64,000 nucleotides of DNA from a virus. Below, piece after piece: positions 1 through 64,000 of this stretch; position 1 is the first letter of the stretch, and the number at the start of each line of letters is the position of its first letter. The DNA is taken from IMG/VR virus record IMGVR_UViG_3300005537_000002, positions 64,001 to 128,000 of that record; one strand, 5' to 3'. The notes beneath the pieces were generated by a model. It saw nothing but the letters and a program-made list of their open reading frames with translations. It was not told the origin of the DNA and ran no database searches. The translations under genes were made by a program, and so were the position numbers.

Positions 1-351
1 CCTTACGGGGGTAGACTTTCGCTACTCGAACGTATCAAGTCCGATGTGCTGGGTAAGGTCGACGTACATCTCTTAGGCATGGATGAAGACCTAGTAGAGT
101 TGAGGGTAGGTGGACCTACGGTCTGTAGTTGGGTGCGTAGTACGGACTCATCAAAACCAGTGTGCTATGGTCTAGGGGGTGTGAAGTTAGATGCACAGTA
201 CGGTCCTAGGGGTGTGAAGTATCCTGGTAGATCGAAGGACTTCTTCGAGTGTACTGTATCACCCACACAACGTGAAGCGGTACTGCATAATGTGGATGTA
301 CTGCACGGGTGGTTAACTGATGAGTCGAGGGTGAAGTGTGTGGTACTGTAG
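1..351 (+). CDS. 5'-truncated TGT-fold / DpdA-like base-exchange protein (C-terminal part)
   Basis: Frame is open from position 1 (PYGGRLSLLERIKSDVLGKVDVHLLG...VRSTDSSKPV). VHLLG and S.DSS.P resemble TGT-family TIM barrels; adjacent to Gat-QueC. Confidence 0.5.
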   Translation, partial: PYGGRLSLLERIKSDVLGKVDVHLLGMDEDLVELRVGGPTVCSWVRSTDSSKPVCYGLGGVKLDAQYGPRGVKYPGRSKDFFECTVSPTQREAVLHNVDVLHGWLTDESRVKCVVL

Positions 352-473
352 ACTCGAGTTCAAACTCGAGGACATGTGGATAGGGGTGTACTGGAGAGAC
401 ACCCCTAGTCGTATAGACATATGGGTATGCATACTACCATGCATACCAATCCATATATGGAGGGAGCAGCACA

Positions 474-2048
474 GTGTGTAGTATATCCGGTGTGATTATG
501 CCCGAGGGTACTTCGTACCTGAGTACGAGGCTACGGCATATCATAGATCAGGCATGTGAGAGAGGTCGTGACAGTTGGGGTACTGTCACGCTGCATACAG
601 ATCATACATACAGCAGCGTACGCTATACTGGTAGTCCGATCGAGACAGGGGTCGCTGGTACGTATCTACCTAGTAGCGCTAGGATATGTATATCGACATG
701 TAGGGCGGAGCCAACTACAGAGTGGGTACGGGAGAAAGGTATATACGATATACCACCATTCGTACATGGGAATTGGGCTTGTGCTCATAATGGATGCATA
801 GCCAACGATAAAGAGTTGGTACAGCGGTATGGACTATCGTTGGGTACGTCTATAGATACAGCGGTTATACCGGCCGTGTTGGACAAGATATGTCCCGACG
901 AACTCGATCTGGATCGTATACAGGAGTTCCTACGAGACGAGATCGAGGGTTCGTATGCTCTTGCGCTTGTGAATAGACGACATCCGGATACGCTTATCCT
1001 AGCCGTGAACTATCAACAACTATACATCGCGTATGATCAGCAGGCGGGTGCGTTGTTCTTCACCTCTATGGAAGAACACCTGTACGATGATACAGATATA
1101 CACCGCAGACTCGTACAGGGAGGGGTAGTAGAAGTACCTGCATACTCCATGCAGGTAGTACATCTTCCATCCCATAGGGGTAGTACATCTGTCATGGGTA
1201 GCAGTACTACCCTGCATGCAGGGTACAGTACAGATACAGGGCAGGGTAGTAGTACAGCCATGCAGGGTACAGTACAGATACAGGGCAGGTCCTTAAGGCA
1301 GTCCAGGGATGTACATAAGGCCCTGGTGGTCTGTAGTGGTGGACTAGACAGTACAGTAGCTGCTAGGGAGATGCAGGTACGTGGGTACGATGTTACACTG
1401 CTGCACTTCCTGTACAAGTGCAGGGCACAGGAGGGTGAGGTAGAGGCTGTACGTAAGATAGCAGCTGCCATGAACGTACCCTACCTATTCTGGGAGACAG
1501 ACTTCTTCACCAAGGTAGGTGGGTCTAGACTCACTAACACACACGGAGAGATCAACCGAGAAGGTGGTGGAATAGCAGGAGCAGAACTAGCTTGGGAGTG
1601 GTGTCCCGCAAGAAACACTGTCTTTCTAGCTATGGCTGCAGCTATAGCCGAAGTGCACGACTTTGAGTGTATTGTGTTAGGAGCAAATTTAGAAGAGGCC
1701 GGAAGTTATGCAGATAATACTCTCCCATTCATACGTAAGTTGGATGCAGTACTACCGTATGCACTCAATCTACACCACTACGTACGACTGGAGGCACCTC
1801 TCGTCAACCTGATGAAGCACGAAATCGTAGCATTGGGCCTGAAAAATGGTGCGCCGATGGAGCATTCGTACTCGTGCTATGAGTACGGAGAGCACCACTG
1901 TAACAACTGCGGTCCTTGCTTCTTACGTAAGACGGCGTTTAAGATGAACGGGACAGTGGATCCAGTGTTCGAGCATCTGTCTGAGGACGAGTTTTGGAGT
2001 GGGTGCGTTCCCTACTCCAAACGATCGGATCCAGCCATAGTTCGTTAG
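474..2048 (+). CDS. queC: Gat-QueC fusion (class II glutamine amidotransferase + 7-cyano-7-deazaguanine synthase)
   Basis: N-terminal MCSISG (Ntn Cys2), RAEPTTE, HNGCIAN; QueC motifs SGGLDST, CPARNTVF, and Zn site SC..G..HC..CGPC..R. Confidence 0.92.
   Translation: MCSISGVIMPEGTSYLSTRLRHIIDQACERGRDSWGTVTLHTDHTYSSVRYTGSPIETGVAGTYLPSSARICISTCRAEPTTEWVREKGIYDIPPFVHGNWACAHNGCIANDKELVQRYGLSLGTSIDTAVIPAVLDKICPDELDLDRIQEFLRDEIEGSYALALVNRRHPDTLILAVNYQQLYIAYDQQAGALFFTSMEEHLYDDTDIHRRLVQGGVVEVPAYSMQVVHLPSHRGSTSVMGSSTTLHAGYSTDTGQGSSTAMQGTVQIQGRSLRQSRDVHKALVVCSGGLDSTVAAREMQVRGYDVTLLHFLYKCRAQEGEVEAVRKIAAAMNVPYLFWETDFFTKVGGSRLTNTHGEINREGGGIAGAELAWEWCPARNTVFLAMAAAIAEVHDFECIVLGANLEEAGSYADNTLPFIRKLDAVLPYALNLHHYVRLEAPLVNLMKHEIVALGLKNGAPMEHSYSCYEYGEHHCNNCGPCFLRKTAFKMNGTVDPVFEHLSEDEFWSGCVPYSKRSDPAIVR
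1215..1289 (+). repeat. 31-bp direct repeat (1215-1245, 1259-1289) in the Gat-QueC linker
   Basis: CATGCAGGGTACAGTACAGATACAGGGCAGG occurs twice, period 44 nt. Confidence 0.9.
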
Positions 2049-2270
2049 TGGATCCGATCGTTTGACTAGGTCTGTTGTTGTTTAGTTGCGAGAGTCTTCC
2101 GAAAGGGGAGAAAGGTACGTCTTTCGATATGATCCACTATTCCAAACAATAGTGGATCATATCGAATCGGTGGGCTCTCGCATATTTTCAAGTGTGGAAC
2201 GTGCTAAAGAGAGGTCGAGTAGATCATACCGGGTGGATCCACTATCGATGTGTTGGTGGATCATATCGAA
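2018..2270. repeat. Cluster of inverted repeats built on GTGGATC
   Basis: 16-bp IR at 2018-2033/2049-2064; 19-bp IR at 2123-2141/2148-2166; a third arm copy at 2256-2270; GTGGATCCAC palindrome at 2233. Confidence 0.85.
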
Positions 2271-2322
2271 AGGTACCCGCATTGCGCTGATACGAGCACC
2301 TTTCATAGAAAGGAATACGCTC

Positions 2323-2928
2323 ATGCGTAAGTTGGATAGTTCAGGCATGCCTAACAATTGGCGAACGAAACTGAGACCTCAAACTGTTCGCCCTTGGGTT
2401 ACGGTAGGGGGTTTAGTACTCGCAGCTATTGGGGTTGGCGAGGCCTTCGGCAAGCAGTACACGTTCGCCACGACGTTACTAGCTGGGTTAGTCGTACTGC
2501 TATTGGTAGCTGATCTTTGGCTCTACAACGCATCTTCATACTTATTAGAAGGTCGTATAGAAGGGCTACTCCAAGACGTTAACGAAGAACAACAACGTTA
2601 CGAGGCTCTGCTGAAACGTAACGATAAGTTGGAGAGGGAGCAGCAGGAGTTTGCTAGTTTGCTAAAGGAGGCGTATACGCAAGATCGGCAGGGAACTAAC
2701 CTACAAGCACGCGTAGTATCACCGGGTAGGTATCAAGTACAGAGCACCTTCGGTAAGTGGTATAACATTCACTGGAACTCTTCGGGACTCGCCTGTGAGT
2801 GTAGATTGTACGCCACCTGCAATGAATGTCCCCACAGTGCGAAGGCTCGCAGAATGCATGAAGTAGTTATCAAGACTGGACAGCAACCTTCCTCGACGAC
2901 AGACAACTTGGGTCCTTGGCTCAGGTAA
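2323..2928 (+). CDS. Membrane protein with coiled coil and C-terminal SWIM zinc finger
   Basis: GAAAGGA RBS before ATG 2323; two hydrophobic segments; CxC...CxH (CECRLYATCNECPH). Confidence 0.65.
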   Translation: MRKLDSSGMPNNWRTKLRPQTVRPWVTVGGLVLAAIGVGEAFGKQYTFATTLLAGLVVLLLVADLWLYNASSYLLEGRIEGLLQDVNEEQQRYEALLKRNDKLEREQQEFASLLKEAYTQDRQGTNLQARVVSPGRYQVQSTFGKWYNIHWNSSGLACECRLYATCNECPHSAKARRMHEVVIKTGQQPSSTTDNLGPWLR

Positions 2929-2932
2929 CCTC

Positions 2933-2961
2933 TTGTATACTTGAGTATAGTACACTATAAT
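2933..2961 (+). promoter_or_regulatory. Sigma70-like phage promoter
   Basis: CCTC-TTGTAT-17-TATAAT; member of a 21-copy family. Confidence 0.7.
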
Positions 2962-3003
2962 ATATTGTATAAGTATTCAAGCGTATACGAGGTTTTTAGC
3001 ACA

Positions 3004-4089
3004 GTGAGGTACACATTTAGTCCGTTCGTGACTAGGAGACCCAAGTTGCAGGAAGCAGTTGAGTACGCCACACCCATGTGGCGTACTCAGAGGCCTACAG
3101 TATTTCCTAAGTCGACTATGGACGTAATTACGTCATCTCCCCAGTTCGTTGACGTAGCTGTCAATAGTGGGTCGATGGTCTTCTCTCGTGCACTTGCTTC
3201 TCAACCTACTGCAAGCAATGACCAGAACATCTTCGCTATCGAGTCCTTAAAGTCGGTTTTGCAGTGTACTACCGACTTGAACGTGCCTAGAGACGACTGG
3301 TTCGAACGCTTCTGTGCTAACGTCCATCCAGACAACCTCAATTACGAACCCGGCTACATTACGGACCGGTTCGTGTACTCTCCTGCGAAGTCTAGGCCTC
3401 ACATGCTACGAAAGACAGCTGTGTACTTAGACACTCTACTGCAACGATACCCTACTTCACTTATGAGAGCTTGTGTGGGGTACGCTATACTGCGTACGTA
3501 TACTTGGCGAGAAGTGAGTTGGAGTAGACTGTCTAAACAGGGCAAGCTTATACAAGGGAGGAGGCCACACAAACTATGGGAGCCGATTTGTAGACGAGCT
3601 TGGTCTCTACGACTGGCAGCGGAAGAGTTTGCAAAGACTCCCACGAGAAGGCTACATCAAATATCGGAGACTAGCGTTCTACAGGCTATACGAACCTTCG
3701 ACATCTATACGGGTGCAGTCGTGTATGCAAACCCTCTGTGGCCGTGGATGTCCACAGACGACTGGTCCGCGTATAGTCAGTTTACCGCTGACCTGAACTC
3801 CATACTTATGCAATGTCCGGTCAAGACTTCCAACTGGAGTGACAATAGGAGCCTTGATACTATCTACAAGGAGGTGACTAGTTGGATTGAAGAATCCTTT
3901 GCAAGAGGCGCCGGATTCTTCATACTCAACACGCAAAGCTCTAACTTTCCACAACCTGACGACCTATATAGTTGGTTGAGAACTAGATACGGTCGTCATC
4001 TGCTACTTGTCGAAGAAGTAGCTACCCAAATTAGCGCCCAACAGCCGTTTTCTGAGTGGTTTGGAACTATCCGGAATCCGACACTATAA
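3004..4089 (+). CDS. Atypical DNA adenine methyltransferase-fold protein (paralog 1)
   Basis: Motif I-like FVDVAVNSG, motif IV-like YANPLW; colinear with 12143-13207. Start set at GTG 3004 from a GAGGT RBS and the paralog alignment. Confidence 0.55.
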   Translation: MRYTFSPFVTRRPKLQEAVEYATPMWRTQRPTVFPKSTMDVITSSPQFVDVAVNSGSMVFSRALASQPTASNDQNIFAIESLKSVLQCTTDLNVPRDDWFERFCANVHPDNLNYEPGYITDRFVYSPAKSRPHMLRKTAVYLDTLLQRYPTSLMRACVGYAILRTYTWREVSWSRLSKQGKLIQGRRPHKLWEPICRRAWSLRLAAEEFAKTPTRRLHQISETSVLQAIRTFDIYTGAVVYANPLWPWMSTDDWSAYSQFTADLNSILMQCPVKTSNWSDNRSLDTIYKEVTSWIEESFARGAGFFILNTQSSNFPQPDDLYSWLRTRYGRHLLLVEEVATQISAQQPFSEWFGTIRNPTL

Positions 4090-4105
4090 CCGAGAAAGGG
4101 TGTTA

Positions 4106-4396
4106 ATGTTGTCGACAATCCCCCCAGTGACAGCAGAGTCACTTAAAGCACTAGCCGCTGTGCTAGTACGTCTGCGATACCCATTAGCCAACTTAAATGG
4201 AGAAGCTGTCGCTATTCAAATAACCCTCACTGATATACCTCCACATCAAATGCAGGAGGTCCGCAACGTATACGGAGAAAAAGCTGTAGACTTCGAGTGG
4301 TGGACCGTTACGTGGTTCCGCTTTATAGTAACTATCGCTCGACTTGCGGATGCAAAAGCTACTATGTGGGTGACCTTCGTATACCCTGTTCAGTGA
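4106..4396 (+). CDS. Hypothetical protein
   Basis: ORF with GAAAGGG RBS. Confidence 0.55.
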   Translation: MLSTIPPVTAESLKALAAVLVRLRYPLANLNGEAVAIQITLTDIPPHQMQEVRNVYGEKAVDFEWWTVTWFRFIVTIARLADAKATMWVTFVYPVQ

Positions 4397-4410
4397 CAGG
4401 AGAGGCCCTC

Positions 4411-4439
4411 TTGTAATATCGTAGAGCGTCACATATAAT
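4411..4439 (+). promoter_or_regulatory. Sigma70-like phage promoter
   Basis: CCTC-TTGTAA-17-TATAAT. Confidence 0.7.
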
Positions 4440-4481
4440 ATAACTATAAGTGGTCTTGTAGGAAATCAGCAGTTCAGTCCC

Positions 4482-4730
4482 GTGCGGTCGTACGACGTAG
4501 TGCAAATCACGGTGACAAGCACACGTGAGAGGGTGCTTGTGACGTTTTACGATACTAAGACAGCGATTGTACTCTCGTGCGAAGAAGCAGTACGAGAGTA
4601 CGACGAACAAGTACCGGTCGTCTGCAGCTACAAGGTGTGGATTATGGTACTTGTTTTCGTGTCCGGGCTATTACTTATTAACATAGTACTTATCACTGTC
4701 ATACTCTTCCTCCTACTTCACCACAAATAA
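4482..4730 (+). CDS. Small membrane protein
   Basis: C-terminal hydrophobic helix; first ORF after the promoter. Confidence 0.45.
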   Translation: MRSYDVVQITVTSTRERVLVTFYDTKTAIVLSCEEAVREYDEQVPVVCSYKVWIMVLVFVSGLLLINIVLITVILFLLLHHK

Positions 4731-4748
4731 CTCAAAAGGTAACTTTAT

Positions 4749-4964
4749 ATGGATGTAAAATCAACCCTTCGCATAGCTTTCCTACTTATTGGTAGGCAAA
4801 TCGCGGCTGAGTTTCTGTCACAGGCAGTTTGTAAGAGACTCGAGCGAGAAGATATACCAGATGACTCGTGGATGTCTGAGAGCCACGAGTATCCATTTCA
4901 CACTATCGTAGCTCAAGCTATGTGCGACGCTTTATTCGATATACAGAGTACCTCGCACGACTAG
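4749..4964 (+). CDS. Hypothetical protein
   Basis: AAAGG RBS; operon packing. Confidence 0.45.
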   Translation: MDVKSTLRIAFLLIGRQIAAEFLSQAVCKRLEREDIPDDSWMSESHEYPFHTIVAQAMCDALFDIQSTSHD

Positions 4965-6184
4965 AACGGAGCTTGTGTTTGAGCGAAAAAAGGAGGGTAC
5001 GACTTTTAGGTATTAGTCTCATAGTAGTGATGGTGCTGTTCATAGTGGTGATGTCGCTACTATTATGGAACTTACTACTCAAACCTACGGAGGTAAAACA
5101 TCATATGACTCTTAATACTATGGGTGGCTATGTATTTCCGGACGACGCAGTTTGCGACGCACCTAGTCAGTACTCCGACGGAAGGGTTATCAATACTCTT
5201 AACGTCGAGTATCTACATGTTGATTCTGGTGGAGCACTTGTAACCCTGACTAGTGGGTGTAACGCGTATAACGACTCGAATGTAGCTTCTGTCAAAGCAC
5301 ACAGCAACAGGCAGTTCGTAACTGTCAGTGGGGATAGTGGTGGGTTTCAAGTACTCATAAGCGATACTCAGCTTACAAACACCTTTATCAGTACGGTACA
5401 AGCATTTCTCTCGAAGATAGGGTTTACCGGAGTTGAGTTGGACTTTGAGGACTTCGGTTCTTGGACTTCCTCTCAGTATGCCAGTTATGTAGCGTTCGTC
5501 AAACGTCTTAGTACTGAGTTGCATAGCACAGGGCACTTACTAGCTATCGACTGCCCAGCGATATCCGACCAAACCTATCAGAGCTACTATCCTCACTGGT
5601 CATATAAAGACTTCGACGGGGTTCAAGTAGAGTTACGCGTGATGGCGTACGACTACGAATACGACCAGGGTGCAGGTAATCCGATAGCGCCTATAGACTG
5701 GATCACCAACATTTGTAAGTGGACTAGGTCTCAAATCACTGATCCTAGTAGGATCACTATCATACTCAACTCTTACGGGTACCACGGAGTGAGAAATAAG
5801 TACGCCGCTAATCGAGATACATACAGCCAGTCAAAAGCCTACTACGGTTTTAATACAGCTTCAAGGGATGCTTCTTCTGGTGAGATGACTTGGTCTGTAG
5901 GGGGCGAGGTCTACTACTATACGGACAGCGAAACGTTGAACCAGAAAGTGACCGCTGTGCTAAACTCTGGTACGGGTATCAACAACATTGCCATCTTCCA
6001 CTTAGGTGGAGGAAACAAGTGGCCAACGGTTACTCCTCCACCTACACCGGTGTCCACACCAACAGTTACGAGTGACGTGTCTCCAGCACTCTCTTCTCTA
6101 CTGAAGTGGATGGAAGCCGAACTACCGAGTTGGTACGCAGCTAACTTCGACTCGACTGGAAAGTATATTGGAGGTAGTCACTAG
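4922..6184 (+). CDS. Membrane-anchored GH18 (chitinase-like) glycoside hydrolase
   Basis: N-terminal TM helix; GFTGVELDFE (DxDxE-like, catalytic E kept); VMAYDY; PIAPIDW; P/T-rich linker. Start uncertain. Confidence 0.8.
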   Translation: MRRFIRYTEYLARLERSLCLSEKRRVRLLGISLIVVMVLFIVVMSLLLWNLLLKPTEVKHHMTLNTMGGYVFPDDAVCDAPSQYSDGRVINTLNVEYLHVDSGGALVTLTSGCNAYNDSNVASVKAHSNRQFVTVSGDSGGFQVLISDTQLTNTFISTVQAFLSKIGFTGVELDFEDFGSWTSSQYASYVAFVKRLSTELHSTGHLLAIDCPAISDQTYQSYYPHWSYKDFDGVQVELRVMAYDYEYDQGAGNPIAPIDWITNICKWTRSQITDPSRITIILNSYGYHGVRNKYAANRDTYSQSKAYYGFNTASRDASSGEMTWSVGGEVYYYTDSETLNQKVTAVLNSGTGINNIAIFHLGGGNKWPTVTPPPTPVSTPTVTSDVSPALSSLLKWMEAELPSWYAANFDSTGKYIGGSH

Positions 6185-6651
6185 TGCCATCAACGTATTA
6201 CGAGGACTATGTAATACCTCCACCATTTACATTACCAGCTAAACAGGTTGGACAGATGACTCTACCGGAAGCGTTATCGATGGCACAGTGTGTAAGCGAC
6301 CCGTACGCTAAGAGGCGTAGGAAGGGGTATAGCATGATCACTGTGCTATATCTGCTGACGTATAGCGTGGTTGCGTTCGACATAGATAGTATAGTTTACT
6401 GGAACATCGAAACGTGGACCTTTCGAGTCGTGCTGTGGATAGCAGTTATGATAGTATGGGCTAACTTCGTTAGCGGAACCCTACGTATACGGCCGACTAG
6501 ACGGCAGGTTGTAGAGATGGCTACGACACTAAGTATGAAAGCAGTCTCGATCTCTAAGCTGGCACGCGGTCGGAAAATCTCTTTCCCAAAGGTTATACCA
6601 AACGAGGATACCACTACCTACTTAAGAGCCATTAAGCGGAAGCTAACGTGA
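6184..6651 (+). CDS. Two-TM membrane protein, possible synthase accessory subunit
   Basis: Two hydrophobic helices; overlaps both neighbouring genes. Confidence 0.5.
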   Translation: MPSTYYEDYVIPPPFTLPAKQVGQMTLPEALSMAQCVSDPYAKRRRKGYSMITVLYLLTYSVVAFDIDSIVYWNIETWTFRVVLWIAVMIVWANFVSGTLRIRPTRRQVVEMATTLSMKAVSISKLARGRKISFPKVIPNEDTTTYLRAIKRKLT

Positions 6652-7994
6652 GATCTGTTTATAAAAGTATTACGTATAGTGCATTGTGGATGGTTACGGC
6701 TGCTATAGCAGCTTCAACTAGGTTTATACAACCGCATCCATTCGATACGCCGTTTCTCGATACGATGAGACACGTTATAGTCTTCTTTGCGTCTATACTA
6801 CTAGCGAAATACTTCTTCTATATGGTAGTAGCTCCATTCTACGACGTAATAGAGAGTCGCAGAGTCGTTACTACGCTTATGGCGGACTACTACCCGTTAG
6901 TGTCAGTGATGATACCTGCCTGGAACGAAGAGGTAGGTCTACTAGGTACGGTCAAGACGCTACTAGACTCCACCTACAGACATGTGGAGCTCGTCATTGT
7001 GAACGATGGTAGCACAGATGGCTCGCACGCAATGATGCTCAACTTCGTCAGTAAGTATAACGAGCAGATGACTGACGTACCCGAGTACAAGCGCATACGT
7101 ATACTCTACCACTACCAACCAAACGGAGGCAAGGGAAGCGCACTAAACACAGCGATCCAACTGTCTCACGGAGCTATACTACTGTCCATTGACGCTGACT
7201 GTCACGTTCACGCCCGCTGTATTGAGGAGTTCGTGAACGCATTCCGTAACCCTAAAGTTATGGCTGCCGTCGGTAACGTGAGGGTAGGCAATACAAAGTC
7301 ACTCGTGGGTACAATCCAGTACCTAGAATATATCTTCGGATTCTACTTTAAGAAAGCGGACAGCTTGCTCAACACCATCTATATTATCGGTGGAGCGGCT
7401 GGTGCATTCCGGCGGGAAGTGTTTCAAGTGATTGGTGGGTATAATACCAAGAACATTACGGAAGACATTGAGCTATCCGTCCGAATACAGGAACAAGGTT
7501 GGAAAATCGTTTACTGTCCTGGAGCACTCGTACTAACTGAGGGAGCGTCTACACTCACAGGCTTGAAGAAGCAACGCTACCGTTGGAAGTACGGTCGGTT
7601 CCAAACGTTTATGCAGCATCGCAACTTGTTCTTCTCGACTGAGCGTAGGCATAACAAGTTGCTGTGCTGGGTGATACTACCGCTAGCGATATTTGGGGAG
7701 GTGCAACTCGGACTTGAGTTACTATTTATCACTATGCTATACGTATTCGCACTCCTATCGGGTGACTTCTCGGCATTTCTGAGTGGTGTATTTGTAGTCT
7801 CTCTCATGTTCGGCGTACAAGCACACGACAGTGGAGAGTTCAACATCAGCACTCTACTGCTAGCACCTATAGGGTGGCTACTATTCTACGTCACCACCTA
7901 CGTCGAGGTGTACGCACTTATCCGGAGTATATGGAATCTAATCCGCAAACGCGACGTACAGTGGCAGAAGTGGAAACGAACCGGTGTACAATGA
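6648..7994 (+). CDS. Processive GT2 glycosyltransferase (PgaC/IcaA/cellulose-synthase-like)
   Basis: IPAWNEE, NDGSTD, GGKGSALN, DAD, TED, QRYRW (QxxRW) and flanking TM helices. Confidence 0.92.
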   Translation: MRSVYKSITYSALWMVTAAIAASTRFIQPHPFDTPFLDTMRHVIVFFASILLAKYFFYMVVAPFYDVIESRRVVTTLMADYYPLVSVMIPAWNEEVGLLGTVKTLLDSTYRHVELVIVNDGSTDGSHAMMLNFVSKYNEQMTDVPEYKRIRILYHYQPNGGKGSALNTAIQLSHGAILLSIDADCHVHARCIEEFVNAFRNPKVMAAVGNVRVGNTKSLVGTIQYLEYIFGFYFKKADSLLNTIYIIGGAAGAFRREVFQVIGGYNTKNITEDIELSVRIQEQGWKIVYCPGALVLTEGASTLTGLKKQRYRWKYGRFQTFMQHRNLFFSTERRHNKLLCWVILPLAIFGEVQLGLELLFITMLYVFALLSGDFSAFLSGVFVVSLMFGVQAHDSGEFNISTLLLAPIGWLLFYVTTYVEVYALIRSIWNLIRKRDVQWQKWKRTGVQ

Positions 7995-8893
7995 CAAACA
8001 AAGAAAAAGGGTTCACTATGGCGGTGTGTATAAATTGTGGAAAAGGACTTTCTCTATGGAACAGACTTGTGAGACAGACCATATGCAGTGAATGTGGTGA
8101 ATACTTTCAGAACGAACGTTATAGGTGGCTGTCTGCGATCGAGAGGGACTTTTCTAGAGGAGGTGTATCCTTAGAGTTGGAGACCCAAATGTATCAACAC
8201 TTCCAAAGTATACATATGCCTGAGTATGAAGGCATCCCTGTCATAGAAAAGATGAGATACTTTAGAGAACTTTCGGAAGTGCAGTGGGGTAATGTACCAA
8301 CCATTCGTATAGATAGGCATCTAGACTCAGATGAGTACGCCTACTTCTCGTTCGAGACTACGTACTATAATAAACAGCTAAGACCCGTCGAGGGTATATT
8401 GGTAGGTACTAACAAGAAGTGCTACTTCCACCCCATATCTGGCGTAGGTGGAGTACATATCAATTGGGGTAATATAAGCCAAGTGAAGGAGGAGTCCGTA
8501 CGAGTATACACCCATCCCAGACCTCTACGAGGTGTTACAGAACAGTTGGTAGTCAAGAGGGTTTTAAGAATCTCCGTATCTGCCAGTTCCGGTGGAGGGG
8601 ATTACTACGTAAGAGACCCGTTTAAGGCTTGTATCTACATCGACACTCTTGTACGTATTTGGAAGAGACAACTAATCATTCGTAGAGAGTTAGGCACATA
8701 CGGAGACGTACCTAATCACGTAAAGTCTGATGTGTATAAACGAGATAAGGGATGCTGTCAACAATGCGGCTACAGTGGGGACTACATCGAGTATGACCAC
8801 ATCATACCTCGGAGTAAGGGAGGGTCGAATACGGTAGATAATATACAACTTCTTTGTAGGAGATGTAATTTGCAAAAGGGAGATAGGCTGTAA
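7991..8893 (+). CDS. HNH endonuclease with an extended N-terminal region
   Basis: RDKGCCQQC...EYDHIIPRSKGGSNTVDNIQLLCRRCN; N-terminal CxxC pairs. Confidence 0.85.
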   Translation: MTNKEKGFTMAVCINCGKGLSLWNRLVRQTICSECGEYFQNERYRWLSAIERDFSRGGVSLELETQMYQHFQSIHMPEYEGIPVIEKMRYFRELSEVQWGNVPTIRIDRHLDSDEYAYFSFETTYYNKQLRPVEGILVGTNKKCYFHPISGVGGVHINWGNISQVKEESVRVYTHPRPLRGVTEQLVVKRVLRISVSASSGGGDYYVRDPFKACIYIDTLVRIWKRQLIIRRELGTYGDVPNHVKSDVYKRDKGCCQQCGYSGDYIEYDHIIPRSKGGSNTVDNIQLLCRRCNLQKGDRL

Positions 8894-8919
8894 CAACCAA
8901 AAAAAAGGAGGCATACGGA

Positions 8920-10167
8920 TTGAGTCCGTATACAGCAACCGTCAAGAAGAGACGGTCACGCAAACTATATACTAAGTACGATGCTATAGTACGGTGGGTA
9001 GTCGTGGCATGTGCTAGCATGTTGTTGAATGCAGCATTATTAGATGTCGCATTATGGATATACCCCTTACAGAGTCTGAGTCAGCTAGTAGTGTGGAATA
9101 CGCTGGTGTCAGCTATCGCTTCGATATGCGGCATGGTAGGGTATCGATTGTGGGTATTGGGGAGATACCGTATGCTAACAGCAGAGGAGTTCGGTAAATG
9201 TCTATCTATACTCACTTTCGAGTCTTTGGTGGACACGATGTTAGCTGTACTAAGCCAGTTCGCTAGTATTATGCTAGTGGGAGACTTATTACCCACTACT
9301 ACTATGAAACTAATTGCGGTTATAGGGACGTTCATCCTGTCCACTGTGCTACTTAAACAATGGATGGGTAAGAAGCCTGTATATGAGTGCATCATGAAAC
9401 CTTCTCGAGCGTCTATACGTAGACAACACTACACGTTGTCAGTCGTAATGGTAGCACAGGACAATGCGGATTATATTCAGCATACTGTACATCAAATGTA
9501 CGAGTCCCTAACGTACATGGTCGATGACTTCGAAGTCATCGTAGTCAACGACGGTAGTGCCGATCATACAGGTGTGCTGTTAGAGGCTATATCTATCATG
9601 ACCCCGCGAGTTAGGGTAGTGAATTACGCCAAACCTCGAGGATACTCTACAGCTTTAGCGACCGGACTCAAACTAGCGTGTAAGGAACTGACATTCATTA
9701 CCTCTTCAGACGACCAGTTCGACATACAGGATCTAGCGTTCTTCCTTCCGTATATGTGTGAGTACGACGCGGTTTTCGGTTACCCCTTCGGCGAGACTGG
9801 CAGTCGTTTCGAGAGATTCTGTACGTGGAGTTGGAGTACGTTAGTCAGTCGGACGTTCGGACTTAACGTAAGAGACGTCGACTGCGAATTCAAACTATTT
9901 AGAACTGACTTCTTTACGGACTATGAACTGACTGTCACTGACTCTCGCTTAGTGTATGTAGACATGTTGTATCAGTTAGCACAGTCGGATAGGTCGTATA
10001 CCGAAATGGGCGTACTACAAACACCAACTGTACTAGAACGTAAGAGAGACACAAGCCTGCTGAGCTTGGTTAAGAACGCGTCTGCACTACGAAAGTATGT
10101 TAAGGAACGGAAAATCAGTAGTTACGGGCACCACCTACACTCGAACGCTGCGATACGTACCTCTTGA
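8920..10167 (+). CDS. GtrA-like membrane domain fused to a GT2 (polyprenol-phosphate glycosyltransferase-like) domain
   Basis: Four N-terminal TM helices; LSVVMVA, FEVIVVNDGSADHT, GYSTALATG, RDVDCEFKLFR. The DxD site reads SSDDQFD. Confidence 0.75.
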   Translation: MSPYTATVKKRRSRKLYTKYDAIVRWVVVACASMLLNAALLDVALWIYPLQSLSQLVVWNTLVSAIASICGMVGYRLWVLGRYRMLTAEEFGKCLSILTFESLVDTMLAVLSQFASIMLVGDLLPTTTMKLIAVIGTFILSTVLLKQWMGKKPVYECIMKPSRASIRRQHYTLSVVMVAQDNADYIQHTVHQMYESLTYMVDDFEVIVVNDGSADHTGVLLEAISIMTPRVRVVNYAKPRGYSTALATGLKLACKELTFITSSDDQFDIQDLAFFLPYMCEYDAVFGYPFGETGSRFERFCTWSWSTLVSRTFGLNVRDVDCEFKLFRTDFFTDYELTVTDSRLVYVDMLYQLAQSDRSYTEMGVLQTPTVLERKRDTSLLSLVKNASALRKYVKERKISSYGHHLHSNAAIRTS

Positions 10168-10193
10168 TTTCAACCGACTGGAACAATTATAAT
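10164..10193 (+). promoter_or_regulatory. Sigma70-like phage promoter
   Basis: CCTC-TTGATT-18-TATAAT. Confidence 0.75.
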
Positions 10194-10267
10194 ATAAATA
10201 ATGTATATCACAAAAACAAATCGAGGGATAATCCCTCGAGCGTCCAGTAGTAAAGGAGCAGTCAGCA

Positions 10268-10651
10268 GTGTCAGATTTAGACTTGGACTATGCATACGAC
10301 AGAGAAAGTGACCCACAAACTGATACTTGTAACAAGTACAGAGTATCCGGTGTGGATCCGAACCATAGAGTAAAGGTACACGCAGGTCAGGGAGACAACC
10401 GCACCCCAGTTAGTACGGAACGTGTAGCTGGTGCGGAGCCTCAGTGGTCGAGTGATAGGGTACGAGAGGATGCAATCTACTTCGATATCACTCACTCCCA
10501 AAAAGATACTCCGTTCGACATCGAGATTGAGAGTAAGTCGGATGGAAAGAGAGTTGGCAGACTCGATGCCGTGGTCCATGACGGTGTTACGTGGATCGCA
10601 GACGAAACTGGTGAGTGTAGGGGTATGGGGAATGGATTCAGACGACCGTAA
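10268..10651 (+). CDS. Hypothetical protein
   Basis: AAAGGAG RBS after the promoter. Confidence 0.6.
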   Translation: MSDLDLDYAYDRESDPQTDTCNKYRVSGVDPNHRVKVHAGQGDNRTPVSTERVAGAEPQWSSDRVREDAIYFDITHSQKDTPFDIEIESKSDGKRVGRLDAVVHDGVTWIADETGECRGMGNGFRRP

Positions 10652-10678
10652 TAATCTAGCCCGAAAGGAGCGCCCTTA

Positions 10679-11185
10679 GTGGAAAGCACAGTTACGTACA
10701 CAGTCGAAATCAGGCCGCCAGCAAAGGGAATGGTAAATCCAGTAAAAGTGTTGCTGGCAGCAGTCAATGGTGGTAACCCTACGAAAGTGGAGCTACCGCC
10801 GAACTCTAGAATCGGTATCGACTGGGGCAGAACCTCAGACGGTATGATATCCGACGGTACGACCCTGCTAGGTATGATGATACTAGCGCACTTGTTTGAG
10901 GAGACCGAACAGGTCGTCTCGAACGTTAAGACCGGACAGAAGTTTACCTGTTACGATAAAGCCTATGGGACAGGTAAGTATCTAGGTAACCGCTCGAAAT
11001 CGAAGCGATACCTAGAATACTTCGTTAGGGAGTATCTATCCAGACGAACAAGAACGAGCGGGTTCAGCGTCACCAAAACTGAAATTCTGCGAATGGCTAA
11101 CTCACAAGAAGCCGCTATTCGCAAGTCGATTGCAGATGCCGGTGTCAAAGTACCTGCAGGCGCGAGAAAGGTTGCTACTGCATGA
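10679..11185 (+). CDS. Hypothetical protein
   Basis: GAAAGGAG RBS; operon packing. Confidence 0.65.
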   Translation: MESTVTYTVEIRPPAKGMVNPVKVLLAAVNGGNPTKVELPPNSRIGIDWGRTSDGMISDGTTLLGMMILAHLFEETEQVVSNVKTGQKFTCYDKAYGTGKYLGNRSKSKRYLEYFVREYLSRRTRTSGFSVTKTEILRMANSQEAAIRKSIADAGVKVPAGARKVATA

Positions 11186-11505
11186 TCTACGTCGACTTCC
11201 TCATCAACCGTAGTACAGCAGGCGGAGGAAAACCACCAACTAAAAGCTGTAACATGTGGTCGAGCGAGCTAAACACTCCAGAAGGCTTGTTGGAGTTGCA
11301 TGAAGTAGCAGGACTACTAAGGGTACGTCAGTACTTTAGAGACCGACCCTACTTCCCACATTACGACCTCAACGAGAGCCAGCGTAAGCGGGCTCTCGCA
11401 CTGAGAAGGCCAGATGGTACTCCTTACGTCGAGGAAACGAGTTTGATCAACTTCTTCCGACCAAAAGCTCAATCAGTCGAGGAGGCTGTAAGCGTTCAAA
11501 GTTGA
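11182..11505 (+). CDS. DUF4031-like protein
   Basis: MIYVD...ELHEVA...HYDL...R.RAL pattern. Confidence 0.65.
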   Translation: MIYVDFLINRSTAGGGKPPTKSCNMWSSELNTPEGLLELHEVAGLLRVRQYFRDRPYFPHYDLNESQRKRALALRRPDGTPYVEETSLINFFRPKAQSVEEAVSVQS

Positions 11506-11521
11506 ACGCTTACATATTTGT

Positions 11522-12127
11522 ATGATAGACAGTCACGCTAAGCTCGTAGTGAAGCATAAACACTCGAAGACTCATTTGGGTCCGGAAAAAGGATGGCACG
11601 AACACGTGCTACCGATAGCAACCATATACAGTGGACTGCAGGATAGTGACATAGTGAGTTGGTCTGTTCAAGTGTTCAAATCCCTCGTCGGAGAACCTCC
11701 TCCCGCTCCAAACGCTCAGTATGATAAGAAGTACTTACGGCTGCTTATGCCCCTAGTAAGCTGGGAGAAGCTAAACAGGGTCGTGTACGACCCTGTACTC
11801 CAACCCTGTGTGGAAATACAGGTAGGAAATCTGTCACTTATCTGCAGCGACGATCAAGAGTTCATCACTCCGGACATAGGTTGGATACCCCTAGACCAGC
11901 TGAAGCCCCGACAGTACATTATGATGAACACTGTACGCGGTAGAGCACAGTACGCTCGTATCTCTCAGATCAAGAGAGTCTCGTCTCGTACGGGCTATAA
12001 CTTAGACTGTAGAAACTTTGTAAGCAACGACTTTATTAGCAGGTCGCCACAATTCGTAGCCGGTTATCCCATACCGAAGCGAATAGCTATGGCTGAGATA
12101 CTCGACTCGCCCACAGACATTCTATAG
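11522..12127 (+). CDS. Stand-alone degenerate Hint (intein-like) domain protein
   Basis: LICSDDQEFIT.DIGW...QLKP (block B), GYNL..RNFVSND (block F/G); no Cys1, no TxxH, no terminal HN. Confidence 0.55.
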   Translation: MIDSHAKLVVKHKHSKTHLGPEKGWHEHVLPIATIYSGLQDSDIVSWSVQVFKSLVGEPPPAPNAQYDKKYLRLLMPLVSWEKLNRVVYDPVLQPCVEIQVGNLSLICSDDQEFITPDIGWIPLDQLKPRQYIMMNTVRGRAQYARISQIKRVSSRTGYNLDCRNFVSNDFISRSPQFVAGYPIPKRIAMAEILDSPTDIL

Positions 12128-12142
12128 AGGAGATGCACTGTC

Positions 12143-13207
12143 GTGTTAAAGCCATTCAGTCAAATCGTTAGAGTACCCTCTACGGTAGGGTCTCTACCCT
12201 ACATCACATCATACTACCAATCCCCCTCTTGTAAGACCCTACATACTAAGTTCTGGCCCCTAGTCGAACAGCACACACAGTTTATAACGCTCTCTGCTGG
12301 AAACGGTGGAGTTGCATACGAGGCTGCGAGTAAAGGACTTAAGGTTGCGGCATACGACCGTTCGGTGTACACGATACTCTCGCTAGACGACGTACTCAAC
12401 CGAGATACGCTACCTCAACTATCCTATGACCTGCCTACCAACGAGTGGTTCGAACGTTGGTGTTCTCCTATTACACCTAGTACCACCAACGTAGCACAAG
12501 AAGGCGTACTAGTTGCCAGACATACGACACAGTTAGCTCCACACCTTTCGCTCGAGACTGCTAAGTACCTAGACACCTTACTCATCTGCAAGAACTACTG
12601 GCCTCTATTGATGAGTTCGATTGGCAGAACGCTACTACAACTGTGCTCCAATCGGGGTGTACGCTGGTCGAACTTAATGCCAGACGGTAGATCGACTAGG
12701 GAACTTACACCGGAAGAAGCCTTTCACTCGATAGCTAGGAGCACCTGGCGTACGAAGATGTTCTCAGACAGTTTGGATCACCACCTCGAGCATAACCTGT
12801 TCCAGCACAGCCTATTTGATGACCTACTGTCAGACTTCAGAGACTCTATATACCCAAACACACTCGTACACATTGATCCGGTGTATCCTTGGGAGACCTC
12901 ACTATATGAACGCTCTCATCACTACTTCTGTATGTCAGCTATCGACAGTATCCTAGTGCAGTCGGAATCAGCGTCAGTTCGGTCACCTTCGTACTGGCCC
13001 TCTACTATCTCAACCGACCTGACACTTTGGTTAGCTTGGTTTGGTGAGAGGCTACGTCGACTAAAGGATCGTACGGAAGCTACAATCGTAGTGACGTTTG
13101 GGTATCCCACTCCGACTGTACTTGAGACTGCTAGGTATCTTACGTCGTTGCTCCCTACTGCTAGTTGGGAGCAGTCGATTGCTGGTTGCATGCTTGTTAT
13201 CCATTAG
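12143..13207 (+). CDS. Atypical DNA adenine methyltransferase-fold protein (paralog 2)
   Basis: FITLSAGNGGVAYEA..KGLKVAAYD (motif I/II), VHIDPVY (motif IV variant). Confidence 0.65.
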   Translation: MLKPFSQIVRVPSTVGSLPYITSYYQSPSCKTLHTKFWPLVEQHTQFITLSAGNGGVAYEAASKGLKVAAYDRSVYTILSLDDVLNRDTLPQLSYDLPTNEWFERWCSPITPSTTNVAQEGVLVARHTTQLAPHLSLETAKYLDTLLICKNYWPLLMSSIGRTLLQLCSNRGVRWSNLMPDGRSTRELTPEEAFHSIARSTWRTKMFSDSLDHHLEHNLFQHSLFDDLLSDFRDSIYPNTLVHIDPVYPWETSLYERSHHYFCMSAIDSILVQSESASVRSPSYWPSTISTDLTLWLAWFGERLRRLKDRTEATIVVTFGYPTPTVLETARYLTSLLPTASWEQSIAGCMLVIH

Positions 13208-13216
13208 GAGCTGCCT

Positions 13217-13750
13217 ATGACGACTAAGTATTGTTGCGGATGTCAAAAATGGCTGTCGCTACATGAGTTTGGTAAAGACAAGTCGACTAAGGATGGTCTC
13301 AACGCTAAGTGTAAGGCTTGCATCAATGCTAGAGCCGCAATCAGCCGTGCGAAGCAGACTAGCGAGCAGTATGAGAGAGCGTCAGAGTACCAGAAGCAGT
13401 ACTATCGAGACCACCGAGAGCTGTTAGTAGCACAGGCTGCTATGCGTCGGGAGACACAGCGAGAGCATATACGGGCGATTGACAAGAGGTCTCGCTTAAA
13501 GCATAGGGCGAGCACGCAAGCTAGTACGTCTGCGTACCAGGCACGTCTGAGAGGTCAGTACGTAGCTCCGGTCTCATTGGACGTACTGTACGCTAGAGAC
13601 AAAGGAGTCTGTGCTTTATGTGGGGAGCCAGTCAACCGGTCAGAAGCCTCTATCGACCACATCGTACCCCTGTCGGAAGGTGGCTTACACGGTCCAGATA
13701 ACGTACAACTCGCCCATCGCAGTTGTAATTCTCGAAAGCAAAACGGTTAA
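13217..13750 (+). CDS. HNH homing endonuclease
   Basis: N-terminal CxxC..F.KD....DGL...CKAC; RDKGVCALC...IDHIVPLSEGG.H..DNVQLAHRSCN. Confidence 0.88.
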   Translation: MTTKYCCGCQKWLSLHEFGKDKSTKDGLNAKCKACINARAAISRAKQTSEQYERASEYQKQYYRDHRELLVAQAAMRRETQREHIRAIDKRSRLKHRASTQASTSAYQARLRGQYVAPVSLDVLYARDKGVCALCGEPVNRSEASIDHIVPLSEGGLHGPDNVQLAHRSCNSRKQNG

Positions 13751-13782
13751 ATATGTATTAGTGGGCACCCATTTTTGTGCTC

Positions 13783-13812
13783 TTGTAAAACACCATGTCG
13801 AACATTTATAAT
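13783..13812 (+). promoter_or_regulatory. Sigma70-like phage promoter
   Basis: CTC-TTGTAA-18-TATAAT. Confidence 0.7.
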
Positions 13813-13840
13813 ATATAATAAGAAGTAAATACTACTTCTT

Positions 13841-14068
13841 ATGCGAACAGACCTTGGAGGTTATATGCATAGATGTGTAAAGTGCGGTGCAGGGGATGCA
13901 AAGTGGAATACGAAGAGAGGCTGGTGGTGTGAAGATTGCGTACTAGCCTACCAAGGCCCACTCGCAGACTTAGTTGAGGGCATCCACGTAGCTATCGAGC
14001 TACTAGAACCAGCTATCGAACGGGCTAAACGGAAGCTTACTTCTACGAGACGTCCGTACTTGAACTAA
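13841..14068 (+). CDS. Small zinc-finger protein
   Basis: CxxC...CxxC; GGAGG upstream of the internal ATG. Confidence 0.55.
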   Translation: MRTDLGGYMHRCVKCGAGDAKWNTKRGWWCEDCVLAYQGPLADLVEGIHVAIELLEPAIERAKRKLTSTRRPYLN

Positions 14069-14127
14069 GACCCTCACATACAACTGCATATTGCACCCCA
14101 GAAGTGCAGACAGAAAGGTGAACACCG

Positions 14128-14289
14128 ATGACTGTTACTGCAGACACTTCACAAAGGCACTCGCTGCTTATGCTGGCGAAGTGCTCCACTTGCGGACTCT
14201 GCGACCAAAACGACTTCAAACCCGTACATGGGTACGGCAACCCCAACGCAAGGGTCATTTCTAGATATAGAGGTGATCATGTTCTCTAA
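14128..14289 (+). pseudogene. Orphaned original 5' end of the DNA polymerase gene (53 aa)
   Basis: Not in the ORF track. With a GAAAGGTG RBS it translates to MTVTADTSQRHSLLMLAKCSTCGLCDQNDFKPVHGYGNPNARVI|SRY..., nearly identical to the polymerase N-terminus SLLALCKCSTCGLCNQNDFKPVMGYGNSGARVIF. Confidence 0.85.
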
Positions 14290-14988
14290 ACCTTGTACGA
14301 AGTGTAGCGCTCCCGAAAGGCAGAAGGGCCAGTCTCTATGCGTAACCTGTCAACGTGAGTACGAGAGGCTGTGGCGAGAGAAAAATAGAGAGAAGATTAA
14401 CCACCAATACAAACAGTGGCGTGCGAATATGACAGAAGGTCAGCGCGAACGTGAAAGAGAATCCGGTAGAAGAGGAGAAGCAAAAGTTCGACAGAAGTTA
14501 CTCGAATACAGACTAGAACACCCGTGCATCGATTGTGGAGAGACTAATCCTATATGTCTACACTTCGATCATGTAACCGGTGAAAAACGTATGGATATCA
14601 CCCACTTACGAACGTACGGGTGGCCAAGCGTAGAAAAGGAACTTCAAAAATGTGTAGTGCGATGTGGGAACTGTCACGTCAAAAGACACTTCCTAACTAA
14701 AGGTACTACAAAGTACGGACCTAGTAAACATCTCTCGAAAGCAGCGAACGCTAGGAGAGATGTGTTTAGGCGCTATCTCCAACTGTGGGGGTGTATAGAC
14801 TGCGGTTTACAAGATGTAGACTGTTTGGAGTTCGATCACGTCTTCGGAGAGAAGTTAGCAGACGTAAGTATACTAATCGACAACGATACCAAAACTGGGA
14901 GGCTACAGTCGACGAAATCGCTAAGTGCGAAGTAGTCTGCGTAAACTGCCACGCTAAACGTACTGAGAGTAGGGGGTATCAATGGTAG
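14279..14988 (+). pseudogene. Tandem double-HNH endonuclease with a frameshift near 14885-14895
   Basis: Two CIDCG...FDHV.GEK modules. The second module's KCEVVCVNCHAKRT is in the -1 frame and ends at 14988, overlapping the pol ATG. Confidence 0.75.
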
Positions 14989-17900
14989 TAGAAACTTCAT
15001 GGGTGGGTTCAGCAGACAGAAGTCTGCTAGCACTATGCAAGTGCTCAACTTGTGGTCTATGCAATCAGAATGACTTCAAACCAGTAATGGGTTACGGAAA
15101 TAGTGGAGCTAGAGTTATATTCGTAGGGGAAGCAGCCGGCCGTAATGAACATATCCAGGGTATCCCGTTTGTAGGAGAGTCCGGTAGGCTCTTGACAGCT
15201 GTGCTCCAAAGGGTACAGCTGTCAGATGGAAGTTACCTGCAAAGAGATGACGTCTACCTTACGAACGCTTGTCTGTGTCGACCAGAAGACAATCGTACAC
15301 CGTCAGCTGCAGAAATCGTGGCTTGCAACGAGCGTTTGAAGGCGGAGATCAAATCTCTTCCTAACCGACACTTGATTGTAGTGTTGGGTAGTAGTGCGAT
15401 CAAGGCTGTAACTGGCAAGCACCAGAGTATGAACGCCATGCACGGTAAGATTGAGTGGAGTGCTGAGTTTCAGTGCTTCATTACGTATACGTGGCACCCA
15501 GCGTACATATTGAGGACTCCGAATGACTTTCCTGACCTTGACTACGTCATGAGTCAGATACCGAGCATTCTGGATACGCCTAAAGGGCCTATCCAATTTC
15601 AGCCGCCGAAGTATATCGTAGAAGACTCCATCGATATGGCGATTAAGCGATTGCTACACTTGCTTGATCACGTCGAAGGTGATGTCGCTTGTGACATCGA
15701 AACGACCAACTTGGAGTTAGCACAGCCAACTAACTTCATTCTCGAGATCGGCTTCTCTTGGGAGGATGGAAAGGCGTACATCTTACCTCACCACATCTTC
15801 AACGACAGTCAAGTGAAGGTAGTACTGATACGCTTCCTGGAAAAGAAGAGTGTGCGGTTTGTATACCACAACGGGATGTTCGACATTGCGTGGTTGCGCT
15901 ACAAGTTGGGAGCTAAACAGGCTTGGATTGGTGCGGACACGATGTTGATGTCTTCACTCTATGATCCAAGAGGTAGAGGCGGTGGAGAAGGAGATGAAGT
16001 GCAGGGGGTTGGAACGACACACGGCCTAAAGCCATTAAGCCGCAAACACTGTCAAGCACCAGCTTGGGAAGATGACATTCATGCGTACCTTCCGAATAAA
16101 GAAGCGAGCTTCGAACTCATACCGGCAGATGTCCGACAGAGGTATATGAGCTTCGACTTGGTGTACACGTTACGGCTCTTTAGGAGACTAACAGAGCTGT
16201 TAGAAAAGGAAGATCCCTCCGCTGAAGGTTACCCAACTCCACTTGAGTGCCACTACAATCTGCTCATACCCGCGGCTAACATGCTAGCGGACATTGAGTC
16301 TCACGGTATCCTCATCGACCGTAAGTACGTGGAGGAACTGAGAGACAAGATGGAAGAGCAGATGCGGGTCTCTAACGAGAAGATCCGAGAGGCCACTAAA
16401 GAATTCTTCAGACGAGACGGTCAAGAGATTACGTTACGTAAGTCGAGAGACGAAGAAGTAACCGAGCGTAAACGTAAGCTCGTAGGTACAGAAGTCCGGT
16501 GGAAAGCACGTAAGCGATATGACAAGTCAGCTAAGGCTTGGGTGCCGGACACTCCTGTACCGGACGGAGTGAGACAGCTGTACGAATACGAGTACATAAC
16601 TAGGGTAGTTAAGAGGTACTATGACGTTGTGCTTAGGGGTGAAGAAGCCGTTGAACACCTAGCGAACGAGTTCAACGTACGCTCTGCTTTACACTTACGA
16701 CACATTCTCTACGACCACTTAGGCTTACCGCCAGTTGAAGGTAAAGAAGTCACTGACAAAGATCAACTAGAACGATACAAGCATGCTCACCTCATTATTC
16801 CACTCATAATGGAATACAAGAACGTGAACCGGCTATATGGCATCTTCATCAAAGGGATGCTAGCTAGATTAGATCCGTATGACCGGTGTCACCCACGATT
16901 TAACATTCATGCAACTCGTACAGGACGATTGTCGAGTTCTAATCCTAATAGTCAGAACATCCCAAGGGATGGACTCATCAAACGTATGTTTACCGTTCCA
17001 AAGGGATACGTTTTTGTCGAAAGTGACTATAGCGGACTTGAGTTCACTGTCATTGCGTGGTACTGTAACGCTCACGTCAATCCAGCATTCCACGATCCGA
17101 CTTTAGCACAGGACGTAGCTGGCGATATCCACCAAGCCTTTGCTGAAGAAGCGTTCGCAGAGCTACTAGCGAAGATCCGAGCGAACAAACGTAGTCTATC
17201 GGCGCTCGAACAGATCATGCGTGAAGAAGTTATCATGACGGAGAAGCGCATCGAGCAGGAGCGAGATAAGCGAACCGATCCGGAGGAAGTAGCTTCACTA
17301 ATGCTGAAGCACGCACGCTTTATGGCAAAATTCTGTACCTTCGGCATTTTGTACGGACGTTCGGCTCACTCGCTAGCGTTTGATGATGATGGTATGCACG
17401 TCTCTCTCGAACAGGCTGAGGAGTACTTACGTAAGTTCTTCGCTAAGTATAATGGCTTGTACAGATTCTTGCAACAACAAACAAAGTACGCACTCGAACG
17501 TGGTTGGCAAGAGATGCCTAGCGGTAGACGAGCGAAGTATCCGTTCATCACTAGAGACAATCGGTCCCAAATTGAACGTCAGAGTTGGAACTCGCCTATT
17601 CAGGGAGGTGCAAGTGACATTTGCTTAGGGGCCTGTATAGACCTACAGAAAGAGCTAGTTGCTAGAGGTTGGGGTTACGTGCTCTTCATTGTACACGACG
17701 CTATCATGATGCAACTAAAAGAGGAGCATATGCATGAAGGTATTGCTCTTATGAAGTCGATCATGGAAGGAGTCACACAGAAACTAAAGTCGCCAGTTGA
17801 CTTTAGGGTTGAGACTAAAGTCGGTAAGAATTGGGGTGACGCAGTCGACATAGAAGTGGAGCACGAACTAGTACACCACCATACTAAAACTGCACACCAC

Positions 17901-18032
17901 GAGATTTCCAGTGACTGTTTCCAGTACGTGTTGTACACGTACACTGACAGCGAAACAGGCTTACCCAAAACGAAACGAGTCCCGCTATGTTCAGTACCGG
18001 TTGAAGACAGACAGGCAACTGTGCTAGCGTAA
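14982..18032 (+). CDS. polA: Family A DNA polymerase with N-terminal family-4 uracil-DNA glycosylase domain and 3'-5' exonuclease
   Basis: UDG: GEAAG, YLTNACLCRP, HPAYILR, four Fe-S Cys. Exonuclease: DIET, HNGMFD, YMSFD. Polymerase motifs A (SDYSGLE), B (RFMAKFCTFGILYG) and C (VHDA). Confidence 0.95.
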   Translation: MVVETSWVGSADRSLLALCKCSTCGLCNQNDFKPVMGYGNSGARVIFVGEAAGRNEHIQGIPFVGESGRLLTAVLQRVQLSDGSYLQRDDVYLTNACLCRPEDNRTPSAAEIVACNERLKAEIKSLPNRHLIVVLGSSAIKAVTGKHQSMNAMHGKIEWSAEFQCFITYTWHPAYILRTPNDFPDLDYVMSQIPSILDTPKGPIQFQPPKYIVEDSIDMAIKRLLHLLDHVEGDVACDIETTNLELAQPTNFILEIGFSWEDGKAYILPHHIFNDSQVKVVLIRFLEKKSVRFVYHNGMFDIAWLRYKLGAKQAWIGADTMLMSSLYDPRGRGGGEGDEVQGVGTTHGLKPLSRKHCQAPAWEDDIHAYLPNKEASFELIPADVRQRYMSFDLVYTLRLFRRLTELLEKEDPSAEGYPTPLECHYNLLIPAANMLADIESHGILIDRKYVEELRDKMEEQMRVSNEKIREATKEFFRRDGQEITLRKSRDEEVTERKRKLVGTEVRWKARKRYDKSAKAWVPDTPVPDGVRQLYEYEYITRVVKRYYDVVLRGEEAVEHLANEFNVRSALHLRHILYDHLGLPPVEGKEVTDKDQLERYKHAHLIIPLIMEYKNVNRLYGIFIKGMLARLDPYDRCHPRFNIHATRTGRLSSSNPNSQNIPRDGLIKRMFTVPKGYVFVESDYSGLEFTVIAWYCNAHVNPAFHDPTLAQDVAGDIHQAFAEEAFAELLAKIRANKRSLSALEQIMREEVIMTEKRIEQERDKRTDPEEVASLMLKHARFMAKFCTFGILYGRSAHSLAFDDDGMHVSLEQAEEYLRKFFAKYNGLYRFLQQQTKYALERGWQEMPSGRRAKYPFITRDNRSQIERQSWNSPIQGGASDICLGACIDLQKELVARGWGYVLFIVHDAIMMQLKEEHMHEGIALMKSIMEGVTQKLKSPVDFRVETKVGKNWGDAVDIEVEHELVHHHTKTAHHEISSDCFQYVLYTYTDSETGLPKTKRVPLCSVPVEDRQATVLA

Positions 18033-18034
18033 TT

Positions 18035-18077
18035 CAAGTGGGCACCTAGTTTATAAACTAGGTGCCCACTTGTTTTT
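18035..18077. terminator. 38-bp perfect palindrome plus T tract (intrinsic terminator) overlapping the next -35
   Basis: CAAGTGGGCACCTAGTTTA|TAAACTAGGTGCCCACTTG followed by TTTTT. Confidence 0.85.
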
Positions 18078-18099
18078 TGGTTATTAATTCATATATAAT
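18070..18099 (+). promoter_or_regulatory. Sigma70-like phage promoter
   Basis: TTGTTT-18-TATAAT. Confidence 0.7.
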
Positions 18100-18148
18100 A
18101 TTATTAGAGGTAGAAAGTCATTTATATCGAGAAAGGTCAACAAAGACA

Positions 18149-18583
18149 GTGAATGCACGAGAATTTAGGGAGTCAGTTGAGGACCGCTTAGCGCGTTTGG
18201 AGAGAGCCGTGTATCAAGACGACATCGGAGCTCCGTTAGAGACAGATACACCAGCTTCAGAGTTAGAGCAGCGTGTAAAGGAGTTTATGGAGAGTTGTAC
18301 TGTTCGGTATCGACGTAATCCGGAGGAGCATAGTAAACGTCGGAGTGACACCATCATCCGACAGGATGGTTGGAGAGCGTTTATACAGTGGGCAACAGAG
18401 AACAATCATGACATCGTTACGACACTAGGCAAGAACACGTTCTATAAAGCCGTCGTGGCGTTGTATCACCTGCCGTTGATGACAACGTATAACAAAGACG
18501 CTTGGGCCGGTCGGCGCTTTAACCTCGAGGGTAAGAGTCTACTCGACCGGTCGCTCGCATCAACAGAAGGTGTGAGTGAGTAA
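18149..18583 (+). CDS. Possible winged-helix DNA-binding protein (D5/primase C-terminal-like)
   Basis: EFMESC...W.AFIQWA.EN......GKNTFY pattern. Confidence 0.4.
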   Translation: MNAREFRESVEDRLARLERAVYQDDIGAPLETDTPASELEQRVKEFMESCTVRYRRNPEEHSKRRSDTIIRQDGWRAFIQWATENNHDIVTTLGKNTFYKAVVALYHLPLMTTYNKDAWAGRRFNLEGKSLLDRSLASTEGVSE

Positions 18584-18585
18584 AC

Positions 18586-19074
18586 ATGGCAGAGTGGAAA
18601 ATTGCGTTCTCCGGTGGGGCTTCGCTACTACCATATCAAGAAGCGAGTGTAAGGGAGATCACTACGGAGATCTTAACTAAATTCCAATCTAAACTCCCGC
18701 CTGGCGTAGAAGTTCGGGTCATTACTGGAGCCTGTGTTGGCGTAGACGCTATCGTCGCTGAAATAGCGCACGGGGCCGGCTTCTACGTACACACTTTCCT
18801 ACCTGCTAACCGATCGAAAGTAGACCCTTACTGGAACCTACACTGTACGGAGCACACAGAAGTGGGTGACGGTCCTGAGCCGTACAGGCTACGTAACCAA
18901 GCTATGGTTGACGCTGCTGACTCGCTCATCGCCTTTCCATGCACCCCCGAACGTTGGCCTGGCGGTACACTAAGTCGAGAGGGGACTTGGATGACCGTTC
19001 GAATGGCAGACAAAGCAAACAAGATCGACCGCAAAGCATGCATATTCCCACTATGGAATATGCCTCAACAATAG
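18586..19074 (+). CDS. SLOG-family (YspA/DprA-like) nucleotide-binding protein
   Basis: IAFSGG, ITGACVGVD..A, RNQAMVD.AD.LIAF, GTW.TV.MA. Confidence 0.8.
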   Translation: MAEWKIAFSGGASLLPYQEASVREITTEILTKFQSKLPPGVEVRVITGACVGVDAIVAEIAHGAGFYVHTFLPANRSKVDPYWNLHCTEHTEVGDGPEPYRLRNQAMVDAADSLIAFPCTPERWPGGTLSREGTWMTVRMADKANKIDRKACIFPLWNMPQQ

Positions 19075-19090
19075 TAGAAAGGACTCAACA

Positions 19091-19585
19091 ATGCCCCTAA
19101 ACTTTAGGGATAAGGATACGGATATGTTGTACGTTCAAGTACCATCGCTAATCTTTTCCAACGACGGAAAGGGATATGAACATGCGAACATCCAATGGAG
19201 GGCCTTCGCAGTAGTAGTAAACTGCGAGAGTCGTCGCAGACTAGACTGGGTCAAAAAGAACATTTGTCAGTGGATTGCAGACAGTCTCACAAGAAACGAT
19301 GTCGTAATGACTTTCTGGCACGGAGAAGAGATACTCTTTGAAACGATCCTCCAAGCTTTCAGTACTCAGAGCCAACTCGAAGAGGGTAACGAAGCATCAT
19401 TCGACCCTGACACGGGTATATACAACGATCAGTGGGAAGATAGCTGGCACGTCTTTCAGTATCATATTCACGGTACAGAAACTCTTACCATAACTTTCGC
19501 TCCTCATTGGAGAGCGCCGAACTACCCATACGAAAGGCCCAAACGTGGAGATAGGACTATATACGACTGGTATACTCGATCTTAA
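19091..19585 (+). CDS. Hypothetical protein
   Basis: GAAAGGA RBS; operon packing. Confidence 0.6.
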   Translation: MPLNFRDKDTDMLYVQVPSLIFSNDGKGYEHANIQWRAFAVVVNCESRRRLDWVKKNICQWIADSLTRNDVVMTFWHGEEILFETILQAFSTQSQLEEGNEASFDPDTGIYNDQWEDSWHVFQYHIHGTETLTITFAPHWRAPNYPYERPKRGDRTIYDWYTRS

Positions 19586-19595
19586 GGAGGTTCAC

Positions 19596-19874
19596 TTGAC
19601 TAGTGTCAAAAAGGTACGTAGACAGATTCGGGAGGACATGCTCTACGGTCTAGAACGTCTTTACGATAACAAACAGGTCTCGTATGAGGGTGACGACTTT
19701 GTGGTAGAACAGGGTACAGTTGACGGGGTAACAGGTAAGCCTAACATAGTATATTACAGTGGACCGTACGGAGCTTGGACGTGTAGACTAAACGATGGGA
19801 GGTTAGGCAAACTTATGCCATGTGACTCTATAGCGACGGCACTCGCTATGAAACCTCAGAAAGACGAAGTATGA
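19596..19874 (+). CDS. Hypothetical protein
   Basis: AAGGAGG RBS before TTG 19596. Confidence 0.55.
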   Translation: MTSVKKVRRQIREDMLYGLERLYDNKQVSYEGDDFVVEQGTVDGVTGKPNIVYYSGPYGAWTCRLNDGRLGKLMPCDSIATALAMKPQKDEV

Positions 19875-19875
19875 C

Positions 19876-20451
19876 ATGCTAGAATCGATAGAGACAACAC
19901 ACAACGGTTTCAGATTTCGTTCCCGAAAGGAGGCCCGTTGGGCTGTGTTTTTCGACACAGCCCAAATACCTTTCCTCTATGAACCGGAGGGCTTCAAGCT
20001 ATCATTCGATGCTTCGCAGAAAGACTACAGTTTCACTGACTCTGACGACATAGAGGAAACTCTATGGTACTTACCCGACTTTTGGCTGCCGCAACAAGAC
20101 TGCTATTGGGAAGTAAAGGGGGTAGAACCCGCAAGAATGGAAAACATTCGTGCGAAGAGACTAGCTTACGGGTCAGGTAAAGATGTATTCATCAGCTTCG
20201 GTGACATATGGCTCCCAGAAGAAGGTACAAATACAGACTATTGTAGCGCTCACGTCTTCTTCGGTAGTGGAGGTTGGGACCTAGCATACTGGTGGTGCCA
20301 ATGCGACTATTGTGGCAAACTCCAACTACAGTTTGAGGGTCGAGTAGAGCGCTGCTCTTGTAAACAGACTGAACGTAGGCTTAAAGGAGGAGGTACAAAC
20401 TCCGATCGATTAGTAAGGGCCTATAAAGCAGCTCGTAGTGCTAGATTTTGA
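19876..20451 (+). CDS. PD-(D/E)XK-family nuclease
   Basis: FRSRKEARWAVFFD...YEPEGF...YLPDFWLP....WEVKG. Confidence 0.8.
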   Translation: MLESIETTHNGFRFRSRKEARWAVFFDTAQIPFLYEPEGFKLSFDASQKDYSFTDSDDIEETLWYLPDFWLPQQDCYWEVKGVEPARMENIRAKRLAYGSGKDVFISFGDIWLPEEGTNTDYCSAHVFFGSGGWDLAYWWCQCDYCGKLQLQFEGRVERCSCKQTERRLKGGGTNSDRLVRAYKAARSARF

Positions 20452-20462
20452 GGAGTTGGTTC

Positions 20463-21476
20463 GTGATTGCTACAAACACGTTAGTGTGGACGGATGCTAG
20501 CGTGAAAACGTTAGCGCAGTTGAGCGTTGGAGACAAGGTCGTTTCCAACGCTCAACTTAAGCAGGTTCGAACGGTCGAACGGACTGAAGTAGATAGGACG
20601 CTTACTATACGTGCAGCAGGTGTGCAGGATGTGTGTATGTCACTCGACCAGCAAGTGTATAGTCGTAAGCCTAAAGATGTCGAATGTACGTGGCGTATAG
20701 CGGCTGAGCTAGATACGGAAGATTTTATTTGGGTTCCTCGTCTGACAGCCACGTCTTGGAACACTGACTATCGAAGTGTTGCACTAACTCGAGAGCTTGC
20801 CAACGTTATTGGCTGGTACTTAGCTGTAGGAAATGCTATACCTAGCACAGGTATGGTGTACTGGAACTTTACTCGAGCAGAGGAGGAATACGCCGCACAA
20901 CTCATGTCAGACCTGCTAGTCGTGCGTGCATTCTTCGTTACGGAATCATCGCACAATAGAATCGGTATGCCTCGTATGCAGCACACGGGCATCAATGGCA
21001 TACTGGTTAAGTTCGGGAGTAAGCGTATGTCTGACTGGCTGAAACTGAACTTCGGCAACGCTTCGGCTAACAAACACATTCCTCCGTGGGTGTATAGAAC
21101 GTCTCCTAAGTTTATTGACCAACTGCTAGCCTCGTATTCGCATGCCGACGGTATTGCGGGTCGTGAGTGGCTAGTTAGCACAGTGTCAATTGACCTAGCT
21201 TACGGCTTGCAACGCTTGCTCAATAAACTTGGGAAGTGCATACGGGTCATCACTAAAGATAACACGTACGGGTACCCCACACTCCATCAATGGGAGTACG
21301 TACTGTACTACGGGTGGCATAGAAGGCAGTCTCAGAAATTCGTCGGCGCTTATAAAGACCACTTCGAGTGTGCTATAGAACGGATTACGCCCTCGAATAA
21401 ACGTATGGAGGTAGGGACTATCCACACTGTAGGCTCGCTACCCTACGCAGTTCCGTACTTAGTGATGCCTACTTGA
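20463..21476 (+). CDS. Free-standing intein-derived Hint + LAGLIDADG protein, splicing-dead
   Basis: Starts at intein block A (M-IATNTLVWT...LSVGDKV). LAGLIDADG blocks IGWYLAVG and LLASYSHADG, KHIP, STVS.DLA.GLQRLL.KLG; no Cys1 or terminal HN. Confidence 0.75.
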   Translation: MIATNTLVWTDASVKTLAQLSVGDKVVSNAQLKQVRTVERTEVDRTLTIRAAGVQDVCMSLDQQVYSRKPKDVECTWRIAAELDTEDFIWVPRLTATSWNTDYRSVALTRELANVIGWYLAVGNAIPSTGMVYWNFTRAEEEYAAQLMSDLLVVRAFFVTESSHNRIGMPRMQHTGINGILVKFGSKRMSDWLKLNFGNASANKHIPPWVYRTSPKFIDQLLASYSHADGIAGREWLVSTVSIDLAYGLQRLLNKLGKCIRVITKDNTYGYPTLHQWEYVLYYGWHRRQSQKFVGAYKDHFECAIERITPSNKRMEVGTIHTVGSLPYAVPYLVMPT

Positions 21477-21502
21477 TTTTCCAAGCGCCATATATTATAA
21501 TT
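21473..21502 (+). promoter_or_regulatory. Sigma70-like phage promoter
   Basis: TTGATT-18-TATAAT. Confidence 0.7.
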
Positions 21503-21548
21503 AGTTTATATATAGTAGAAGGTTAGCACGCCTTCTGAAAGGAGCCAC

Positions 21549-22127
21549 GTGAGAACTGAGGACATACTACTGGACCTCCGACTTTCCATTTCGCCAACAA
21601 CGTTCGGGTTGAGTGCTGACGAAAAGCGACTACTAAAGTACGCTTTCACCATCAGTAGGAACTTCTTCCACGAGAGCGACCTACTACCTCTAAAAGAGTG
21701 GCAGAAATACTTCGCGGAAGAACTTTCAGAGTCCCAAGCAGCCGAAGAAGAGGGTAGACGTATTGTAGCAGATCCGAACGCAACTGAGGACCAAAAGATA
21801 CGGGCTTGGCTGAACGTCTATCTAGAGGGTTCAGACTTACTGTACGATGCCGTATGCTGTTACTATAGAGGTAGTAAAGATGAACTACGTTTCGCAAAGG
21901 ACTGTTTTGCGAACTCAGGTTGCACCTATGACGGTTTCTTGGCAGCGGCACTCATTAAGTACGAACTACGGCAGCGAGATAAAAACCCAGACGTAGAACT
22001 CGCGCGTATCGGAGCGCACTTCAGCTACGCTCTTATTAATGGGAAGTGGTCCGCTGACCCCAATGACTTACCGAAGTCAGAGGCGATGTCAGTCATCGGT
22101 AGAAGCGTAGAGTACCGCTTCGACTAG
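21549..22127 (+). CDS. Possible MazG-like all-alpha nucleotide pyrophosphohydrolase
   Basis: EELSE...LEGSDLLY...KYELR resembles EExxE...ExGD...K..R. Confidence 0.35.
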   Translation: MRTEDILLDLRLSISPTTFGLSADEKRLLKYAFTISRNFFHESDLLPLKEWQKYFAEELSESQAAEEEGRRIVADPNATEDQKIRAWLNVYLEGSDLLYDAVCCYYRGSKDELRFAKDCFANSGCTYDGFLAAALIKYELRQRDKNPDVELARIGAHFSYALINGKWSADPNDLPKSEAMSVIGRSVEYRFD

Positions 22128-22241
22128 GAGGTAGCAATGTCAGTAGCCCTGTGTCAAGACATACTACTATACCTCGCTATCGCTGGTAGCTCGCTTGGAG
22201 GCATCTACTTCGTTGTGCTATCTCTAGCGAGAGGATGAGTA

Positions 22242-22526
22242 ATGGCGGCAGTTACGTCTGCGGCGATACTTTCTGTGGCGCTATTAGTAATACTATCCGG
22301 TAGGTACAGAAAACGTAGAAGCAGGTGGAAAAGCAACCATCTCATCTTCAGTATCGGATGTGGATCGTTCTTTCTAGTGCTATTGTTAGCACTAGTTGCT
22401 AGTGCATTCACTGTACTGTACAGTGCAGAGCATGCGTTCTTTGTAGACGCAGTTGCAACTTGGATCGTTGCATTCTGCTGTGCTTGTATATGCCTCGGAA
22501 GTCTTTTTGCGTACTTCCGAGGCTAG
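22242..22526 (+). CDS. Small multi-TM membrane protein
   Basis: Three hydrophobic segments. Confidence 0.5.
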   Translation: MAAVTSAAILSVALLVILSGRYRKRRSRWKSNHLIFSIGCGSFFLVLLLALVASAFTVLYSAEHAFFVDAVATWIVAFCCACICLGSLFAYFRG

Positions 22527-22544
22527 CTACTTATATGGAGTCTT

Positions 22545-23108
22545 ATGTCAGCAGATACACCTATTGTAGATCAGCCTACGTCAGAGTTACCAGTAGTGCG
22601 ACCAACTCATACTTGGAGGGTAGTAGCAGATCCGAAGGGGGATCGGAAGCTACTGTCAGTTGGAACGAGCGTACTTGAAGCTATTCAAAGCTTCGCTCGT
22701 GGAGTACAGGATAACCAGCCGATTGGCATCTATTTAGATGATGTACCCGTCGCCGGAGTACACATCCAAGCAAACCAACCGCCGCTATGCTTACATATCC
22801 TAACGGATATGTCAGCGGCAGATATTGATTGGCACAGCGGACCTACTTCTGTTTGCACGATCGACGAGACGACGGTTATCGACTTGTTGAAAGTCGCATG
22901 TAACGGAGGTAGGATAACGTCCAAACTTCGATTGCCCCTCCCAGTTGTCAGTCGCACCTCAGATGTAAGTTCACTCACACTCGTGAAACTACTACTCTCC
23001 GCACTGTCCAACGAGACACAACCCCATGTGCTAACTGAGCAATGCCAAGCAATCGTCGTACAAGTTGACAAGACGTCGTGTAAATATCTACACGTCAAAC
23101 GTAGTTAA
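22545..23108 (+). CDS. Hypothetical protein
   Basis: GGAG RBS; directly upstream of the RAMP-like gene. Confidence 0.55.
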   Translation: MSADTPIVDQPTSELPVVRPTHTWRVVADPKGDRKLLSVGTSVLEAIQSFARGVQDNQPIGIYLDDVPVAGVHIQANQPPLCLHILTDMSAADIDWHSGPTSVCTIDETTVIDLLKVACNGGRITSKLRLPLPVVSRTSDVSSLTLVKLLLSALSNETQPHVLTEQCQAIVVQVDKTSCKYLHVKRS

Positions 23109-23129
23109 GTAGAAGGGAATACCACGAAT

Positions 23130-23693
23130 ATGGCTGCAGTTATCATCGTCTCCATTACGGGGATGACCCCACTTATTATGAACCGCTTCCACGAGGAAGC
23201 ACAGGCAGAAGCTACCTCCCGCGTACACTCACGTAAGGAAACGCTCTCTCCGGAAGACGACGCCAAAGGTAGACTCTACCAAAACGAAGAACTCGGAGTC
23301 TACATGCCGGCCGAGTGGGTCCGTCAGTCTGTTATTGAAGCAGCTAAGAGACACAAAATTGGTAGACGGGCCGCTACTACAGACATTGCTGCCGCTGTGT
23401 ACATCGAACCGTTCGCTATGAAGCTCGAAGGTGAGTGGCACGTAGACACTCGTCCAGTCGTTATACCTGCCACTCAAGGACGTATTCTCAGACACAGGCC
23501 GATGTTCGAAACCTGGTCCGTGAAGGGTTTTCGATTGCAAGTCGAAACTGACCTCGTCGACGAAAAGCTAGTACGAGCTGTGCTAGACGACAGCGGTAGA
23601 TTCGTAGGGGTAGGAGACTTCAGACCCACTAAGAAAGGCCCCTACGGCAGATTCCGTGTAGACAGTTGGGAACGTTTAAGCAACCACTCATAA
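23130..23693 (+). CDS. Minimal RAMP/Cas7-like protein (Vipr-like)
   Basis: beta1 ITGMTPLIM, YMPAEWVRQSV (Cas7-like y.P...+G/Q..), C-terminal Gly-rich loop GRFVGVGDFRPTKKGPYGRFRV; no other cas genes in the window. Confidence 0.8.
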   Translation: MAAVIIVSITGMTPLIMNRFHEEAQAEATSRVHSRKETLSPEDDAKGRLYQNEELGVYMPAEWVRQSVIEAAKRHKIGRRAATTDIAAAVYIEPFAMKLEGEWHVDTRPVVIPATQGRILRHRPMFETWSVKGFRLQVETDLVDEKLVRAVLDDSGRFVGVGDFRPTKKGPYGRFRVDSWERLSNHS

Positions 23694-23694
23694 A

Positions 23695-24886
23695 GGTTTG
23701 GTTTGTCAAGTTAGGCTATGGTGGGTCACGGCAAGGTAAGGACGCTTCGGCTCGGATTGGTGAGCTATAGTAAGTCACGGTAGGGTGTTGTAGGGTAAGG
23801 ATGGCGTGGTTTGGACTAGTGCGACTTGGAGCCGTGGGGTAAGTCACGTTCCGGTATCGCGCGGTGTGGATGCCCAGGTACGGATCGGTTTGCTAGTGCG
23901 AGGTTGACACTGGTAGAGTTTGGTTTGTCTAGCTGGCGTCAGGTGAGGAAGCTATGGTGAGGTCGAGCATGGCAGAGTTTGCTCGGGTACTGCTAGGCGG
24001 GTTAAGGTACGGTCCGGAAGCTTTGGTCAGGTTAGGTATGCTCGAGTTTGTTACGGTGTGTTAAGGTTCTGTTTGGCTTGCTACGTTATGTATAGGTTGG
24101 CTATGCTGAGATATGGTAAGGACGCTTTGGTTTGGACTGGTCGGGACAGTTAAGGGGTGGTCCGGTATAGCTTGCTACGGATTGGTTTCGTTCGGCTCGG
24201 TTAGGAAGCTTCGGTACGGTGAGTTGAGGCTAGGATTGCAATGGTCGGGTATGTTTTTATAGGGTTCGGTTAGATCAGTAGTGGTAAGGCGCCGTAGGGA
24301 CAGGTCTGAGAGGCGAGGTTGCATGCGGCTAGGAGTGGTGTCGTATGGTACGGATGCTAAGGAGAGGTTAGGACTGCAATGGTCTGTCGCGGTAATGACA
24401 GGCGTGTCGATGTGTGGTATGTTCAGGTGAGGATGCTTCGGTATGGATCGGCGCTGTTTGGAAAGGTTTGCTAGGGTAAGTCGAGGCTCACAGAGGTATG
24501 GTAGGTCGTGGTACAGAACGGTTCGGAAGCCTAGGTATGGTACGTAATGGCATGCTTTGGTAGTCTTTTGTCTGGCACGCTAAGTCGAGGTGGAGTTCGG
24601 TAAGCTGCGGAGAGGAAGCTAAGGTCTGGAACGTCGAGGTATGGTATGGGAAGCCATTGTACGGTGAGTCGGTGTGAGCGAAGGTTTGTTAGGCTGGGGT
24701 ATGGAAGTCCAGGAAAGGTGAGGTGCAGTTTGGCAGTGCGTGGTGAGGTAGGGCTGTGTCCCGGTAACGTGAGGTAAGGTACTGCAACGCGCGGTGAGGT
24801 TCGGATGCTAAGAACAGGCGTGGTACGGTATAGTGGGGAAATGCTAGGTAAGGCATGTCAAGTTGCGCTTGCGTAAGGTACGGTTT
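23695..24886 (+). repeat. Non-coding GGY-NN pentamer array (predicted guide-RNA precursor): 213 pentamers, 15 segments, 14 nine-nt delimiters
   Basis: Parsed by hand: 213x5 + 14x9 + one extra base = 1192 nt. Begins 1 nt after the RAMP stop codon; no + strand ORF. Confidence 0.9.
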
Positions 24887-25167
24887 TACAGCGCGTGATA
24901 GTATGCGGAACCGTTGTCGAAGCATACTATCACGCGTTCGTAGTGGTTTCGGTACGCTCTATCATAGTTTGGGGTTCCGATGAGATGTAGAGCCATCTCA
25001 ATTGTAGAGTCTGACGTGTATAGCACAGTGCCATCATTAGAGGCCTTTGCTAGGTAATAGCGTACTAGGCTACCCCTTCGGACTAGCACAGTTGCATTGT
25101 AGGTCGGTTCGTTTGTCCGAGCTCTCAACAGAGAAAACGGACGTTCATTGGCTTTCCCCTCTGACAT
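24886..25167 (-). CDS. Hypothetical protein, the only plausible minus-strand gene
   Basis: AAGGAG RBS on the minus strand; convergent on the array; divergent from the AT-rich promoter at 25204. Confidence 0.45.
   Translation of the reverse strand: MSEGKANERPFSLLRARTNEPTYNATVLVRRGSLVRYYLAKASNDGTVLYTSDSTIEMALHLIGTPNYDRAYRNHYERVIVCFDNGSAYYHAL
24892..24936. terminator. 15-bp perfect hairpin closing the array
   Basis: CGCGTGATAGTATGC-15 nt-GCATACTATCACGCG. Confidence 0.65.
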
Positions 25168-25203
25168 GGATACCTGTTCTCCTTCGTAGTAAACACAGCC
25201 CTC

Positions 25204-25233
25204 TTGAATTTAGTTTATGTAATTTATTATAAT
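25204..25233 (+). promoter_or_regulatory. Sigma70-like phage promoter
   Basis: CCTC-TTGAAT-18-TATAAT. Confidence 0.7.
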
Positions 25234-25294
25234 ATAAATAGAAGAGTAAAAACAAGGATCGCTGTATCTTTGGTACGAGCAACGGAGGACGCAA

Positions 25295-25777
25295 TTGAGC
25301 TATGACAACAATGTAGCGGAATACCCTCGCCCTAAGAGCAGGAGGGCGCAACGGGTTATGGAGGAGCGTATCGCAGCATTAGACTGCGATATCGTAAGTC
25401 GGACAGAGGATACGATAAGCGTCTCCTATCCCGACGACCTCACTAAATTTCAACTGGATCAAGTACTAATGCACGCGTATGAGTACCAACTGTTCACGTT
25501 GTGGGATGCCTTAGATGTAGGCATCGGAGCATCAACGTGTGGAGCGACGTCGAAAGGTTTGACCCTCATAGGTGTCACTCGAGTAAGGGGGAGAGCGTAC
25601 TGTTTACGTATCTCCTACAGCGTCTTAAGGTCAACTGAACAGGGAGTAGTCTGCATTTGGAAAGCAAATGAGAGCAACCAACTGGAACTAGCTATGAGAG
25701 CGATGTTCGGCCTAGAACTTTCTGATGCAGTCTGGTTTCCCTACTGGGAAGAGAGTTCCAACGGAGGAGGACAATGA
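25295..25777 (+). CDS. Hypothetical protein
   Basis: GGAGG RBS. Confidence 0.55.
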   Translation: MSYDNNVAEYPRPKSRRAQRVMEERIAALDCDIVSRTEDTISVSYPDDLTKFQLDQVLMHAYEYQLFTLWDALDVGIGASTCGATSKGLTLIGVTRVRGRAYCLRISYSVLRSTEQGVVCIWKANESNQLELAMRAMFGLELSDAVWFPYWEESSNGGGQ

Positions 25778-26040
25778 GAAAAGGTCAGGCTAAAATGCGC
25801 GAGCTGCAGGAGCACGTACATGCAAGTACAGACAACTTATGTCACTTTTGTAATACAAGGCCTGCTATAGGTGACTATACATACAAGCCGGGTAAAACGT
25901 CTATTATCGGTCGTCTGTGTACAGACTGCGTGCTAGAGTTGAATGGCAAACCGACAACTGCGACTGCTAAAGAGGGGCCTTGTATGATATTGTTTGTTAA
26001 CAAACTATTCCAGGAGGGTAGCAGTAATGTCACAGACTGA
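25774..26040 (+). CDS. Small zinc-finger protein
   Basis: CxxC...CxxC. Confidence 0.5.
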   Translation: MRKGQAKMRELQEHVHASTDNLCHFCNTRPAIGDYTYKPGKTSIIGRLCTDCVLELNGKPTTATAKEGPCMILFVNKLFQEGSSNVTD

Positions 26041-26443
26041 TGACAAGTTTAGCGCGTCGCTTACAGTAGACTTTAGTCAGTCTCCTAACGCAACGCTGGA
26101 GGTGTTTACACAGGGACCTTTGTGGACTCGACTGAACAACTACGATCCGGAGGTGTACTTCGAATGGTACGGTCGCGAGGTCCGAATGGAGCCCACGAGA
26201 GAGTACCCGGACTGTGTCAGGTTCGACTTCGAACTCATATCACTAGGAGGCTCGAGAGCTGAAGTGATGTGTCTTCGTATTATCGAACCCAAACGAAGTA
26301 TGGGAAATGAGTCGACGAAGTTCCATCAACAGTTCGCAAAGGTTATGATAGCTCTCGATGGCGAAGTTGTCTATGTACAACTAACCGGATCGGAGTACGA
26401 CATAGATGTGGAGGTTATCGGTGCAACGCGGGGAGAGTATTGA
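26027..26443 (+). CDS. Hypothetical protein
   Basis: AGGAGG RBS. Confidence 0.55.
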   Translation: MSQTDDKFSASLTVDFSQSPNATLEVFTQGPLWTRLNNYDPEVYFEWYGREVRMEPTREYPDCVRFDFELISLGGSRAEVMCLRIIEPKRSMGNESTKFHQQFAKVMIALDGEVVYVQLTGSEYDIDVEVIGATRGEY

Positions 26444-26633
26444 ACTCACAACAGATGAGTTCGCGGAGATTTTACAGTTGCTGTTCACGAGTACAGACCC
26501 GAATATACAACGACTGCTCTCCGTACACCAAGTCGGTATATCCAGCGAGAGCTGTTCAGGTAACTCGACTCTATGGGTACATACCGGTCTAGGTTCGTTT
26601 ACACTAACTATTACGAAGGACGGGCGACAATAG
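26406..26633 (+). CDS. Hypothetical protein
   Basis: Operon packing; start uncertain. Confidence 0.4.
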   Translation: MWRLSVQRGESIELTTDEFAEILQLLFTSTDPNIQRLLSVHQVGISSESCSGNSTLWVHTGLGSFTLTITKDGRQ

Positions 26634-26860
26634 TGTCTATCCGTATTGCGCTAGAGTACTTAGCGGTCATACTGACGACTTCAGGATTATATAGCACAGT
26701 TGTATGCCTCATCTGCCTATACTTCGGGAGCGGATGCCTTTCGAGTTGGATACCTTCCCCCAAGACTCGGGAGGATGCGTTTTGGACAATGTTGTTAGGA
26801 GCAGCATCCGTCGCTGTTGGAGTCTCGTTGCTACGCTTAGTCGCTATAGGCAACTTGTAA
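26573..26860 (+). CDS. Small membrane protein
   Basis: Two hydrophobic helices; start uncertain. Confidence 0.45.
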   Translation: MGTYRSRFVYTNYYEGRATIVSIRIALEYLAVILTTSGLYSTVVCLICLYFGSGCLSSWIPSPKTREDAFWTMLLGAASVAVGVSLLRLVAIGNL

Positions 26861-26884
26861 ACAATCGGTCGTTTATATTATAAT
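26855..26884 (+). promoter_or_regulatory. Sigma70-like phage promoter
   Basis: TTGTAA-18-TATAAT. Confidence 0.65.
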
Positions 26885-26935
26885 TAAATTATAAAAACAA
26901 CGTCGTAACGACCGAAGTGAACAGGAGAAGCTTTT

Positions 26936-27301
26936 TTGACACAACTAACTGACAAAGACAAACAACTAGAAAGGGTGGCGATATGCATCTCATATACGTT
27001 ATCCGAGCTACTCAAACCAATGGACGTACATATTGCCGACGGAAGCGTGTATACGGATGTAGGACAGTCACTGTCACTCAATAATGACGAGTGGTCAGTG
27101 ACTGTAGAAGGTTGGCGGATGCAGGGGGATCCGAAGTCAGATCTATACCCGTGTGAGACTCAGACAGTGTACCGAGGGAATAGTCCCCTCGATGCGGTAC
27201 GTAGTATGATAGCTTGGATACTCAACGCCAGTGATTTCAACGAGCTATCGGATACGCAGCAGCAAGTCATCGTTCGAGCATTAGCACACTGGTTTGCGTA
27301 G
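26936..27301 (+). CDS. Hypothetical protein
   Basis: AGGAG RBS after the promoter. Confidence 0.55.
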   Translation: MTQLTDKDKQLERVAICISYTLSELLKPMDVHIADGSVYTDVGQSLSLNNDEWSVTVEGWRMQGDPKSDLYPCETQTVYRGNSPLDAVRSMIAWILNASDFNELSDTQQQVIVRALAHWFA

Positions 27302-27326
27302 CAGGGACACCAACCCAAAGTTGTCG

Positions 27327-27357
27327 AGGGTGGTCGAAAGGCCACCCTTTATTTTTT
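27327..27357 (+). terminator. Intrinsic terminator
   Basis: AGGGTGGTC-GAAA-GGCCACCCT followed by a T-rich tract. Confidence 0.7.
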
Positions 27358-27419
27358 GTCTTATAATACGTTATAATATTAATAAAGGCGTCGTATACTA
27401 CACAGAAGGAGGGCAACTA

Positions 27420-28022
27420 TTGAAAAAACACCCGGCAGTTGTATTCGTACTAGAGTGGTTCCTGACTTGTGCGGGCTTGAGCTTGAGTCTACTACTCTAC
27501 AACTGGTTAGACTGGGTCATTAACCACATTGTAGACCGCGACATCAGAGGTAAGTACCCGCTAGAGCACTGGTTGCTAGTCGGTATGATTATCGCTGGAG
27601 GCTTCATCATCACGTACCTGATCTTCAAAGTAAAGTCATTCCGGATGCAAAAGAGACCAACACCCGGTGTGCCGAAGTTTGGTTACGGTGGACCTAACCT
27701 ACCAACCGTTAAGGACAGTAGAGTACCCAACCAGCAGACGATCCCACGCCCGAGAGATGACCGCCCTAGTCAGCAGCAACCATCTAAAAAGGATCGTCAG
27801 CAGGGAGCAGCATATGCTAGCAACCCAATGAACTCTCCCGTCATTAACGGACCTCGGGGGGACCAGAAAATGTTACCCCCGGGTAACAAGCAGCAAGCAC
27901 GTCGGCTAGACGAACTGTTCGACGACGAATACGAAGACCCACGTACGTTACAAGCACAGCGGGCTCGTGGATACCAACAACAGCAACAGCAACCCCGTTG
28001 GGTAGACGGAGATGACCAATGA
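27420..28022 (+). CDS. Two-TM membrane protein with a Q/P-rich disordered tail
   Basis: GGAGG RBS, TTG start; two TM helices. Confidence 0.6.
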   Translation: MKKHPAVVFVLEWFLTCAGLSLSLLLYNWLDWVINHIVDRDIRGKYPLEHWLLVGMIIAGGFIITYLIFKVKSFRMQKRPTPGVPKFGYGGPNLPTVKDSRVPNQQTIPRPRDDRPSQQQPSKKDRQQGAAYASNPMNSPVINGPRGDQKMLPPGNKQQARRLDELFDDEYEDPRTLQAQRARGYQQQQQQPRWVDGDDQ

Positions 28023-28303
28023 GTCCACTCGAACAAGCAGCTCAATCAGTGCAAAGGTTGCACAGCGTACTTACTCTCTTACCTACTGAGGACTTGCTTA
28101 GACCTGCACTGGAGTCTCGTTTAGCACAGCTGGACTTGCTGTTCACCATAGCTCGAGACGGGAAGGACCCAATAGCGTTTCGTGCTGTGCAGTTACTAGC
28201 AGACCTCACTATGCTAGCACTCTCTAAGAAGCAACCTCTAGATCTACTGTCACAAAGCTACCACGCTATGGACGAACTGCTGTCATCGATAACACAGTGG
28301 TAG
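28019..28303 (+). CDS. Hypothetical helical protein
   Basis: ATGA overlap with the previous gene. Confidence 0.55.
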   Translation: MSPLEQAAQSVQRLHSVLTLLPTEDLLRPALESRLAQLDLLFTIARDGKDPIAFRAVQLLADLTMLALSKKQPLDLLSQSYHAMDELLSSITQW

Positions 28304-28316
28304 TGTAACCTCTCTC

Positions 28317-28355
28317 AAAAACGCTTGTGTGAATGCATTCACACAAGCGTTTTTT
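28317..28355. terminator. Bidirectional terminator (perfect palindrome)
   Basis: AAAA-ACGCTTGTGTGAATGCATTCACACAAGCGT-TTTTT. Confidence 0.8.
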
Positions 28356-28830
28356 ATACGCTAAAAATATACCCCTTAAATTATATATTATTTAACGCTA
28401 TAGTTAGTTTTTACCCGGACTAAAATAAATAATATAGAAATATATTGCCCACAAAAAATTTCAATATAAAACGCGATGAAACACATGTATTAGTACTATA
28501 CAAGTATACGGTAGGCCCGTATACATCCTGCAGCCCTGCTGCTGCTGGCCGAAAAATATACGGTATACGGGTACAGGGTATGTTTTGCACGCACTTTAGA
28601 AATCATGAGTGTTTTCTGGATTTGCTTTCGAAATCCCTAGCACTTATACATGTTTGGTACGTATTTCTAAGGTAGAGATCGATAGCACCTATAATTTTTT
28701 AGTACCGCCGCGGTTATAATATATATAGGGGGGAGCTTAAAAAAAAATCCGAGTTCTCTCAGCTCTCGAGGATAATTAGTCGTTAGAGTACTCTTACTCG
28801 CTAATAGGGTATACAAGTATACGGCGTAAC
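28356..28830. other. AT-rich non-coding region with TATACGG repeats (possible origin or genome-end region)
   Basis: 15-bp direct repeat TATACAAGTATACGG at 28497 and 28810, further TATACGG copies, A and G homopolymer runs. Confidence 0.4.
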
Positions 28831-28838
28831 GTTACCTC

Positions 28839-28868
28839 TTGTTTTCAACCGGTGGAATTTATTATAAT
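28839..28868 (+). promoter_or_regulatory. Sigma70-like early promoter (45 bp identical to 34065-34109)
   Basis: CCTC-TTGTTT-18-TATAAT-ATAAATA. Confidence 0.8.
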
Positions 28869-28911
28869 ATAAATAGAGTTCACAATTAATAAACAAGGGA
28901 GGGTACAAGGC

Positions 28912-29289
28912 ATGATACGACCGTGGAGAAGCGAGCTACTGTGTTTCAAGCGGTTGCACACCGACGAGTTAGAGTATGCCGTCAAGATCGCAGGAGTGAA
29001 CTGTATAGAAGACCTAACTACCGGTAGTTGGGAGCTCGTTGCCCAACGTCAGTTTCGGGACGCCGTAGGTAGGTCGTACTGGTTAGAAGGCCCTAAGATT
29101 ACTGGTCTCATTATCGATTGGGAGACTTTAAGACTTATACGTACACTTTGGACTCGTATGGAACGGGAAGCACTAGCAGCTGTGCTCCAAGACACCAACG
29201 CACTAGATGTCGGTAACCTCGAACCCGAAGACAACTTACTAGATCTTAACGCAGCTTTGTTTAGCGAAGAACGTCTGTTCCACTTTTAG
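28912..29289 (+). CDS. Hypothetical protein, paralog of 29298-29678
   Basis: Shared ELLCF, YAVK..GV and WTR..REALA.VLQDTNAL. Confidence 0.7.
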   Translation: MIRPWRSELLCFKRLHTDELEYAVKIAGVNCIEDLTTGSWELVAQRQFRDAVGRSYWLEGPKITGLIIDWETLRLIRTLWTRMEREALAAVLQDTNALDVGNLEPEDNLLDLNAALFSEERLFHF

Positions 29290-29297
29290 GAGGTAAC

Positions 29298-29678
29298 ATG
29301 CTAACGCCACAACATACAGAACTGTTATGTTTTGCATCACTCACACGAATGCAAGTCTACGCAGTTAAACTGACTGGCGTAGACTTCGTCACACTACTAG
29401 TCAGTACTGATAACTGGCGACTAATTAGAGAGCCCGAGTTCGCAGCGAATGTAAGGATGCACTTTCTGCGACAACGTCGTATTACGGACTTAGTCATAAG
29501 TGAAGAGGTGCTCTACTACCTTAAGCACGCTTGGACTCGAGAACTGAGAGAAGCTCTTGCGGTTGTATTGCAAGACACTAACGCTTTAGGTTTGGGGGAC
29601 TTAACTGAGCCTCAAAACTTGCAGGCACTTAACGAACTGCTGTTCGATGCGACAGAAGGACCGATGTTTCAGTTCTAA
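29298..29678 (+). CDS. Hypothetical protein, paralog of 28912-29289
   Basis: Same shared motifs; AGGAGG RBS. Confidence 0.7.
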   Translation: MLTPQHTELLCFASLTRMQVYAVKLTGVDFVTLLVSTDNWRLIREPEFAANVRMHFLRQRRITDLVISEEVLYYLKHAWTRELREALAVVLQDTNALGLGDLTEPQNLQALNELLFDATEGPMFQF

Positions 29679-29688
29679 AGGAGGAACT

Positions 29689-30093
29689 ATGCACACACAC
29701 CTGTGCTTTAGGGAGTTGGATGCTAGTTGCGACTACAATGGACAGTTGGAGTGGCTGGATGACTTTTGCATCCTTGGGTTCTCCTTACAAGAACATGACA
29801 ATCCCGAACTGTTGTTGATGCTGTCCAGTCGGATATGGGTGTTAGTTAAGGATGAAGTGTTGTGGAGGGCTCTAGATGAAGATGACCGACATCCAGATAG
29901 GGGGAAACTAACTGTACACGCTAGCACTAACGCACTACGTATCATTGGCGGTAGCGGTACTTGGTACCACGAATACCGGCTACTGCTAGCCCACAAGTTG
30001 TGGACTCAGGAAGTAGATAAGAGTCCGAGTAACGTAGCTGCGTTTTGGGAGTCGATGCGCAAGACTTTGTTTGTAGATGACCCGAGAGGATAG
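29689..30093 (+). CDS. Hypothetical protein
   Basis: AAGGAGG RBS. Confidence 0.6.
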   Translation: MHTHLCFRELDASCDYNGQLEWLDDFCILGFSLQEHDNPELLLMLSSRIWVLVKDEVLWRALDEDDRHPDRGKLTVHASTNALRIIGGSGTWYHEYRLLLAHKLWTQEVDKSPSNVAAFWESMRKTLFVDDPRG

Positions 30094-30322
30094 TGCTATG
30101 TCGATGGAAGATTACGCGGCGTATAAAGGACGTTTGCAGTTTTTATATAACGTGCTACTAGCTCAGACCGTAGACCCCAGGAATCTGTTCTACGGTTGCC
30201 TTATCGGTGTACTCGTAGAACAAAATCGAACTGTTGGTTGGATACTATACAACCCAACTAACGACAAAGAGGTGATGAGAGCTCAGTTACCTCACCCAGG
30301 AAGGGGACAGCATGAACGATAG
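30077..30322 (+). CDS. Hypothetical protein
   Basis: Operon packing. Confidence 0.45.
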   Translation: MTREDSAMSMEDYAAYKGRLQFLYNVLLAQTVDPRNLFYGCLIGVLVEQNRTVGWILYNPTNDKEVMRAQLPHPGRGQHER

Positions 30323-30372
30323 GGTCACCGCAAGTATAATAGCGGAGCTAAACGCTCCAAAGCAGCTCTCTC

Positions 30373-30401
30373 TTGATTTAGTTATGTAAACACATTATAA
30401 T
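30373..30401 (+). promoter_or_regulatory. Sigma70-like phage promoter
   Basis: CTC-TTGATT-17-TATAAT. Confidence 0.7.
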
Positions 30402-30463
30402 ATAAATATAGGAGGTGAACAGTTCACACCTACAGCAGTTCCATTACGGAAAGGATTTGAGAT

Positions 30464-30739
30464 ATGACTCGAGAGGAAGCTGCAAGAGCGGCTAAACACT
30501 ACGCAATCGATGTGTTCGAAAAGGTGTTGGAGGAGACAACACTTCCTGAGTGGGAAGTACTGGCTGCCAAATACGGAGTACCTGCCGGTGAGGGTGCTCG
30601 ATTTGCCTCTGGCGTGCGTCAGTTGCAGACGCAGATTGCCAATCAACTCGAACAGGCAAAAAAGATGACCGGAATCAAACGCGGTCAGAAAGCTCCGGCT
30701 GCTCAGGCTGAGCCCGAGGCAGTGACTGCTGACAGTTAA
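30464..30739 (+). CDS. Small helical protein in its own transcription unit
   Basis: Promoter, GAAAGGA RBS and terminator flank this single ORF. Confidence 0.65.
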   Translation: MTREEAARAAKHYAIDVFEKVLEETTLPEWEVLAAKYGVPAGEGARFASGVRQLQTQIANQLEQAKKMTGIKRGQKAPAAQAEPEAVTADS

Positions 30740-30756
30740 GCTTTCCTGCCTACATG

Positions 30757-30795
30757 TATATGGCGTTGAGTTCGAACTCAACGCCATATAGTTTT
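30757..30795 (+). terminator. 34-bp perfect palindrome terminator
   Basis: TATATGGCGTTGAGTTC|GAACTCAACGCCATATA followed by GTTTT. Confidence 0.8.
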
Positions 30796-30820
30796 GGTGG
30801 TTGTCGCAATAATTACCCTC

Positions 30821-30850
30821 TTGATTTACATATGAGGGTTCACTTATAAT
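30821..30850 (+). promoter_or_regulatory. Sigma70-like phage promoter
   Basis: CCTC-TTGATT-18-TATAAT. Confidence 0.7.
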
Positions 30851-30857
30851 ATAAACA

Positions 30858-31151
30858 GTGTATAAAATACTAAGGAGGTTCCCCAAGATGGACCTTGACA
30901 TAGTGGTACAGATAACCCGTCCAAGTGGGTTTACACCCGCAGACGTACTTATAGAGTTGTTGTTGGAAGCCCTCAACAAGCAACACGTCTTTTCAGACGT
31001 AGGCCCTATGATCCACTCAGAGTCGAGTGCGCAGATTATAGTATCCCTAGGTGGGGAGGACTTTCGGGTCGAGGTCTCTCGAGTGGAACGAGACACACCT
31101 GTGCTAAACTCTGACAGGGAACCTCTAGAGCTGTTGGTAGATGAGGTGTAA
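30858..31151 (+). CDS. Hypothetical protein
   Basis: AAGGAGG upstream of the internal ATG. Confidence 0.55.
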   Translation: MYKILRRFPKMDLDIVVQITRPSGFTPADVLIELLLEALNKQHVFSDVGPMIHSESSAQIIVSLGGEDFRVEVSRVERDTPVLNSDREPLELLVDEV

Positions 31152-31368
31152 CTGTATGCACCCTCACATACCAACATACATAGCAGTTGTAGCTTTTAAT
31201 GTCGCTCTGCAACTGTTCGTACTACGTCTAGCACTATGGAGTCACACTGACTCGGACCCGGTAAAGGGTTCGCAGTTGGCTGAACTCGTATTAACTGTTC
31301 AAGCGACGATGTTACCGGTGTGGGCGATCTATCTACTCTCACTGTACACGCACCATATCCCACTTTGA
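31141..31368 (+). CDS. Small two-TM protein
   Basis: Hydrophobic helices. Confidence 0.45.
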   Translation: MRCNCMHPHIPTYIAVVAFNVALQLFVLRLALWSHTDSDPVKGSQLAELVLTVQATMLPVWAIYLLSLYTHHIPL

Positions 31369-31474
31369 TTGAGAGATGGTGCATGTTAAGTAATATGTAG
31401 TGCGAAAGGAGTATATCGATTTGGACGGCTAGCGAGTGCTAGCCGTATTTCTCGAGTAACTGCTAACATTTGCG

Positions 31475-31765
31475 ATGAGCCGCAGGGAAGGAACCGAAAC
31501 AGTGTCGTCATTCAACTACAGCCGAGATCCGAAAGCACGCCGGATCAGGGATTGGATGTGGGAGGAGCTGTTTCAGAATTGGAGAGACTATATGGACGGA
31601 GTCGAGCTAGACCTAACAAAGCTAGCTGAAGAGGCTTTTAAGGCGTTACAGCATGAGTTACAGGTCCCTCACGACGATCCTGAGGGGTTGCCAGACTTGT
31701 ACTTAGAGGTATCTATGGATACCGTCGAGAAATTTTTTCGGGATCCGGACTGTCCAATGCAGTAG
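31475..31765 (+). CDS. Hypothetical acidic protein
   Basis: ORF after the hairpin at 31425-31446. Confidence 0.5.
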   Translation: MSRREGTETVSSFNYSRDPKARRIRDWMWEELFQNWRDYMDGVELDLTKLAEEAFKALQHELQVPHDDPEGLPDLYLEVSMDTVEKFFRDPDCPMQ

Positions 31766-31789
31766 TAGTTAAAAGGAGTTGACCCCCTT

Positions 31790-32569
31790 ATGCACGTAGA
31801 CACTGAGATGCAACAGTTATTAACTCCACTCCAATGGCTGGAGTGGAAGTATAGGACTGCTGTCACTATCCAAAGCGAGTACTTTCCTTGGGACTACCGT
31901 ATCACTAAGGCGGTAGGTTCAGTGACAGTCTTCCAAAGGAGGACTCATGCCTCACTAACTCGTCTGTTCCCCCACGAGATTGATGAGTCAGGTGCAGCAG
32001 AACGCGCCCTACGAACAGTCCGAAGCTTACTCGCCGACGAAATCGAGTTCTTGCAGAAAGGCTGTCGGGTCGAGCAGGACCTAAGATCAGGCAAGACCGT
32101 TAAACGTCTTATACATCAGTTGGATTGTATCGAGAGTATAGAAGAAGCAGAGGGAATAGATAGTACGTTCGTACAAGACGTACTAGAGGAGTTGACGATT
32201 GCCGACTTTAGCACGCAGTGTACGACGTACGTGAGTTCGCTCACGCCGGATGTGGAGTATGACTTTACTATGTCCCTAGAGACTCACACGCCGATGCTGG
32301 TCTTTCTGTCGACAAGTACGGAAGAACGTATTCCCCTGGGGATGTTGAAAGTGCGTAGACACGATAGGCTACCGGAAGACCGTCTAGCACAGCTGGGCGC
32401 GTACTTGGAGCTGTTCCGTCGGGACGAGCTCGCCTTTGTTAGGCGAGCTCGTTTAATTGGACAGCCTAACCTACCTGAAGAGGTACAGTTAAGGTGTAAA
32501 AGAACGTGGGAAGAGGTGCTTGCACCGTTCTTTTACGAAGAGGGAGAAGAGCAAGCACAAGTAGTATAG
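31790..32569 (+). CDS. Hypothetical protein
   Basis: AAAGGAG RBS; 259 aa. Confidence 0.65.
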   Translation: MHVDTEMQQLLTPLQWLEWKYRTAVTIQSEYFPWDYRITKAVGSVTVFQRRTHASLTRLFPHEIDESGAAERALRTVRSLLADEIEFLQKGCRVEQDLRSGKTVKRLIHQLDCIESIEEAEGIDSTFVQDVLEELTIADFSTQCTTYVSSLTPDVEYDFTMSLETHTPMLVFLSTSTEERIPLGMLKVRRHDRLPEDRLAQLGAYLELFRRDELAFVRRARLIGQPNLPEEVQLRCKRTWEEVLAPFFYEEGEEQAQVV

Positions 32570-33588
32570 TTTTGGAGGTTGTCACTTTGGACGACAATGT
32601 ATTCATGAGCGGTACCTTCAGTGTCGGTGGTTGGGTCGTGACGACTCTTTCGAACGGCACGGTAGCGTATGTAAGTTCCGGGGTATCAACGGTGTATGTT
32701 ACACATAATGCAGTAGCTAGTACCTATACCCTCGAGTATAGAGACCCAACTAGGTTTCAGTCGAACCGACCACCGGACTTGCCGACATGCAAGTGTGCTA
32801 GATCAGATGGTTGGGAGAATGACCTTACGTTAGACCGACCATCGGTATTGAATGAACATCAGTGGCAGCTATTCAAGGCAACTGGGTCCTTACGTGTGAA
32901 TAGCAAGTTTACGGATGAACTACAACTACAAGTCCTAAAAGGGGAGCCTTGGATCCGACTCATCTCACGAGACGTAGCTGACCGTTACGAGGGTCACTAC
33001 CGAACCCTGTACGTCTGGAAGGACGAGTGGGTGTCCCGACTGTATAGCGAATATGAGCTAGCGTCAGTGATATTCGAGGCACTCGAGGACGAAGTTACGT
33101 TGATGACTGGAGACATTCGTACTACCGGTTGGAGTACTTCGGAGATTGACGGATATATGCCTTTGATGAGGTCGTTGCTGTTAGCACAGGAGACGCTGCC
33201 AGCTTCGGTGTCTCAAAAGCTGTTCGATGACTTACAGCGAGAGGATAGACATACGTTTGAGATAGTGATACCCAGTACGATCTGGCCTGACATTGAGTAT
33301 GCTATCGGTGGAGATGTGCTGCAGCATGCGTTTTCGGTCCGAGTACGCGAGCGAGGTATCATTGGGTTCCTCTGCATACAGCCGGAGGACTGTTACTTAC
33401 CACCTATCGATATGGTTGTGCTTCACTATGTGAGCCTAGCGACCGACGAACTGCGGCACGTATCTACGGGGGTATTCAGTACACATCATAGATATCCACT
33501 TGCAGAACACTACTGGAATAGTCTACTAAACGGCAACCTCAACGCTCCATTTCTGCTCATAGATCGGAAGGACTATTATGAGGAGTAA
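32506..33588 (+). CDS. Hypothetical protein
   Basis: Long ORF; true start probably about 32587. Confidence 0.65.
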   Translation: MGRGACTVLLRRGRRASTSSIVLEVVTLDDNVFMSGTFSVGGWVVTTLSNGTVAYVSSGVSTVYVTHNAVASTYTLEYRDPTRFQSNRPPDLPTCKCARSDGWENDLTLDRPSVLNEHQWQLFKATGSLRVNSKFTDELQLQVLKGEPWIRLISRDVADRYEGHYRTLYVWKDEWVSRLYSEYELASVIFEALEDEVTLMTGDIRTTGWSTSEIDGYMPLMRSLLLAQETLPASVSQKLFDDLQREDRHTFEIVIPSTIWPDIEYAIGGDVLQHAFSVRVRERGIIGFLCIQPEDCYLPPIDMVVLHYVSLATDELRHVSTGVFSTHHRYPLAEHYWNSLLNGNLNAPFLLIDRKDYYEE

Positions 33589-34036
33589 GCGAGCGACTTG
33601 CAGAGACTGTAGGAAACCACTAGACTCCGAGAACACCACCTACTGTAGAGAATGCGCTGCGAAACGAGCCGTAGAGCGACGTAGGAAAGGCCCCTTTGCT
33701 GAGCGGTGGCATGAAATACTCTACGTTATGGAGGATGTGTTACGTAGGGAGCAGTATAGTACGGGTTTAGTCTCTGGAGTTCGCTTCGTAAGATTGAGTC
33801 AGGTTAAGCGTATCGCACTTCTAAGTAGCGTAGCCCTACACTTATGGCCTAGGTCAAAATATGAAAGTCTGCTAGCAGAACTAGTAGATGCTCCAGTAGA
33901 CGGACTGTTGGGAGTCTATAACCATCGAGGACTCTCACGGGAGAGTATAGCTACTTACAGTGTAGGGTTCGAGCGGGACTTGAAGCGTGTCACTCGAGAC
34001 CGGTTAGGTTTCATCATAGTCGATGATACCGACTAG
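33578..34036 (+). CDS. Zinc-finger-containing hypothetical protein
   Basis: CRDC...CREC. Confidence 0.55.
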   Translation: MRSKRATCRDCRKPLDSENTTYCRECAAKRAVERRRKGPFAERWHEILYVMEDVLRREQYSTGLVSGVRFVRLSQVKRIALLSSVALHLWPRSKYESLLAELVDAPVDGLLGVYNHRGLSRESIATYSVGFERDLKRVTRDRLGFIIVDDTD

Positions 34037-34072
34037 GCGGGCGAGTGCGCTTGTTTTTGAGATAGTTACCTC

Positions 34073-34102
34073 TTGTTTTCAACCGGTGGAATTTATTATA
34101 AT
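34073..34102 (+). promoter_or_regulatory. Sigma70-like early promoter
   Basis: 45-bp copy identical to 28831-28875. Confidence 0.8.
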
Positions 34103-34144
34103 ATAAATAATAAATAAAATACTACACCACTAAAGGGAGGGAAA

Positions 34145-34678
34145 GTGCTTACTATTACTCAGTTGGGTGTGGAGACTGACAAACTCTACCTTAGGGAGTT
34201 CGAGACTCACGCTGTCCACTTGAGGAGGAAGTTTGCCGGAAGGGTACTACTTCGTACCGTAAACCTACTAGATCCGGTCGACGTAATAGATGCGTGGTCG
34301 AACGTGCAGAGTGCTGATATCGTCATAGCACACGTGAGTGCGGACTTTCTGTACGTGTTGGACTCATTGACCGATTATCAGTCCGGGCGTAACTTAGTCC
34401 GGGATGAGATTGTGAACAAGCGTAGTACGGGTGCTATGGTGATACTAGTAGCGCTTTCTCACTGCTCTTGGGATGAGGAAGCAGCCTTCGAAGGTTTGTA
34501 TCCCGTACCCAATCTTGCGGGAGTGAAGAAGTTCCCCGGTGGAAGGGATTCTGCTTGGAGAGCTGTCGTGACTGAAGTTGAGCGTACTATCAAGCACTAC
34601 TTGAGGATTTGCTCTAGGTGTGGTACTGATGTACCGACTGGCTTCAAATATTGCTCCGATTGTGGGGCTGAAGTCTAA
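34145..34678 (+). CDS. Divergent TIR-domain protein with C-terminal zinc ribbon
   Basis: DKLYLREFETH..HLRR, ADIVIAHVSADFL, VILVALSHCSW, RDSAW..VV..V match bacterial TIR_2 blocks; ends in CSRC...YCSDCG. Confidence 0.7.
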   Translation: MLTITQLGVETDKLYLREFETHAVHLRRKFAGRVLLRTVNLLDPVDVIDAWSNVQSADIVIAHVSADFLYVLDSLTDYQSGRNLVRDEIVNKRSTGAMVILVALSHCSWDEEAAFEGLYPVPNLAGVKKFPGGRDSAWRAVVTEVERTIKHYLRICSRCGTDVPTGFKYCSDCGAEV

Positions 34679-34694
34679 AAGAAGGGGGTTACAT

Positions 34695-35156
34695 ATGCCA
34701 AAAATTGTGTCAGTGTTCTGTGCTGAGAAGCAGAAGGCAGACCGTAAACTAGCTGATGAGTTGGGGGTTAGTCTAGAGTTGTGTGGTATTCCGTATTACG
34801 ATATGAGTACGTCACTCATAGCAGGTACCGAGTTGCGGACGGAACTGGATCGCTTCTGGAAGGAGTCGACGTTAGGAATACTGATCATGTCAAGTAGCTT
34901 ACTCTCAGAGGCTTCCAGGGAGAGTACTGTCATTGGGAGAATGGTACGGAAGTGCTTTGCAGAGGCTATGCCTAGTGAGAAGGCTAGTGGGAGCTACGCT
35001 GTGATGGCGAGTGACTGTCTCCTGGACTTCTCGGAGCTTTCTTACCTGAGACGGGAACTTACCGCCAGCGGTGACTTTTGGTTGAATGCTAATACTCAAG
35101 AACGGGATGTGTCGTGGAACCTCTTTATGAGAAAGTTGCTATCCGATCTGAGGTAA
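34695..35156 (+). CDS. Second divergent TIR-domain protein
   Basis: KIVSVF..E...D..L..EL, LIAGTE.RTELD, GILIMSSSLL, VMASDCL, RDVSW..F...L. Confidence 0.6.
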   Translation: MPKIVSVFCAEKQKADRKLADELGVSLELCGIPYYDMSTSLIAGTELRTELDRFWKESTLGILIMSSSLLSEASRESTVIGRMVRKCFAEAMPSEKASGSYAVMASDCLLDFSELSYLRRELTASGDFWLNANTQERDVSWNLFMRKLLSDLR

Positions 35157-35159
35157 TAT

Positions 35160-35501
35160 ATGTGTAACAATGGGGTAACTAATACTCACCCAACAGCAGG
35201 ACTAACGACAACCGGTTGGTTGTTTCAGTTCGGCCCTATCGATGTAGACTTGACAGAAAGGCCGTTTCTACATGAGGTTATGTGGCTATACGCGGTCAAG
35301 TCAAGAGACCGTAGACTGCCGGAAGACGTAAGACTGGCATGTTGCGAAGTTGTAGCTGTCTGTCAGTCAAAAACTATGCAGAATCACGGCCATCACAGAC
35401 GACGTGCTTTTACAGACAGAATGGTACGACCTGAGCTAACGCAAGCACAGTTAGCAGTGTTTACTGAGGCGAACGAGTGGATGCAACTAGTACGAAACTA
35501 A
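35160..35501 (+). CDS. Hypothetical protein
   Basis: GAGGT RBS. Confidence 0.55.
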   Translation: MCNNGVTNTHPTAGLTTTGWLFQFGPIDVDLTERPFLHEVMWLYAVKSRDRRLPEDVRLACCEVVAVCQSKTMQNHGHHRRRAFTDRMVRPELTQAQLAVFTEANEWMQLVRN

Positions 35502-35511
35502 GGAGAAATAT

Positions 35512-36270
35512 ATGTCGGATAACCCTACTAGCGCGACATTTAGACGACTTAAAGCGTTAATGGCTTTAAGAGACCACCCGGGTACGCCAGAAGAAGCTGC
35601 ATCCGCCGCAGCTAAAGTACAGGAGTTACTAGCTAAGTACAATCTAGAGGTAGCACAGGTGGAGCAGTTCGGTTCTACGGATGACTACACAGAAACACCC
35701 GTAGACCTGGGTGTTCCTTTCGGTGTACCTACCGCTTGGCGTAGACAGCTACTAGCCGAGATAGCCGGCTGTAACTTCTGCCAGACTGTCGGTATTAAGT
35801 ACGCTGCTAGTGCTATGCATCAACCTGCGACTAAGCAACCCCCACAGATCTCTATGCTAGTAGGTCAACCTCATAACATAGAGGTCGTTAAGTACCTCTT
35901 TACGTACTTAACTGGAGCTATCTCCTCTTTGGGGGAAGCGAGTTGGTTAGGCAATAGATATCGTGTCCGCATGCCGAAAATGCAGTACATGGACAGCTTC
36001 TACAAAGGAGCTGTATTAACTGTTGCGCGTCGGTTGAGGAGTCAGCAGTCAGTTACTAGCTCTGCTGACAGAAACATGCAAGCGTTGATGGTCGTGAAGG
36101 ACCAAGCTCTTGCGACCGCAGTCAAAAAGTTTCACCCGAAATTGGTTGCTGGACCAATAACTAATGCAACCAGTGCGGACGCTTTCAATGCCGGTGTACA
36201 GGCCGGCAACCGTATACAGATTAACAAAGGCCTAAGCGGAGCTACTCCGAAACCAAAGCAACTGAATTAA
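35512..36270 (+). CDS. DUF2786-domain protein
   Basis: RRLKALMAL..HPGTPEEAASAAAKVQELLAKYNL; C-terminal F.AG..AG. Confidence 0.8.
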   Translation: MSDNPTSATFRRLKALMALRDHPGTPEEAASAAAKVQELLAKYNLEVAQVEQFGSTDDYTETPVDLGVPFGVPTAWRRQLLAEIAGCNFCQTVGIKYAASAMHQPATKQPPQISMLVGQPHNIEVVKYLFTYLTGAISSLGEASWLGNRYRVRMPKMQYMDSFYKGAVLTVARRLRSQQSVTSSADRNMQALMVVKDQALATAVKKFHPKLVAGPITNATSADAFNAGVQAGNRIQINKGLSGATPKPKQLN

Positions 36271-36284
36271 GGAGTGGGTAAAGT

Positions 36285-36485
36285 ATGAAGTGGCAGTACT
36301 GGGTCGGCCAACTCGTAATAGGTGTAGCATCTGCGTCTGCAGGAGGTTTGCTAGGTTGGACGTTCTGGTACATCGGTATAGATTGGGTGATGTTACTAGT
36401 AGTAGCCGTTTGTACCATACTGGTATCTGCCAGTAACATCGTTTGGATAGAACTTTGCAAGCGAAAGGGGTGGTATAGTGTTTAA
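36285..36485 (+). CDS. Small two-TM protein
   Basis: AAGGAG RBS; hydrophobic helices. Confidence 0.5.
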   Translation: MKWQYWVGQLVIGVASASAGGLLGWTFWYIGIDWVMLLVVAVCTILVSASNIVWIELCKRKGWYSV

Positions 36486-36705
36486 GGGTAGGCATTTGCC
36501 TAAGAACTGGCGTTTTTGGTTAGGAGTTGTAGTTCTTACAACGCTAGTAGTATGGCTTACGTATACTAGTAGAGACCTCCTAACGGTGGGTTTGTACCCA
36601 GCGACGTGGCACACTTTTTTACGCTGTGCTTGTCGGTGTACTTGTATGATGTGTGGTCTTCGTGTGCTGGACTATCGTTTGTGGATTGATGAGGTGGTAT
36701 CGTGA
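36478..36705 (+). CDS. Small membrane protein
   Basis: Overlaps both neighbours; one TM helix. Confidence 0.4.
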   Translation: MFKGRHLPKNWRFWLGVVVLTTLVVWLTYTSRDLLTVGLYPATWHTFLRCACRCTCMMCGLRVLDYRLWIDEVVS

Positions 36706-37115
36706 CTAAAGACCCTATCGGTAGTAGGCTGGTTGGAGATGGTGCGTCCTCGGTCAGGACGTATACGCCGCCAGACGAGAGTAGGAAGACCGAACGTGAG
36801 TTATTGGAAGACGTTATTGAGTCGACCGGTGCAAAGTCAGCGGTTGCTGACAATCATTCAGGACATGGTTTGGTATGGGATACAGGCTATACGATGTCAC
36901 CCGCTCCTAAGTCTGGGGTAGGAACGTTAGCGTTTCGGCTGTACTACCACGGTCTAGGAGAAACTGAACGTCTCGCTTGGTTCTATCAAGTGCAAGCGGA
37001 GCTAGAGCGAGTAGGCTACTGTGCTAAACTAGTCGCAAATACGCGGGCGAATGCCGAGCTCGGTAGTCAAGAGTTGTTGGTGTGGATACCAACAAGAAAG
37101 AAGGAGAACGTATGA
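36702..37115 (+). CDS. Hypothetical protein
   Basis: GAGGTG RBS. Confidence 0.55.
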   Translation: MTKDPIGSRLVGDGASSVRTYTPPDESRKTERELLEDVIESTGAKSAVADNHSGHGLVWDTGYTMSPAPKSGVGTLAFRLYYHGLGETERLAWFYQVQAELERVGYCAKLVANTRANAELGSQELLVWIPTRKKENV

Positions 37116-37360
37116 GTCTACTAATAGTTGGTCTAGTCTGCTTAACTACAGTACTTATAACGTACATGACACTTTTGGCCACAAAGTTGGTGGCAGAAGC
37201 CTTTGTAAGCGTAAGTCAGGAACGTACTAAACAGCTGCCGTACGCAGTACAAATAGCGGATGCTCTAGCTCGAAAGGCAGAGTACGAGTACGGTGAAGAA
37301 GACGAGGAAGAGTCAGAAGACGATGACGAGGGTCCCTTTAAGGATATGGGTATGCGTTAG
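37112..37360 (+). CDS. Single-TM protein with acidic tail
   Basis: AAGGAG RBS; EEDEEESEDDDE tail. Confidence 0.55.
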   Translation: MSLLIVGLVCLTTVLITYMTLLATKLVAEAFVSVSQERTKQLPYAVQIADALARKAEYEYGEEDEEESEDDDEGPFKDMGMR

Positions 37361-37379
37361 GTTTCAAGACTAGAAAGGG

Positions 37380-37619
37380 TTGATGATGTCTCCGTACTAC
37401 ATCGATACATTTGTAGGGTTAATTATTGTTGTTGCTACTTTCACGATACCGTCTATCATCTCCCAACTTAAGAGTTGGCGAGTTGACATCGAGGTAGAGC
37501 ACACTAAACAGGAGGAGCTACGTCTAAAGCAACTCGAGTTAGAGGTGCAACTAAAGGGTCAGCCTAAAGAAGCCGTAGAAGAACAGGGTTGGCAGTACCT
37601 TCCCCCACAAGGGAGGTAG
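37380..37619 (+). CDS. Single-TM coiled-coil protein
   Basis: GAAAGG RBS. Confidence 0.55.
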   Translation: MMMSPYYIDTFVGLIIVVATFTIPSIISQLKSWRVDIEVEHTKQEELRLKQLELEVQLKGQPKEAVEEQGWQYLPPQGR

Positions 37620-37622
37620 AGT

Positions 37623-38000
37623 ATGTCAGAAGGGGAGTCTGTACCAGTAGATGAAGAACTGTTAGATAAGCTGTGCGAGAACTTTCGGTTCTACCTTATT
37701 AGGGTAGCAGATATGTGGTGGAGAGCTCATAAGGATGCGTGGCCGGAGGATCCTAACCAGTTCAAGATACCCGAAGCTCTTGCGGAGGTGTTGCACTCTT
37801 CTATGGAAGGTTGGGTGGTAGCACACTGGGACGAGTGGAGAGCTGTAGTGGGTTCGGGTAGTGTACTAGTAGGTCACGACGTAAAGAAAGAGTACGTTCT
37901 TCAGGTAATGGGGGAAGACCTGAGAATGTTGCGTAATGAGGGCTACGTTAGCTCACCACATTGGGTGAGTACGGGACCTAGTGAAGATCAACCGGAGTAG
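37623..38000 (+). CDS. Hypothetical protein
   Basis: GGAGGT RBS. Confidence 0.55.
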   Translation: MSEGESVPVDEELLDKLCENFRFYLIRVADMWWRAHKDAWPEDPNQFKIPEALAEVLHSSMEGWVVAHWDEWRAVVGSGSVLVGHDVKKEYVLQVMGEDLRMLRNEGYVSSPHWVSTGPSEDQPE

Positions 38001-38011
38001 TTACGTAGTAG

Positions 38012-38064
38012 AGTAGGCGAATATGTTCGCCTACTTGTTTTCAAACGTTTGTATATATTATAAT
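38012..38064 (+). promoter_or_regulatory. Terminator hairpin fused to a sigma70-like promoter
   Basis: AGTAGGCGAA-TATG-TTCGCCTACT; TTGTTT(38035)-18-TATAAT. Confidence 0.75.
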
Positions 38065-38103
38065 ATAAACGACCACAATTTATAAACAAAGGAGGTTACG
38101 GAC

Positions 38104-38427
38104 ATGTTGCTAGACAACTCTAATAGCACACCGTCAGCTGTGTACGCTCGTGCAGTGTCAGAAGCATTCGGCGAGATTGAGGAGATTTGTAATACGTATG
38201 TAGTAGGCCCGCGTATGTTAGGCATGATTGAAGTCGTATTACAGGATCTAATTGACAGAGTCGGTAGGGACATTGAGAGTAGGTGGCTAGATATGCGGTT
38301 GCGAGAGACGCAAGAGGCTCATAATACAATGATGCAAGCCTTATTCGCTGGCCTTGGTATGAGAGAACCCGTAGACGCTGTCGTTGTGCCAGTAGAGTAC
38401 GAAACTGCGGAGAACGGAGACGAGTGA
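38104..38427 (+). CDS. Hypothetical protein
   Basis: AAGGAGG RBS. Confidence 0.6.
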   Translation: MLLDNSNSTPSAVYARAVSEAFGEIEEICNTYVVGPRMLGMIEVVLQDLIDRVGRDIESRWLDMRLRETQEAHNTMMQALFAGLGMREPVDAVVVPVEYETAENGDE

Positions 38428-38717
38428 TGTCGGTCAAGCATGTTTCACATACAAGGGAGGAGTTACTAGAACTGATACCACTGAAGCTGAAGACGTATCC
38501 CGCTCTAGCGGCAGGACTTTTACTAAAGTTGTTTCAGGGTACACCAGCAGATAATGTCCACTATGCTTTAGAGCGACTTAGAGCGGATGGTATAGTTTTA
38601 CGGGCTGCTATACCAACTGGTAAGGATATCGTCGCAGTATACTACCATAGAACCTCTACTGTGTTTATAGAAGCGTTTTATAATGCCCAGTTCGGAGACC
38701 GATGGAGTAGATACTAG
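38424..38717 (+). CDS. Winged-helix-like protein, paralog of 41246-41560
   Basis: T.E/DL...IP..LK...V.Y/FAL..L...G+L.AA.IP....YY/FY. Confidence 0.5.
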   Translation: MMSVKHVSHTREELLELIPLKLKTYPALAAGLLLKLFQGTPADNVHYALERLRADGIVLRAAIPTGKDIVAVYYHRTSTVFIEAFYNAQFGDRWSRY

Positions 38718-39255
38718 AAGGGGTGTTGCTATAAAAATATGGACGCTTGACCGTAACTGGTGGGAGTGTTTTCGTGCGTTAGACACCCAACGGTTGCTGG
38801 CGCAACATTTTGAGCATCATACGATACTGTCGATGGTAGCTAGGGGTAGACGTTGGAAAGGCTGGGAGGAGCCTCAGTATAGGTTTGAGTTGGTAAGCTT
38901 GCATGATATGATAGTCGAGGAGCTACGAGTACGTAAGATGCCTTCTGGACTTAAGCATCTGACACCAGTCGAGCATGAAGTGTGCGTAGATGAGCAGCGA
39001 ACGTATCCTATCACCGATGACATGTTAGAGGACGAACGTTGGGCCTTAACATGTCGTTGGAATGGGGTGTATAAAGGTAGAGACGAACCTCCGTTTTGGT
39101 GGTTGGGGTATGAAGAGCGTTATCAAGCACAGGGAGGTGTCTGCCTTCATAACGGTGACGTAGAACGTATCGACAGCGACACCTACCTGTGCTTACTCTG
39201 CAAGCAGTTCACACGAGAAGCTGGAACTAAGTTATGGGAGCCAAAAAGAAAGTGA
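38683..39255 (+). CDS. Hypothetical protein with a C-terminal Cys/His cluster
   Basis: CLH...CLLC. Confidence 0.55.
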   Translation: MPSSETDGVDTRRGVAIKIWTLDRNWWECFRALDTQRLLAQHFEHHTILSMVARGRRWKGWEEPQYRFELVSLHDMIVEELRVRKMPSGLKHLTPVEHEVCVDEQRTYPITDDMLEDERWALTCRWNGVYKGRDEPPFWWLGYEERYQAQGGVCLHNGDVERIDSDTYLCLLCKQFTREAGTKLWEPKRK

Positions 39256-39617
39256 GTAAGCAGATGTTGACGACGTTGCAAAACTTCATTTGGGAACGAG
39301 TTCCTCCTGGCAGGATTGCTGCTAGATTCAAACATGAGTTGAGAGTACAGTTAGGGGTAAAGCCCTTTATGTCGGTCTCGTTAGATGAGGACGGTGTTAA
39401 GCAGTACGAAACGCTGCTGTCATCAGTGGTAGTAGCAGACTTTATACAACACATGCAAGAGCATGAAGCTGCTTACTGGTCGTCTTTAGGTTACGATCCA
39501 CCGCTAGTAACAGCGGCGACAGCATACGCGATAGCACTAGGCATACCGACTGTGCTATCAGAGATCTTCCAGAACAGCGTGTTGATGAGAGCCTGGACAA
39601 AGGAGACAGAAGAATGA
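39234..39617 (+). CDS. Hypothetical protein, paralog of 39614-39952
   Basis: TLQ.FI, RF.H.L, YW.S+, L.E+F shared. Confidence 0.6.
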   Translation: MGAKKKVSKQMLTTLQNFIWERVPPGRIAARFKHELRVQLGVKPFMSVSLDEDGVKQYETLLSSVVVADFIQHMQEHEAAYWSSLGYDPPLVTAATAYAIALGIPTVLSEIFQNSVLMRAWTKETEE

Positions 39618-39952
39618 TGACGCTACAAGAGTTTATACAGCAGTTTGTACCTTCGTTGTCTCTTCAACTTCGGTTTCTACACTCGTTGAAGTCCGAGTGG
39701 GGTATTAAGTCCGATCTTAACCTACAGCACACGTTGAACGCAGCTGACCTAGACGAGTGTAAAGATGTACTAGCTCAAGAGATAGCACACGAGTACGTAC
39801 GTGTTATGCAGGGAGCTGACGAGAACTATTGGAATAGTGTGAAGGACGATGAACTTCGAGGGATAGCTATTCAGCACATACTTGATGGCGTCGTAGGCGA
39901 TCTAGCGGAAGTAGTTTTCGGTAAGAGTAAGATCTTTAGCGATGAGGAGTAG
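39614..39952 (+). CDS. Hypothetical protein, paralog of 39234-39617
   Basis: Same shared blocks. Confidence 0.6.
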   Translation: MMTLQEFIQQFVPSLSLQLRFLHSLKSEWGIKSDLNLQHTLNAADLDECKDVLAQEIAHEYVRVMQGADENYWNSVKDDELRGIAIQHILDGVVGDLAEVVFGKSKIFSDEE

Positions 39953-39954
39953 GG

Positions 39955-40287
39955 ATGGCTATGACTCTAGGGAATGAATTGGAACGTATGATTCACGACG
40001 TCTTGTTGAAGGGGGGGTTCAGCGACTTTGTGACCCGACAGGTGTACGGTCGTAGGGGTGTGATAGTGTTCTATTCCGACCCTACCGGCGTGCAGATGTC
40101 TTCGCTCGAGAGAAAGCACAAGGTCGGTGGGATCTGTGACAGACTCATCAAATATGGGTTACCTGCTGAATACGACTGGTACCTCGGGTCGTACGTCTGT
40201 GTAGTATCTTTTAGGGAGGAGATTCCACCGTATGTAACTGCAGCAGAGGAAGATTGCGAGGAAGAGCAGTATGAAGAGACTGCCTGA
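39955..40287 (+). CDS. Hypothetical protein
   Basis: GAGGAG RBS. Confidence 0.55.
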   Translation: MAMTLGNELERMIHDVLLKGGFSDFVTRQVYGRRGVIVFYSDPTGVQMSSLERKHKVGGICDRLIKYGLPAEYDWYLGSYVCVVSFREEIPPYVTAAEEDCEEEQYEETA

Positions 40288-40319
40288 CGAGTAAGTGAGG
40301 TTAGCCTAGGGGTAGCCTC

Positions 40320-40349
40320 TTGTAAAAGCAGGAGGCTATATTTTATAAT
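40320..40349 (+). promoter_or_regulatory. Sigma70-like phage promoter
   Basis: CCTC-TTGTAA-18-TATAAT. Confidence 0.7.
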
Positions 40350-40365
40350 TATAGTATAAACATCG

Positions 40366-40992
40366 TTGGCACGCGATAGGAGCACAGGTATGCAGACCGG
40401 TATCCCCGACTACGACCGTTGGTACGTGGAACAAGCCCCTTACATTCAGGTAAGCTGGGCACAGATCATCGACGCTGTGCTATGCCGGCTTAGGACTGGA
40501 GTAACAGCGACTGACTTAGCGGGTATTAGATGGAGTGTCGCAGTAGACTTTGTGACACTGACTAAATCTCCTGATCCGATTAAGTACGCAATAGCGTACG
40601 CAGCAGTAGAAGGGGAGGAGTTCCACGACAACCGGGGAGAGTTTCCACAAGCTACATGGAAGAAGTTACTATGGGATATAAGGGTATCCCATATGGAAGG
40701 TTGCGCGGTAGGAGAGCTGTATGAACGTCATTATACGTCTTGGAGGTATTTTGAGGAGCTTTGGTTCCTCGACCCTATTAAGTACTCTTACTTGCATGAC
40801 GGTATGCAGTTGGAGAACCCCTCAGACAGTCAGTTGCTTGAAATCACGCACTATTGGGCTAGTGCGATCATGACTCGAGTAGACTACGTCAGCTTTCCGG
40901 ATAGAGCGTATGACCAGTGGCTGACAGCTAAACTAAGGCAACCCGGAGCTATAAGTAGACTACAGGAGAAACTGTTGGAGTTTTTAGCATAA
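40366..40992 (+). CDS. Hypothetical protein
   Basis: Long ORF after the promoter. Confidence 0.6.
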   Translation: MARDRSTGMQTGIPDYDRWYVEQAPYIQVSWAQIIDAVLCRLRTGVTATDLAGIRWSVAVDFVTLTKSPDPIKYAIAYAAVEGEEFHDNRGEFPQATWKKLLWDIRVSHMEGCAVGELYERHYTSWRYFEELWFLDPIKYSYLHDGMQLENPSDSQLLEITHYWASAIMTRVDYVSFPDRAYDQWLTAKLRQPGAISRLQEKLLEFLA

Positions 40993-41249
40993 TGGTACTA
41001 GTATCCGGTAGGGACGTAGACAGTATCTGTAGGTCGATCGACTTCATATGCGACGGGGTGCATAGCAACTGGTCGTTTTCAGCTAGTTTCCTGCTACCGT
41101 TTTCGTATGAACAGGTGGTAGCTATTCAGGAGTTTGTAGCTACCTTCTTACGTATACCGTCTGCGGCTACTGCAGGGCTTATCCAGATAGAGGTGAGGAT
41201 GCCGGGTAATCCTCATACAGTGACAGCGTATATAGGTAGAGTTGAGTGA
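40992..41249 (+). CDS. Hypothetical protein
   Basis: TAATG overlap. Confidence 0.5.
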   Translation: MVLVSGRDVDSICRSIDFICDGVHSNWSFSASFLLPFSYEQVVAIQEFVATFLRIPSAATAGLIQIEVRMPGNPHTVTAYIGRVE

Positions 41250-41560
41250 AGAAGAGCTACACGACAGACGACTTGAAGGTCGCCATACCAAAAACGTTGA
41301 AGATGCTACTAACTGCGACCGTTGGCAGCCTACGATCTCGTATGCCAAAGTCCAAAGTAGCTGATATAAGGTTTGTACTAAACCACTTAGTAAGTATAGG
41401 ACTTCTAAAGGCGGCACTTATACCTGCGGAGACGCATACAGGGTTAGAACTCGTCTTTTACCGTATAGAGTCCTCGGATGAAGTAGAAGCACTATACAAC
41501 TACTACTACGGTCAGTCTTGGGTCCCTTACAGGCTAGCAAGTATGGAGGAGGTAACGTAG
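41246..41560 (+). CDS. Winged-helix-like protein, paralog of 38424-38717
   Basis: Shared pattern with 38424-38717. Confidence 0.5.
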   Translation: MKKSYTTDDLKVAIPKTLKMLLTATVGSLRSRMPKSKVADIRFVLNHLVSIGLLKAALIPAETHTGLELVFYRIESSDEVEALYNYYYGQSWVPYRLASMEEVT

Positions 41561-42013
41561 TTGGCAAGTCAAACAGCACCTCGTTTAGCGGATACGGAGT
41601 TTGCAAATCGGTTACATCACGAGCTCTGGCCCTTTCACGGACATCCTAACGGTCCTAGGATGGCACAGATGGGTAACATTATGCAGGACCTGTCTAACTT
41701 AGCACAGGAGGGTGTGTACGTAGAACCCTCTTCCGTACGAGAGTACGTCTCGCTGAACCATCCTGAACTGAGTACGGGTAAGGATGTGGAGGAGTATGCA
41801 AAACTAGTGATGAAGGCTCACGTATTCTATCACCGGGAGATGCGAGACGTTGGTGAGACTCTAGCTAGGTCTAGCAAGCAGGAAGCTGTCAATGACAACG
41901 TTGCTACTACCAGGCCTAAGCTGCCTGTTAAGTCTATTGTACTGCATACGACTTGGATAGTTGTGTTTGTAGTCTGCATCGCAGTGATAGTGTTATACAT
42001 GCTACAGTCATAA
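41561..42013 (+). CDS. Hypothetical protein with a C-terminal TM anchor
   Basis: GGAGG RBS; hydrophobic C-terminus. Confidence 0.55.
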   Translation: MASQTAPRLADTEFANRLHHELWPFHGHPNGPRMAQMGNIMQDLSNLAQEGVYVEPSSVREYVSLNHPELSTGKDVEEYAKLVMKAHVFYHREMRDVGETLARSSKQEAVNDNVATTRPKLPVKSIVLHTTWIVVFVVCIAVIVLYMLQS

Positions 42014-42023
42014 GGGAGGTTTC

Positions 42024-42389
42024 GTGGACCACACACCATACGCACAGGAAGAGCTTCCGTATAGAGTCCCCAAACACGTGTGGGACAGAGCTAAGGAATT
42101 GTCGTACAAACTGCACGCTTTCGACTTAGAATCCGAGATGGATGCTGAAGATTGGTATCAGTGGGGCTTCATGTGGGCATGGGACTGCGTCCGTAGAGCA
42201 TACGCCGACTACTTACTAGAGGTCTGTACAGAGTCACTGGTCCAACTAATGCGAGGGCAACTCCAGTACGCTGTGCTATTCGACTCGCTGTTTAAGTCCG
42301 GCAACGATACACTATTCCCACTCGACATGGACGTCGGACTCGAACTCGCTAATTACGTGTGGTGTGAGCTGAAAGACTTGCCAAAGTAG
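42024..42389 (+). CDS. Hypothetical protein, paralog of 56511-56906
   Basis: W.+...+RRA+.+.L+E...+.GND.LFP...+D.++...+W. Confidence 0.6.
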   Translation: MDHTPYAQEELPYRVPKHVWDRAKELSYKLHAFDLESEMDAEDWYQWGFMWAWDCVRRAYADYLLEVCTESLVQLMRGQLQYAVLFDSLFKSGNDTLFPLDMDVGLELANYVWCELKDLPK

Positions 42390-42393
42390 GCTA

Positions 42394-42460
42394 ACAAGAG
42401 GCCGAAAGCTATTATACTTTCGGCCTCTTGTTTTCGATTGGGTGAATATTTTATAATATA
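42394..42460 (+). promoter_or_regulatory. Terminator-promoter cassette, 67 bp identical to 56911-56977
   Basis: 15-bp stem ACAAGAGGCCGAAAG/CTTTCGGCCTCTTGT whose 3' arm and T tract form the -35 (42428); TATAAT at 42452. Confidence 0.85.
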
Positions 42461-42498
42461 AATAGAAAATAAAATACTAGTTCCACAAGGAGGATACA

Positions 42499-42873
42499 TT
42501 GTCTAGGGAAGACCTTATTAGCAAACTACAACGTGCTTTAGAGTTTGCTATAGCAAACGATGCCGAAATCGCACAGTCTCTTGCTAACGTCCGTATATTG
42601 GGTGAGGCTTCTGAACCTGACTCTGCGGATGAGGGAATCATTACGCTACTAGAAAAAGTGGACCTTACGGAAGAGGCTCAAGAGATAGTCAACAAACACC
42701 CGTTGACTGACTCTATCGAGAGTGGGTACTTATACGACTTAGTCCTTAAGTACTACGGCAATCCGTATCAAAGGTCTGCCGGTGGTATGGTACGAGTATA
42801 CGGACTTGTACCGGGATCTGAAATACACTATCAAGTTTGGGACTATCCACCAGCTACAACAGAGGAGAACTAA
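42499..42873 (+). CDS. Hypothetical protein
   Basis: AAGGAGG RBS. Confidence 0.6.
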   Translation: MSREDLISKLQRALEFAIANDAEIAQSLANVRILGEASEPDSADEGIITLLEKVDLTEEAQEIVNKHPLTDSIESGYLYDLVLKYYGNPYQRSAGGMVRVYGLVPGSEIHYQVWDYPPATTEEN

Positions 42874-42877
42874 CACA

Positions 42878-43237
42878 ATGACAACAGTAGACGACCTGAT
42901 CGACCAGTTACTGTCACTGCAAGAGGACGGGTACGGAGCTCAAGAAGTGAAGATTGTGTACCAACCGAGCTACCCGGTGATGACTCACCTTCGACAGGTA
43001 GTTAGCGAGGAGGAGTATACGGTCGCACTCATACAAAGAGACACTGAGGAGGAGATAGAGCACGTAGAGGGGGGTAAAGAAGAGGAAGCGATGAAGTATG
43101 AAGGTGACTCGGAGTTGGTGGCTACGCTCAAACGCTTACGAGCGATGGAGTTCGAGAGAGGTGATTGTGTCTATATTCTAGCCGGTGATGGTGGAGGATA
43201 TGCACCATCTCACATCTACGACTCTACGGGTTGGTAG
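42878..43237 (+). CDS. Hypothetical acidic protein
   Basis: GAGGAG RBS. Confidence 0.55.
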   Translation: MTTVDDLIDQLLSLQEDGYGAQEVKIVYQPSYPVMTHLRQVVSEEEYTVALIQRDTEEEIEHVEGGKEEEAMKYEGDSELVATLKRLRAMEFERGDCVYILAGDGGGYAPSHIYDSTGW

Positions 43238-43252
43238 AAAGGAATCTGTCCA

Positions 43253-43519
43253 ATGGATGAGATAAAAGAACTGCCAGCGTTCGAAGCTAGCATACACAGT
43301 ATACTGGTGAGAACTGGTCATAGACGTTTTGTAACGCTAGTACATAAGACGTTTGTAGCAGTCCTCTACTACAACATCGAGCATCTCGGTGACTATGATC
43401 GGGATGAGTATGTAGAGGGGCTTGAGCAGTATAGAGCCGTACTCGAAGCTAATGGATATAGAGTCATACTACAGGACTCTCCTCGGTCGAAACCGTGGCT
43501 GATGGTTGCTACCCTCTGA
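43253..43519 (+). CDS. Hypothetical protein
   Basis: GAAAGGA RBS. Confidence 0.55.
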   Translation: MDEIKELPAFEASIHSILVRTGHRRFVTLVHKTFVAVLYYNIEHLGDYDRDEYVEGLEQYRAVLEANGYRVILQDSPRSKPWLMVATL

Positions 43520-43586
43520 GCTTAGTGAAGACGAAGTATATCGCAGTGATGACGCAGAGCCTTGATTGAGTATAAAGTATACCATC

Positions 43587-43616
43587 TTGTTTTCACCGGA
43601 TGGTATACTTTATAAT
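43587..43616 (+). promoter_or_regulatory. Sigma70-like promoter with the -35 enclosed by an 11-bp inverted repeat
   Basis: AGTATACCATC-TTGTTT..-GATGGTATACT, then TATAAT at 43611. Confidence 0.75.
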
Positions 43617-43664
43617 ATATTATATAAATATAAAAATTCTTACACACCCAAAGGAGGTCCCCAT

Positions 43665-44321
43665 ATGTCACAACTTCAATTCCAACCAGATACGATACCA
43701 ACGAATCCAGACGACCTGACCTACGAAGCTAAGGGAGATGTGTTCCTTTTAGGTGAGGTGAAGAAAATGTCAACCTATTACGGTGGCGAATGCTTCAAGT
43801 GCGGTCGTAGCTTCAAGAAGGGGGATGAGATAGCGTTTGTGCCTAGGGGAAATGGTAGGGAAAGAGGTAGAGCGTATTGTCCAACGTTACTGTGCTTCTC
43901 TAACCCGGATACAGTACCGGAGACTCAGGAAGCACCGCTAACTGTGCCAGACGGGTACTACACAGTCGTCTTGAATGGTGATGAAACTGACTACGTTACC
44001 ATACGCATTTGGACCGGACTGTGGGGAGGAGATATACGTACAGTGTTGTCCCACTTGGTAGGACCGGATAACCAAGACCACTACTGCGGCTTTGCGTCTC
44101 TGGTCAATGGTAAAGTACGTATGTGGGCCAAATTTAAGGATAGCACGCGGCTACGCACCGCTGCTGAGTTCTTAATAGCAACGGACTCTCGTAAGGAAGC
44201 TAGTAAAACGTATGCTATGCAGTCTGGTCGTTGTGCTAGATGCAACCTGCCGCTGACAGTTCCGGCTAGCCTTCACGCAGGCTACGGTCCGATCTGCGCA
44301 GCAAAAGTAGGAGTATTGTAA
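43665..44321 (+). CDS. DUF6011-like protein with zinc fingers
   Basis: YAMQSGRCARCNLPLTVPASLHAGYGPICA; N-terminal CFKC...YC. Confidence 0.7.
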   Translation: MSQLQFQPDTIPTNPDDLTYEAKGDVFLLGEVKKMSTYYGGECFKCGRSFKKGDEIAFVPRGNGRERGRAYCPTLLCFSNPDTVPETQEAPLTVPDGYYTVVLNGDETDYVTIRIWTGLWGGDIRTVLSHLVGPDNQDHYCGFASLVNGKVRMWAKFKDSTRLRTAAEFLIATDSRKEASKTYAMQSGRCARCNLPLTVPASLHAGYGPICAAKVGVL

Positions 44322-44645
44322 ATGAGGATGACTAAGTCGCGTCAAGCAGCTCAAACTGCTTGGGAGAAGTTAAAAGACCTAGCACGTGCTAGGTCTTATA
44401 CACAGACGTGGGAAGATAGGGCGTTCGTATTCGTGAGTGTGGGTCTTTACAACTTCCACATGTTTGACCTAACGTTTGCGGACCAGCAAATCTTGCAAAG
44501 CGACGCTGAGTTTGTAGAACTGGAAGATCAGCGACACGCGACATTGTATTGGGAGAGTGTAGACGACCGCAAGGCTATGGCAACCATATTGGGAGTTCTT
44601 ACACTGCCAGAGAAAGAGCTACCTAAAGAATGGCAGGTGGTATAA
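44322..44645 (+). CDS. Hypothetical protein
   Basis: Operon packing. Confidence 0.55.
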   Translation: MRMTKSRQAAQTAWEKLKDLARARSYTQTWEDRAFVFVSVGLYNFHMFDLTFADQQILQSDAEFVELEDQRHATLYWESVDDRKAMATILGVLTLPEKELPKEWQVV

Positions 44646-44646
44646 A

Positions 44647-44928
44647 ATGACTAGATACCTTTGGAAAGATGTCCGACGGGTGGTGATCTCCGACTGGGTG
44701 GAAGTCGACCAAGGACAACTTGAAGCGTTCGTAGAGAAGTGGAAGGAGGATCACCCGGAAGATCATAAGTACGCAGTTTACGCAGACAGACATTGGAAGT
44801 TACGTAGAGACGCGGTTAAGGCGTTCGTACAAGCACAGTTTGACGTGACGCACACGTTACCGGATTGGGTGATTGCTCAGGAAGAGTGGATAGTCATACA
44901 AGAAGTACTTATGGAAAGGGAGTTGTAA
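44647..44928 (+). CDS. Member of a three-gene paralog family (44647, 46066, 46374)
   Basis: D.VEVD...LEAFV..+...LR.+A+.AF+......H.LPDW. Confidence 0.6.
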   Translation: MTRYLWKDVRRVVISDWVEVDQGQLEAFVEKWKEDHPEDHKYAVYADRHWKLRRDAVKAFVQAQFDVTHTLPDWVIAQEEWIVIQEVLMEREL

Positions 44929-45402
44929 ATGACTTCCATATTCGACGATCGTGGAGGTAGTACTCCCATGTGGCCTACATTTAGGGGTGTAGACTTGAGC
45001 GAGGACGTAAAGGATGCAGTAGCTAGGGCGGTTAAGGGGTACATGTTTTTGACCGAAGGGATACAGGTCGGTAGTCACATGTTCGGTCTATCACATCACA
45101 AGTCCGTAATGTCGTTTGAGCTCTCTAAGATGTGCCGTCGGGCACATCTTAGCAGCGTAGGTCCGCTATACGTACTAGTAGCACTGTGTGAGTACGGTAA
45201 CGGACCTACGATTGGTATTGTACCTCATCTCTACCCTCAGTACCCACACGTACTGAGATTTGATGCTGTAGCGGTAGAACGCATCATGTTTGTATGCTAC
45301 CGACAGGTAGCATTAGCCGTATACGAAGCTAGTTCTTGTCCTACGCCAACGGAAGTGCTCAGCTTCCTACGCAAGGGGCAAGAGTTATATGGTACGAGGT
45401 GA
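44929..45402 (+). CDS. Hypothetical protein
   Basis: AAGGGAG RBS. Confidence 0.55.
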   Translation: MTSIFDDRGGSTPMWPTFRGVDLSEDVKDAVARAVKGYMFLTEGIQVGSHMFGLSHHKSVMSFELSKMCRRAHLSSVGPLYVLVALCEYGNGPTIGIVPHLYPQYPHVLRFDAVAVERIMFVCYRQVALAVYEASSCPTPTEVLSFLRKGQELYGTR

Positions 45403-45743
45403 GTATGAAGAAAGTCGAAGTCACGCGTCAGCAGGTAGCGGAGTTTAGCACACTACTGTCGATGCGGATCCTGTACGGAATCGGAGATACTATGCGAGCG
45501 TATCACCGAGATATGGATGAGATGCCCCAAGAACTCCGCGAGTTGCTAGAGTACTTGTTGAGAGACGGGGATGCTCCACTCTCTCAACACTTCATCAATA
45601 AGAACATTGCTTCTGCCATCGAAGAAGCAATTCGGGAAGACATATACTTACACTGCGGTTTCGAGCACCACAACATCGAACTCGTCGGTGAAGAACCCGA
45701 CGACGTATTCTACGACCTAGAACAGAAAGGTAAGATGGCATGA
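45336..45743 (+). CDS. Hypothetical protein
   Basis: GAGGTG RBS before the internal ATG. Confidence 0.5.
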   Translation: MSYANGSAQLPTQGARVIWYEVSMKKVEVTRQQVAEFSTLLSMRILYGIGDTMRAYHRDMDEMPQELRELLEYLLRDGDAPLSQHFINKNIASAIEEAIREDIYLHCGFEHHNIELVGEEPDDVFYDLEQKGKMA

Positions 45744-46063
45744 CTAACCAACGACCTAAAATCAAGCATGAAGGGAAACCTTCGGAACAACAAGAAGCCG
45801 TGTACGAAGCTATAGACGCTCACCTAGCAGACGAATGTAGGTATGAGTGGAGTCTACCTCTCTACAAACTGGATGGAACAGTACTCGTAGTACTCCATCC
45901 AGAACTGAACGCTCACGCGTACGAGTCCAAAGAACTAGTGTACTGCCTCGAGGGTCGCGTTATTAAGGTAATGGTTATAGACCTGGGTTCGATATCGCTA
46001 GAGGACGAGCGTAGAGTCCGTAGACAGCACGAGTTTGGCGATTGCGAAGACGAGGAGAACTAA
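45740..46063 (+). CDS. Hypothetical protein
   Basis: ATGA overlap. Confidence 0.55.
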   Translation: MTNQRPKIKHEGKPSEQQEAVYEAIDAHLADECRYEWSLPLYKLDGTVLVVLHPELNAHAYESKELVYCLEGRVIKVMVIDLGSISLEDERRVRRQHEFGDCEDEEN

Positions 46064-46065
46064 CA

Positions 46066-46374
46066 ATGGCTGATAGGAAGTTATGGTTTGGCTACTACGC
46101 AAAAGTGGAGGGGACGATAGCTGATGAGTTCGTAGTAGACGAGACCGAGTTCGAGGACTTCTTAGCACAGTACAAAGCTCGCTCACGAGACGAGTGGCAG
46201 AGTCAGAATCCAACGGATGCCGAACTGAGAGAAGAAGCAGTCGAAGCGTTCATTGAAGAGTGGCTTAGAAAGAACCATGGAGCTGATACCGTACCGAATT
46301 GGCTTGACATCGACCTCACAACAGATGAGGAGTTCACGACTGCAGTCGTTGACGAAGATAAGGAGAACCAATAA
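46066..46374 (+). CDS. Highly acidic paralog (possible DNA mimic)
   Basis: GAGGAG RBS; family motif. Confidence 0.6.
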   Translation: MADRKLWFGYYAKVEGTIADEFVVDETEFEDFLAQYKARSRDEWQSQNPTDAELREEAVEAFIEEWLRKNHGADTVPNWLDIDLTTDEEFTTAVVDEDKENQ

Positions 46375-46655
46375 TGAGTGGTAAGACGTTAAGGTTTAGC
46401 TACAGTGCGAGTATCGCAGTGGCAGTAGAGGATGAAGTAGAAGTCGATGAGGATGAATTGGAAGCCTTCGTTGCAGAGTATATAGAACAAAACAAACTTC
46501 GGCTAGAGGACGACACTGAGGAAGAGCTTAGAGACGAGGCGATAGCAGATTTCGTGGAGGAGAATTTCAAGGAAACCCACTACCTACCGGATTGGGCGTA
46601 CGAGTACGAGCAGAACGAGCGTACAGCAGAGCTTATCGAAGACGAAGGTGACTAA
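46374..46655 (+). CDS. Highly acidic paralog (possible DNA mimic)
   Basis: 32 D/E versus 7 K/R in 93 aa; family motif. Confidence 0.6.
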   Translation: MSGKTLRFSYSASIAVAVEDEVEVDEDELEAFVAEYIEQNKLRLEDDTEEELRDEAIADFVEENFKETHYLPDWAYEYEQNERTAELIEDEGD

Positions 46656-46660
46656 TCACT

Positions 46661-46930
46661 ATGCCGGAATACCTATTAGAAGCCCTTAAACAGTTGCTAG
46701 AGAGGCGGATTGAGTTTACGGAGAACTACTTAGGTGGAGGTGGAGGTGCTGAGTTAGCAAGGGACCTCTGTCGAATGGATCGACAGTTAGAGGTTGTGAA
46801 AGAACTTTTAGCAGACTACCCGAGCTTCGAATGGCTCAAGCAGATATGGAACGAGAACTTCTACGGTGGATACGACTCCTTAGAGGCGTACAAACTCGAC
46901 AACCCAGAAGAGAGGAGAACTAATGAGTAG
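46661..46930 (+). CDS. Hypothetical protein
   Basis: Operon packing. Confidence 0.5.
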   Translation: MPEYLLEALKQLLERRIEFTENYLGGGGGAELARDLCRMDRQLEVVKELLADYPSFEWLKQIWNENFYGGYDSLEAYKLDNPEERRTNE

Positions 46931-47204
46931 CAAACTCGACACGGCTATGAACCGGGGTATGGCAATGGTTGTTAGGATGGACACTCAAGCTATGCTTGAA
47001 CGGGCTAGGCAACTGGAAGCACAGTACCCCGCGTACTGCTGGGTGTCAGATATCAGTTCAGAAAGGGACCCGTTGAACAGACCCCTGTTGCGACCGACCT
47101 TTTACTACTTTACCCAAAGAGGTGCTTATTGGGTAAATGAGGATTGGATACAGACCGGAAGGGGAACCCCTACTATAGACAGTAGCTTAAAAGAGGAGAT
47201 CTAA
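46923..47204 (+). CDS. Hypothetical protein
   Basis: GAGGAG RBS. Confidence 0.5.
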   Translation: MSSKLDTAMNRGMAMVVRMDTQAMLERARQLEAQYPAYCWVSDISSERDPLNRPLLRPTFYYFTQRGAYWVNEDWIQTGRGTPTIDSSLKEEI

Positions 47205-47794
47205 TGTCGTATAAACACCCAACCTTTTACCTTGGTACGTCGGAGAGGATCGAGCGTCGCGTATGGGATGCTATTGTAGATACCGTTATACACTTGCTAG
47301 AGTCCGGTATGACGACGTCTCAAGCCGACGAGGCGTTACCGACAGCTGAACTATACACGACAGACACTGAAGTACGTGAGGCTCACCGACAACTACAAGC
47401 TAAAGTTAGGCAGTCTTTTGGTACACGTTGGTGGACTTATACCGATGAGGACCCTATATGGTGGGCTGTTGACATACTGACCGATCGACTAGCACAGGAG
47501 GGTATCGTCACCCCACGAATAATCGATGACCGACCAGCGGATGATTGCGTTTGCTGGATGAACACCATTATAGAGAAGGGTGTAGAAAACGATAACTCCG
47601 GTTGGAAGATGTCGGTTGACCTGAAAGAGATACAAGAGTCTGCTTTGTGGGGCCGTAAGTGTGATACCTTACCAGAGTGGAACGGCGACAGCTCATACTA
47701 CGTTATGGGTAGTGAAAAGCGTATTATACGCGTGACCGTAGAGGATCTCGGCTGCATGCCAAGAGACTTCGCCGAAGACTACGATGAGGACTAA
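47204..47794 (+). CDS. Hypothetical protein
   Basis: TAATG overlap; GAGGAG RBS. Confidence 0.6.
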   Translation: MSYKHPTFYLGTSERIERRVWDAIVDTVIHLLESGMTTSQADEALPTAELYTTDTEVREAHRQLQAKVRQSFGTRWWTYTDEDPIWWAVDILTDRLAQEGIVTPRIIDDRPADDCVCWMNTIIEKGVENDNSGWKMSVDLKEIQESALWGRKCDTLPEWNGDSSYYVMGSEKRIIRVTVEDLGCMPRDFAEDYDED

Positions 47795-47796
47795 GT

Positions 47797-48000
47797 ATGC
47801 AACGTTGGTGTATTAAGGACGAACGTGTCGTAGTACTGTTGCTCCTGAACGGATTCGTCGTACAGGATTTGGTGGGTGTTACAGATGGTACGAATTGGAT
47901 GTACACTGACCTCCCTATAGAGGTGAACTGTCAGTACCTACTACCAGACGGACACGTTATCAGATCGGTTGGTACAGAACTAAAACTAGTAGGAGAGTAG
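47797..48000 (+). CDS. Hypothetical protein
   Basis: GAGGA RBS. Confidence 0.45.
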   Translation: MQRWCIKDERVVVLLLLNGFVVQDLVGVTDGTNWMYTDLPIEVNCQYLLPDGHVIRSVGTELKLVGE

Positions 48001-48003
48001 GCG

Positions 48004-48381
48004 ATGAGTCGGGGTGAAGGTTACTTGCTAGCTAGGGATTATGAGTTTGCCGAGATAGTACGGAGTATTGGGGAGGATTGGTTAGGAGTGAGTATAAAGC
48101 CTCAGTACTCCGGTGGGATACGAGGGCCGATAATACGATATGCTATCGGTGCTAGGGGCAATGGTATGTGGTTTCTCGGAGCTGACTGTGCTCGAACGTA
48201 CTTGCAATGGAGTAGATTTGGTAGCTACTACGGACCAAACGGTACGATGACGTTGCGAAAGCGTATTCTGAGTAATCCTAACTGCCGTAGACTAGCGAAA
48301 ACACTACTAGTTGAGGTGTATTACTCGCACGTGTCCGAAGATATAGTAGCGGAAGCACACAGTCTAGTCGGAGGTAATTAA
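48004..48381 (+). CDS. Hypothetical protein
   Basis: AGGAG RBS. Confidence 0.55.
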   Translation: MSRGEGYLLARDYEFAEIVRSIGEDWLGVSIKPQYSGGIRGPIIRYAIGARGNGMWFLGADCARTYLQWSRFGSYYGPNGTMTLRKRILSNPNCRRLAKTLLVEVYYSHVSEDIVAEAHSLVGGN

Positions 48382-48383
48382 CA

Positions 48384-48827
48384 ATGACAGGCACCGATTA
48401 CAGCCAGGTGTTCAATCCTGTGCTAGATGGAGACGGTCTGGAAGTAGAAGGTCATAGACACGACCTTTATTGGGAGGTTGAACGTCGCACCGAAAATTGG
48501 TGGCAGTGGTATTGGATTGTACCAGTTCGACGTAGCGAGTTTGTCTACAAGGTGAGTATAGATAACTGCATGGGTAGGTTCATCGCACTCAGACGAGGTT
48601 TAACTGAGGAGTTGGTTGACAGCACTCGCCTGCGGAAGAAAGAAGACCTAGCGAACTCACTCAAACTGACTGTAGAAGCCTATGAGGGTGACTACATTGT
48701 ACTCACTGACGGTTGGCATCTAGCAGGCAGGTGGCAAGTCGAGCACGGCAAGCTCGTAGCAGTTAGCGTTCCGGATGACGTTAAGTGGAGGCAAGGACCA
48801 CCGAGACTGTACGGAATGGCCTCATAG
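48384..48827 (+). CDS. Hypothetical protein
   Basis: GGAGGT RBS. Confidence 0.55.
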   Translation: MTGTDYSQVFNPVLDGDGLEVEGHRHDLYWEVERRTENWWQWYWIVPVRRSEFVYKVSIDNCMGRFIALRRGLTEELVDSTRLRKKEDLANSLKLTVEAYEGDYIVLTDGWHLAGRWQVEHGKLVAVSVPDDVKWRQGPPRLYGMAS

Positions 48828-48842
48828 AAAAGGACTAAGCAA

Positions 48843-49076
48843 ATGACTTTAGACCCACACGGTCGCAGTGACATTGAGACCGCGATACTGTACTACACCG
48901 AACTGCTGCGACGTATACCTGAGCTACAGGAGAACACCCTCCGTATACAGCAGATTTCGTTTAAGATTGCTGTGCTGAACTCTATACCGAGTATGGACAG
49001 TATACGAGACCAGCTAGCGTATTGGGAGCAGTTCGGAGCACCCAAAGAGGGCCTACTTGGAGATGAGCCTGAATGA
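48843..49076 (+). CDS. Hypothetical protein
   Basis: AAAGGA RBS. Confidence 0.5.
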   Translation: MTLDPHGRSDIETAILYYTELLRRIPELQENTLRIQQISFKIAVLNSIPSMDSIRDQLAYWEQFGAPKEGLLGDEPE

Positions 49077-49540
49077 GTCGTAGGACGCATATGCTGTCAC
49101 TGGTGTTCGTCGGCATGGCATTGTGTACTGTGCTAATATTATTATGGCAAGCTATTACTAATCCTACCAACTACTTCCATGTCAGTTTTGATGCCTCAAC
49201 TCCGGTAGTGATGTACGACTTGCCCCCGGGTTCTCCTCATAGTTTCGAACGCTTTAGAGCACAGTACAAAGTGGTAGTACCCTACTGTGCTATGCCTCAA
49301 ATCGAACCTTGGCTTAACAACCGGCAGGGTACAGTTACTGCCAGTGATCAGAACGGCAACGGCTGTTTAGTAAGTGTGAACTCGAAACCCGTATGGATGC
49401 CGCCTACACAGTCGCAGTACTGGATTTGGTACGGATACACCTCGTGGAGAGACTGCAACCTCAGAACTCCAATTAGAGCGGCGTGCGACTTTTGGAATGC
49501 AAACGGTACCGAGTTGCTCGCTCGGTACAACAAATTATAG
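49073..49540 (+). CDS. Membrane-anchored or secreted protein
   Basis: N-terminal signal/TM helix; Cys pairs. Confidence 0.55.
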   Translation: MSRRTHMLSLVFVGMALCTVLILLWQAITNPTNYFHVSFDASTPVVMYDLPPGSPHSFERFRAQYKVVVPYCAMPQIEPWLNNRQGTVTASDQNGNGCLVSVNSKPVWMPPTQSQYWIWYGYTSWRDCNLRTPIRAACDFWNANGTELLARYNKL

Positions 49541-49550
49541 GTTTGCCATC

Positions 49551-49580
49551 TTGTAAAACACCCGTAAGATTTATTATAAT
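49551..49580 (+). promoter_or_regulatory. Sigma70-like phage promoter
   Basis: CATC-TTGTAA-18-TATAAT-ATAAAT. Confidence 0.75.
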
Positions 49581-49630
49581 ATAAATAGTAATAAATTATT
49601 ACTACATACCACCACTTAGGAGGTTAACGC

Positions 49631-50284
49631 ATGTCAGACGACGTAACACTCACGCAGGTAGAGTTGGAAAAAGCTAATGCATACATGTACTCACGGAAGA
49701 CCATTATGCACGACGATGGAGAGTTCTACTTCTATCACGGACTAAAAGGTGCACTACATCATGCTTTGCGTGTGGCAATTAACGATTACCACGAAGAGCA
49801 CAGGATGGACTACGAACGCTTTATGAGTATGCCAACAGCTAAGGAAGGCCGGCGTAAGACTATTCTGTACGCCGAACTAGACTCGGAAGGGCTTATGCCT
49901 ATCTGTGCTGACTGGCAGACGACTCACCAGGAGTTGGAAGACGTAGTTAGACGATGTCTAGAGACAAAGCCTTTCACTGACGATGACTTAGCAGACGCTC
50001 TCGTTTGGGGACTTCGCGCTCGTATGGTACTAGCTGTGCAGAGAGTGATAGCCGAATGGAGACCAAAGCTAGAGGCGTTGACGTATACTGTTTGGCTTGC
50101 TAACCAGATTGACCTAGCTTGCCAACACATACCGACAGACAGCGAACGGACGTTGGACATCGAGATCGTTGTAGAATGGATGCTATCGCAAGACAAGGCC
50201 AAAGTAATGGACCACTGTCTGCGTGGAGTACAGCCATACTACGACACAGACGTTTGCGATCTGTGGTTTGCCTATTACAACTAA
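49631..50284 (+). CDS. Hypothetical protein
   Basis: AGGAGG RBS. Confidence 0.6.
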   Translation: MSDDVTLTQVELEKANAYMYSRKTIMHDDGEFYFYHGLKGALHHALRVAINDYHEEHRMDYERFMSMPTAKEGRRKTILYAELDSEGLMPICADWQTTHQELEDVVRRCLETKPFTDDDLADALVWGLRARMVLAVQRVIAEWRPKLEALTYTVWLANQIDLACQHIPTDSERTLDIEIVVEWMLSQDKAKVMDHCLRGVQPYYDTDVCDLWFAYYN

Positions 50285-50297
50285 GTACAGTTAGTTT

Positions 50298-50330
50298 ACA
50301 GTGTAGAGTACGTAAAGTACTCTACACTGT
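50298..50330. other. 14-bp intergenic hairpin without a T tract
   Basis: ACAGTGTAGAGTAC-GTAAA-GTACTCTACACTGT. Confidence 0.6.
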
Positions 50331-50350
50331 GCTATGAAGGGGGTATAAAC

Positions 50351-50572
50351 ATGCCTTTATGGAAAGTCTCTGATTTCAAGTTGTATCGTGGGACATTTAC
50401 AGACTCTGAAGGGTTTCACGCGGTTGTGTTCCATGCGCTTGACGAGCTCAACGAGGTATATGTTCTTGGGGATGAGTACACTGACGCCAAGGATATAGAG
50501 GTCGAGTTGCATAAACAGCCTTCACTCTACGCCGACCTGGAAATCGGTATCATTATTAAGGAGAGGGAGTAA
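50351..50572 (+). CDS. Hypothetical protein
   Basis: AAGGGGG RBS. Confidence 0.5.
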   Translation: MPLWKVSDFKLYRGTFTDSEGFHAVVFHALDELNEVYVLGDEYTDAKDIEVELHKQPSLYADLEIGIIIKERE

Positions 50573-50574
50573 TT

Positions 50575-50868
50575 ATGCCGAATACAGCACTAGGCAATGA
50601 GTATTGGGATAAAGCTATCCCCTTTCCAGATGCAAGTCCGGAAGTGGACGTGTACACCAATATCCGAGGTATTGCGGACATGCACAACGGAGACGTAACC
50701 AAAGTTGTAGAGCACCTGAAAGTGCATATACTTGACCGGTGGCGAAAAGTGGCAAAGATTCCAGGCTTTGACCAGCAGTATTACGACAACTGGAACCGTC
50801 GAGTACAGTTGTTAGAGACTGAGATACAACATCTCGAACAGCGACAGAAAGGGCACGCGAATGCCTAA
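50575..50868 (+). CDS. Hypothetical protein
   Basis: GGGAG RBS. Confidence 0.5.
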   Translation: MPNTALGNEYWDKAIPFPDASPEVDVYTNIRGIADMHNGDVTKVVEHLKVHILDRWRKVAKIPGFDQQYYDNWNRRVQLLETEIQHLEQRQKGHANA

Positions 50869-51316
50869 AACCGTAGAGCAGTTAGCGTTGGAGTTGGATG
50901 ACGAAGAAGTACTGGCTGCGTATGCGTACTTGCAGTTCAACTCAGCCGTAGACAACGACTGTTGGTTGAGAGTCATTCTATCATGCGGTAACGAAGAGGA
51001 CCGTACTTCGATTGAAGCCTATCTAGCGAAGCTATGGCCTAGCATACGACTGCCTTCAACTGACGACATGAGAGAGTTCGTCAAGCAGCAGTGGACTAAG
51101 TACCCACCGAAGGTACGGGAGACTCCTAGGTTCGTGCAAGCACAGTTGTATGTGGAGCTTATCAAAGAGGCTCAACAAGGTATCAAGATAGAACGTAACC
51201 TCAAACCTAACCCAAATCTAGAGCGCACGACACAACAGTATACGGATGCCATTGATAGATACCTGTGGTGGTTACGAGTCAATGGCTATGAAGTGGCTGA
51301 CAGAGCTCATACTTAG
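50861..51316 (+). CDS. Hypothetical protein
   Basis: Overlap packing. Confidence 0.55.
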   Translation: MPKTVEQLALELDDEEVLAAYAYLQFNSAVDNDCWLRVILSCGNEEDRTSIEAYLAKLWPSIRLPSTDDMREFVKQQWTKYPPKVRETPRFVQAQLYVELIKEAQQGIKIERNLKPNPNLERTTQQYTDAIDRYLWWLRVNGYEVADRAHT

Positions 51317-51346
51317 GACTCTGTCAGTAAGAAATGGAGGTCAACT

Positions 51347-51682
51347 ATGGGAGCGCTATTTGAGCGCCGACCGGAAAACGCTATTCCGAGGCACGTGAGA
51401 ACTATGCTGCAAATGTTGTTAGACAACCAGCCGGAGTTTGCTGGTCGAACGTATCCTGGTATGCCAGATGAGATGTTAGGACCTCACTCGGCAAGCTTCG
51501 TAATGGAGTACCATGGACAGGCACTAGTTGTTACTGTCACTGACGTGGACTCTGTCGCACTAGCGAGGGAGGACGAAAGTGACATGCCCGAGTTTGTGGA
51601 GGCTCAGTTGTATCGTATGTGGGAGAACGGACCAACCGACGAACCCGTCGTACAACCACCACTCTGGTATGAGGAGGACTAA
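51347..51682 (+). CDS. Hypothetical protein
   Basis: GGAGGT RBS. Confidence 0.55.
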   Translation: MGALFERRPENAIPRHVRTMLQMLLDNQPEFAGRTYPGMPDEMLGPHSASFVMEYHGQALVVTVTDVDSVALAREDESDMPEFVEAQLYRMWENGPTDEPVVQPPLWYEED

Positions 51683-51685
51683 ACT

Positions 51686-52078
51686 ATGTCTAAGATCTCT
51701 TGGTACACACTACTAAGCCGTCTGAACGAATCTTGGTTAGAAGAGAATGACATGTTAGGAGAAGTAACTGAGATATACTTGCAAGAACCCGAACACAAGG
51801 TAGGAGATATGGTAGCACTCTTCTACCACCTACTCGACTGTGGTGATGACTTTTTCTGCCACTCGGATAGACATAACCCAGCTTATGCTGCTGAGAACGC
51901 TCTTACCAGCGACGGAGACGAAGTTATCCGATTCACATTCCCCAACGGTAGCGAGTTTTACCTGACAGTAAGTAAAACTCCACCGGAAGGAGTCTCTACT
52001 GCATTCGAAAACACGTTCGACAGAGGTTCTAGCTACCGTACCGAGGAGTTGCTAGAACGACTCGGTTGGGAGGACTAA
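51686..52078 (+). CDS. Hypothetical acidic protein
   Basis: GGAGG RBS. Confidence 0.55.
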   Translation: MSKISWYTLLSRLNESWLEENDMLGEVTEIYLQEPEHKVGDMVALFYHLLDCGDDFFCHSDRHNPAYAAENALTSDGDEVIRFTFPNGSEFYLTVSKTPPEGVSTAFENTFDRGSSYRTEELLERLGWED

Positions 52079-52081
52079 GCT

Positions 52082-52357
52082 ATGTCTAGACGAAGTTGGA
52101 AACGTATACCACTCCGACAACGCTTGGAGGAAGCTTGGCAGTCGAACCCATGGTACGAACAATCGCTGTACACGTACAGGCTGTATACGAGTGAGGACGA
52201 TACTTGGAGCTTCCAACAGCACCCGTTGCCGGAACGTTGCGGTCAGTGTCAGGAACTCTCCGGTTGGTGGGATCCGAGAATCGGTACATACCACTGTGCT
52301 AATTGCGGGTCGTACCGAACTCAACTTGCTATACAGGGCATCGTTTGGGTGCTATAG
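52082..52357 (+). CDS. Zinc-ribbon protein
   Basis: CGQC...CANCG. Confidence 0.5.
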   Translation: MSRRSWKRIPLRQRLEEAWQSNPWYEQSLYTYRLYTSEDDTWSFQQHPLPERCGQCQELSGWWDPRIGTYHCANCGSYRTQLAIQGIVWVL

Positions 52358-52367
52358 TATAGGCCTC

Positions 52368-52397
52368 TTGTTTTCAGTGGGAGGTTTATATTATAAT
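52368..52397 (+). promoter_or_regulatory. Sigma70-like phage promoter
   Basis: CCTC-TTGTTT-18-TATAAT. Confidence 0.75.
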
Positions 52398-52437
52398 ATA
52401 ATATATAAATGAACTTACAATACACGAAGGAGGGATC

Positions 52438-53088
52438 ATGCTACTACTACGCATACACGTACCAAGTAAAGAGGAGGGGGATCGGTTTCACCATACGGGG
52501 CCTACTGACAAGATGGTGGAAGGTGTACGACTATATGGCACGTTTGGTGTCATTACTAGAGAAGACAAACCCACTTCAGTGGGGTATCGCGGTGGTGGGA
52601 GTTACGAGTCTGACGATAGTTATGTAGGATCTGCAGACATCACTTGCGACGACGACCAGATAGAGGCTACCTTCCAGTGGTTGCACTCCAACGGCTTTTG
52701 GAACGTAACGATAGAAGATGCTGGCTTCTATGTCGAACATGATCAACGAGAGGCCGACCGGAAAGCACAATTGCAATGGAAGAAGGACCACGCAACTGAA
52801 CTGTTGGACCAGATCGTTACGATAGCCGTAGCAGAAGAACACCAAGCAGTATACAGACTTCCTTACCGGTGCATCTACGAAGTTATGTTGAGAGCATCAG
52901 TTAACTTCTCGATTCCAGACGATGAGGACGATCCGAACAGTTCAACACACCCACTTACTCCCGCGGAGTTCTTTGAGATGCTCGACGAAGTCGGTTTGTG
53001 TAACCGGTGGTTCCGACTAAGTAACGCATTGTACGAAGCCGACTGGCAACAGTATAAAGTAGCTGACATTAACCACTGGGTTGTATAG
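52438..53088 (+). CDS. Hypothetical protein
   Basis: AAGGAGG RBS. Confidence 0.6.
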   Translation: MLLLRIHVPSKEEGDRFHHTGPTDKMVEGVRLYGTFGVITREDKPTSVGYRGGGSYESDDSYVGSADITCDDDQIEATFQWLHSNGFWNVTIEDAGFYVEHDQREADRKAQLQWKKDHATELLDQIVTIAVAEEHQAVYRLPYRCIYEVMLRASVNFSIPDDEDDPNSSTHPLTPAEFFEMLDEVGLCNRWFRLSNALYEADWQQYKVADINHWVV

Positions 53089-53103
53089 ATATGGAGTCTA
53101 GCC

Positions 53104-53445
53104 GTGATGAGTGAACGCGAAGATGCCCGATCAGAGGAGTACGTAGAGTTACCCCTACCGAAGCGTATCTACTATCAAATGTTGGATGCTGTTTCTCGTG
53201 TTTTGAAAAGAGATATGACTGACACCGAGTGGTATGCAGCCGGTAGACCTATGCTTGCAGCAGAAGTCCCACCCAGACGTACTCGCAAGGTGTATAACAC
53301 ATCGTACTGCAGACATTGCAACCGAAATAAAGTTGCAAGTTGGTCAAAGACCAAACTCTGTAGGTCTTGTAGGCAGCTACACTACACCCGGGGTTGGCCT
53401 ACCGAAGCTCCGAATACTGTAGAGGAGTCCAACGATGTTCAGTAG
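53104..53445 (+). CDS. Zinc-finger-containing hypothetical protein
   Basis: CRHC...CRSC. Confidence 0.5.
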   Translation: MMSEREDARSEEYVELPLPKRIYYQMLDAVSRVLKRDMTDTEWYAAGRPMLAAEVPPRRTRKVYNTSYCRHCNRNKVASWSKTKLCRSCRQLHYTRGWPTEAPNTVEESNDVQ

Positions 53446-53842
53446 TAGGGATAACCGGTTGCACGCACGTTATATCAACGGTATACCCGTGGGTGAGTGG
53501 TTGATGCAACAGCCAGAGTGGGTAGAGGTGTTTGAGCGTATTAAGCCGACCTACTTAGGTATGACAGTGACTTGCCGCTATAATGGGTACGACGAGTCGA
53601 CAAGTACTTACTACACTCGTAGGTCTACTGTCGTGGATGTGGATATGGGGGCTCACGGTAATGGAGTCTGGTTGGTCGTTGCAAGTAGGGAGTTTGGTAA
53701 GTTAGTACGATTGCCGGGATATGCAATCGTCGTAAGGAATAGACTTATTAAGACTTACCTCGACGATTTGGATCGAGAGCGTAGAGCTAGGTACTTACTA
53801 CGTTCGCAATTACATGTAGCTGTCGATGTACCAATGGACTAG
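53435..53842 (+). CDS. Hypothetical protein
   Basis: GAGGAG RBS. Confidence 0.55.
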   Translation: MFSSRDNRLHARYINGIPVGEWLMQQPEWVEVFERIKPTYLGMTVTCRYNGYDESTSTYYTRRSTVVDVDMGAHGNGVWLVVASREFGKLVRLPGYAIVVRNRLIKTYLDDLDRERRARYLLRSQLHVAVDVPMD

Positions 53843-53866
53843 TCACTGTGCTAGAGGAGGTCAACT

Positions 53867-54271
53867 ATGACACTGGAAGAACTGAACGAACGGTTACCGG
53901 AAGAGTTGAGAAGCCGTACGTTAGAGGGAATCAACGAACGCATCATCAACCATCCAGCGTTGGGGGTTACATATTGTATCTCGCAAGGGCAATTGGACCG
54001 TACAATTGCGGGAGATGAGTGGTCAGAGTACGCGAGTAACTTAGTCTTAGCCGACATTCAGCAGGAGGTTGTGGCAGCTCGAATGCGTCTGTTCTTAGGA
54101 GACATCTTCTCGAAGATGGTTGAGTTCGGTGCCGAACTTATCGAACTGGAAGCTGATAGATGGCGTCGGCTACTAGACTACAACGGAGACTGGACGAGTT
54201 CTCTCAACTATGATAACGATTGGTTTGCTGTGAGACTTAGTAAAGAGCTTGAAAAGAAGGGGTTACTATGA
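53867..54271 (+). CDS. Hypothetical protein
   Basis: GGAGGT RBS. Confidence 0.55.
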   Translation: MTLEELNERLPEELRSRTLEGINERIINHPALGVTYCISQGQLDRTIAGDEWSEYASNLVLADIQQEVVAARMRLFLGDIFSKMVEFGAELIELEADRWRRLLDYNGDWTSSLNYDNDWFAVRLSKELEKKGLL

Positions 54272-54600
54272 GTGACAATCCGTATGAGTTGCGTAGTTTT
54301 GATCGAGAAGCACTGATAAAGGCAGTGCAACCCGAACATCCGGATGAGTTTAGCGCGTATTACTACTTGATGGAGCAGGCAGGCTTGTTCCGATGGCTGG
54401 CATTCGAGACAGATGAAATGTCTACCGCAGCTCAGGAGCAGGTCGCGGAGACATTTGAGAGCGTTGCCGCAGCAAAAATCTGCTGCTTTGACTTTGACTC
54501 TGTGTCAACAGACTGCAACCTGCTACTAGTTTATACTGACACCCAGTTACATAGCGTACTAACGCACGCGTGTCAGTACTACGAAGAGGAGGTCGAGTAG
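54268..54600 (+). CDS. Hypothetical acidic protein
   Basis: ATGA overlap. Confidence 0.55.
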   Translation: MSDNPYELRSFDREALIKAVQPEHPDEFSAYYYLMEQAGLFRWLAFETDEMSTAAQEQVAETFESVAAAKICCFDFDSVSTDCNLLLVYTDTQLHSVLTHACQYYEEEVE

Positions 54601-54606
54601 ACTACT

Positions 54607-54930
54607 ATGCAGACCGGCGGATATGAAGGGTACACGCTACGCAAGTTCGATTACGTCGACGTACGTGAGATCACTGGCAGATACGAGATGAGCCTTGAGG
54701 ATTGCCAAGCATATGTACAAGGGCATATACAAGTAGACGTCACCATACCTTTTAGTGCAGAAGTCGTAGGTAAGGTAGGGGTAGTAAGAAAGGTTGCAGA
54801 AGTAATAGAGTACCTAAGGCCGGACCTTATATGCTTTCAGTACGTCGTAGTAGGAGGTGCCTTGTTAGTAATCGCCCATCGCAACGGATCGTTCGCTAGA
54901 CAACTGCTACAAAGGTGTACGTATGAGTGA
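54607..54930 (+). CDS. Hypothetical protein
   Basis: GGAGG RBS. Confidence 0.5.
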   Translation: MQTGGYEGYTLRKFDYVDVREITGRYEMSLEDCQAYVQGHIQVDVTIPFSAEVVGKVGVVRKVAEVIEYLRPDLICFQYVVVGGALLVIAHRNGSFARQLLQRCTYE

Positions 54931-55318
54931 CAGGCTAGACGACGAGTATGCTAAGGCTGTAGAAGACCTAGCCCGATCGGAGTTGCGAGGAGAGGTTACT
55001 GCAGAGGAGTTGGTGTGGCTGTACTCTAACCTACAGTGGTGGCGAGATGCTCTCCAACGCATTTACGAAGACCAAATGAGGTTTATCGAGTCGATGGCTC
55101 GATCGATGGAGTCCATCGGCAAGATAAAGAAGGGAAGTGACACGCAACGGACGTCACAGGAAGCTAGAGAACGGAAGTCTGCTCTCTTCAACCGTATTAA
55201 AAGTCGTAAGCGTTACCTGGAGTGTATCAAAGCACGTAAGTTGACGGTAGACAACTACATCTACATACGAAACCGACAAGCACAGATCTCGGACGCAGAA
55301 GGGGACGACAATGGGTAG
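54923..55318 (+). CDS. Coiled-coil hypothetical protein
   Basis: Overlap packing. Confidence 0.55.
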   Translation: MSDRLDDEYAKAVEDLARSELRGEVTAEELVWLYSNLQWWRDALQRIYEDQMRFIESMARSMESIGKIKKGSDTQRTSQEARERKSALFNRIKSRKRYLECIKARKLTVDNYIYIRNRQAQISDAEGDDNG

Positions 55319-55631
55319 AGAAGACCCTAGAACAGATCCTTATGAATCATATTATGGAGAAGAACCGTTTGACAAGACTCCCTATACTCGATCAGAGGAG
55401 TTTCAGTCGGCTCTGGATAGCTCTGACTGTAAGGGGGTTGAAGAGGCACACGCTTTAGGTTTAGCACAGTTGTATGAGCTGCAGGACGAAGTTAACGACG
55501 CTATTAGGATAGCTATTGCAAAGAAGGTGATGAAAGTACTCGGTCGTATGTTGACTGAGGACGAGCAGGAAGATCTTAGAGACTGGTACGTGTCCGAGAC
55601 TAGATGGCTGATAGGAGTTATAGAAAGCTAG
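55311..55631 (+). CDS. Hypothetical protein, paralog of 55646-55945
   Basis: MGR+D...EEA/V...LA+...+L.R.L+.+E.+D+.+W. Confidence 0.55.
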   Translation: MGREDPRTDPYESYYGEEPFDKTPYTRSEEFQSALDSSDCKGVEEAHALGLAQLYELQDEVNDAIRIAIAKKVMKVLGRMLTEDEQEDLRDWYVSETRWLIGVIES

Positions 55632-55645
55632 GAGGGAAATCGACA

Positions 55646-55945
55646 ATGGGTAGAGACATTGATCCGGACGAGTATGAGTACGAGCGACCTACGGATTTGG
55701 ATGAGGCGTTAAAGACCGTAGGAGATCTACCGACAGTTAAGGATGCTGAAGAAGTGGCATTCGGTCGCCTAGCGGAAGCAGCTGGAGTAGCAGATGAGTA
55801 TATAAGGGACGTAATAGTACGCGAACTGTCCGCCATGTTGCAACGTACACTGAGTAGGGAGGAGGTTGACGACGTAATGGAGTGGGTGCAGTCTAGTCTC
55901 CCGTCAGTTGGTTGGAGCATAGTTAGCAGAAGAGACGGAGTATAG
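55646..55945 (+). CDS. Hypothetical protein, paralog of 55311-55631
   Basis: AGGAGG RBS; shared pattern. Confidence 0.55.
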   Translation: MGRDIDPDEYEYERPTDLDEALKTVGDLPTVKDAEEVAFGRLAEAAGVADEYIRDVIVRELSAMLQRTLSREEVDDVMEWVQSSLPSVGWSIVSRRDGV

Positions 55946-55947
55946 CC

Positions 55948-56475
55948 ATGATGAGGGTGAGTGAGTTGTTACACTCACTACAAGCTCTAAAAGAGGACGA
56001 ACAGTTCTCTACGCTATATCCACTTATGTTAGGTATTAGCGGACCGTATAGCTTCCAGACTAGAAGAGGGCGACGACAGTACTACACGACACTGCAGGGC
56101 ATAGCTGACATAGCAGACGACGACACTGTGCTAGGCCACAAAACTGGAGATTTCTTTAGCGAGGCAGATAGAGAGTCCGCCGGCGAGTACGAGATCGGCA
56201 TCGAGCGGTTGGTGTATATTATAGGTAATATGGTACCCAACGCTGAAGATGCTATGACCGTGTCTGAAGCCGAGCGTAAGTTAGCACAGCTGTGTAAGTA
56301 CGGTTTAGGGAACGCTGGCGTGGTATTGATACTGGACTGTGACGAGGACGTACCTTGTACGGAGGTTGCGTCAGTGGCAGTAAGTAATGGTCGAGTAGAG
56401 CTAGTTTCGACTGGAGCTACCAGTTGGTGTCACATCGGCTTACAGAACTGGTCGAGGTTTCAGAGGAGGATGTAA
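55948..56475 (+). CDS. Hypothetical protein
   Basis: GGAG RBS. Confidence 0.55.
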   Translation: MMRVSELLHSLQALKEDEQFSTLYPLMLGISGPYSFQTRRGRRQYYTTLQGIADIADDDTVLGHKTGDFFSEADRESAGEYEIGIERLVYIIGNMVPNAEDAMTVSEAERKLAQLCKYGLGNAGVVLILDCDEDVPCTEVASVAVSNGRVELVSTGATSWCHIGLQNWSRFQRRM

Positions 56476-56510
56476 GAGTATATGTCACACTACGATGATT
56501 AAGGAGAAGT

Positions 56511-56906
56511 ATGTCGTATAATAACAGTCGAGGACCTAGGAGAATACCTCTGACATGGTTTGAGTTGAAATCAATCACTCCTCAACCTCTATTACATAAG
56601 GGTACAGTATATGCACAACAGTTAACTGGTACACACTTCGATCCTGAGAGATGCTCAACTCAAGCATGGCGTGAGTGGGCTTATGATGCCATGCTTGTCG
56701 GCATTCGAAGAGCCTTTTGCGAGGAGCTGATTGAACGCTTACAGAAAGTTGCACTAGAGTACACTACTCAAACACACCAGCACATTAGTGCTTTCCAAGT
56801 ACTGTATAGTGTCGGGAACGACAACTTGTTCCCGGATAACTTAGGAGTCGACCTAGATAGGGACATTGGCGACAACATCTGGCGTCGAGTATCCCGACCT
56901 GACTAG
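56511..56906 (+). CDS. Hypothetical protein, paralog of 42024-42389
   Basis: AAGGAG RBS; GND.LFP motif. Confidence 0.6.
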   Translation: MSYNNSRGPRRIPLTWFELKSITPQPLLHKGTVYAQQLTGTHFDPERCSTQAWREWAYDAMLVGIRRAFCEELIERLQKVALEYTTQTHQHISAFQVLYSVGNDNLFPDNLGVDLDRDIGDNIWRRVSRPD

Positions 56907-56910
56907 GTCC

Positions 56911-56977
56911 ACAAGAGGCCGAAAGCTATTATACTTTCGGCCTCTTGTTTTCGATTGGGTGAATATTTTATAATATA
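56911..56977 (+). promoter_or_regulatory. Terminator-promoter cassette identical to 42394-42460
   Basis: 67-bp identity; -35 at 56945, TATAAT at 56969. Confidence 0.85.
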
Positions 56978-57021
56978 TTATATAAATATAATTCTTTCAC
57001 ACCTAACGAAAGGGGTAGCTA

Positions 57022-57333
57022 ATGAATACACTAGTTGGTACAGTTACGGACATCTCTCCGCGGAGGCTTAGGCTTTCACTCATTCGCGGCGGTGGACCTA
57101 TCGGTACGCCATTGGTTGTAGTCGAGATGTCCGTAGAGGACCCCTACCGATCTTACTTTGGAGTGAGTTCACGGCAGGAGTTCTGGGGTAGCCGATGGGA
57201 TGAGATTGCAGCCCCACAAGATATTCAGGTCGGTACGCGAGTGCGTATCGGTCTCAACCCCATCGGTATCCCGATGGACATTCGAAAGGAGGCACTGAGT
57301 GAGACAAACACCATCGACCCCCGAGTTCTTTGA
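57022..57333 (+). CDS. Hypothetical beta-rich (possible OB-fold) protein
   Basis: GTVTDI...VGTRVRI pattern. Confidence 0.45.
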   Translation: MNTLVGTVTDISPRRLRLSLIRGGGPIGTPLVVVEMSVEDPYRSYFGVSSRQEFWGSRWDEIAAPQDIQVGTRVRIGLNPIGIPMDIRKEALSETNTIDPRVL

Positions 57334-57664
57334 TCAGTGGGTACAGAGCTTTGCTAGGCGTGGAGAGCGGCCACGACACTGGAACGTTCCACCGGAGCAT
57401 CCGCGTCTAGTAGAGTTATGCACTCTGCTCGGAACAGAGGTGAGTGATATAGCGGTCATTCACAGTATACAGTCAGAACCACCGGAGGAGTGTCGCACAT
57501 CAAAAAGTGGGCGGAGGTACTCAATGCAAATTGGGTCTCGTGTGACATGGAAGATGGGGTATGACTTCCGAACGGCTGCTCCATACGCCTTCGTATGGCT
57601 TGATGGAGAGCAGGTCGTCTACAGATGGCCACAACAAGGCCAGTCATCACACTGGCTAGATTAA
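57299..57664 (+). CDS. Hypothetical protein
   Basis: AAGGAGG RBS. Confidence 0.5.
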   Translation: MRQTPSTPEFFDQWVQSFARRGERPRHWNVPPEHPRLVELCTLLGTEVSDIAVIHSIQSEPPEECRTSKSGRRYSMQIGSRVTWKMGYDFRTAAPYAFVWLDGEQVVYRWPQQGQSSHWLD

Positions 57665-58293
57665 ATGCTAGTTTATGTTGTTTAGTAGGGAGAACCAACT
57701 TGAGAGAGGACGAGCTAAAAGCTCTATACGACGAACTGGTAGGCGTCGCTAAGTTCTCAGTCATGAGAGCGTTGCTAGACGTAGCGGATAACAACGGAAG
57801 TAGATGGAGTGAGGACCTAGCAGACACCTGCTACTCGATGACGGAGCAAGAGGCTGAAGGATTAGCACAGGTGTTTGTCGAGGATCCGGTTGGTGACATG
57901 CTAGTCTACTTCACGGACGAGCTTAGACACCTGATAAGGAAATATACCCACAAACCAGTCGAGGTAGTTGAGCGTGAAGGCTTTACTATCGGAGACCACA
58001 TGGCAGTGGACGGTAGCGTAGAGGTACGCTACTATACCATTGCTGGACCAGGGGTGTACACGAAGTCTTCAGCTGGTTTACAGCACTGCCTCGACGTGTT
58101 ACGAGCACAGCCAGACCTCACTGTGCTACCAAACCGAAATGGGATTTATCAGGCCTATGTCAGTTGCAGTCTGATACAACGACCCTCACTAGACGCCCTG
58201 CGGAGCTATATCGGAGGCATACTTGTTGAGGCGGGCATCCAGCCACTACAGACAAGTATCGTCTTGCAGTTTGGAGGAGAGCCGTATGAATAA
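57625..58293 (+). CDS. Hypothetical protein
   Basis: Long ORF; start uncertain. Confidence 0.55.
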   Translation: MATTRPVITLARLNASLCCLVGRTNLREDELKALYDELVGVAKFSVMRALLDVADNNGSRWSEDLADTCYSMTEQEAEGLAQVFVEDPVGDMLVYFTDELRHLIRKYTHKPVEVVEREGFTIGDHMAVDGSVEVRYYTIAGPGVYTKSSAGLQHCLDVLRAQPDLTVLPNRNGIYQAYVSCSLIQRPSLDALRSYIGGILVEAGIQPLQTSIVLQFGGEPYE

Positions 58294-58765
58294 AGACCAG
58301 TTTACAGCATACGTTGAGTCGTTACCTGGGAAGTTTGTACTCGCAGTTGCAGAGCGTATTACAAACGGCGAGTGCGGTCTTTATGAGAGATTCGAGGTGC
58401 ACAAGACGCTAACGTACGCCATCGTGTGTAATGACTTACCTCATTGGGTGGATAAGTATATATTGGACTCCGAGCATCCCATCGAGTTTCCATACACTGG
58501 CGTCCACGAAGACTGGTGGTTGGTGCTCTACAACGCCTTTAACCGAGAGGCTCAAGTAGTTATAGCGGACAAAGCGATAGAGCACATGGGAGATGTGCTT
58601 AAGGAGTTCATGGAGGCTGTGCGTAACAATCTAGCGCCTCACTTCGAAGGGGAGTTCTACGAAGACCCGAACGATTTCTACAACATACTAGAGAAGTCGA
58701 TGGATAGTAAAGCGTTCCAAGTGTACATGCCGAACATCGCGGCTAAGAAGGAATTCACGATATGA
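58223..58765 (+). CDS. Hypothetical protein
   Basis: GGAGGAG RBS before the internal MNKDQ start. Confidence 0.55.
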   Translation: MLRRASSHYRQVSSCSLEESRMNKDQFTAYVESLPGKFVLAVAERITNGECGLYERFEVHKTLTYAIVCNDLPHWVDKYILDSEHPIEFPYTGVHEDWWLVLYNAFNREAQVVIADKAIEHMGDVLKEFMEAVRNNLAPHFEGEFYEDPNDFYNILEKSMDSKAFQVYMPNIAAKKEFTI

Positions 58766-59568
58766 GTACGTGGTCTGGACTAACGGTACTCGATGAGGAG
58801 ACGCAATACCTCATCGAGTACGTAGAAGCGTTACTAGGGGAGCTGCGGTATACTCGTAGTCAGGTTGAGTACGTAACTGAAGCTGGTTTCTCAGTCCGTA
58901 GGGTACTATTAGAAGGGGAGCACTACCCTAGAGGCTCTTGGTGCTATGAGATACGGTACGAGATTCCTGAAGCGGACGTAGTAGCACACCCCAGCCGTAT
59001 TGGATTCCGTCGAGGTACTAAGTTGTGGAAAGTCCAGTTGGATCATCACACCGACCAGCAAATGATCAAGCAGCATTATGTCAGTCGGTATGCGAGAACC
59101 ATTAACCTATGGCTCTCTCACTATAAAGCGTATGAGTTCGTCGCCATAGACGACGTTAGTAGCTTACCAGAACCCGTATGTAGAGTTGAGTTCGTGGACG
59201 ACTACCCAAAACTGGAGACGTATTGGGGGGTTACTAACGAACGTCTGAAGTCTTACTGGCTGCGGTTCGCATTTAGTCATTGGAAGCTCATTAGAACACA
59301 GTTACATGAGTCCGAGGGGTTTACCATTTGCAAGACGCTAGTCGGTACTGTACCCGGATACGTTATTGGAGTAGATTATCCATCGTCCGCTAAGGATACT
59401 AGCATCTCTCTATACTATTATGATCCGAACGCGGACGTAGACGAGATTCAAGCGGAATCTGCTAAGTTAGCCAGAAGTTTACACGAGGTAGGAGAGGGTA
59501 TCTACGTCCGTACGAACTTGATGGGCATATCTCCGTATGCCCATATTCGAGTCTTCTTAACCGACTGA
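58762..59568 (+). CDS. Hypothetical protein
   Basis: ATGA overlap; 268 aa. Confidence 0.65.
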   Translation: MSTWSGLTVLDEETQYLIEYVEALLGELRYTRSQVEYVTEAGFSVRRVLLEGEHYPRGSWCYEIRYEIPEADVVAHPSRIGFRRGTKLWKVQLDHHTDQQMIKQHYVSRYARTINLWLSHYKAYEFVAIDDVSSLPEPVCRVEFVDDYPKLETYWGVTNERLKSYWLRFAFSHWKLIRTQLHESEGFTICKTLVGTVPGYVIGVDYPSSAKDTSISLYYYDPNADVDEIQAESAKLARSLHEVGEGIYVRTNLMGISPYAHIRVFLTD

Positions 59569-59580
59569 CAAGGAGGATCT

Positions 59581-59958
59581 ATGACAGTAGACCCAGATCG
59601 AGAGTGGGACGACGAGTTCGATCCACGCAACCTACATCAAGTACGAGAGGTGATCTTAGACGCACTGTCGTTTAGAGTCACTCAGAACTCTGCCCGTAAG
59701 TTATACCCTAATGTATACAACTGGCTGTGTACGTATGCTTCGTCCATGAGTAACGTCCAGCACTCACCCGACGATAGGATTCAGTCCTTTGACTTGTACA
59801 ACAGAGTCCGTTGGTACGGAGAGGAAGATTTGAGCTCTCCGACGCGGGCTGTCACTGACAACGGACTACAACCTGTGCTACCTGGATTCGAACCTCCACA
59901 GTCAAGCCCAAGACGTTATCATATTACTATCGAAGTATTAGACAACTGGAAGGATTAG
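59581..59958 (+). CDS. Hypothetical protein
   Basis: AAGGAGG RBS. Confidence 0.55.
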   Translation: MTVDPDREWDDEFDPRNLHQVREVILDALSFRVTQNSARKLYPNVYNWLCTYASSMSNVQHSPDDRIQSFDLYNRVRWYGEEDLSSPTRAVTDNGLQPVLPGFEPPQSSPRRYHITIEVLDNWKD

Positions 59959-59962
59959 GTAT

Positions 59963-60193
59963 ATGTATAGAGCAGAGTGGGATAGGAGACTGCGAGAGAG
60001 CAAACGTCAGTTGGAGGAGATAGCTGAAGAGTTCTATCCGACGTGGCTCACAGAACTCGCCTCACTAACTGGAGAGAGTGTAGAGACGATAGACCGTAAG
60101 GTGATGTACATTGCAGAGCACACGACGTTAGGAGACAAGTACATAGTCATCAATACCTTGCTTATGTACTACCGACTCCCGTGGAAAGGCTAA
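59963..60193 (+). CDS. Hypothetical protein
   Basis: Operon packing. Confidence 0.5.
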   Translation: MYRAEWDRRLRESKRQLEEIAEEFYPTWLTELASLTGESVETIDRKVMYIAEHTTLGDKYIVINTLLMYYRLPWKG

Positions 60194-60210
60194 ACGAGCA
60201 ACTACAAGTA

Positions 60211-60265
60211 GAGGTGCAAACGTAGTTTGCACCTCTTGTTTTCAACCGGTAGAATTATTTATAAT
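60211..60265 (+). promoter_or_regulatory. Terminator hairpin fused to a sigma70-like promoter
   Basis: GAGGTGCAAA-CGTAG-TTTGCACCTC, then TTGTTT(60236)-18-TATAAT. Confidence 0.75.
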
Positions 60266-60309
60266 ATATTATATAAATATAATCTTACACACCACATGGA
60301 GGACTAGTC

Positions 60310-60621
60310 ATGGATATGCGTACTTGGACCCGAACGATGTCCTTACAGGAGTACATCGCGTATGAGTGGAATGAGGGTGATTTGAAACTGGTTACAGATT
60401 TCATGCGTAAGTATACAGAAAAGTCGTGGACTGAAGTGTGCAGGCTCCGATTCGTCACGTTCTTTGCAGACCCTACGATGGAACTCCCCATACAACCGAA
60501 TGGGGAGTGCACTTTAATGGCGTACCAGTTCGGTATTTGGCATGAGGAAAGGCGGCCAACTCTAACCGTAGGCAACGATGTGTACATTTGTTGGGATATA
60601 GAAGAAGGTAAGGAGAACTAA
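60310..60621 (+). CDS. Hypothetical protein
   Basis: GGAGG RBS. Confidence 0.55.
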   Translation: MDMRTWTRTMSLQEYIAYEWNEGDLKLVTDFMRKYTEKSWTEVCRLRFVTFFADPTMELPIQPNGECTLMAYQFGIWHEERRPTLTVGNDVYICWDIEEGKEN

Positions 60622-60622
60622 T

Positions 60623-60946
60623 ATGACGCTAGAAGAGTTACGAGCAAGAGTCGGAGAACGAGACTGGGAAGCGTTCGAGTCAGTGTATGACGTAGCTAGC
60701 ATGCTTGCAGACGACGAGTTCGAGCTAGATTGGATTGACACCTGGGTCCGAGGTATGAACGACATGCACTGTGCTAGAGCTTTGCCTCGAGTACTAGCTA
60801 TGTGGACTATCGACTATATTCGCCGTTGCGATGCGAATATAGAAGTTGTACTCTCGGCAACTTCTTTTGCTAACCAAGCGTCGCCGAATTTCGGTGATGC
60901 CTTTATAGCGGCGGTACGACAGGAACTTCACAAAGAGGAGTCGTAA
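60623..60946 (+). CDS. Cassette gene A (paralog of 61385-61705)
   Basis: MTLE.+R..VGE+.WEAF...D+...L...E.EL.++D.W. Confidence 0.6.
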   Translation: MTLEELRARVGERDWEAFESVYDVASMLADDEFELDWIDTWVRGMNDMHCARALPRVLAMWTIDYIRRCDANIEVVLSATSFANQASPNFGDAFIAAVRQELHKEES

Positions 60947-60950
60947 GCAC

Positions 60951-61388
60951 ATGTCAAACGTCATTGTGCTACGTCACCAAAAGACGTATATCGTGATAGG
61001 AACTCCGCTCGACGACTTAGACAAAATTCGAGCGGAGATACCAAATCTAAAACAGGGTGAGTGGAAGCTGTCCAGTCTAGACGACCTCTATCGAGCGTAT
61101 CAGGCACCGAGGGTGGGTCAAGTCTATGTAGGCGTAGAACTAGCGAAGGAGTTGCGTAGACTGACCGGCTGGATCGAACATGAGTACAGTGACGACACCG
61201 AGTACAAGCTCGTCACTAACGGTGAGGTCGGTAGAGTACTCATGTTCTACGCCTGTCACTTACGTAAGTGGAAGCACAGGTACTGGCCCATCAACCGTAA
61301 TACACTAGGTCAATGTGCTACGTGCTACAACTATGCACAAGCTGTTGGTGTACGTCCAGTTAAACTTAAGAAGGAGACAAGCAAATGA
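60951..61388 (+). CDS. Cassette gene B (paralog of 61722-62207)
   Basis: +LRH.K.YIV+G, W.LS.LD+L, V..VYVG..+A.E. Confidence 0.6.
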   Translation: MSNVIVLRHQKTYIVIGTPLDDLDKIRAEIPNLKQGEWKLSSLDDLYRAYQAPRVGQVYVGVELAKELRRLTGWIEHEYSDDTEYKLVTNGEVGRVLMFYACHLRKWKHRYWPINRNTLGQCATCYNYAQAVGVRPVKLKKETSK

Positions 61389-61705
61389 TGACACTCGAAC
61401 GTGTACGTGAACTCGTCGGAGAGAAGCACTGGGAGGCTTTTCAGCAAGAGATGGATATGTCCGTGGTGCTCGAGTCTGAAGAGGAAGAACTCTCGTTTTT
61501 GGATGCGTGGAAGTACCAACGCGACACTGCTGCGTGCGCAAGTGACATCTACGAGCAACTCGCTAAGTATGCGGTAGACTACATACTAGGTTGTGGAGTC
61601 TCCGTAGAGGACTACCTCGACTTCACTGACATGATCTATCGACCAGACTTCGCAGAACAAATGCTAGTAGCTATAGACAAAGAGGGCAGCTCTCGTAAAC
61701 AGTAA
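61385..61705 (+). CDS. Cassette gene A'
   Basis: Paralog of 60623-60946. Confidence 0.6.
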   Translation: MMTLERVRELVGEKHWEAFQQEMDMSVVLESEEEELSFLDAWKYQRDTAACASDIYEQLAKYAVDYILGCGVSVEDYLDFTDMIYRPDFAEQMLVAIDKEGSSRKQ

Positions 61706-61721
61706 GACTAAAGGAGGAACT

Positions 61722-62207
61722 ATGCCAATCACACTCATATTAAGACATTGGAAGCACGCTAAATATATCGTGCTTGGGGTAGCAGAGACAGCTAACGAGG
61801 ATGGGCTAGCTGAATACGACTCGATAGATGCCATCATGAACGAGTCTAAGTATCTAGACTCACATAGATGGATTCTATCAGGCTTAGACGAACTTGCCTA
61901 CGAGTTCGGGGAACAAGCTGTAGCAAGTGTGTATGTAGGCTCCGTTGTAGCAGCTGAGTGTATAGAACGTGTCGGTTGGCCGTACTACCAACTGAGAATG
62001 GCTCTAGAACATGCCTTAGAAGATGAAGGAGATGGTATAGCACGTCGGTCTCACACAAGTGGAATCTTCGGTAGGGATCTCATATACGCTGTGTTACACC
62101 TGAATAGCACAGGTCACTTGTACAACCCGGTCAATCCAGAGGAAGGTGTTCCTTCTGGTAACTGTTGCTTTTGTATAGCAGAAAACGTAAACAAAGAAGA
62201 GTCGTAA
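61722..62207 (+). CDS. Cassette gene B'
   Basis: Paralog of 60951-61388; AAGGAGG RBS. Confidence 0.6.
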   Translation: MPITLILRHWKHAKYIVLGVAETANEDGLAEYDSIDAIMNESKYLDSHRWILSGLDELAYEFGEQAVASVYVGSVVAAECIERVGWPYYQLRMALEHALEDEGDGIARRSHTSGIFGRDLIYAVLHLNSTGHLYNPVNPEEGVPSGNCCFCIAENVNKEES

Positions 62208-62252
62208 GTGGATGAGCGAGCGTATATGGAACGTATGATGGAGTAGGAGTTA

Positions 62253-62561
62253 ATGTTGCGTAGTAGAAGGATTATTACTAGTGTCGTTGCTCTCGCGGTC
62301 TGTGCAGTCGCTGGCACAGCAAGCGGAGCGTTAGTGGAGCTAACTTGGCCTACCGGTCAAGCACAGTGTGTTGTGTTGTTAGCAGGTATGGTCGGACTAG
62401 TACTTGGAGGTATGTCCGTACACTACTGGACCCTAACCGAACCCAAGTACAAGCAGGTCGCAGTAGTGGAGGAAGATAACTTGCCAACGGCAAGTGCAAC
62501 TGTGCTAGCGTTAGAGGACTATACGAACGACGAGTTAGTTCTAGAGGAGGATGCCGTATGA
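62253..62561 (+). CDS. Two-TM membrane protein
   Basis: AGGAG RBS; two hydrophobic helices. Confidence 0.55.
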   Translation: MLRSRRIITSVVALAVCAVAGTASGALVELTWPTGQAQCVVLLAGMVGLVLGGMSVHYWTLTEPKYKQVAVVEEDNLPTASATVLALEDYTNDELVLEEDAV

Positions 62562-62959
62562 GCCTACTACACGATTACTTTGCGATTAGAGTGTTTGGTA
62601 CTCATAAACAGGCTAGGTGGTTTCATAGTTGGGGTATACGAGAACCCCTTACGGTACACGTCGTGCACAGATGGACATACTCCTTAATGCTAGGTGAGAG
62701 AGGAGAAGTTGGATTTAGACCTACAGAACTGGACGAGCTACTGCCAGTGGTAGGCCTTCCAAGGCCGAAGATGTATCGGGCAGAGGGTGCAGCTGCTAAA
62801 GAGCTAGGGATACTAGTCTCATGCGTGGAGTGGAAGAGTATATCGCCTCAGACACCGCATGCTGATGAAGTTGGATATTGGAGGGTACTCAATGGAGTAT
62901 GGACGTTTTACCTCCGACATGATTGGCTCTGGTTTATGTACTCACCCGTAAAGGAATAA
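62558..62959 (+). CDS. Hypothetical protein
   Basis: GGAGG RBS. Confidence 0.55.
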   Translation: MSLLHDYFAIRVFGTHKQARWFHSWGIREPLTVHVVHRWTYSLMLGERGEVGFRPTELDELLPVVGLPRPKMYRAEGAAAKELGILVSCVEWKSISPQTPHADEVGYWRVLNGVWTFYLRHDWLWFMYSPVKE

Positions 62960-63003
62960 CGCCAACCCGAGTCGAAAACAAGGTACATTTACTCTATGTC
63001 CTC

Positions 63004-63033
63004 TTGTTTTCGACCGGGGTAATTATTTATAAT
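63004..63033 (+). promoter_or_regulatory. Sigma70-like phage promoter
   Basis: CCTC-TTGTTT-18-TATAAT. Confidence 0.75.
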
Positions 63034-63078
63034 ATAATTAATAAATAATATTAACTACACCCAAAGGAGGTTGGCATC

Positions 63079-63537
63079 ATGCGTACAGACAGCGGAGAAG
63101 AGTTAGTCGAGTTGGATATAGCTACACTAGAGCGTCATATCCAACAGTCGAAAGAATATAGACTTTGGTACAGTATATGGGAACTGACTGAGTGGCTCTT
63201 TAGCGAAGACGCAAACCATGTGTGGGTGAGGTACTCTAGAACTGCCGGTAGGTATAGCGTCCAAGTGAAGACAGTAGATGGAGTAGAGATACTCGCCCTA
63301 GATAGTCGTGTGAGAGAACTGATGGCTAAGGAAGAGAATGTGCGACTCTTCCCTACCGTAGACAACATCTACGAGTATGCACAGTTGTGCATAGAGATGT
63401 CGTACACGGACATCATCAAGGAGAAGGCTTGCGGAATCTCTCTCCCGAACGGATTCTGGAGGGATAAGCCCCCAATCGTAGAGTATGCCGTATACGGCTG
63501 GCGTATACCACAACTAGAAGAGGACCAAGAAGTATGA
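63079..63537 (+). CDS. Hypothetical protein
   Basis: AAAGGAGG RBS. Confidence 0.6.
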   Translation: MRTDSGEELVELDIATLERHIQQSKEYRLWYSIWELTEWLFSEDANHVWVRYSRTAGRYSVQVKTVDGVEILALDSRVRELMAKEENVRLFPTVDNIYEYAQLCIEMSYTDIIKEKACGISLPNGFWRDKPPIVEYAVYGWRIPQLEEDQEV

Positions 63538-64000
63538 GAGCAGAAGAACTGCTGTACAGGCTATTGAAGTTACGGTCGGGGTCAATCATCAACTTCGTAG
63601 GAGACCCTAACGACATGACGTTCCCGACCGTATATGCGATCCGGTCATTGCAACCGGGTCTCTTTACGGATACTAGCACAGCTACGCTGCCAGCTGTGCC
63701 AATGGGTTTCGTATTCGGAGACCCAACAGACTACAAGCCGAATACGAACAGCGGAGGCTACCCCGTAGGCAACGGCTGGACCGTATGGGATCCGTACGCG
63801 GGTAGACCAAACTTGGCGAGAACTGCAGAAGAGTCCCTGATAACACAGACCTCATATGGTTGGAGTACGTTTCTGCAAGGTCTGCTACAACACCCAAAAC
63901 CACCGAAGTACGAGACCTACTACACGTACTTCGACTTTACAGCTCACTTACCTCAGGATGCAAGTCCAGACTCGAGCGTAGTCATACTGGCTGCGTTTGT
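63534..64000 (+). CDS. 3'-truncated hypothetical protein
   Basis: ATGA overlap; frame stays open (MRAEELLYRLLKLRSG...) to the window end. Confidence 0.5.
   Translation, partial: MRAEELLYRLLKLRSGSIINFVGDPNDMTFPTVYAIRSLQPGLFTDTSTATLPAVPMGFVFGDPTDYKPNTNSGGYPVGNGWTVWDPYAGRPNLARTAEESLITQTSYGWSTFLQGLLQHPKPPKYETYYTYFDFTAHLPQDASPDSSVVILAAF

Follow-up and report, generated by a model that had tools for sequence, protein, structure and literature searches.

The vipr gene and the adjacent pentamer tract

The DNA considered here, referred to as the window, is a stretch of 64,000 nucleotides that corresponds to bases 64001-128000 of the 177,637-bp genome of an uncultured soil phage. It carries a gene for a small stand-alone protein, vipr, that is followed on the same strand by a tract of GGY/NN pentamers divisible into guides, and by a hairpin at the end of the tract (Table 1). 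The tract sits within a block of replication genes. An HNH endonuclease gene directly precedes the gene for a 1016-aa DNA polymerase at 14228-18032 of the window (both PHROG matches).

Table 1. Coordinates of vipr, the array with its guides and the terminal hairpin (window positions).
Feature	Position	Strand	Remarks
vipr gene	23130..23693	+	187 aa; predicted stand-alone Cas7-like RAMP (profile match to SUSP1 Vipr, AF2/Foldseek)
Staggered vrRNA array	23695..24886	+	15 guides, ~228 pentamers counting junction units; begins 2 nt after the vipr stop codon
Guide 1	23695..23744	+	10 pentamers including terminal GGACG
Guide 2	23744..23803	+	12 pentamers; opens with the G shared at the junction
Guide 3	23803..23872	+	14 pentamers
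Guide 4	23872..23951	+	16 pentamers
Guide 5	23951..24020	+	14 pentamers
Guide 6	24020..24124	+	21 pentamers
Guide 7	24124..24208	+	17 pentamers
Guide 8	24208..24312	+	21 pentamers; degenerate end junction GAGAG instead of GGAWG; border ambiguous, two parses disagree
Guide 9	24312..24356	+	9 pentamers
Guide 10	24356..24435	+	16 pentamers
Guide 11	24435..24529	+	19 pentamers
Guide 12	24529..24618	+	18 pentamers
Guide 13	24618..24707	+	18 pentamers
Guide 14	24707..24807	+	10 + 11 pentamers; 1-nt insertion near 24752-24762, exact slip position ambiguous
Guide 15	24807..24886	+	16 pentamers; last guide of the array
Hairpin after array	24886..24943	+	-30.6 kcal/mol, z = -4.33; none of 200 shuffles is as stable

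The tract at 23695-24886 is defined by the regular spacing of its G residues, which lies far above chance: for lags from 5 to 30 the autocorrelation values are +0.36, +0.32, +0.31, +0.33, +0.27 and +0.25. The 24 segments of 200 nt with the strongest period-5 G power in the 64 kb all begin between 23601 and 24801, and a scan of period-5 G power across the whole phage genome found no other tract to match it. A dynamic-programming parse resolves the tract into 15 segments with 213 pentamers in total. G occupies position 1 in 82% of these units and position 2 in 72%, position 3 has T (65%) or C (20%) for a combined 85%, and positions 4 and 5 are variable; strict GGT or GGC units account for 101 of the 213 (47%). 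Outside the window, a weaker period-5 G signal is present upstream at 54001-54350 of the genome (power 1.3-1.9; most of the array has 2.4-6.6, and the median for the window is 0.13), and this signal might be a solo guide or might have arisen by chance.

There is no plus-strand ORF of 50 aa or more in 23695-24886, the longest being 49 aa, and stop codons are found throughout all three plus frames, which speaks against a pentapeptide-repeat ORF. An Rfam scan of 22500-26000 returned no family at E ≤ 1, including ribozymes, and none of 50,697 phage records was matched by 23130-25300 in blastn. Tandem Repeats Finder reported no array in 23695-24886 because the array units are too degenerate. Of 200 shuffles of a 292-nt array piece, 195 fold better than the piece itself, as expected for a single-stranded RNA that is held by protein.

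The guides carry 8 to 20 specificity dinucleotides each and are divided by nine-nt separators, which read GGA-N-G... in 13 of 14 cases and GGANGC in 11 of 14. The separators can be re-read as two pentamers that have one G in common, a terminal GGAWG and a leading G-C/G/T-Y-N-N, such that the last G of GGAWG is the first G of the G-N-Y-N-N unit that opens the next guide. The third base of the leading unit is T or C in all 13 junctions of regular form, and each junction shifts the register by one base. The guides therefore abut via a 1-nt overlap and are without individual 3′ tails. No hammerhead ribozymes were found between the guides (Rfam at E ≤ 1, 22500-26000), where the junctions are just 9 nt long. 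Counting the slip in guide 14 as a border changes the guide count to 16 runs. The hairpin behind the last guide is possibly a 3′ cap or terminator of the array; a terminator scan at this position found none, and no T-run follows the hairpin.

Much of this organization bears on an initial annotation of the DNA, which had parsed the tract into period-5 units and extracted 15 dinucleotide strings, S1 to S15. The independent dynamic-programming parse gave the same total of 213 pentamers, and a by-eye comparison found 12 of the 15 strings (S1-S7, S10-S13 and S15) to be identical. The parse also bears out that all 15 strings are mutually different. The strings S8 and S9 agree except for where one degenerate border is placed, and S14 agrees but for the placing of its 1-nt slip. 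The separators that had been taken as guide borders are better read as two pentamers with a shared G, which means that strings S2-S15 were probably written without their first dinucleotide.

Homology of the window protein to Vipr

VIPR (Viral Interference Programmable Repeat) is a CRISPR-related DNA silencer that was described in 2026 (10.64898/2026.04.26.720920). The Vipr protein is a small phage-borne RAMP that binds vrRNAs composed of GGY/NN pentamers, with one protomer per pentamer and the GGY bases buried in the protein (10.64898/2026.04.26.720920, 10.64898/2026.04.26.720927). Under the 1-nt skip rule, which has been demonstrated for SUSP1, the NN pairs read the target while every third base is skipped, the skipped base being the codon wobble; binding silences the transcription of rival phages or satellites (10.64898/2026.04.26.720920).

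A profile of 26 homologues of the window protein, when compared with the PDB, matched one solved structure, 36pp_D 'SUSP1 Vipr protein', at E 3.4e-13. The match of the single sequence to 36pp SUSP1 Vipr, at E 4.5e-9, is significant yet distant. The protein corresponds to phrog_4652, a family of unknown function. The top Foldseek matches of its AF2 model (pLDDT 85.8) are type VII Cas7 chains 8z4j_F and 8yhe_E (E ~1e-6) and Csm3 chains, and the window Vipr thus models as a Cas7-like RAMP fold.

In SUSP1 Vipr, the residues H17, R138, D177, W178 and R179 contact GGY, and the substitutions D177A and R138A abolish silencing (10.64898/2026.04.26.720927). The alignment pairs the SUSP1 motif GDWRP (D177, W178, R179) with GDFRP of the window protein, and SYRPIF (R138) with RHRPMF, so that R138, D177, W178 and R179 correspond to R123, D163, F164 and R165. 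R123, D163 and R165 are invariant and F164 is nearly invariant across the 26 homologues. The N-terminal contact residue H17 of SUSP1 falls outside the alignment; H21 of the window protein is invariant in the 26 homologues.

With regard to the neighbours of vipr, the gene at 22545-23108 also encodes a protein of 187 aa and was considered as a second RAMP, but this candidate was rejected at an hhalign probability of 0.2%. No cas families, including adaptation genes, were found among the neighbours by Pfam and PADLOC. An accessory vap gene next to vipr is typical of VIPR loci but not universal (10.64898/2026.04.26.720920), and none was recognised near vipr by Pfam and PADLOC on the neighbours or by ORF families across 88 loci. 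A lineage-specific vap gene at the window locus is possible.

Conserved linkage of vipr and array in related loci

A search for related loci with the single protein sequence found none, whereas a search with an alignment recovered relatives. More than 150 homologues of the window Vipr were found at 53-71% identity. Period-5 G arrays lie directly beside the vipr homologue, on one or both sides, in all three IMG/VR relatives, and are found beside vipr in most of 84 further loci (80 metagenome, 4 genome). The vipr gene is the sole ORF family common to all 88 loci, and no ORF family that flanks it in the window recurs in the other 87. In the 87 related loci and this genome, 4-nt steps are by far the commonest register break (265 of 381), and the junction consensus of the family arrays is GG-Y-W-G followed directly by G-N-Y-N-N.

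Three pairs of loci (L072/L073, L061/L062 and L031/L032) encode Vipr proteins that are 100% identical and have no guides in common, which is the hypervariability expected of guides. In L072/L073 the guide ends are conserved and the NN pairs differ. The arrays of this pair (L072 2841-3277, L073 1998-2485) come from a distant clade with ~39% Vipr identity to the window protein, in which a conserved AT-rich tail ends each guide instead of the 1-nt overlap. Long arrays of 1.2 to 2.4 kb occur in several relatives (L010 10600-13060, L020/L021 ~8040-9710, L074 4470-5730), and that of L010 (~2.4 kb) parses into ~30 guides, so that an array of 15 guides, as in the window, is nothing unusual for the family.

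Other genes accompany vipr in parts of the family. In 11 of the 88 loci, a DUF559/MTES_1575 restriction-endonuclease-like gene (for example L001 3244-3669, plus strand, Pfam E 1.7e-13) lies just 5′ of the upstream vrRNA array; the window has no such gene, which may be an accessory gene specific to a lineage or a homing element. Genes for an ERF-family annealase and a PDDEXK-like nuclease lie just upstream of vipr in 14-15 distant-clade loci (e.g. L039 1210-2090, plus strand), an adjacency that places VIPR beside a recombination module in that clade.

Dinucleotide vocabulary and target searches

The 228 NN pairs of the array were compared with models of codon positions 1-2, 2-3 and 3-1 and their complements, built from the phage's own long ORFs, and with plain genome dinucleotides. 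The sense model of codon positions 1-2 gave the best fit, with an advantage of 20.8 bits over the genome dinucleotide model when this phage's codon usage, which may not be that of the target, is used as the codon proxy. The same model wins 1914 of 2000 bootstraps, the optimum of a sense/antisense mixture is 0.8 sense, and the 6,419 NN pairs of the family give the same ranking of models. AA, TT and AT together make up 36% of the NN pairs, compared with 20% in phage codon positions 1-2.

Targets in the phage's own genome were sought with all guides at skips 0-3, using 20 order-shuffled controls per guide, and none were found except for the trivial skip-3 match of the array to itself. For 13 of the 15 guides, the best self match at a 1-nt skip does not exceed the top score among 20 shuffles. 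The string S2 matches 17 of 20 bases at 63331-63359 of the phage genome at skip 1 (shuffle maximum 16), in an ORF where the skipped base is at codon position 1 and not 3, and this match is read as chance; S12 reaches 23 of 32 against a shuffle maximum of 22. The published VIPR work uses an NN match of at least 80% as its target criterion (10.64898/2026.04.26.720920). When 235 unique guides of the 88 loci were run against related loci totalling 861 kb and this genome, with arrays masked, they did no better than shuffles at any skip; the 80% level is reached at skip 1 by 6 real and 7 shuffled guides.

IMG/VR was searched with exact 1-nt-skip seeds, each 8 or 9 NN pairs in a row, followed by scoring of the NN bases in the flanks. 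The seeds covered 6 of the 15 guides (S6, S8 and S10-S13). The S8 seed (9 NN) had 0 matches, and the S6 seed (8 NN) had 22, with flanks of 3-10 of 24. The remaining seeds gave 16 matches for S10 (flanks 3-6 of 14), 4 for S11 (4-6 of 20), 13 for S12 (4-7 of 18) and 28 for S13, the best flank of which, 10 of 18 in three near-identical contigs, has a binomial tail of 0.005 per match and is not significant over the number of matches. By these low-sensitivity exact seeds, no IMG/VR targets were found for the 6 of 15 guides, all flanks being within the range of chance. The best partial match of any guide is by S13, with 26 of 34 NN bases (76%, below the 80% threshold) at about bases 280-330 of L132/L137/L153; it includes an unbroken run of 10 dinucleotides, in frame and with the skips on wobble, in an ORF of a GC-rich viral contig.

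De-duplication left 70 IMG/VR seed matches, all judged to be chance by their flanks. Open frames of 100 codons or more contain 63 of them, and the skip falls on codon position 3 in 43 of the 63 (31 sense and 12 antisense; p = 2e-8 versus one third), a tally that is not independent of the NN composition result. With such a bias among matches that arise by chance, a codon-phase tally is meaningless unless shuffled guides serve as controls.

The initial annotation had suggested that the NN pairs are the guide letters and that the wobble base of the target is skipped. This rule equals the one already in print for VIPR (10.64898/2026.04.26.720920), the locus is homologous, and the vocabulary fits codon positions 1-2 best, but the searches run here gave no target match. 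We infer that the 1-nt skip rule would extend to the window array by homology with SUSP1, a transfer that is supported by the NN composition. The gapped-match test that had been put forward was run in a much weaker form than proposed (exact seeds of 6 of 15 guides in IMG/VR, and searches with shuffled controls in the phage's own genome and the 861 kb of relatives) and yielded no significant match; the suggested tally of codon frames has the anticipated bias to position 3, but on matches that are all chance by their flanks. The description of the guides as acquired is not upheld, as there are no adaptation genes at the locus and the available text of the VIPR report describes none (10.64898/2026.04.26.720920).

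Interpretation of the locus

The homology of Vipr, the GGY/NN array and the shared-G layout together imply a VIPR system with a staggered array, and the window locus is a divergent member of an already published kind. It is very probable that this 177-kb soil phage carries a VIPR system consisting of vipr and a staggered array of ~15 guides that would act by SUSP1-like silencing. Extrapolating from SUSP1, the array would be transcribed with or behind vipr, and one Vipr protomer would bind each pentamer, sequestering G1, G2 and Y3 and presenting N4-N5. The presented dinucleotides would base-pair to one strand of DNA while each third base of the target is flipped out, and the bound filament would silence the transcription of a competing mobile element.

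A far more speculative extension, and one that we consider rather unlikely to hold in full, is that the guide border is a processing or assembly signal and that the guides silence protein-coding genes of an AT-richer competitor not yet in IMG/VR. The border combines a one-base register slip with the purine third base of GGA, present in 13 of 14 junctions, which would be unfit for the pyrimidine-only Y3 pocket of SUSP1 Vipr, and a Vipr filament would therefore stop there. Such a stop would separate the guides without the need for a tail, pseudoknot or ribozyme. The NN vocabulary, which is codon-like, mostly sense and AT-rich, would point to the coding genes of an AT-richer competitor.

Other roles can be envisaged for the array. 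It might be a decoy or sponge that soaks up or redirects the Vipr of a competing phage, like the solo vrRNAs of E. coli satellites. Diversion of phage VIPR to decoy sites by satellite vrRNAs has been described, as have phage-borne orphan vrRNAs (10.64898/2026.10.15.759431), and such a role would agree with target searches that gave no match in the phage's own genome, in the 861 kb, or in IMG/VR with seeds of 6 of 15 guides. However, the array begins 2 nt behind an intact vipr with conserved published contact residues, and is therefore not an orphan array, and the linkage of gene and array is kept across 88 loci, making a decoy very improbable. Alternatively, the guides could exert temporal control over transcription of the phage's own genes by self-targeting, a role that would suit an array within the replication gene block and to which the 17 of 20 match of S2 to the phage genome might be attributed. 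Yet 13 of the 15 guides do no better than shuffles and S12 is just above them (23/32 versus 22), the S2 site is one base above shuffles and has its skip at codon position 1, and the published sets hold no self-targets at 80% or more in the available text of that work (10.64898/2026.04.26.720920); self-targeting is thus an even poorer prospect than a decoy.

It could also be argued that the tract is not a guide array, but a pentapeptide-like coding repeat, a simple-sequence tract, or an array of sites for some other RNA- or DNA-binding protein. TRAP-binding leaders also carry period-5 triplet arrays, and GGA motifs are present in the junctions. Nevertheless, stops fill the plus frames, where no ORF exceeds 49 aa, a Vipr homologue accompanies the tract in 88 loci, and the unit of the tract equals the published GGY/NN vrRNA unit (10.64898/2026.04.26.720920), so that we attach next to no credence to a tract without guides. 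A TRAP- or CsrA-like titration RNA, G-quadruplex repeats, a primase-site array and an R-loop origin had been dropped as candidates before the PDB match.

VIPR is a recent discovery of RNA-guided DNA recognition by a gapped code that has been proposed to pre-date CRISPR. Read as a VIPR system, the window locus adds an example from a large soil phage. Its staggered array is long and has no tails, an accessory gene is not recognisable, and the array could serve for testing how staggered guides separate.

Comparison with known systems

The features by which VIPR loci are recognised include at least four tandem GGY/NN (YNNGG) units in an intergenic position beside vipr, a small stand-alone RAMP with an RRM core, G-loop and thumb that is homologous to a characterised Vipr, and hypervariable NN pairs beside a conserved protein and fixed bases. 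The window locus has 213 such pentamers and a protein that matches PDB 36pp_D, and the family displays the hypervariability. In type II VIPR (the SUSP1/P. fulva clade) each vrRNA has 9-16 repeats and a conserved structured 3′ tail, and that tail is missing from the window array. The closest layout is that of the staggered VIPR arrays (10.64898/2026.04.26.720920, PMC13142463), which are likewise found with a stand-alone vipr RAMP gene in phages and consist of back-to-back GGY/NN pentamer guides with a 1-nt overlap from end to start. This match is drawn from the Results text and the legend of fig. S18, and the available text does not name staggered arrays among the layouts confirmed by small-RNA sequencing (10.64898/2026.04.26.720920).

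The type II VIPR of Escherichia phage SUSP1 (Vipr, Vap1 and four vrRNAs; PDB 36pp) has a homologous Vipr, with the D-aromatic-R of the G-loop and the R-P of the thumb conserved in both proteins despite a distant sequence match. Both systems are phage-borne, and in both the GGY/NN pentamer guides flank vipr. The window array has 15 guides with 8-20 units, whereas SUSP1 has four with 9-16, and each SUSP1 guide ends in a conserved 3′ tail/pseudoknot of ~40 nt, in contrast to the one hairpin after the last guide of the window. SUSP1 possesses Vap1 and the window is without a recognised vap gene; the targets of SUSP1 are known and belong to a satellite, while none were found for the window guides in the searches run.

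The Cas7 backbone of class 1 CRISPR systems (type III Csm3, type VII Cas7) resembles the window Vipr in its predicted RAMP fold. No CRISPR repeat-spacer array was found in 23695-24886 by Tandem Repeats Finder. Cas7 and Vipr both place one protomer on each short RNA step, and in both a thumb breaks the guide-target duplex periodically (10.64898/2026.04.26.720927). They differ in the size and use of that step, which is 6 nt with 5 pairing bases in Cas7 and 5 nt with 2 pairing bases in VIPR.

Follow-up and report, generated by a model that had tools for sequence, protein, structure and literature searches.

Two adjacent phage genes with divergent TIR-fold domains, fused into one protein in several relatives: a possible mimic of host immune TIR proteins

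Why would a phage carry two genes for TIR-like proteins side by side? Bacteria, plants and animals have TIR domains at the common core of their innate immunity, where these domains act through ordered self-assembly, and the TIR effectors of bacterial pathogens offer an example in which the TIR domain of a parasite is turned on the TIR-based immunity of its host. The phage counters to TIR systems known so far consist either in the uptake of the signal (Tad1, Tad2 and Acb2) or in the blocking of ThsB by unrelated small proteins (Tad3-7). The question arises from two co-directional ORFs, ORF1 followed by ORF2, which occupy positions 34145-35156 of a 64,000-nt stretch of viral DNA (hereafter, the window). 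This window corresponds to bases 64001-128000 of a virus record that is 177,637 bp long and carries direct terminal repeats. A previous sequence-only reading had described the two ORFs as tandem TIR-domain genes; their arrangement is indeed tandem, and the start of the second has now been refined to the ATG at 34695.

All ORFs of the window longer than 200 aa, except one, lie on the + strand, and ORF1 and ORF2 sit among the small genes found at the head of the operon. The region just upstream of ORF1 contains a terminator-like hairpin and a promoter-like motif (Table 1). The window contains 13 matches to this motif, 12 of them on its + strand, where chance would give 0.05, and the next copy is found at about 38.0 kb. 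Because of the hairpin and the promoter-like motif that precede it, ORF1 would be the first gene of a transcription unit reaching ~38.0 kb. The earlier description of the pair as first in a strong early operon agrees with our data as to the position of the gene, while the terms “early” and “strong” are putative, being drawn from the sigma-70-like consensus of its promoter-like motif. Among the sequencing runs, the sequence was listed for one DNA sample, its probable source, and for no RNA sample.

Table 1. Predicted features of the two-gene locus, with positions numbered along the window
Feature	Position	Strand	Basis or remark
Terminator-like hairpin, then T-run	34034..34053	+	closes the preceding transcription unit; consensus scan match only
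Promoter-like motif CTTGTTT-N18-TATAAT	34072..34102	+	31-mer identical to the copy at 28838-28868
Shine-Dalgarno-like AAAGGGAGGG	34132..34141	+	precedes the GTG start of ORF1; read directly in the sequence
ORF1, 177 aa	34145-34678	+	GTG start, TAA stop
ORF1 residues 1-152, divergent TIR-fold domain (D1)	34145..34600	+	AF2 model, VIA-align, hhalign
ORF1 residues 156-177, C-terminal zinc ribbon CxxC-N11-CxxC, then TAA	34610..34678	+	Pfam
Shine-Dalgarno-like AGAAGGGGG	34680..34688	+	precedes the ATG start of ORF2; read directly in the sequence
ORF2, 153 aa, second TIR-fold domain (D2)	34695..35156	+	likely ATG start at 34695

The zinc ribbon that had been noticed by eye at the end of ORF1 is recovered by Pfam (PF13240, residues 156-177, 27.9 bits for a cut-off of 25), which reported no TIR match for this protein at E<=1. 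The TIR fold emerges from the predicted structure. An AlphaFold2 model of ORF1, built on an alignment of the 14 proteins found by phmmer (see below), reached a pLDDT of 93.4 and a pTM of 0.87. Its best structural match in VIA-align is the TIR domain of RPS4 (Z 13.5, rmsd 2.4, 132 residues), followed by RPP1, a cryptic TIR, PdTIR, AbTIR, MAL, MyD88, Cat1 and SARM1 with Z values of 10-12, and most of the top dozen rows are TIR entries. Foldseek, which had been suggested as a check of the TIR assignment, also placed a TIR first among the PDB structures, that of RRS1, but weakly (E 1.8e-3) and amid generic flavodoxin-like folds; the viral models of BFVD gave no Foldseek match at E<=1e-3.

Profile comparisons point in the same direction. 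The D1 family profile aligned over 129 columns with that of seven proteins positive for the Pfam models TIR (PF01582) and TIR_2 (PF13676) (hhalign 99.6%, E 2.1e-24), and the PADLOC model of ThsB (PDLC00420) recognized both ORF1 (19.5 bits, E 1.1e-4) and its D1 relatives (up to E 1.2e-12, with 40-46 bits for the relatives in which two domains are fused), bearing in mind that the PADLOC ThsB models also match general TIR proteins. Even at the level of single sequences, phmmer directly matched ORF1 to the TIR repeats of proteins P0009 and P0011, and a bacterial LRR-Roc-COR-TIRx4 protein aligns with it directly through several of its TIR repeats. The residues A57, D58, C107, W109 and W138 are invariant in the D1 family (alignment A1). 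By its model and its profiles, ORF1 is a TIR-fold domain followed by a C-terminal zinc ribbon.

The frame listed for ORF2 opens at 34620, and its likely ATG is located 16 nt past the TAA of ORF1. The protein scores 16.7 bits against Pfam TIR_2, below the cut-off of 28, and gave no match with the PDLC00420 model. In hhalign, however, it aligns end to end with the TIR_2 domains at the C-termini of the fused relatives (66%, E 5.5e-5), and the D2 family as a whole aligns with the seven TIR/TIR_2-positive proteins (hhalign 99.3%, E 4.6e-20). A joint profile of ORF2 and the fused C-domains retrieved TIR proteins among 5.8 billion sequences, with E values down to 2e-7, and matched the solved bacterial TIRs AbTir, BtpA/TcpB and PdTIR (E 1.9e-4 to 3.5e-3), in an alignment that spans betaA to betaC and ends before the catalytic helix. 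The N-terminal half of ORF2 is canonical (betaA to betaC, with the BB-loop Gly44) and the C-terminal half has diverged.

The AF2 model of ORF2, whose input alignment included true TIR proteins, has a pLDDT of 68.9. The ten best Foldseek chains for this model are all bacterial TIRs (E 7e-5 to 8e-4), whereas in VIA-align a flavoprotein (Z 13.5) ties with the TIR chain of RRS1 (4c6t_A, Z 12.9), which makes ORF2 a less certain TIR than ORF1. Models, hhalign and profile matches thus uphold the initial view of both ORFs as TIR proteins, less securely for ORF2, which on this weaker but consistent support is a second TIR-fold domain.

Standard annotation overlooks both domains, Pfam being silent for the TIR of ORF1 and below threshold for ORF2, and most direct searches were equally uninformative. 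Word-index protein searches with either ORF returned the proteins of the window alone; searches of 50,697 phage records by blastn and tblastn found nothing beyond a zinc-ribbon fragment; PHROGs and NCBIfam hold no family for ORF1 or ORF2; and phmmer of the two proteins against PDB sequences yielded zinc-ribbon noise only, just as a D1-only profile gave no TIR match there. A search for related loci found none in viral contigs or in genome contigs, and three short contigs only in the metagenomes. BLASTP does not align ORF1 with ORF2, nor does it give a significant alignment between ORF2 and single fused proteins, and both relationships become visible by profiles only.

The family itself is small. 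When residues 1-151 of ORF1 were used as a phmmer query against 1.84 billion protein representatives, 14 proteins were obtained, that of the window included. Five of the other 13 are single proteins of 349-375 aa where D1, the zinc ribbon, a P/Q/S/T-rich linker of 20-40 residues and a TIR_2 domain follow one another, and in three of these the TIR_2 domain passes Pfam on its own (33-37.6 bits, cut-off 28). The zinc ribbon is kept in 10 of the 12 family members of alignment A1. The closest relative, P0003, is 47% identical to ORF1 and is followed by another gene 13 nt downstream. Other members consist of D1 and the ribbon, or of D1 alone, without a TIR gene downstream (the genes that follow the single-domain relatives P0006 and P0008 are not TIR-like), and consequently the second TIR domain would be dispensable in some lineages. 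As the fused relatives join both domains, and ORF2 is collinear with their C-domain, ORF1 and ORF2 can be regarded as the split form of one two-domain protein. These fused TIR-ribbon-linker-TIR forms are new here. The frame of ORF2 is also open over the last 59 nt of ORF1; a programmed frameshift joining the two ORFs was considered and set aside, since the shift would destroy the conserved second CxxC of the zinc ribbon.

Regarding their origin, the D1 and D2 profiles match each other with an E value of 3e-7, but both are closer to bacterial TIRs than to each other, which argues against a recent internal duplication. In bacteria, TIRs of the same subfamily occur as tandem genes and within multi-TIR proteins, and one such TIR follows a STAND gene of the caspase-NB-ARC-TPR type. 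The best explanation of these sequence relationships is that D1 and D2 each derive from a bacterial TIR subfamily of immune type, comprising ThsB-like stand-alone TIRs and the TIR modules of STAND/NLR-like proteins. With the ThsB-type TIRs (PDLC00420; TIR_2, PF13676) and the STAND/NLR-like modules, the two domains share not only the fold but also core motifs, such as A-D-I-V at betaC, (R)-P-C-x-W after betaD and D-x-A-W in the last helix. Unlike ThsB-type TIRs, ORF1 and ORF2 stay below the Pfam threshold, lack an invariant catalytic Glu, show a short, Gly-less BB loop in D1, are encoded by a phage and belong to a two-TIR architecture, either fused or split. A language-model search also pointed to bacterial proteins of ~190 aa with a TIR and a zinc ribbon as neighbours of the family, a lead only.

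Do these domains retain the catalytic activity of TIR enzymes? The sequence-only reading had tentatively assigned the catalytic Glu to the R-D-E-I-V segment of ORF1 and regarded it as apparently lost in ORF2 (at V-I-G-R-M-V), from which an active/inactive pair was proposed as one option. Neither statement is confirmed in that form, because the register is ambiguous for both proteins and each of them has a candidate Glu, E88 in ORF1 and E76 in ORF2. In ORF1, hhalign aligns L84 with the canonical Glu, at low column confidence, whereas the BLAST alignments with two TIR repeats of P0009 point to V85 in one case and to E88 in the other (HSP 1411-1508). In ORF2, the canonical position falls on T78 according to MAFFT, and E76 lies two residues earlier. 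The aromatic residue that normally precedes the catalytic Glu is Leu in ORF1 and is missing in ORF2. Moreover, every acidic position between betaC and betaD varies within its family (12 sequences of D1 and six of D2). Of the 12 D1 members, eight have Glu in the E88 column and four have Ala, and the E76 column of D2 reads E, E, E, N, N and D. The BB loop, between betaB and alphaB, is some five residues shorter in D1 and lacks its Gly according to hhalign, while D2 keeps the invariant Gly (G44) at the canonical position.

A phage protein with an active TIR could cleave or cyclize NAD+ or remodel signals of the ADPR type, so as to jam or destroy alarm nucleotides or to alter NAD metabolism. Bacterial TIR effectors act on NAD in plant and animal cells, and those of pathogens such as AbTir, BtpA and HopAM1 are known NAD-consuming enzymes. 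Some details of the family would fit such a role: E88 lies within the R-D-E-I-V helix and one of the BLAST registers sets it at the W-x3-E position; either D87 or E88 is acidic in 12/12 members of D1; and two fused relatives with Glu in the E76 column also keep an aromatic three positions upstream, the Glu of P0005 being found within a W-G-D-E motif that resembles the canonical W-G-H-E of TIRs. Since the pair of the window keeps a candidate Glu in both domains, an enzymatic role stays on the list of explanations. We consider it unlikely, given that the other two alignments bring the canonical Glu to L84 or V85, that E88 is replaced by Ala in a third of the D1 members and the E76 column by N or D in half of the D2 sequences, and that the preceding aromatic and the BB-loop Gly of D1 are missing as described above.

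The genomic settings of the relatives provide further clues. The longer contigs look phage-like, with many small co-directional ORFs and a NrS-1-type polymerase, and one of the records is named as a viral OTU. The sole protein common to the window and the fetched homologue contigs is ORF1, as would be expected of a mobile accessory gene. In two diverged phages (contigs L010/L011 and contig L012), whose TIR proteins are only 47% identical, the fused gene is preceded by a divergent intergenic region and opens a co-directional cassette of four genes common to both. The last gene of this cassette encodes a protein that scores 60.1 and 49.1 bits against Acb2_Tad1_hairpin (cut-off 27). This family (PF24729), whose fold is unrelated to that of the TIR proteins, includes Acb2 and Tad1, phage sponges of CBASS and Thoeris signals (PMC10680739, PMC13728456). 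The cassette is, together with the fused forms, a new observation, and the main functional clue for the family; it corresponds to one cassette type in two phages, and the link with anti-defence rests on it, as the genome of the window phage has no Acb2/Tad1 gene. In both of the TIR proteins with this linkage the candidate position is Ala in D1 and Asn or Asp in D2.

Could the family itself be a sponge? Degenerate TIR pockets would then sequester NAD-derived signals without catalysis, alongside sponges of the Acb2/Tad1 type or instead of them. The active sites of TIR domains do bind ADPR-type products, the fold has been kept even though the catalytic motif is not conserved, and the cassette of the two phages already combines a fused gene with a sponge gene. 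On the other hand, no known sponge with a TIR fold appeared in the literature searched, and the known ones are small homo-oligomers with symmetric pockets, far from the hetero two-domain unit with a zinc ribbon formed by ORF1 and ORF2. We regard a sponge of this kind as improbable.

Another family of explanations comes from the defence systems that phages carry themselves. ORF1 and ORF2 would in that case form a TIR sensor/effector pair, aimed at competing phages or expressed from a prophage, in the manner of the Thoeris systems with two ThsB proteins that are on record (PMC13728456). The closest profile of ORF1 is indeed the PADLOC model of ThsB, the same subfamily also occurs in bacteria as tandem TIR genes and multi-TIR proteins, and some of the homologues are found near HTH_3 genes. 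However, a Thoeris system pairs ThsB with ThsA, and no effector of the ThsA type (SIR2/SLOG, Macro/TM or other) is adjacent to ORF1 and ORF2. Neither the neighbouring ORFs between 31475 and 38000 nor the rest of the operon contain an effector-type Pfam domain, the whole 177.6-kb genome shows no SIR2_2 match and no TIR_2 match beyond this locus, and no effector is linked to the gene in any of the homologue contexts. The fact that ORF1 alone is shared between the window and the homologue contigs, the lack of conservation of the catalytic motif, and the setting of the pair among small head-of-operon genes, in a 177.6-kb record with direct terminal repeats and within a window whose long ORFs lie on one strand bar one, also speak against a defence or exclusion module, which we judge quite unlikely.

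Two of these contexts deserve to be mentioned on their own as counterpoints to an anti-defence reading. The gene of protein P0012 (contig L014) is flanked by a Nuc_deoxyri_tr2-like gene on one side and a TIR_2-HAMP gene on the other, a setting that could belong to bacterial defence, and the L010 and L012 cassettes are located near HTH_3 genes, beside which temperate phages keep their own exclusion genes too.

The explanation that we favour, although with less than even confidence, is that ORF1 and ORF2 make up a TIR-domain mimic that interferes with the TIR-based immunity of the host. We prefer it because the catalytic motif is weakly constrained in the family as a whole, no effector accompanies the genes, the family is spread among unrelated phages, and in two of them it shares a cassette with a sponge gene. 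The anti-defence role suggested from the start for the tandem genes gains some support from the mostly phage-like contigs, the fused forms and the Acb2/Tad1-family cassette, unlike its active/inactive version. According to this proposal, the two proteins would be the halves of one family with the order TIR domain, zinc ribbon, linker and TIR domain, produced from closely spaced and possibly translationally coupled genes at the head of their transcription unit, presumably early in infection. They would probably work as a heterodimer, paired as in the fused forms, and bind the TIR-domain immune proteins of the host through TIR-TIR contacts. Such binding would stop the ordered self-assembly of the host TIR enzymes, which, once blocked, would neither produce NAD-derived alarm signals nor deplete NAD. 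Whereas the TIR fold and the two-domain architecture are solid, the function proposed for them rests on context.

A more specific version, which we hold as a doubtful but attractive possibility, depicts the family as the first phage TIR-fold anti-defence protein, a two-TIR cap in fused or split form. One face of the cap would dock onto host TIR proteins, whilst the domain with the truncated BB loop would stop further assembly, so that the formation of filaments or of dimers of dimers would end before any signal is made. We found no paper on a phage TIR-fold anti-defence protein or decoy in the literature searched, a provisional result as most subscription journals lie outside it, and a preprint on giant viruses merely proposes an anti-defence role for a viral TIR-nuclease (10.64898/2026.10.11.758280).

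The closest tested precedent for a TIR mimic, by analogy, is pCARD, a CARD-only protein of Acinetobacter phage 133 that inhibits CARD-dependent bacterial defence, as followed by plaque assay and gasdermin cleavage (PMC10312443). Like pCARD, the phage proteins described here are made up solely of an interaction domain of host immunity, in this case TIR domains accompanied by a zinc ribbon. The disturbance of homotypic interactions of the defence, shown for pCARD, is proposed by analogy for ORF1 and ORF2, and the single death-fold CARD of the former differs from the two different TIR domains and the zinc ribbon of our family. A second comparison concerns Tad3-Tad7, phage proteins that inhibit Thoeris through direct binding to its TIR protein, ThsB, whose active site they block with helices or loops, and that are not described as TIR folds (PMC13728456). 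Compared by description only, these inhibitors and the proposed mimic would both target the TIR protein and not the signal. Among solved structures, both the profile and Foldseek match the ORF2 family best to the pathogen effectors BtpA/TcpB, AbTir and PdTIR; these effectors are NADases that keep the W-x3-E catalytic motif, whereas the match of the ORF2 family ends before the catalytic helix.

If the mimic is real, it would be a natural dominant-negative TIR, useful to study how bacterial TIRs assemble, and a tool to turn off TIR-based defences in laboratory strains, with the fused and split pairs as a ready means to probe which surfaces are important. Phages that copy the adaptor domains of immunity would then be known from two cases, pCARD being the first. 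Even if the family proved to be enzymatic, a TIR made by a phage that produces an NAD-derived signal, or degrades one, would be new. The two-TIR cap, if true, would extend the “TIR against TIR” strategy, known for bacteria that infect animals, to bacteria and their viruses.

Thirteen copies of the promoter-like motif CTTGTTT-N18-TATAAT are found in the window, where 0.05 would be expected, and 12 of the 13 lie on the + strand. Just upstream of the TIR pair, the 152-aa ORF weakly matches the PHROG for endonuclease VII (E 8e-4), and a 153-aa gene takes the equivalent place on the contig that carries P0003, the closest relative of the first TIR gene (ORF1), which suggests that this contig belongs to a related phage sharing its gene order with the window. 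Elsewhere in the window, the fusion of a glutamine amidotransferase domain to QueC points to a phage DNA with 7-deazaguanine modification, and the GH18-like and glycosyltransferase cluster, in which one of the two family-2 enzymes has weak chitin/cellulose-synthase matches, is a cargo uncommon in phages.

Features of the window and of the related TIR loci (single-protein lengths in aa)
Feature	Location	Details
Glutamine amidotransferase-QueC protein, 524 aa	window 474-2048	QueC 171.5 bits
GH18 glycosyl hydrolase-like gene, two family-2 glycosyltransferases	window 4922-10167	
Uracil-DNA-glycosylase-superfamily domain, 3'-5' exonuclease and family A DNA polymerase, 1016 aa	window 14982-18032	one protein
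Promoter-like motif, two copies	window 28838-28868; 34072-34102	31 bases identical between both
Promoter-like motif, other 11 copies	window, between 10163 and 63033	
ORF just 5' of the TIR pair, 152 aa	window 33578-34036	N-terminal CxxC-N14-CxxC
DUF2786/DUF7168 protein, 252 aa	window 35512-36270	phrog_421, E 4e-35; two genes 3' of the TIR pair
Conserved co-directional four-gene phage cassette	L010:8001-10269; L011:8001-10269; L012:3202-5508	
P0012 neighbourhood	L014:1006-3729	197-aa protein on one side, convergent 395-aa TIR_2-HAMP protein on the other
P0020 (canonical stand-alone TIR) and 1266-aa STAND protein	L016:1080-5564	

In other phages, the two TIR domains occur fused in a single protein, which opens the cassette conserved on three contigs and is followed by two middle genes (products of 144/149 aa and 143/135 aa) and, in last place, by an Acb2_Tad1_hairpin protein of 80-86 aa (phrog_1454). 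The middle genes, with no Pfam or PHROG matches, may be further anti-defence candidates.

Related TIR domains are also found in other genomic settings. The locus of P0012, another relative of ORF1, whose 197-aa neighbour weakly matches Nuc_deoxyri_tr2, may be bacterial and TIR-rich rather than part of a phage. On L016, a STAND protein with a caspase (Peptidase_C14)-NB-ARC-TPR architecture directly precedes P0020, which scores 212.7 bits against the PADLOC ThsB model PDLC00420, and the two likely constitute a bacterial conflict system. Moreover, two giant bacterial proteins from metagenomes carry TIR arrays of the same subfamily as the phage domains: P0009 (1674 aa) has LRR-Roc-COR followed by four TIR_2 stretches, and P0011 (1921 aa) a poly-gamma-glutamate hydrolase domain together with six. 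The TIR subfamily of P0020 is the source of the phage TIR domains of the ORF1/ORF2 family.
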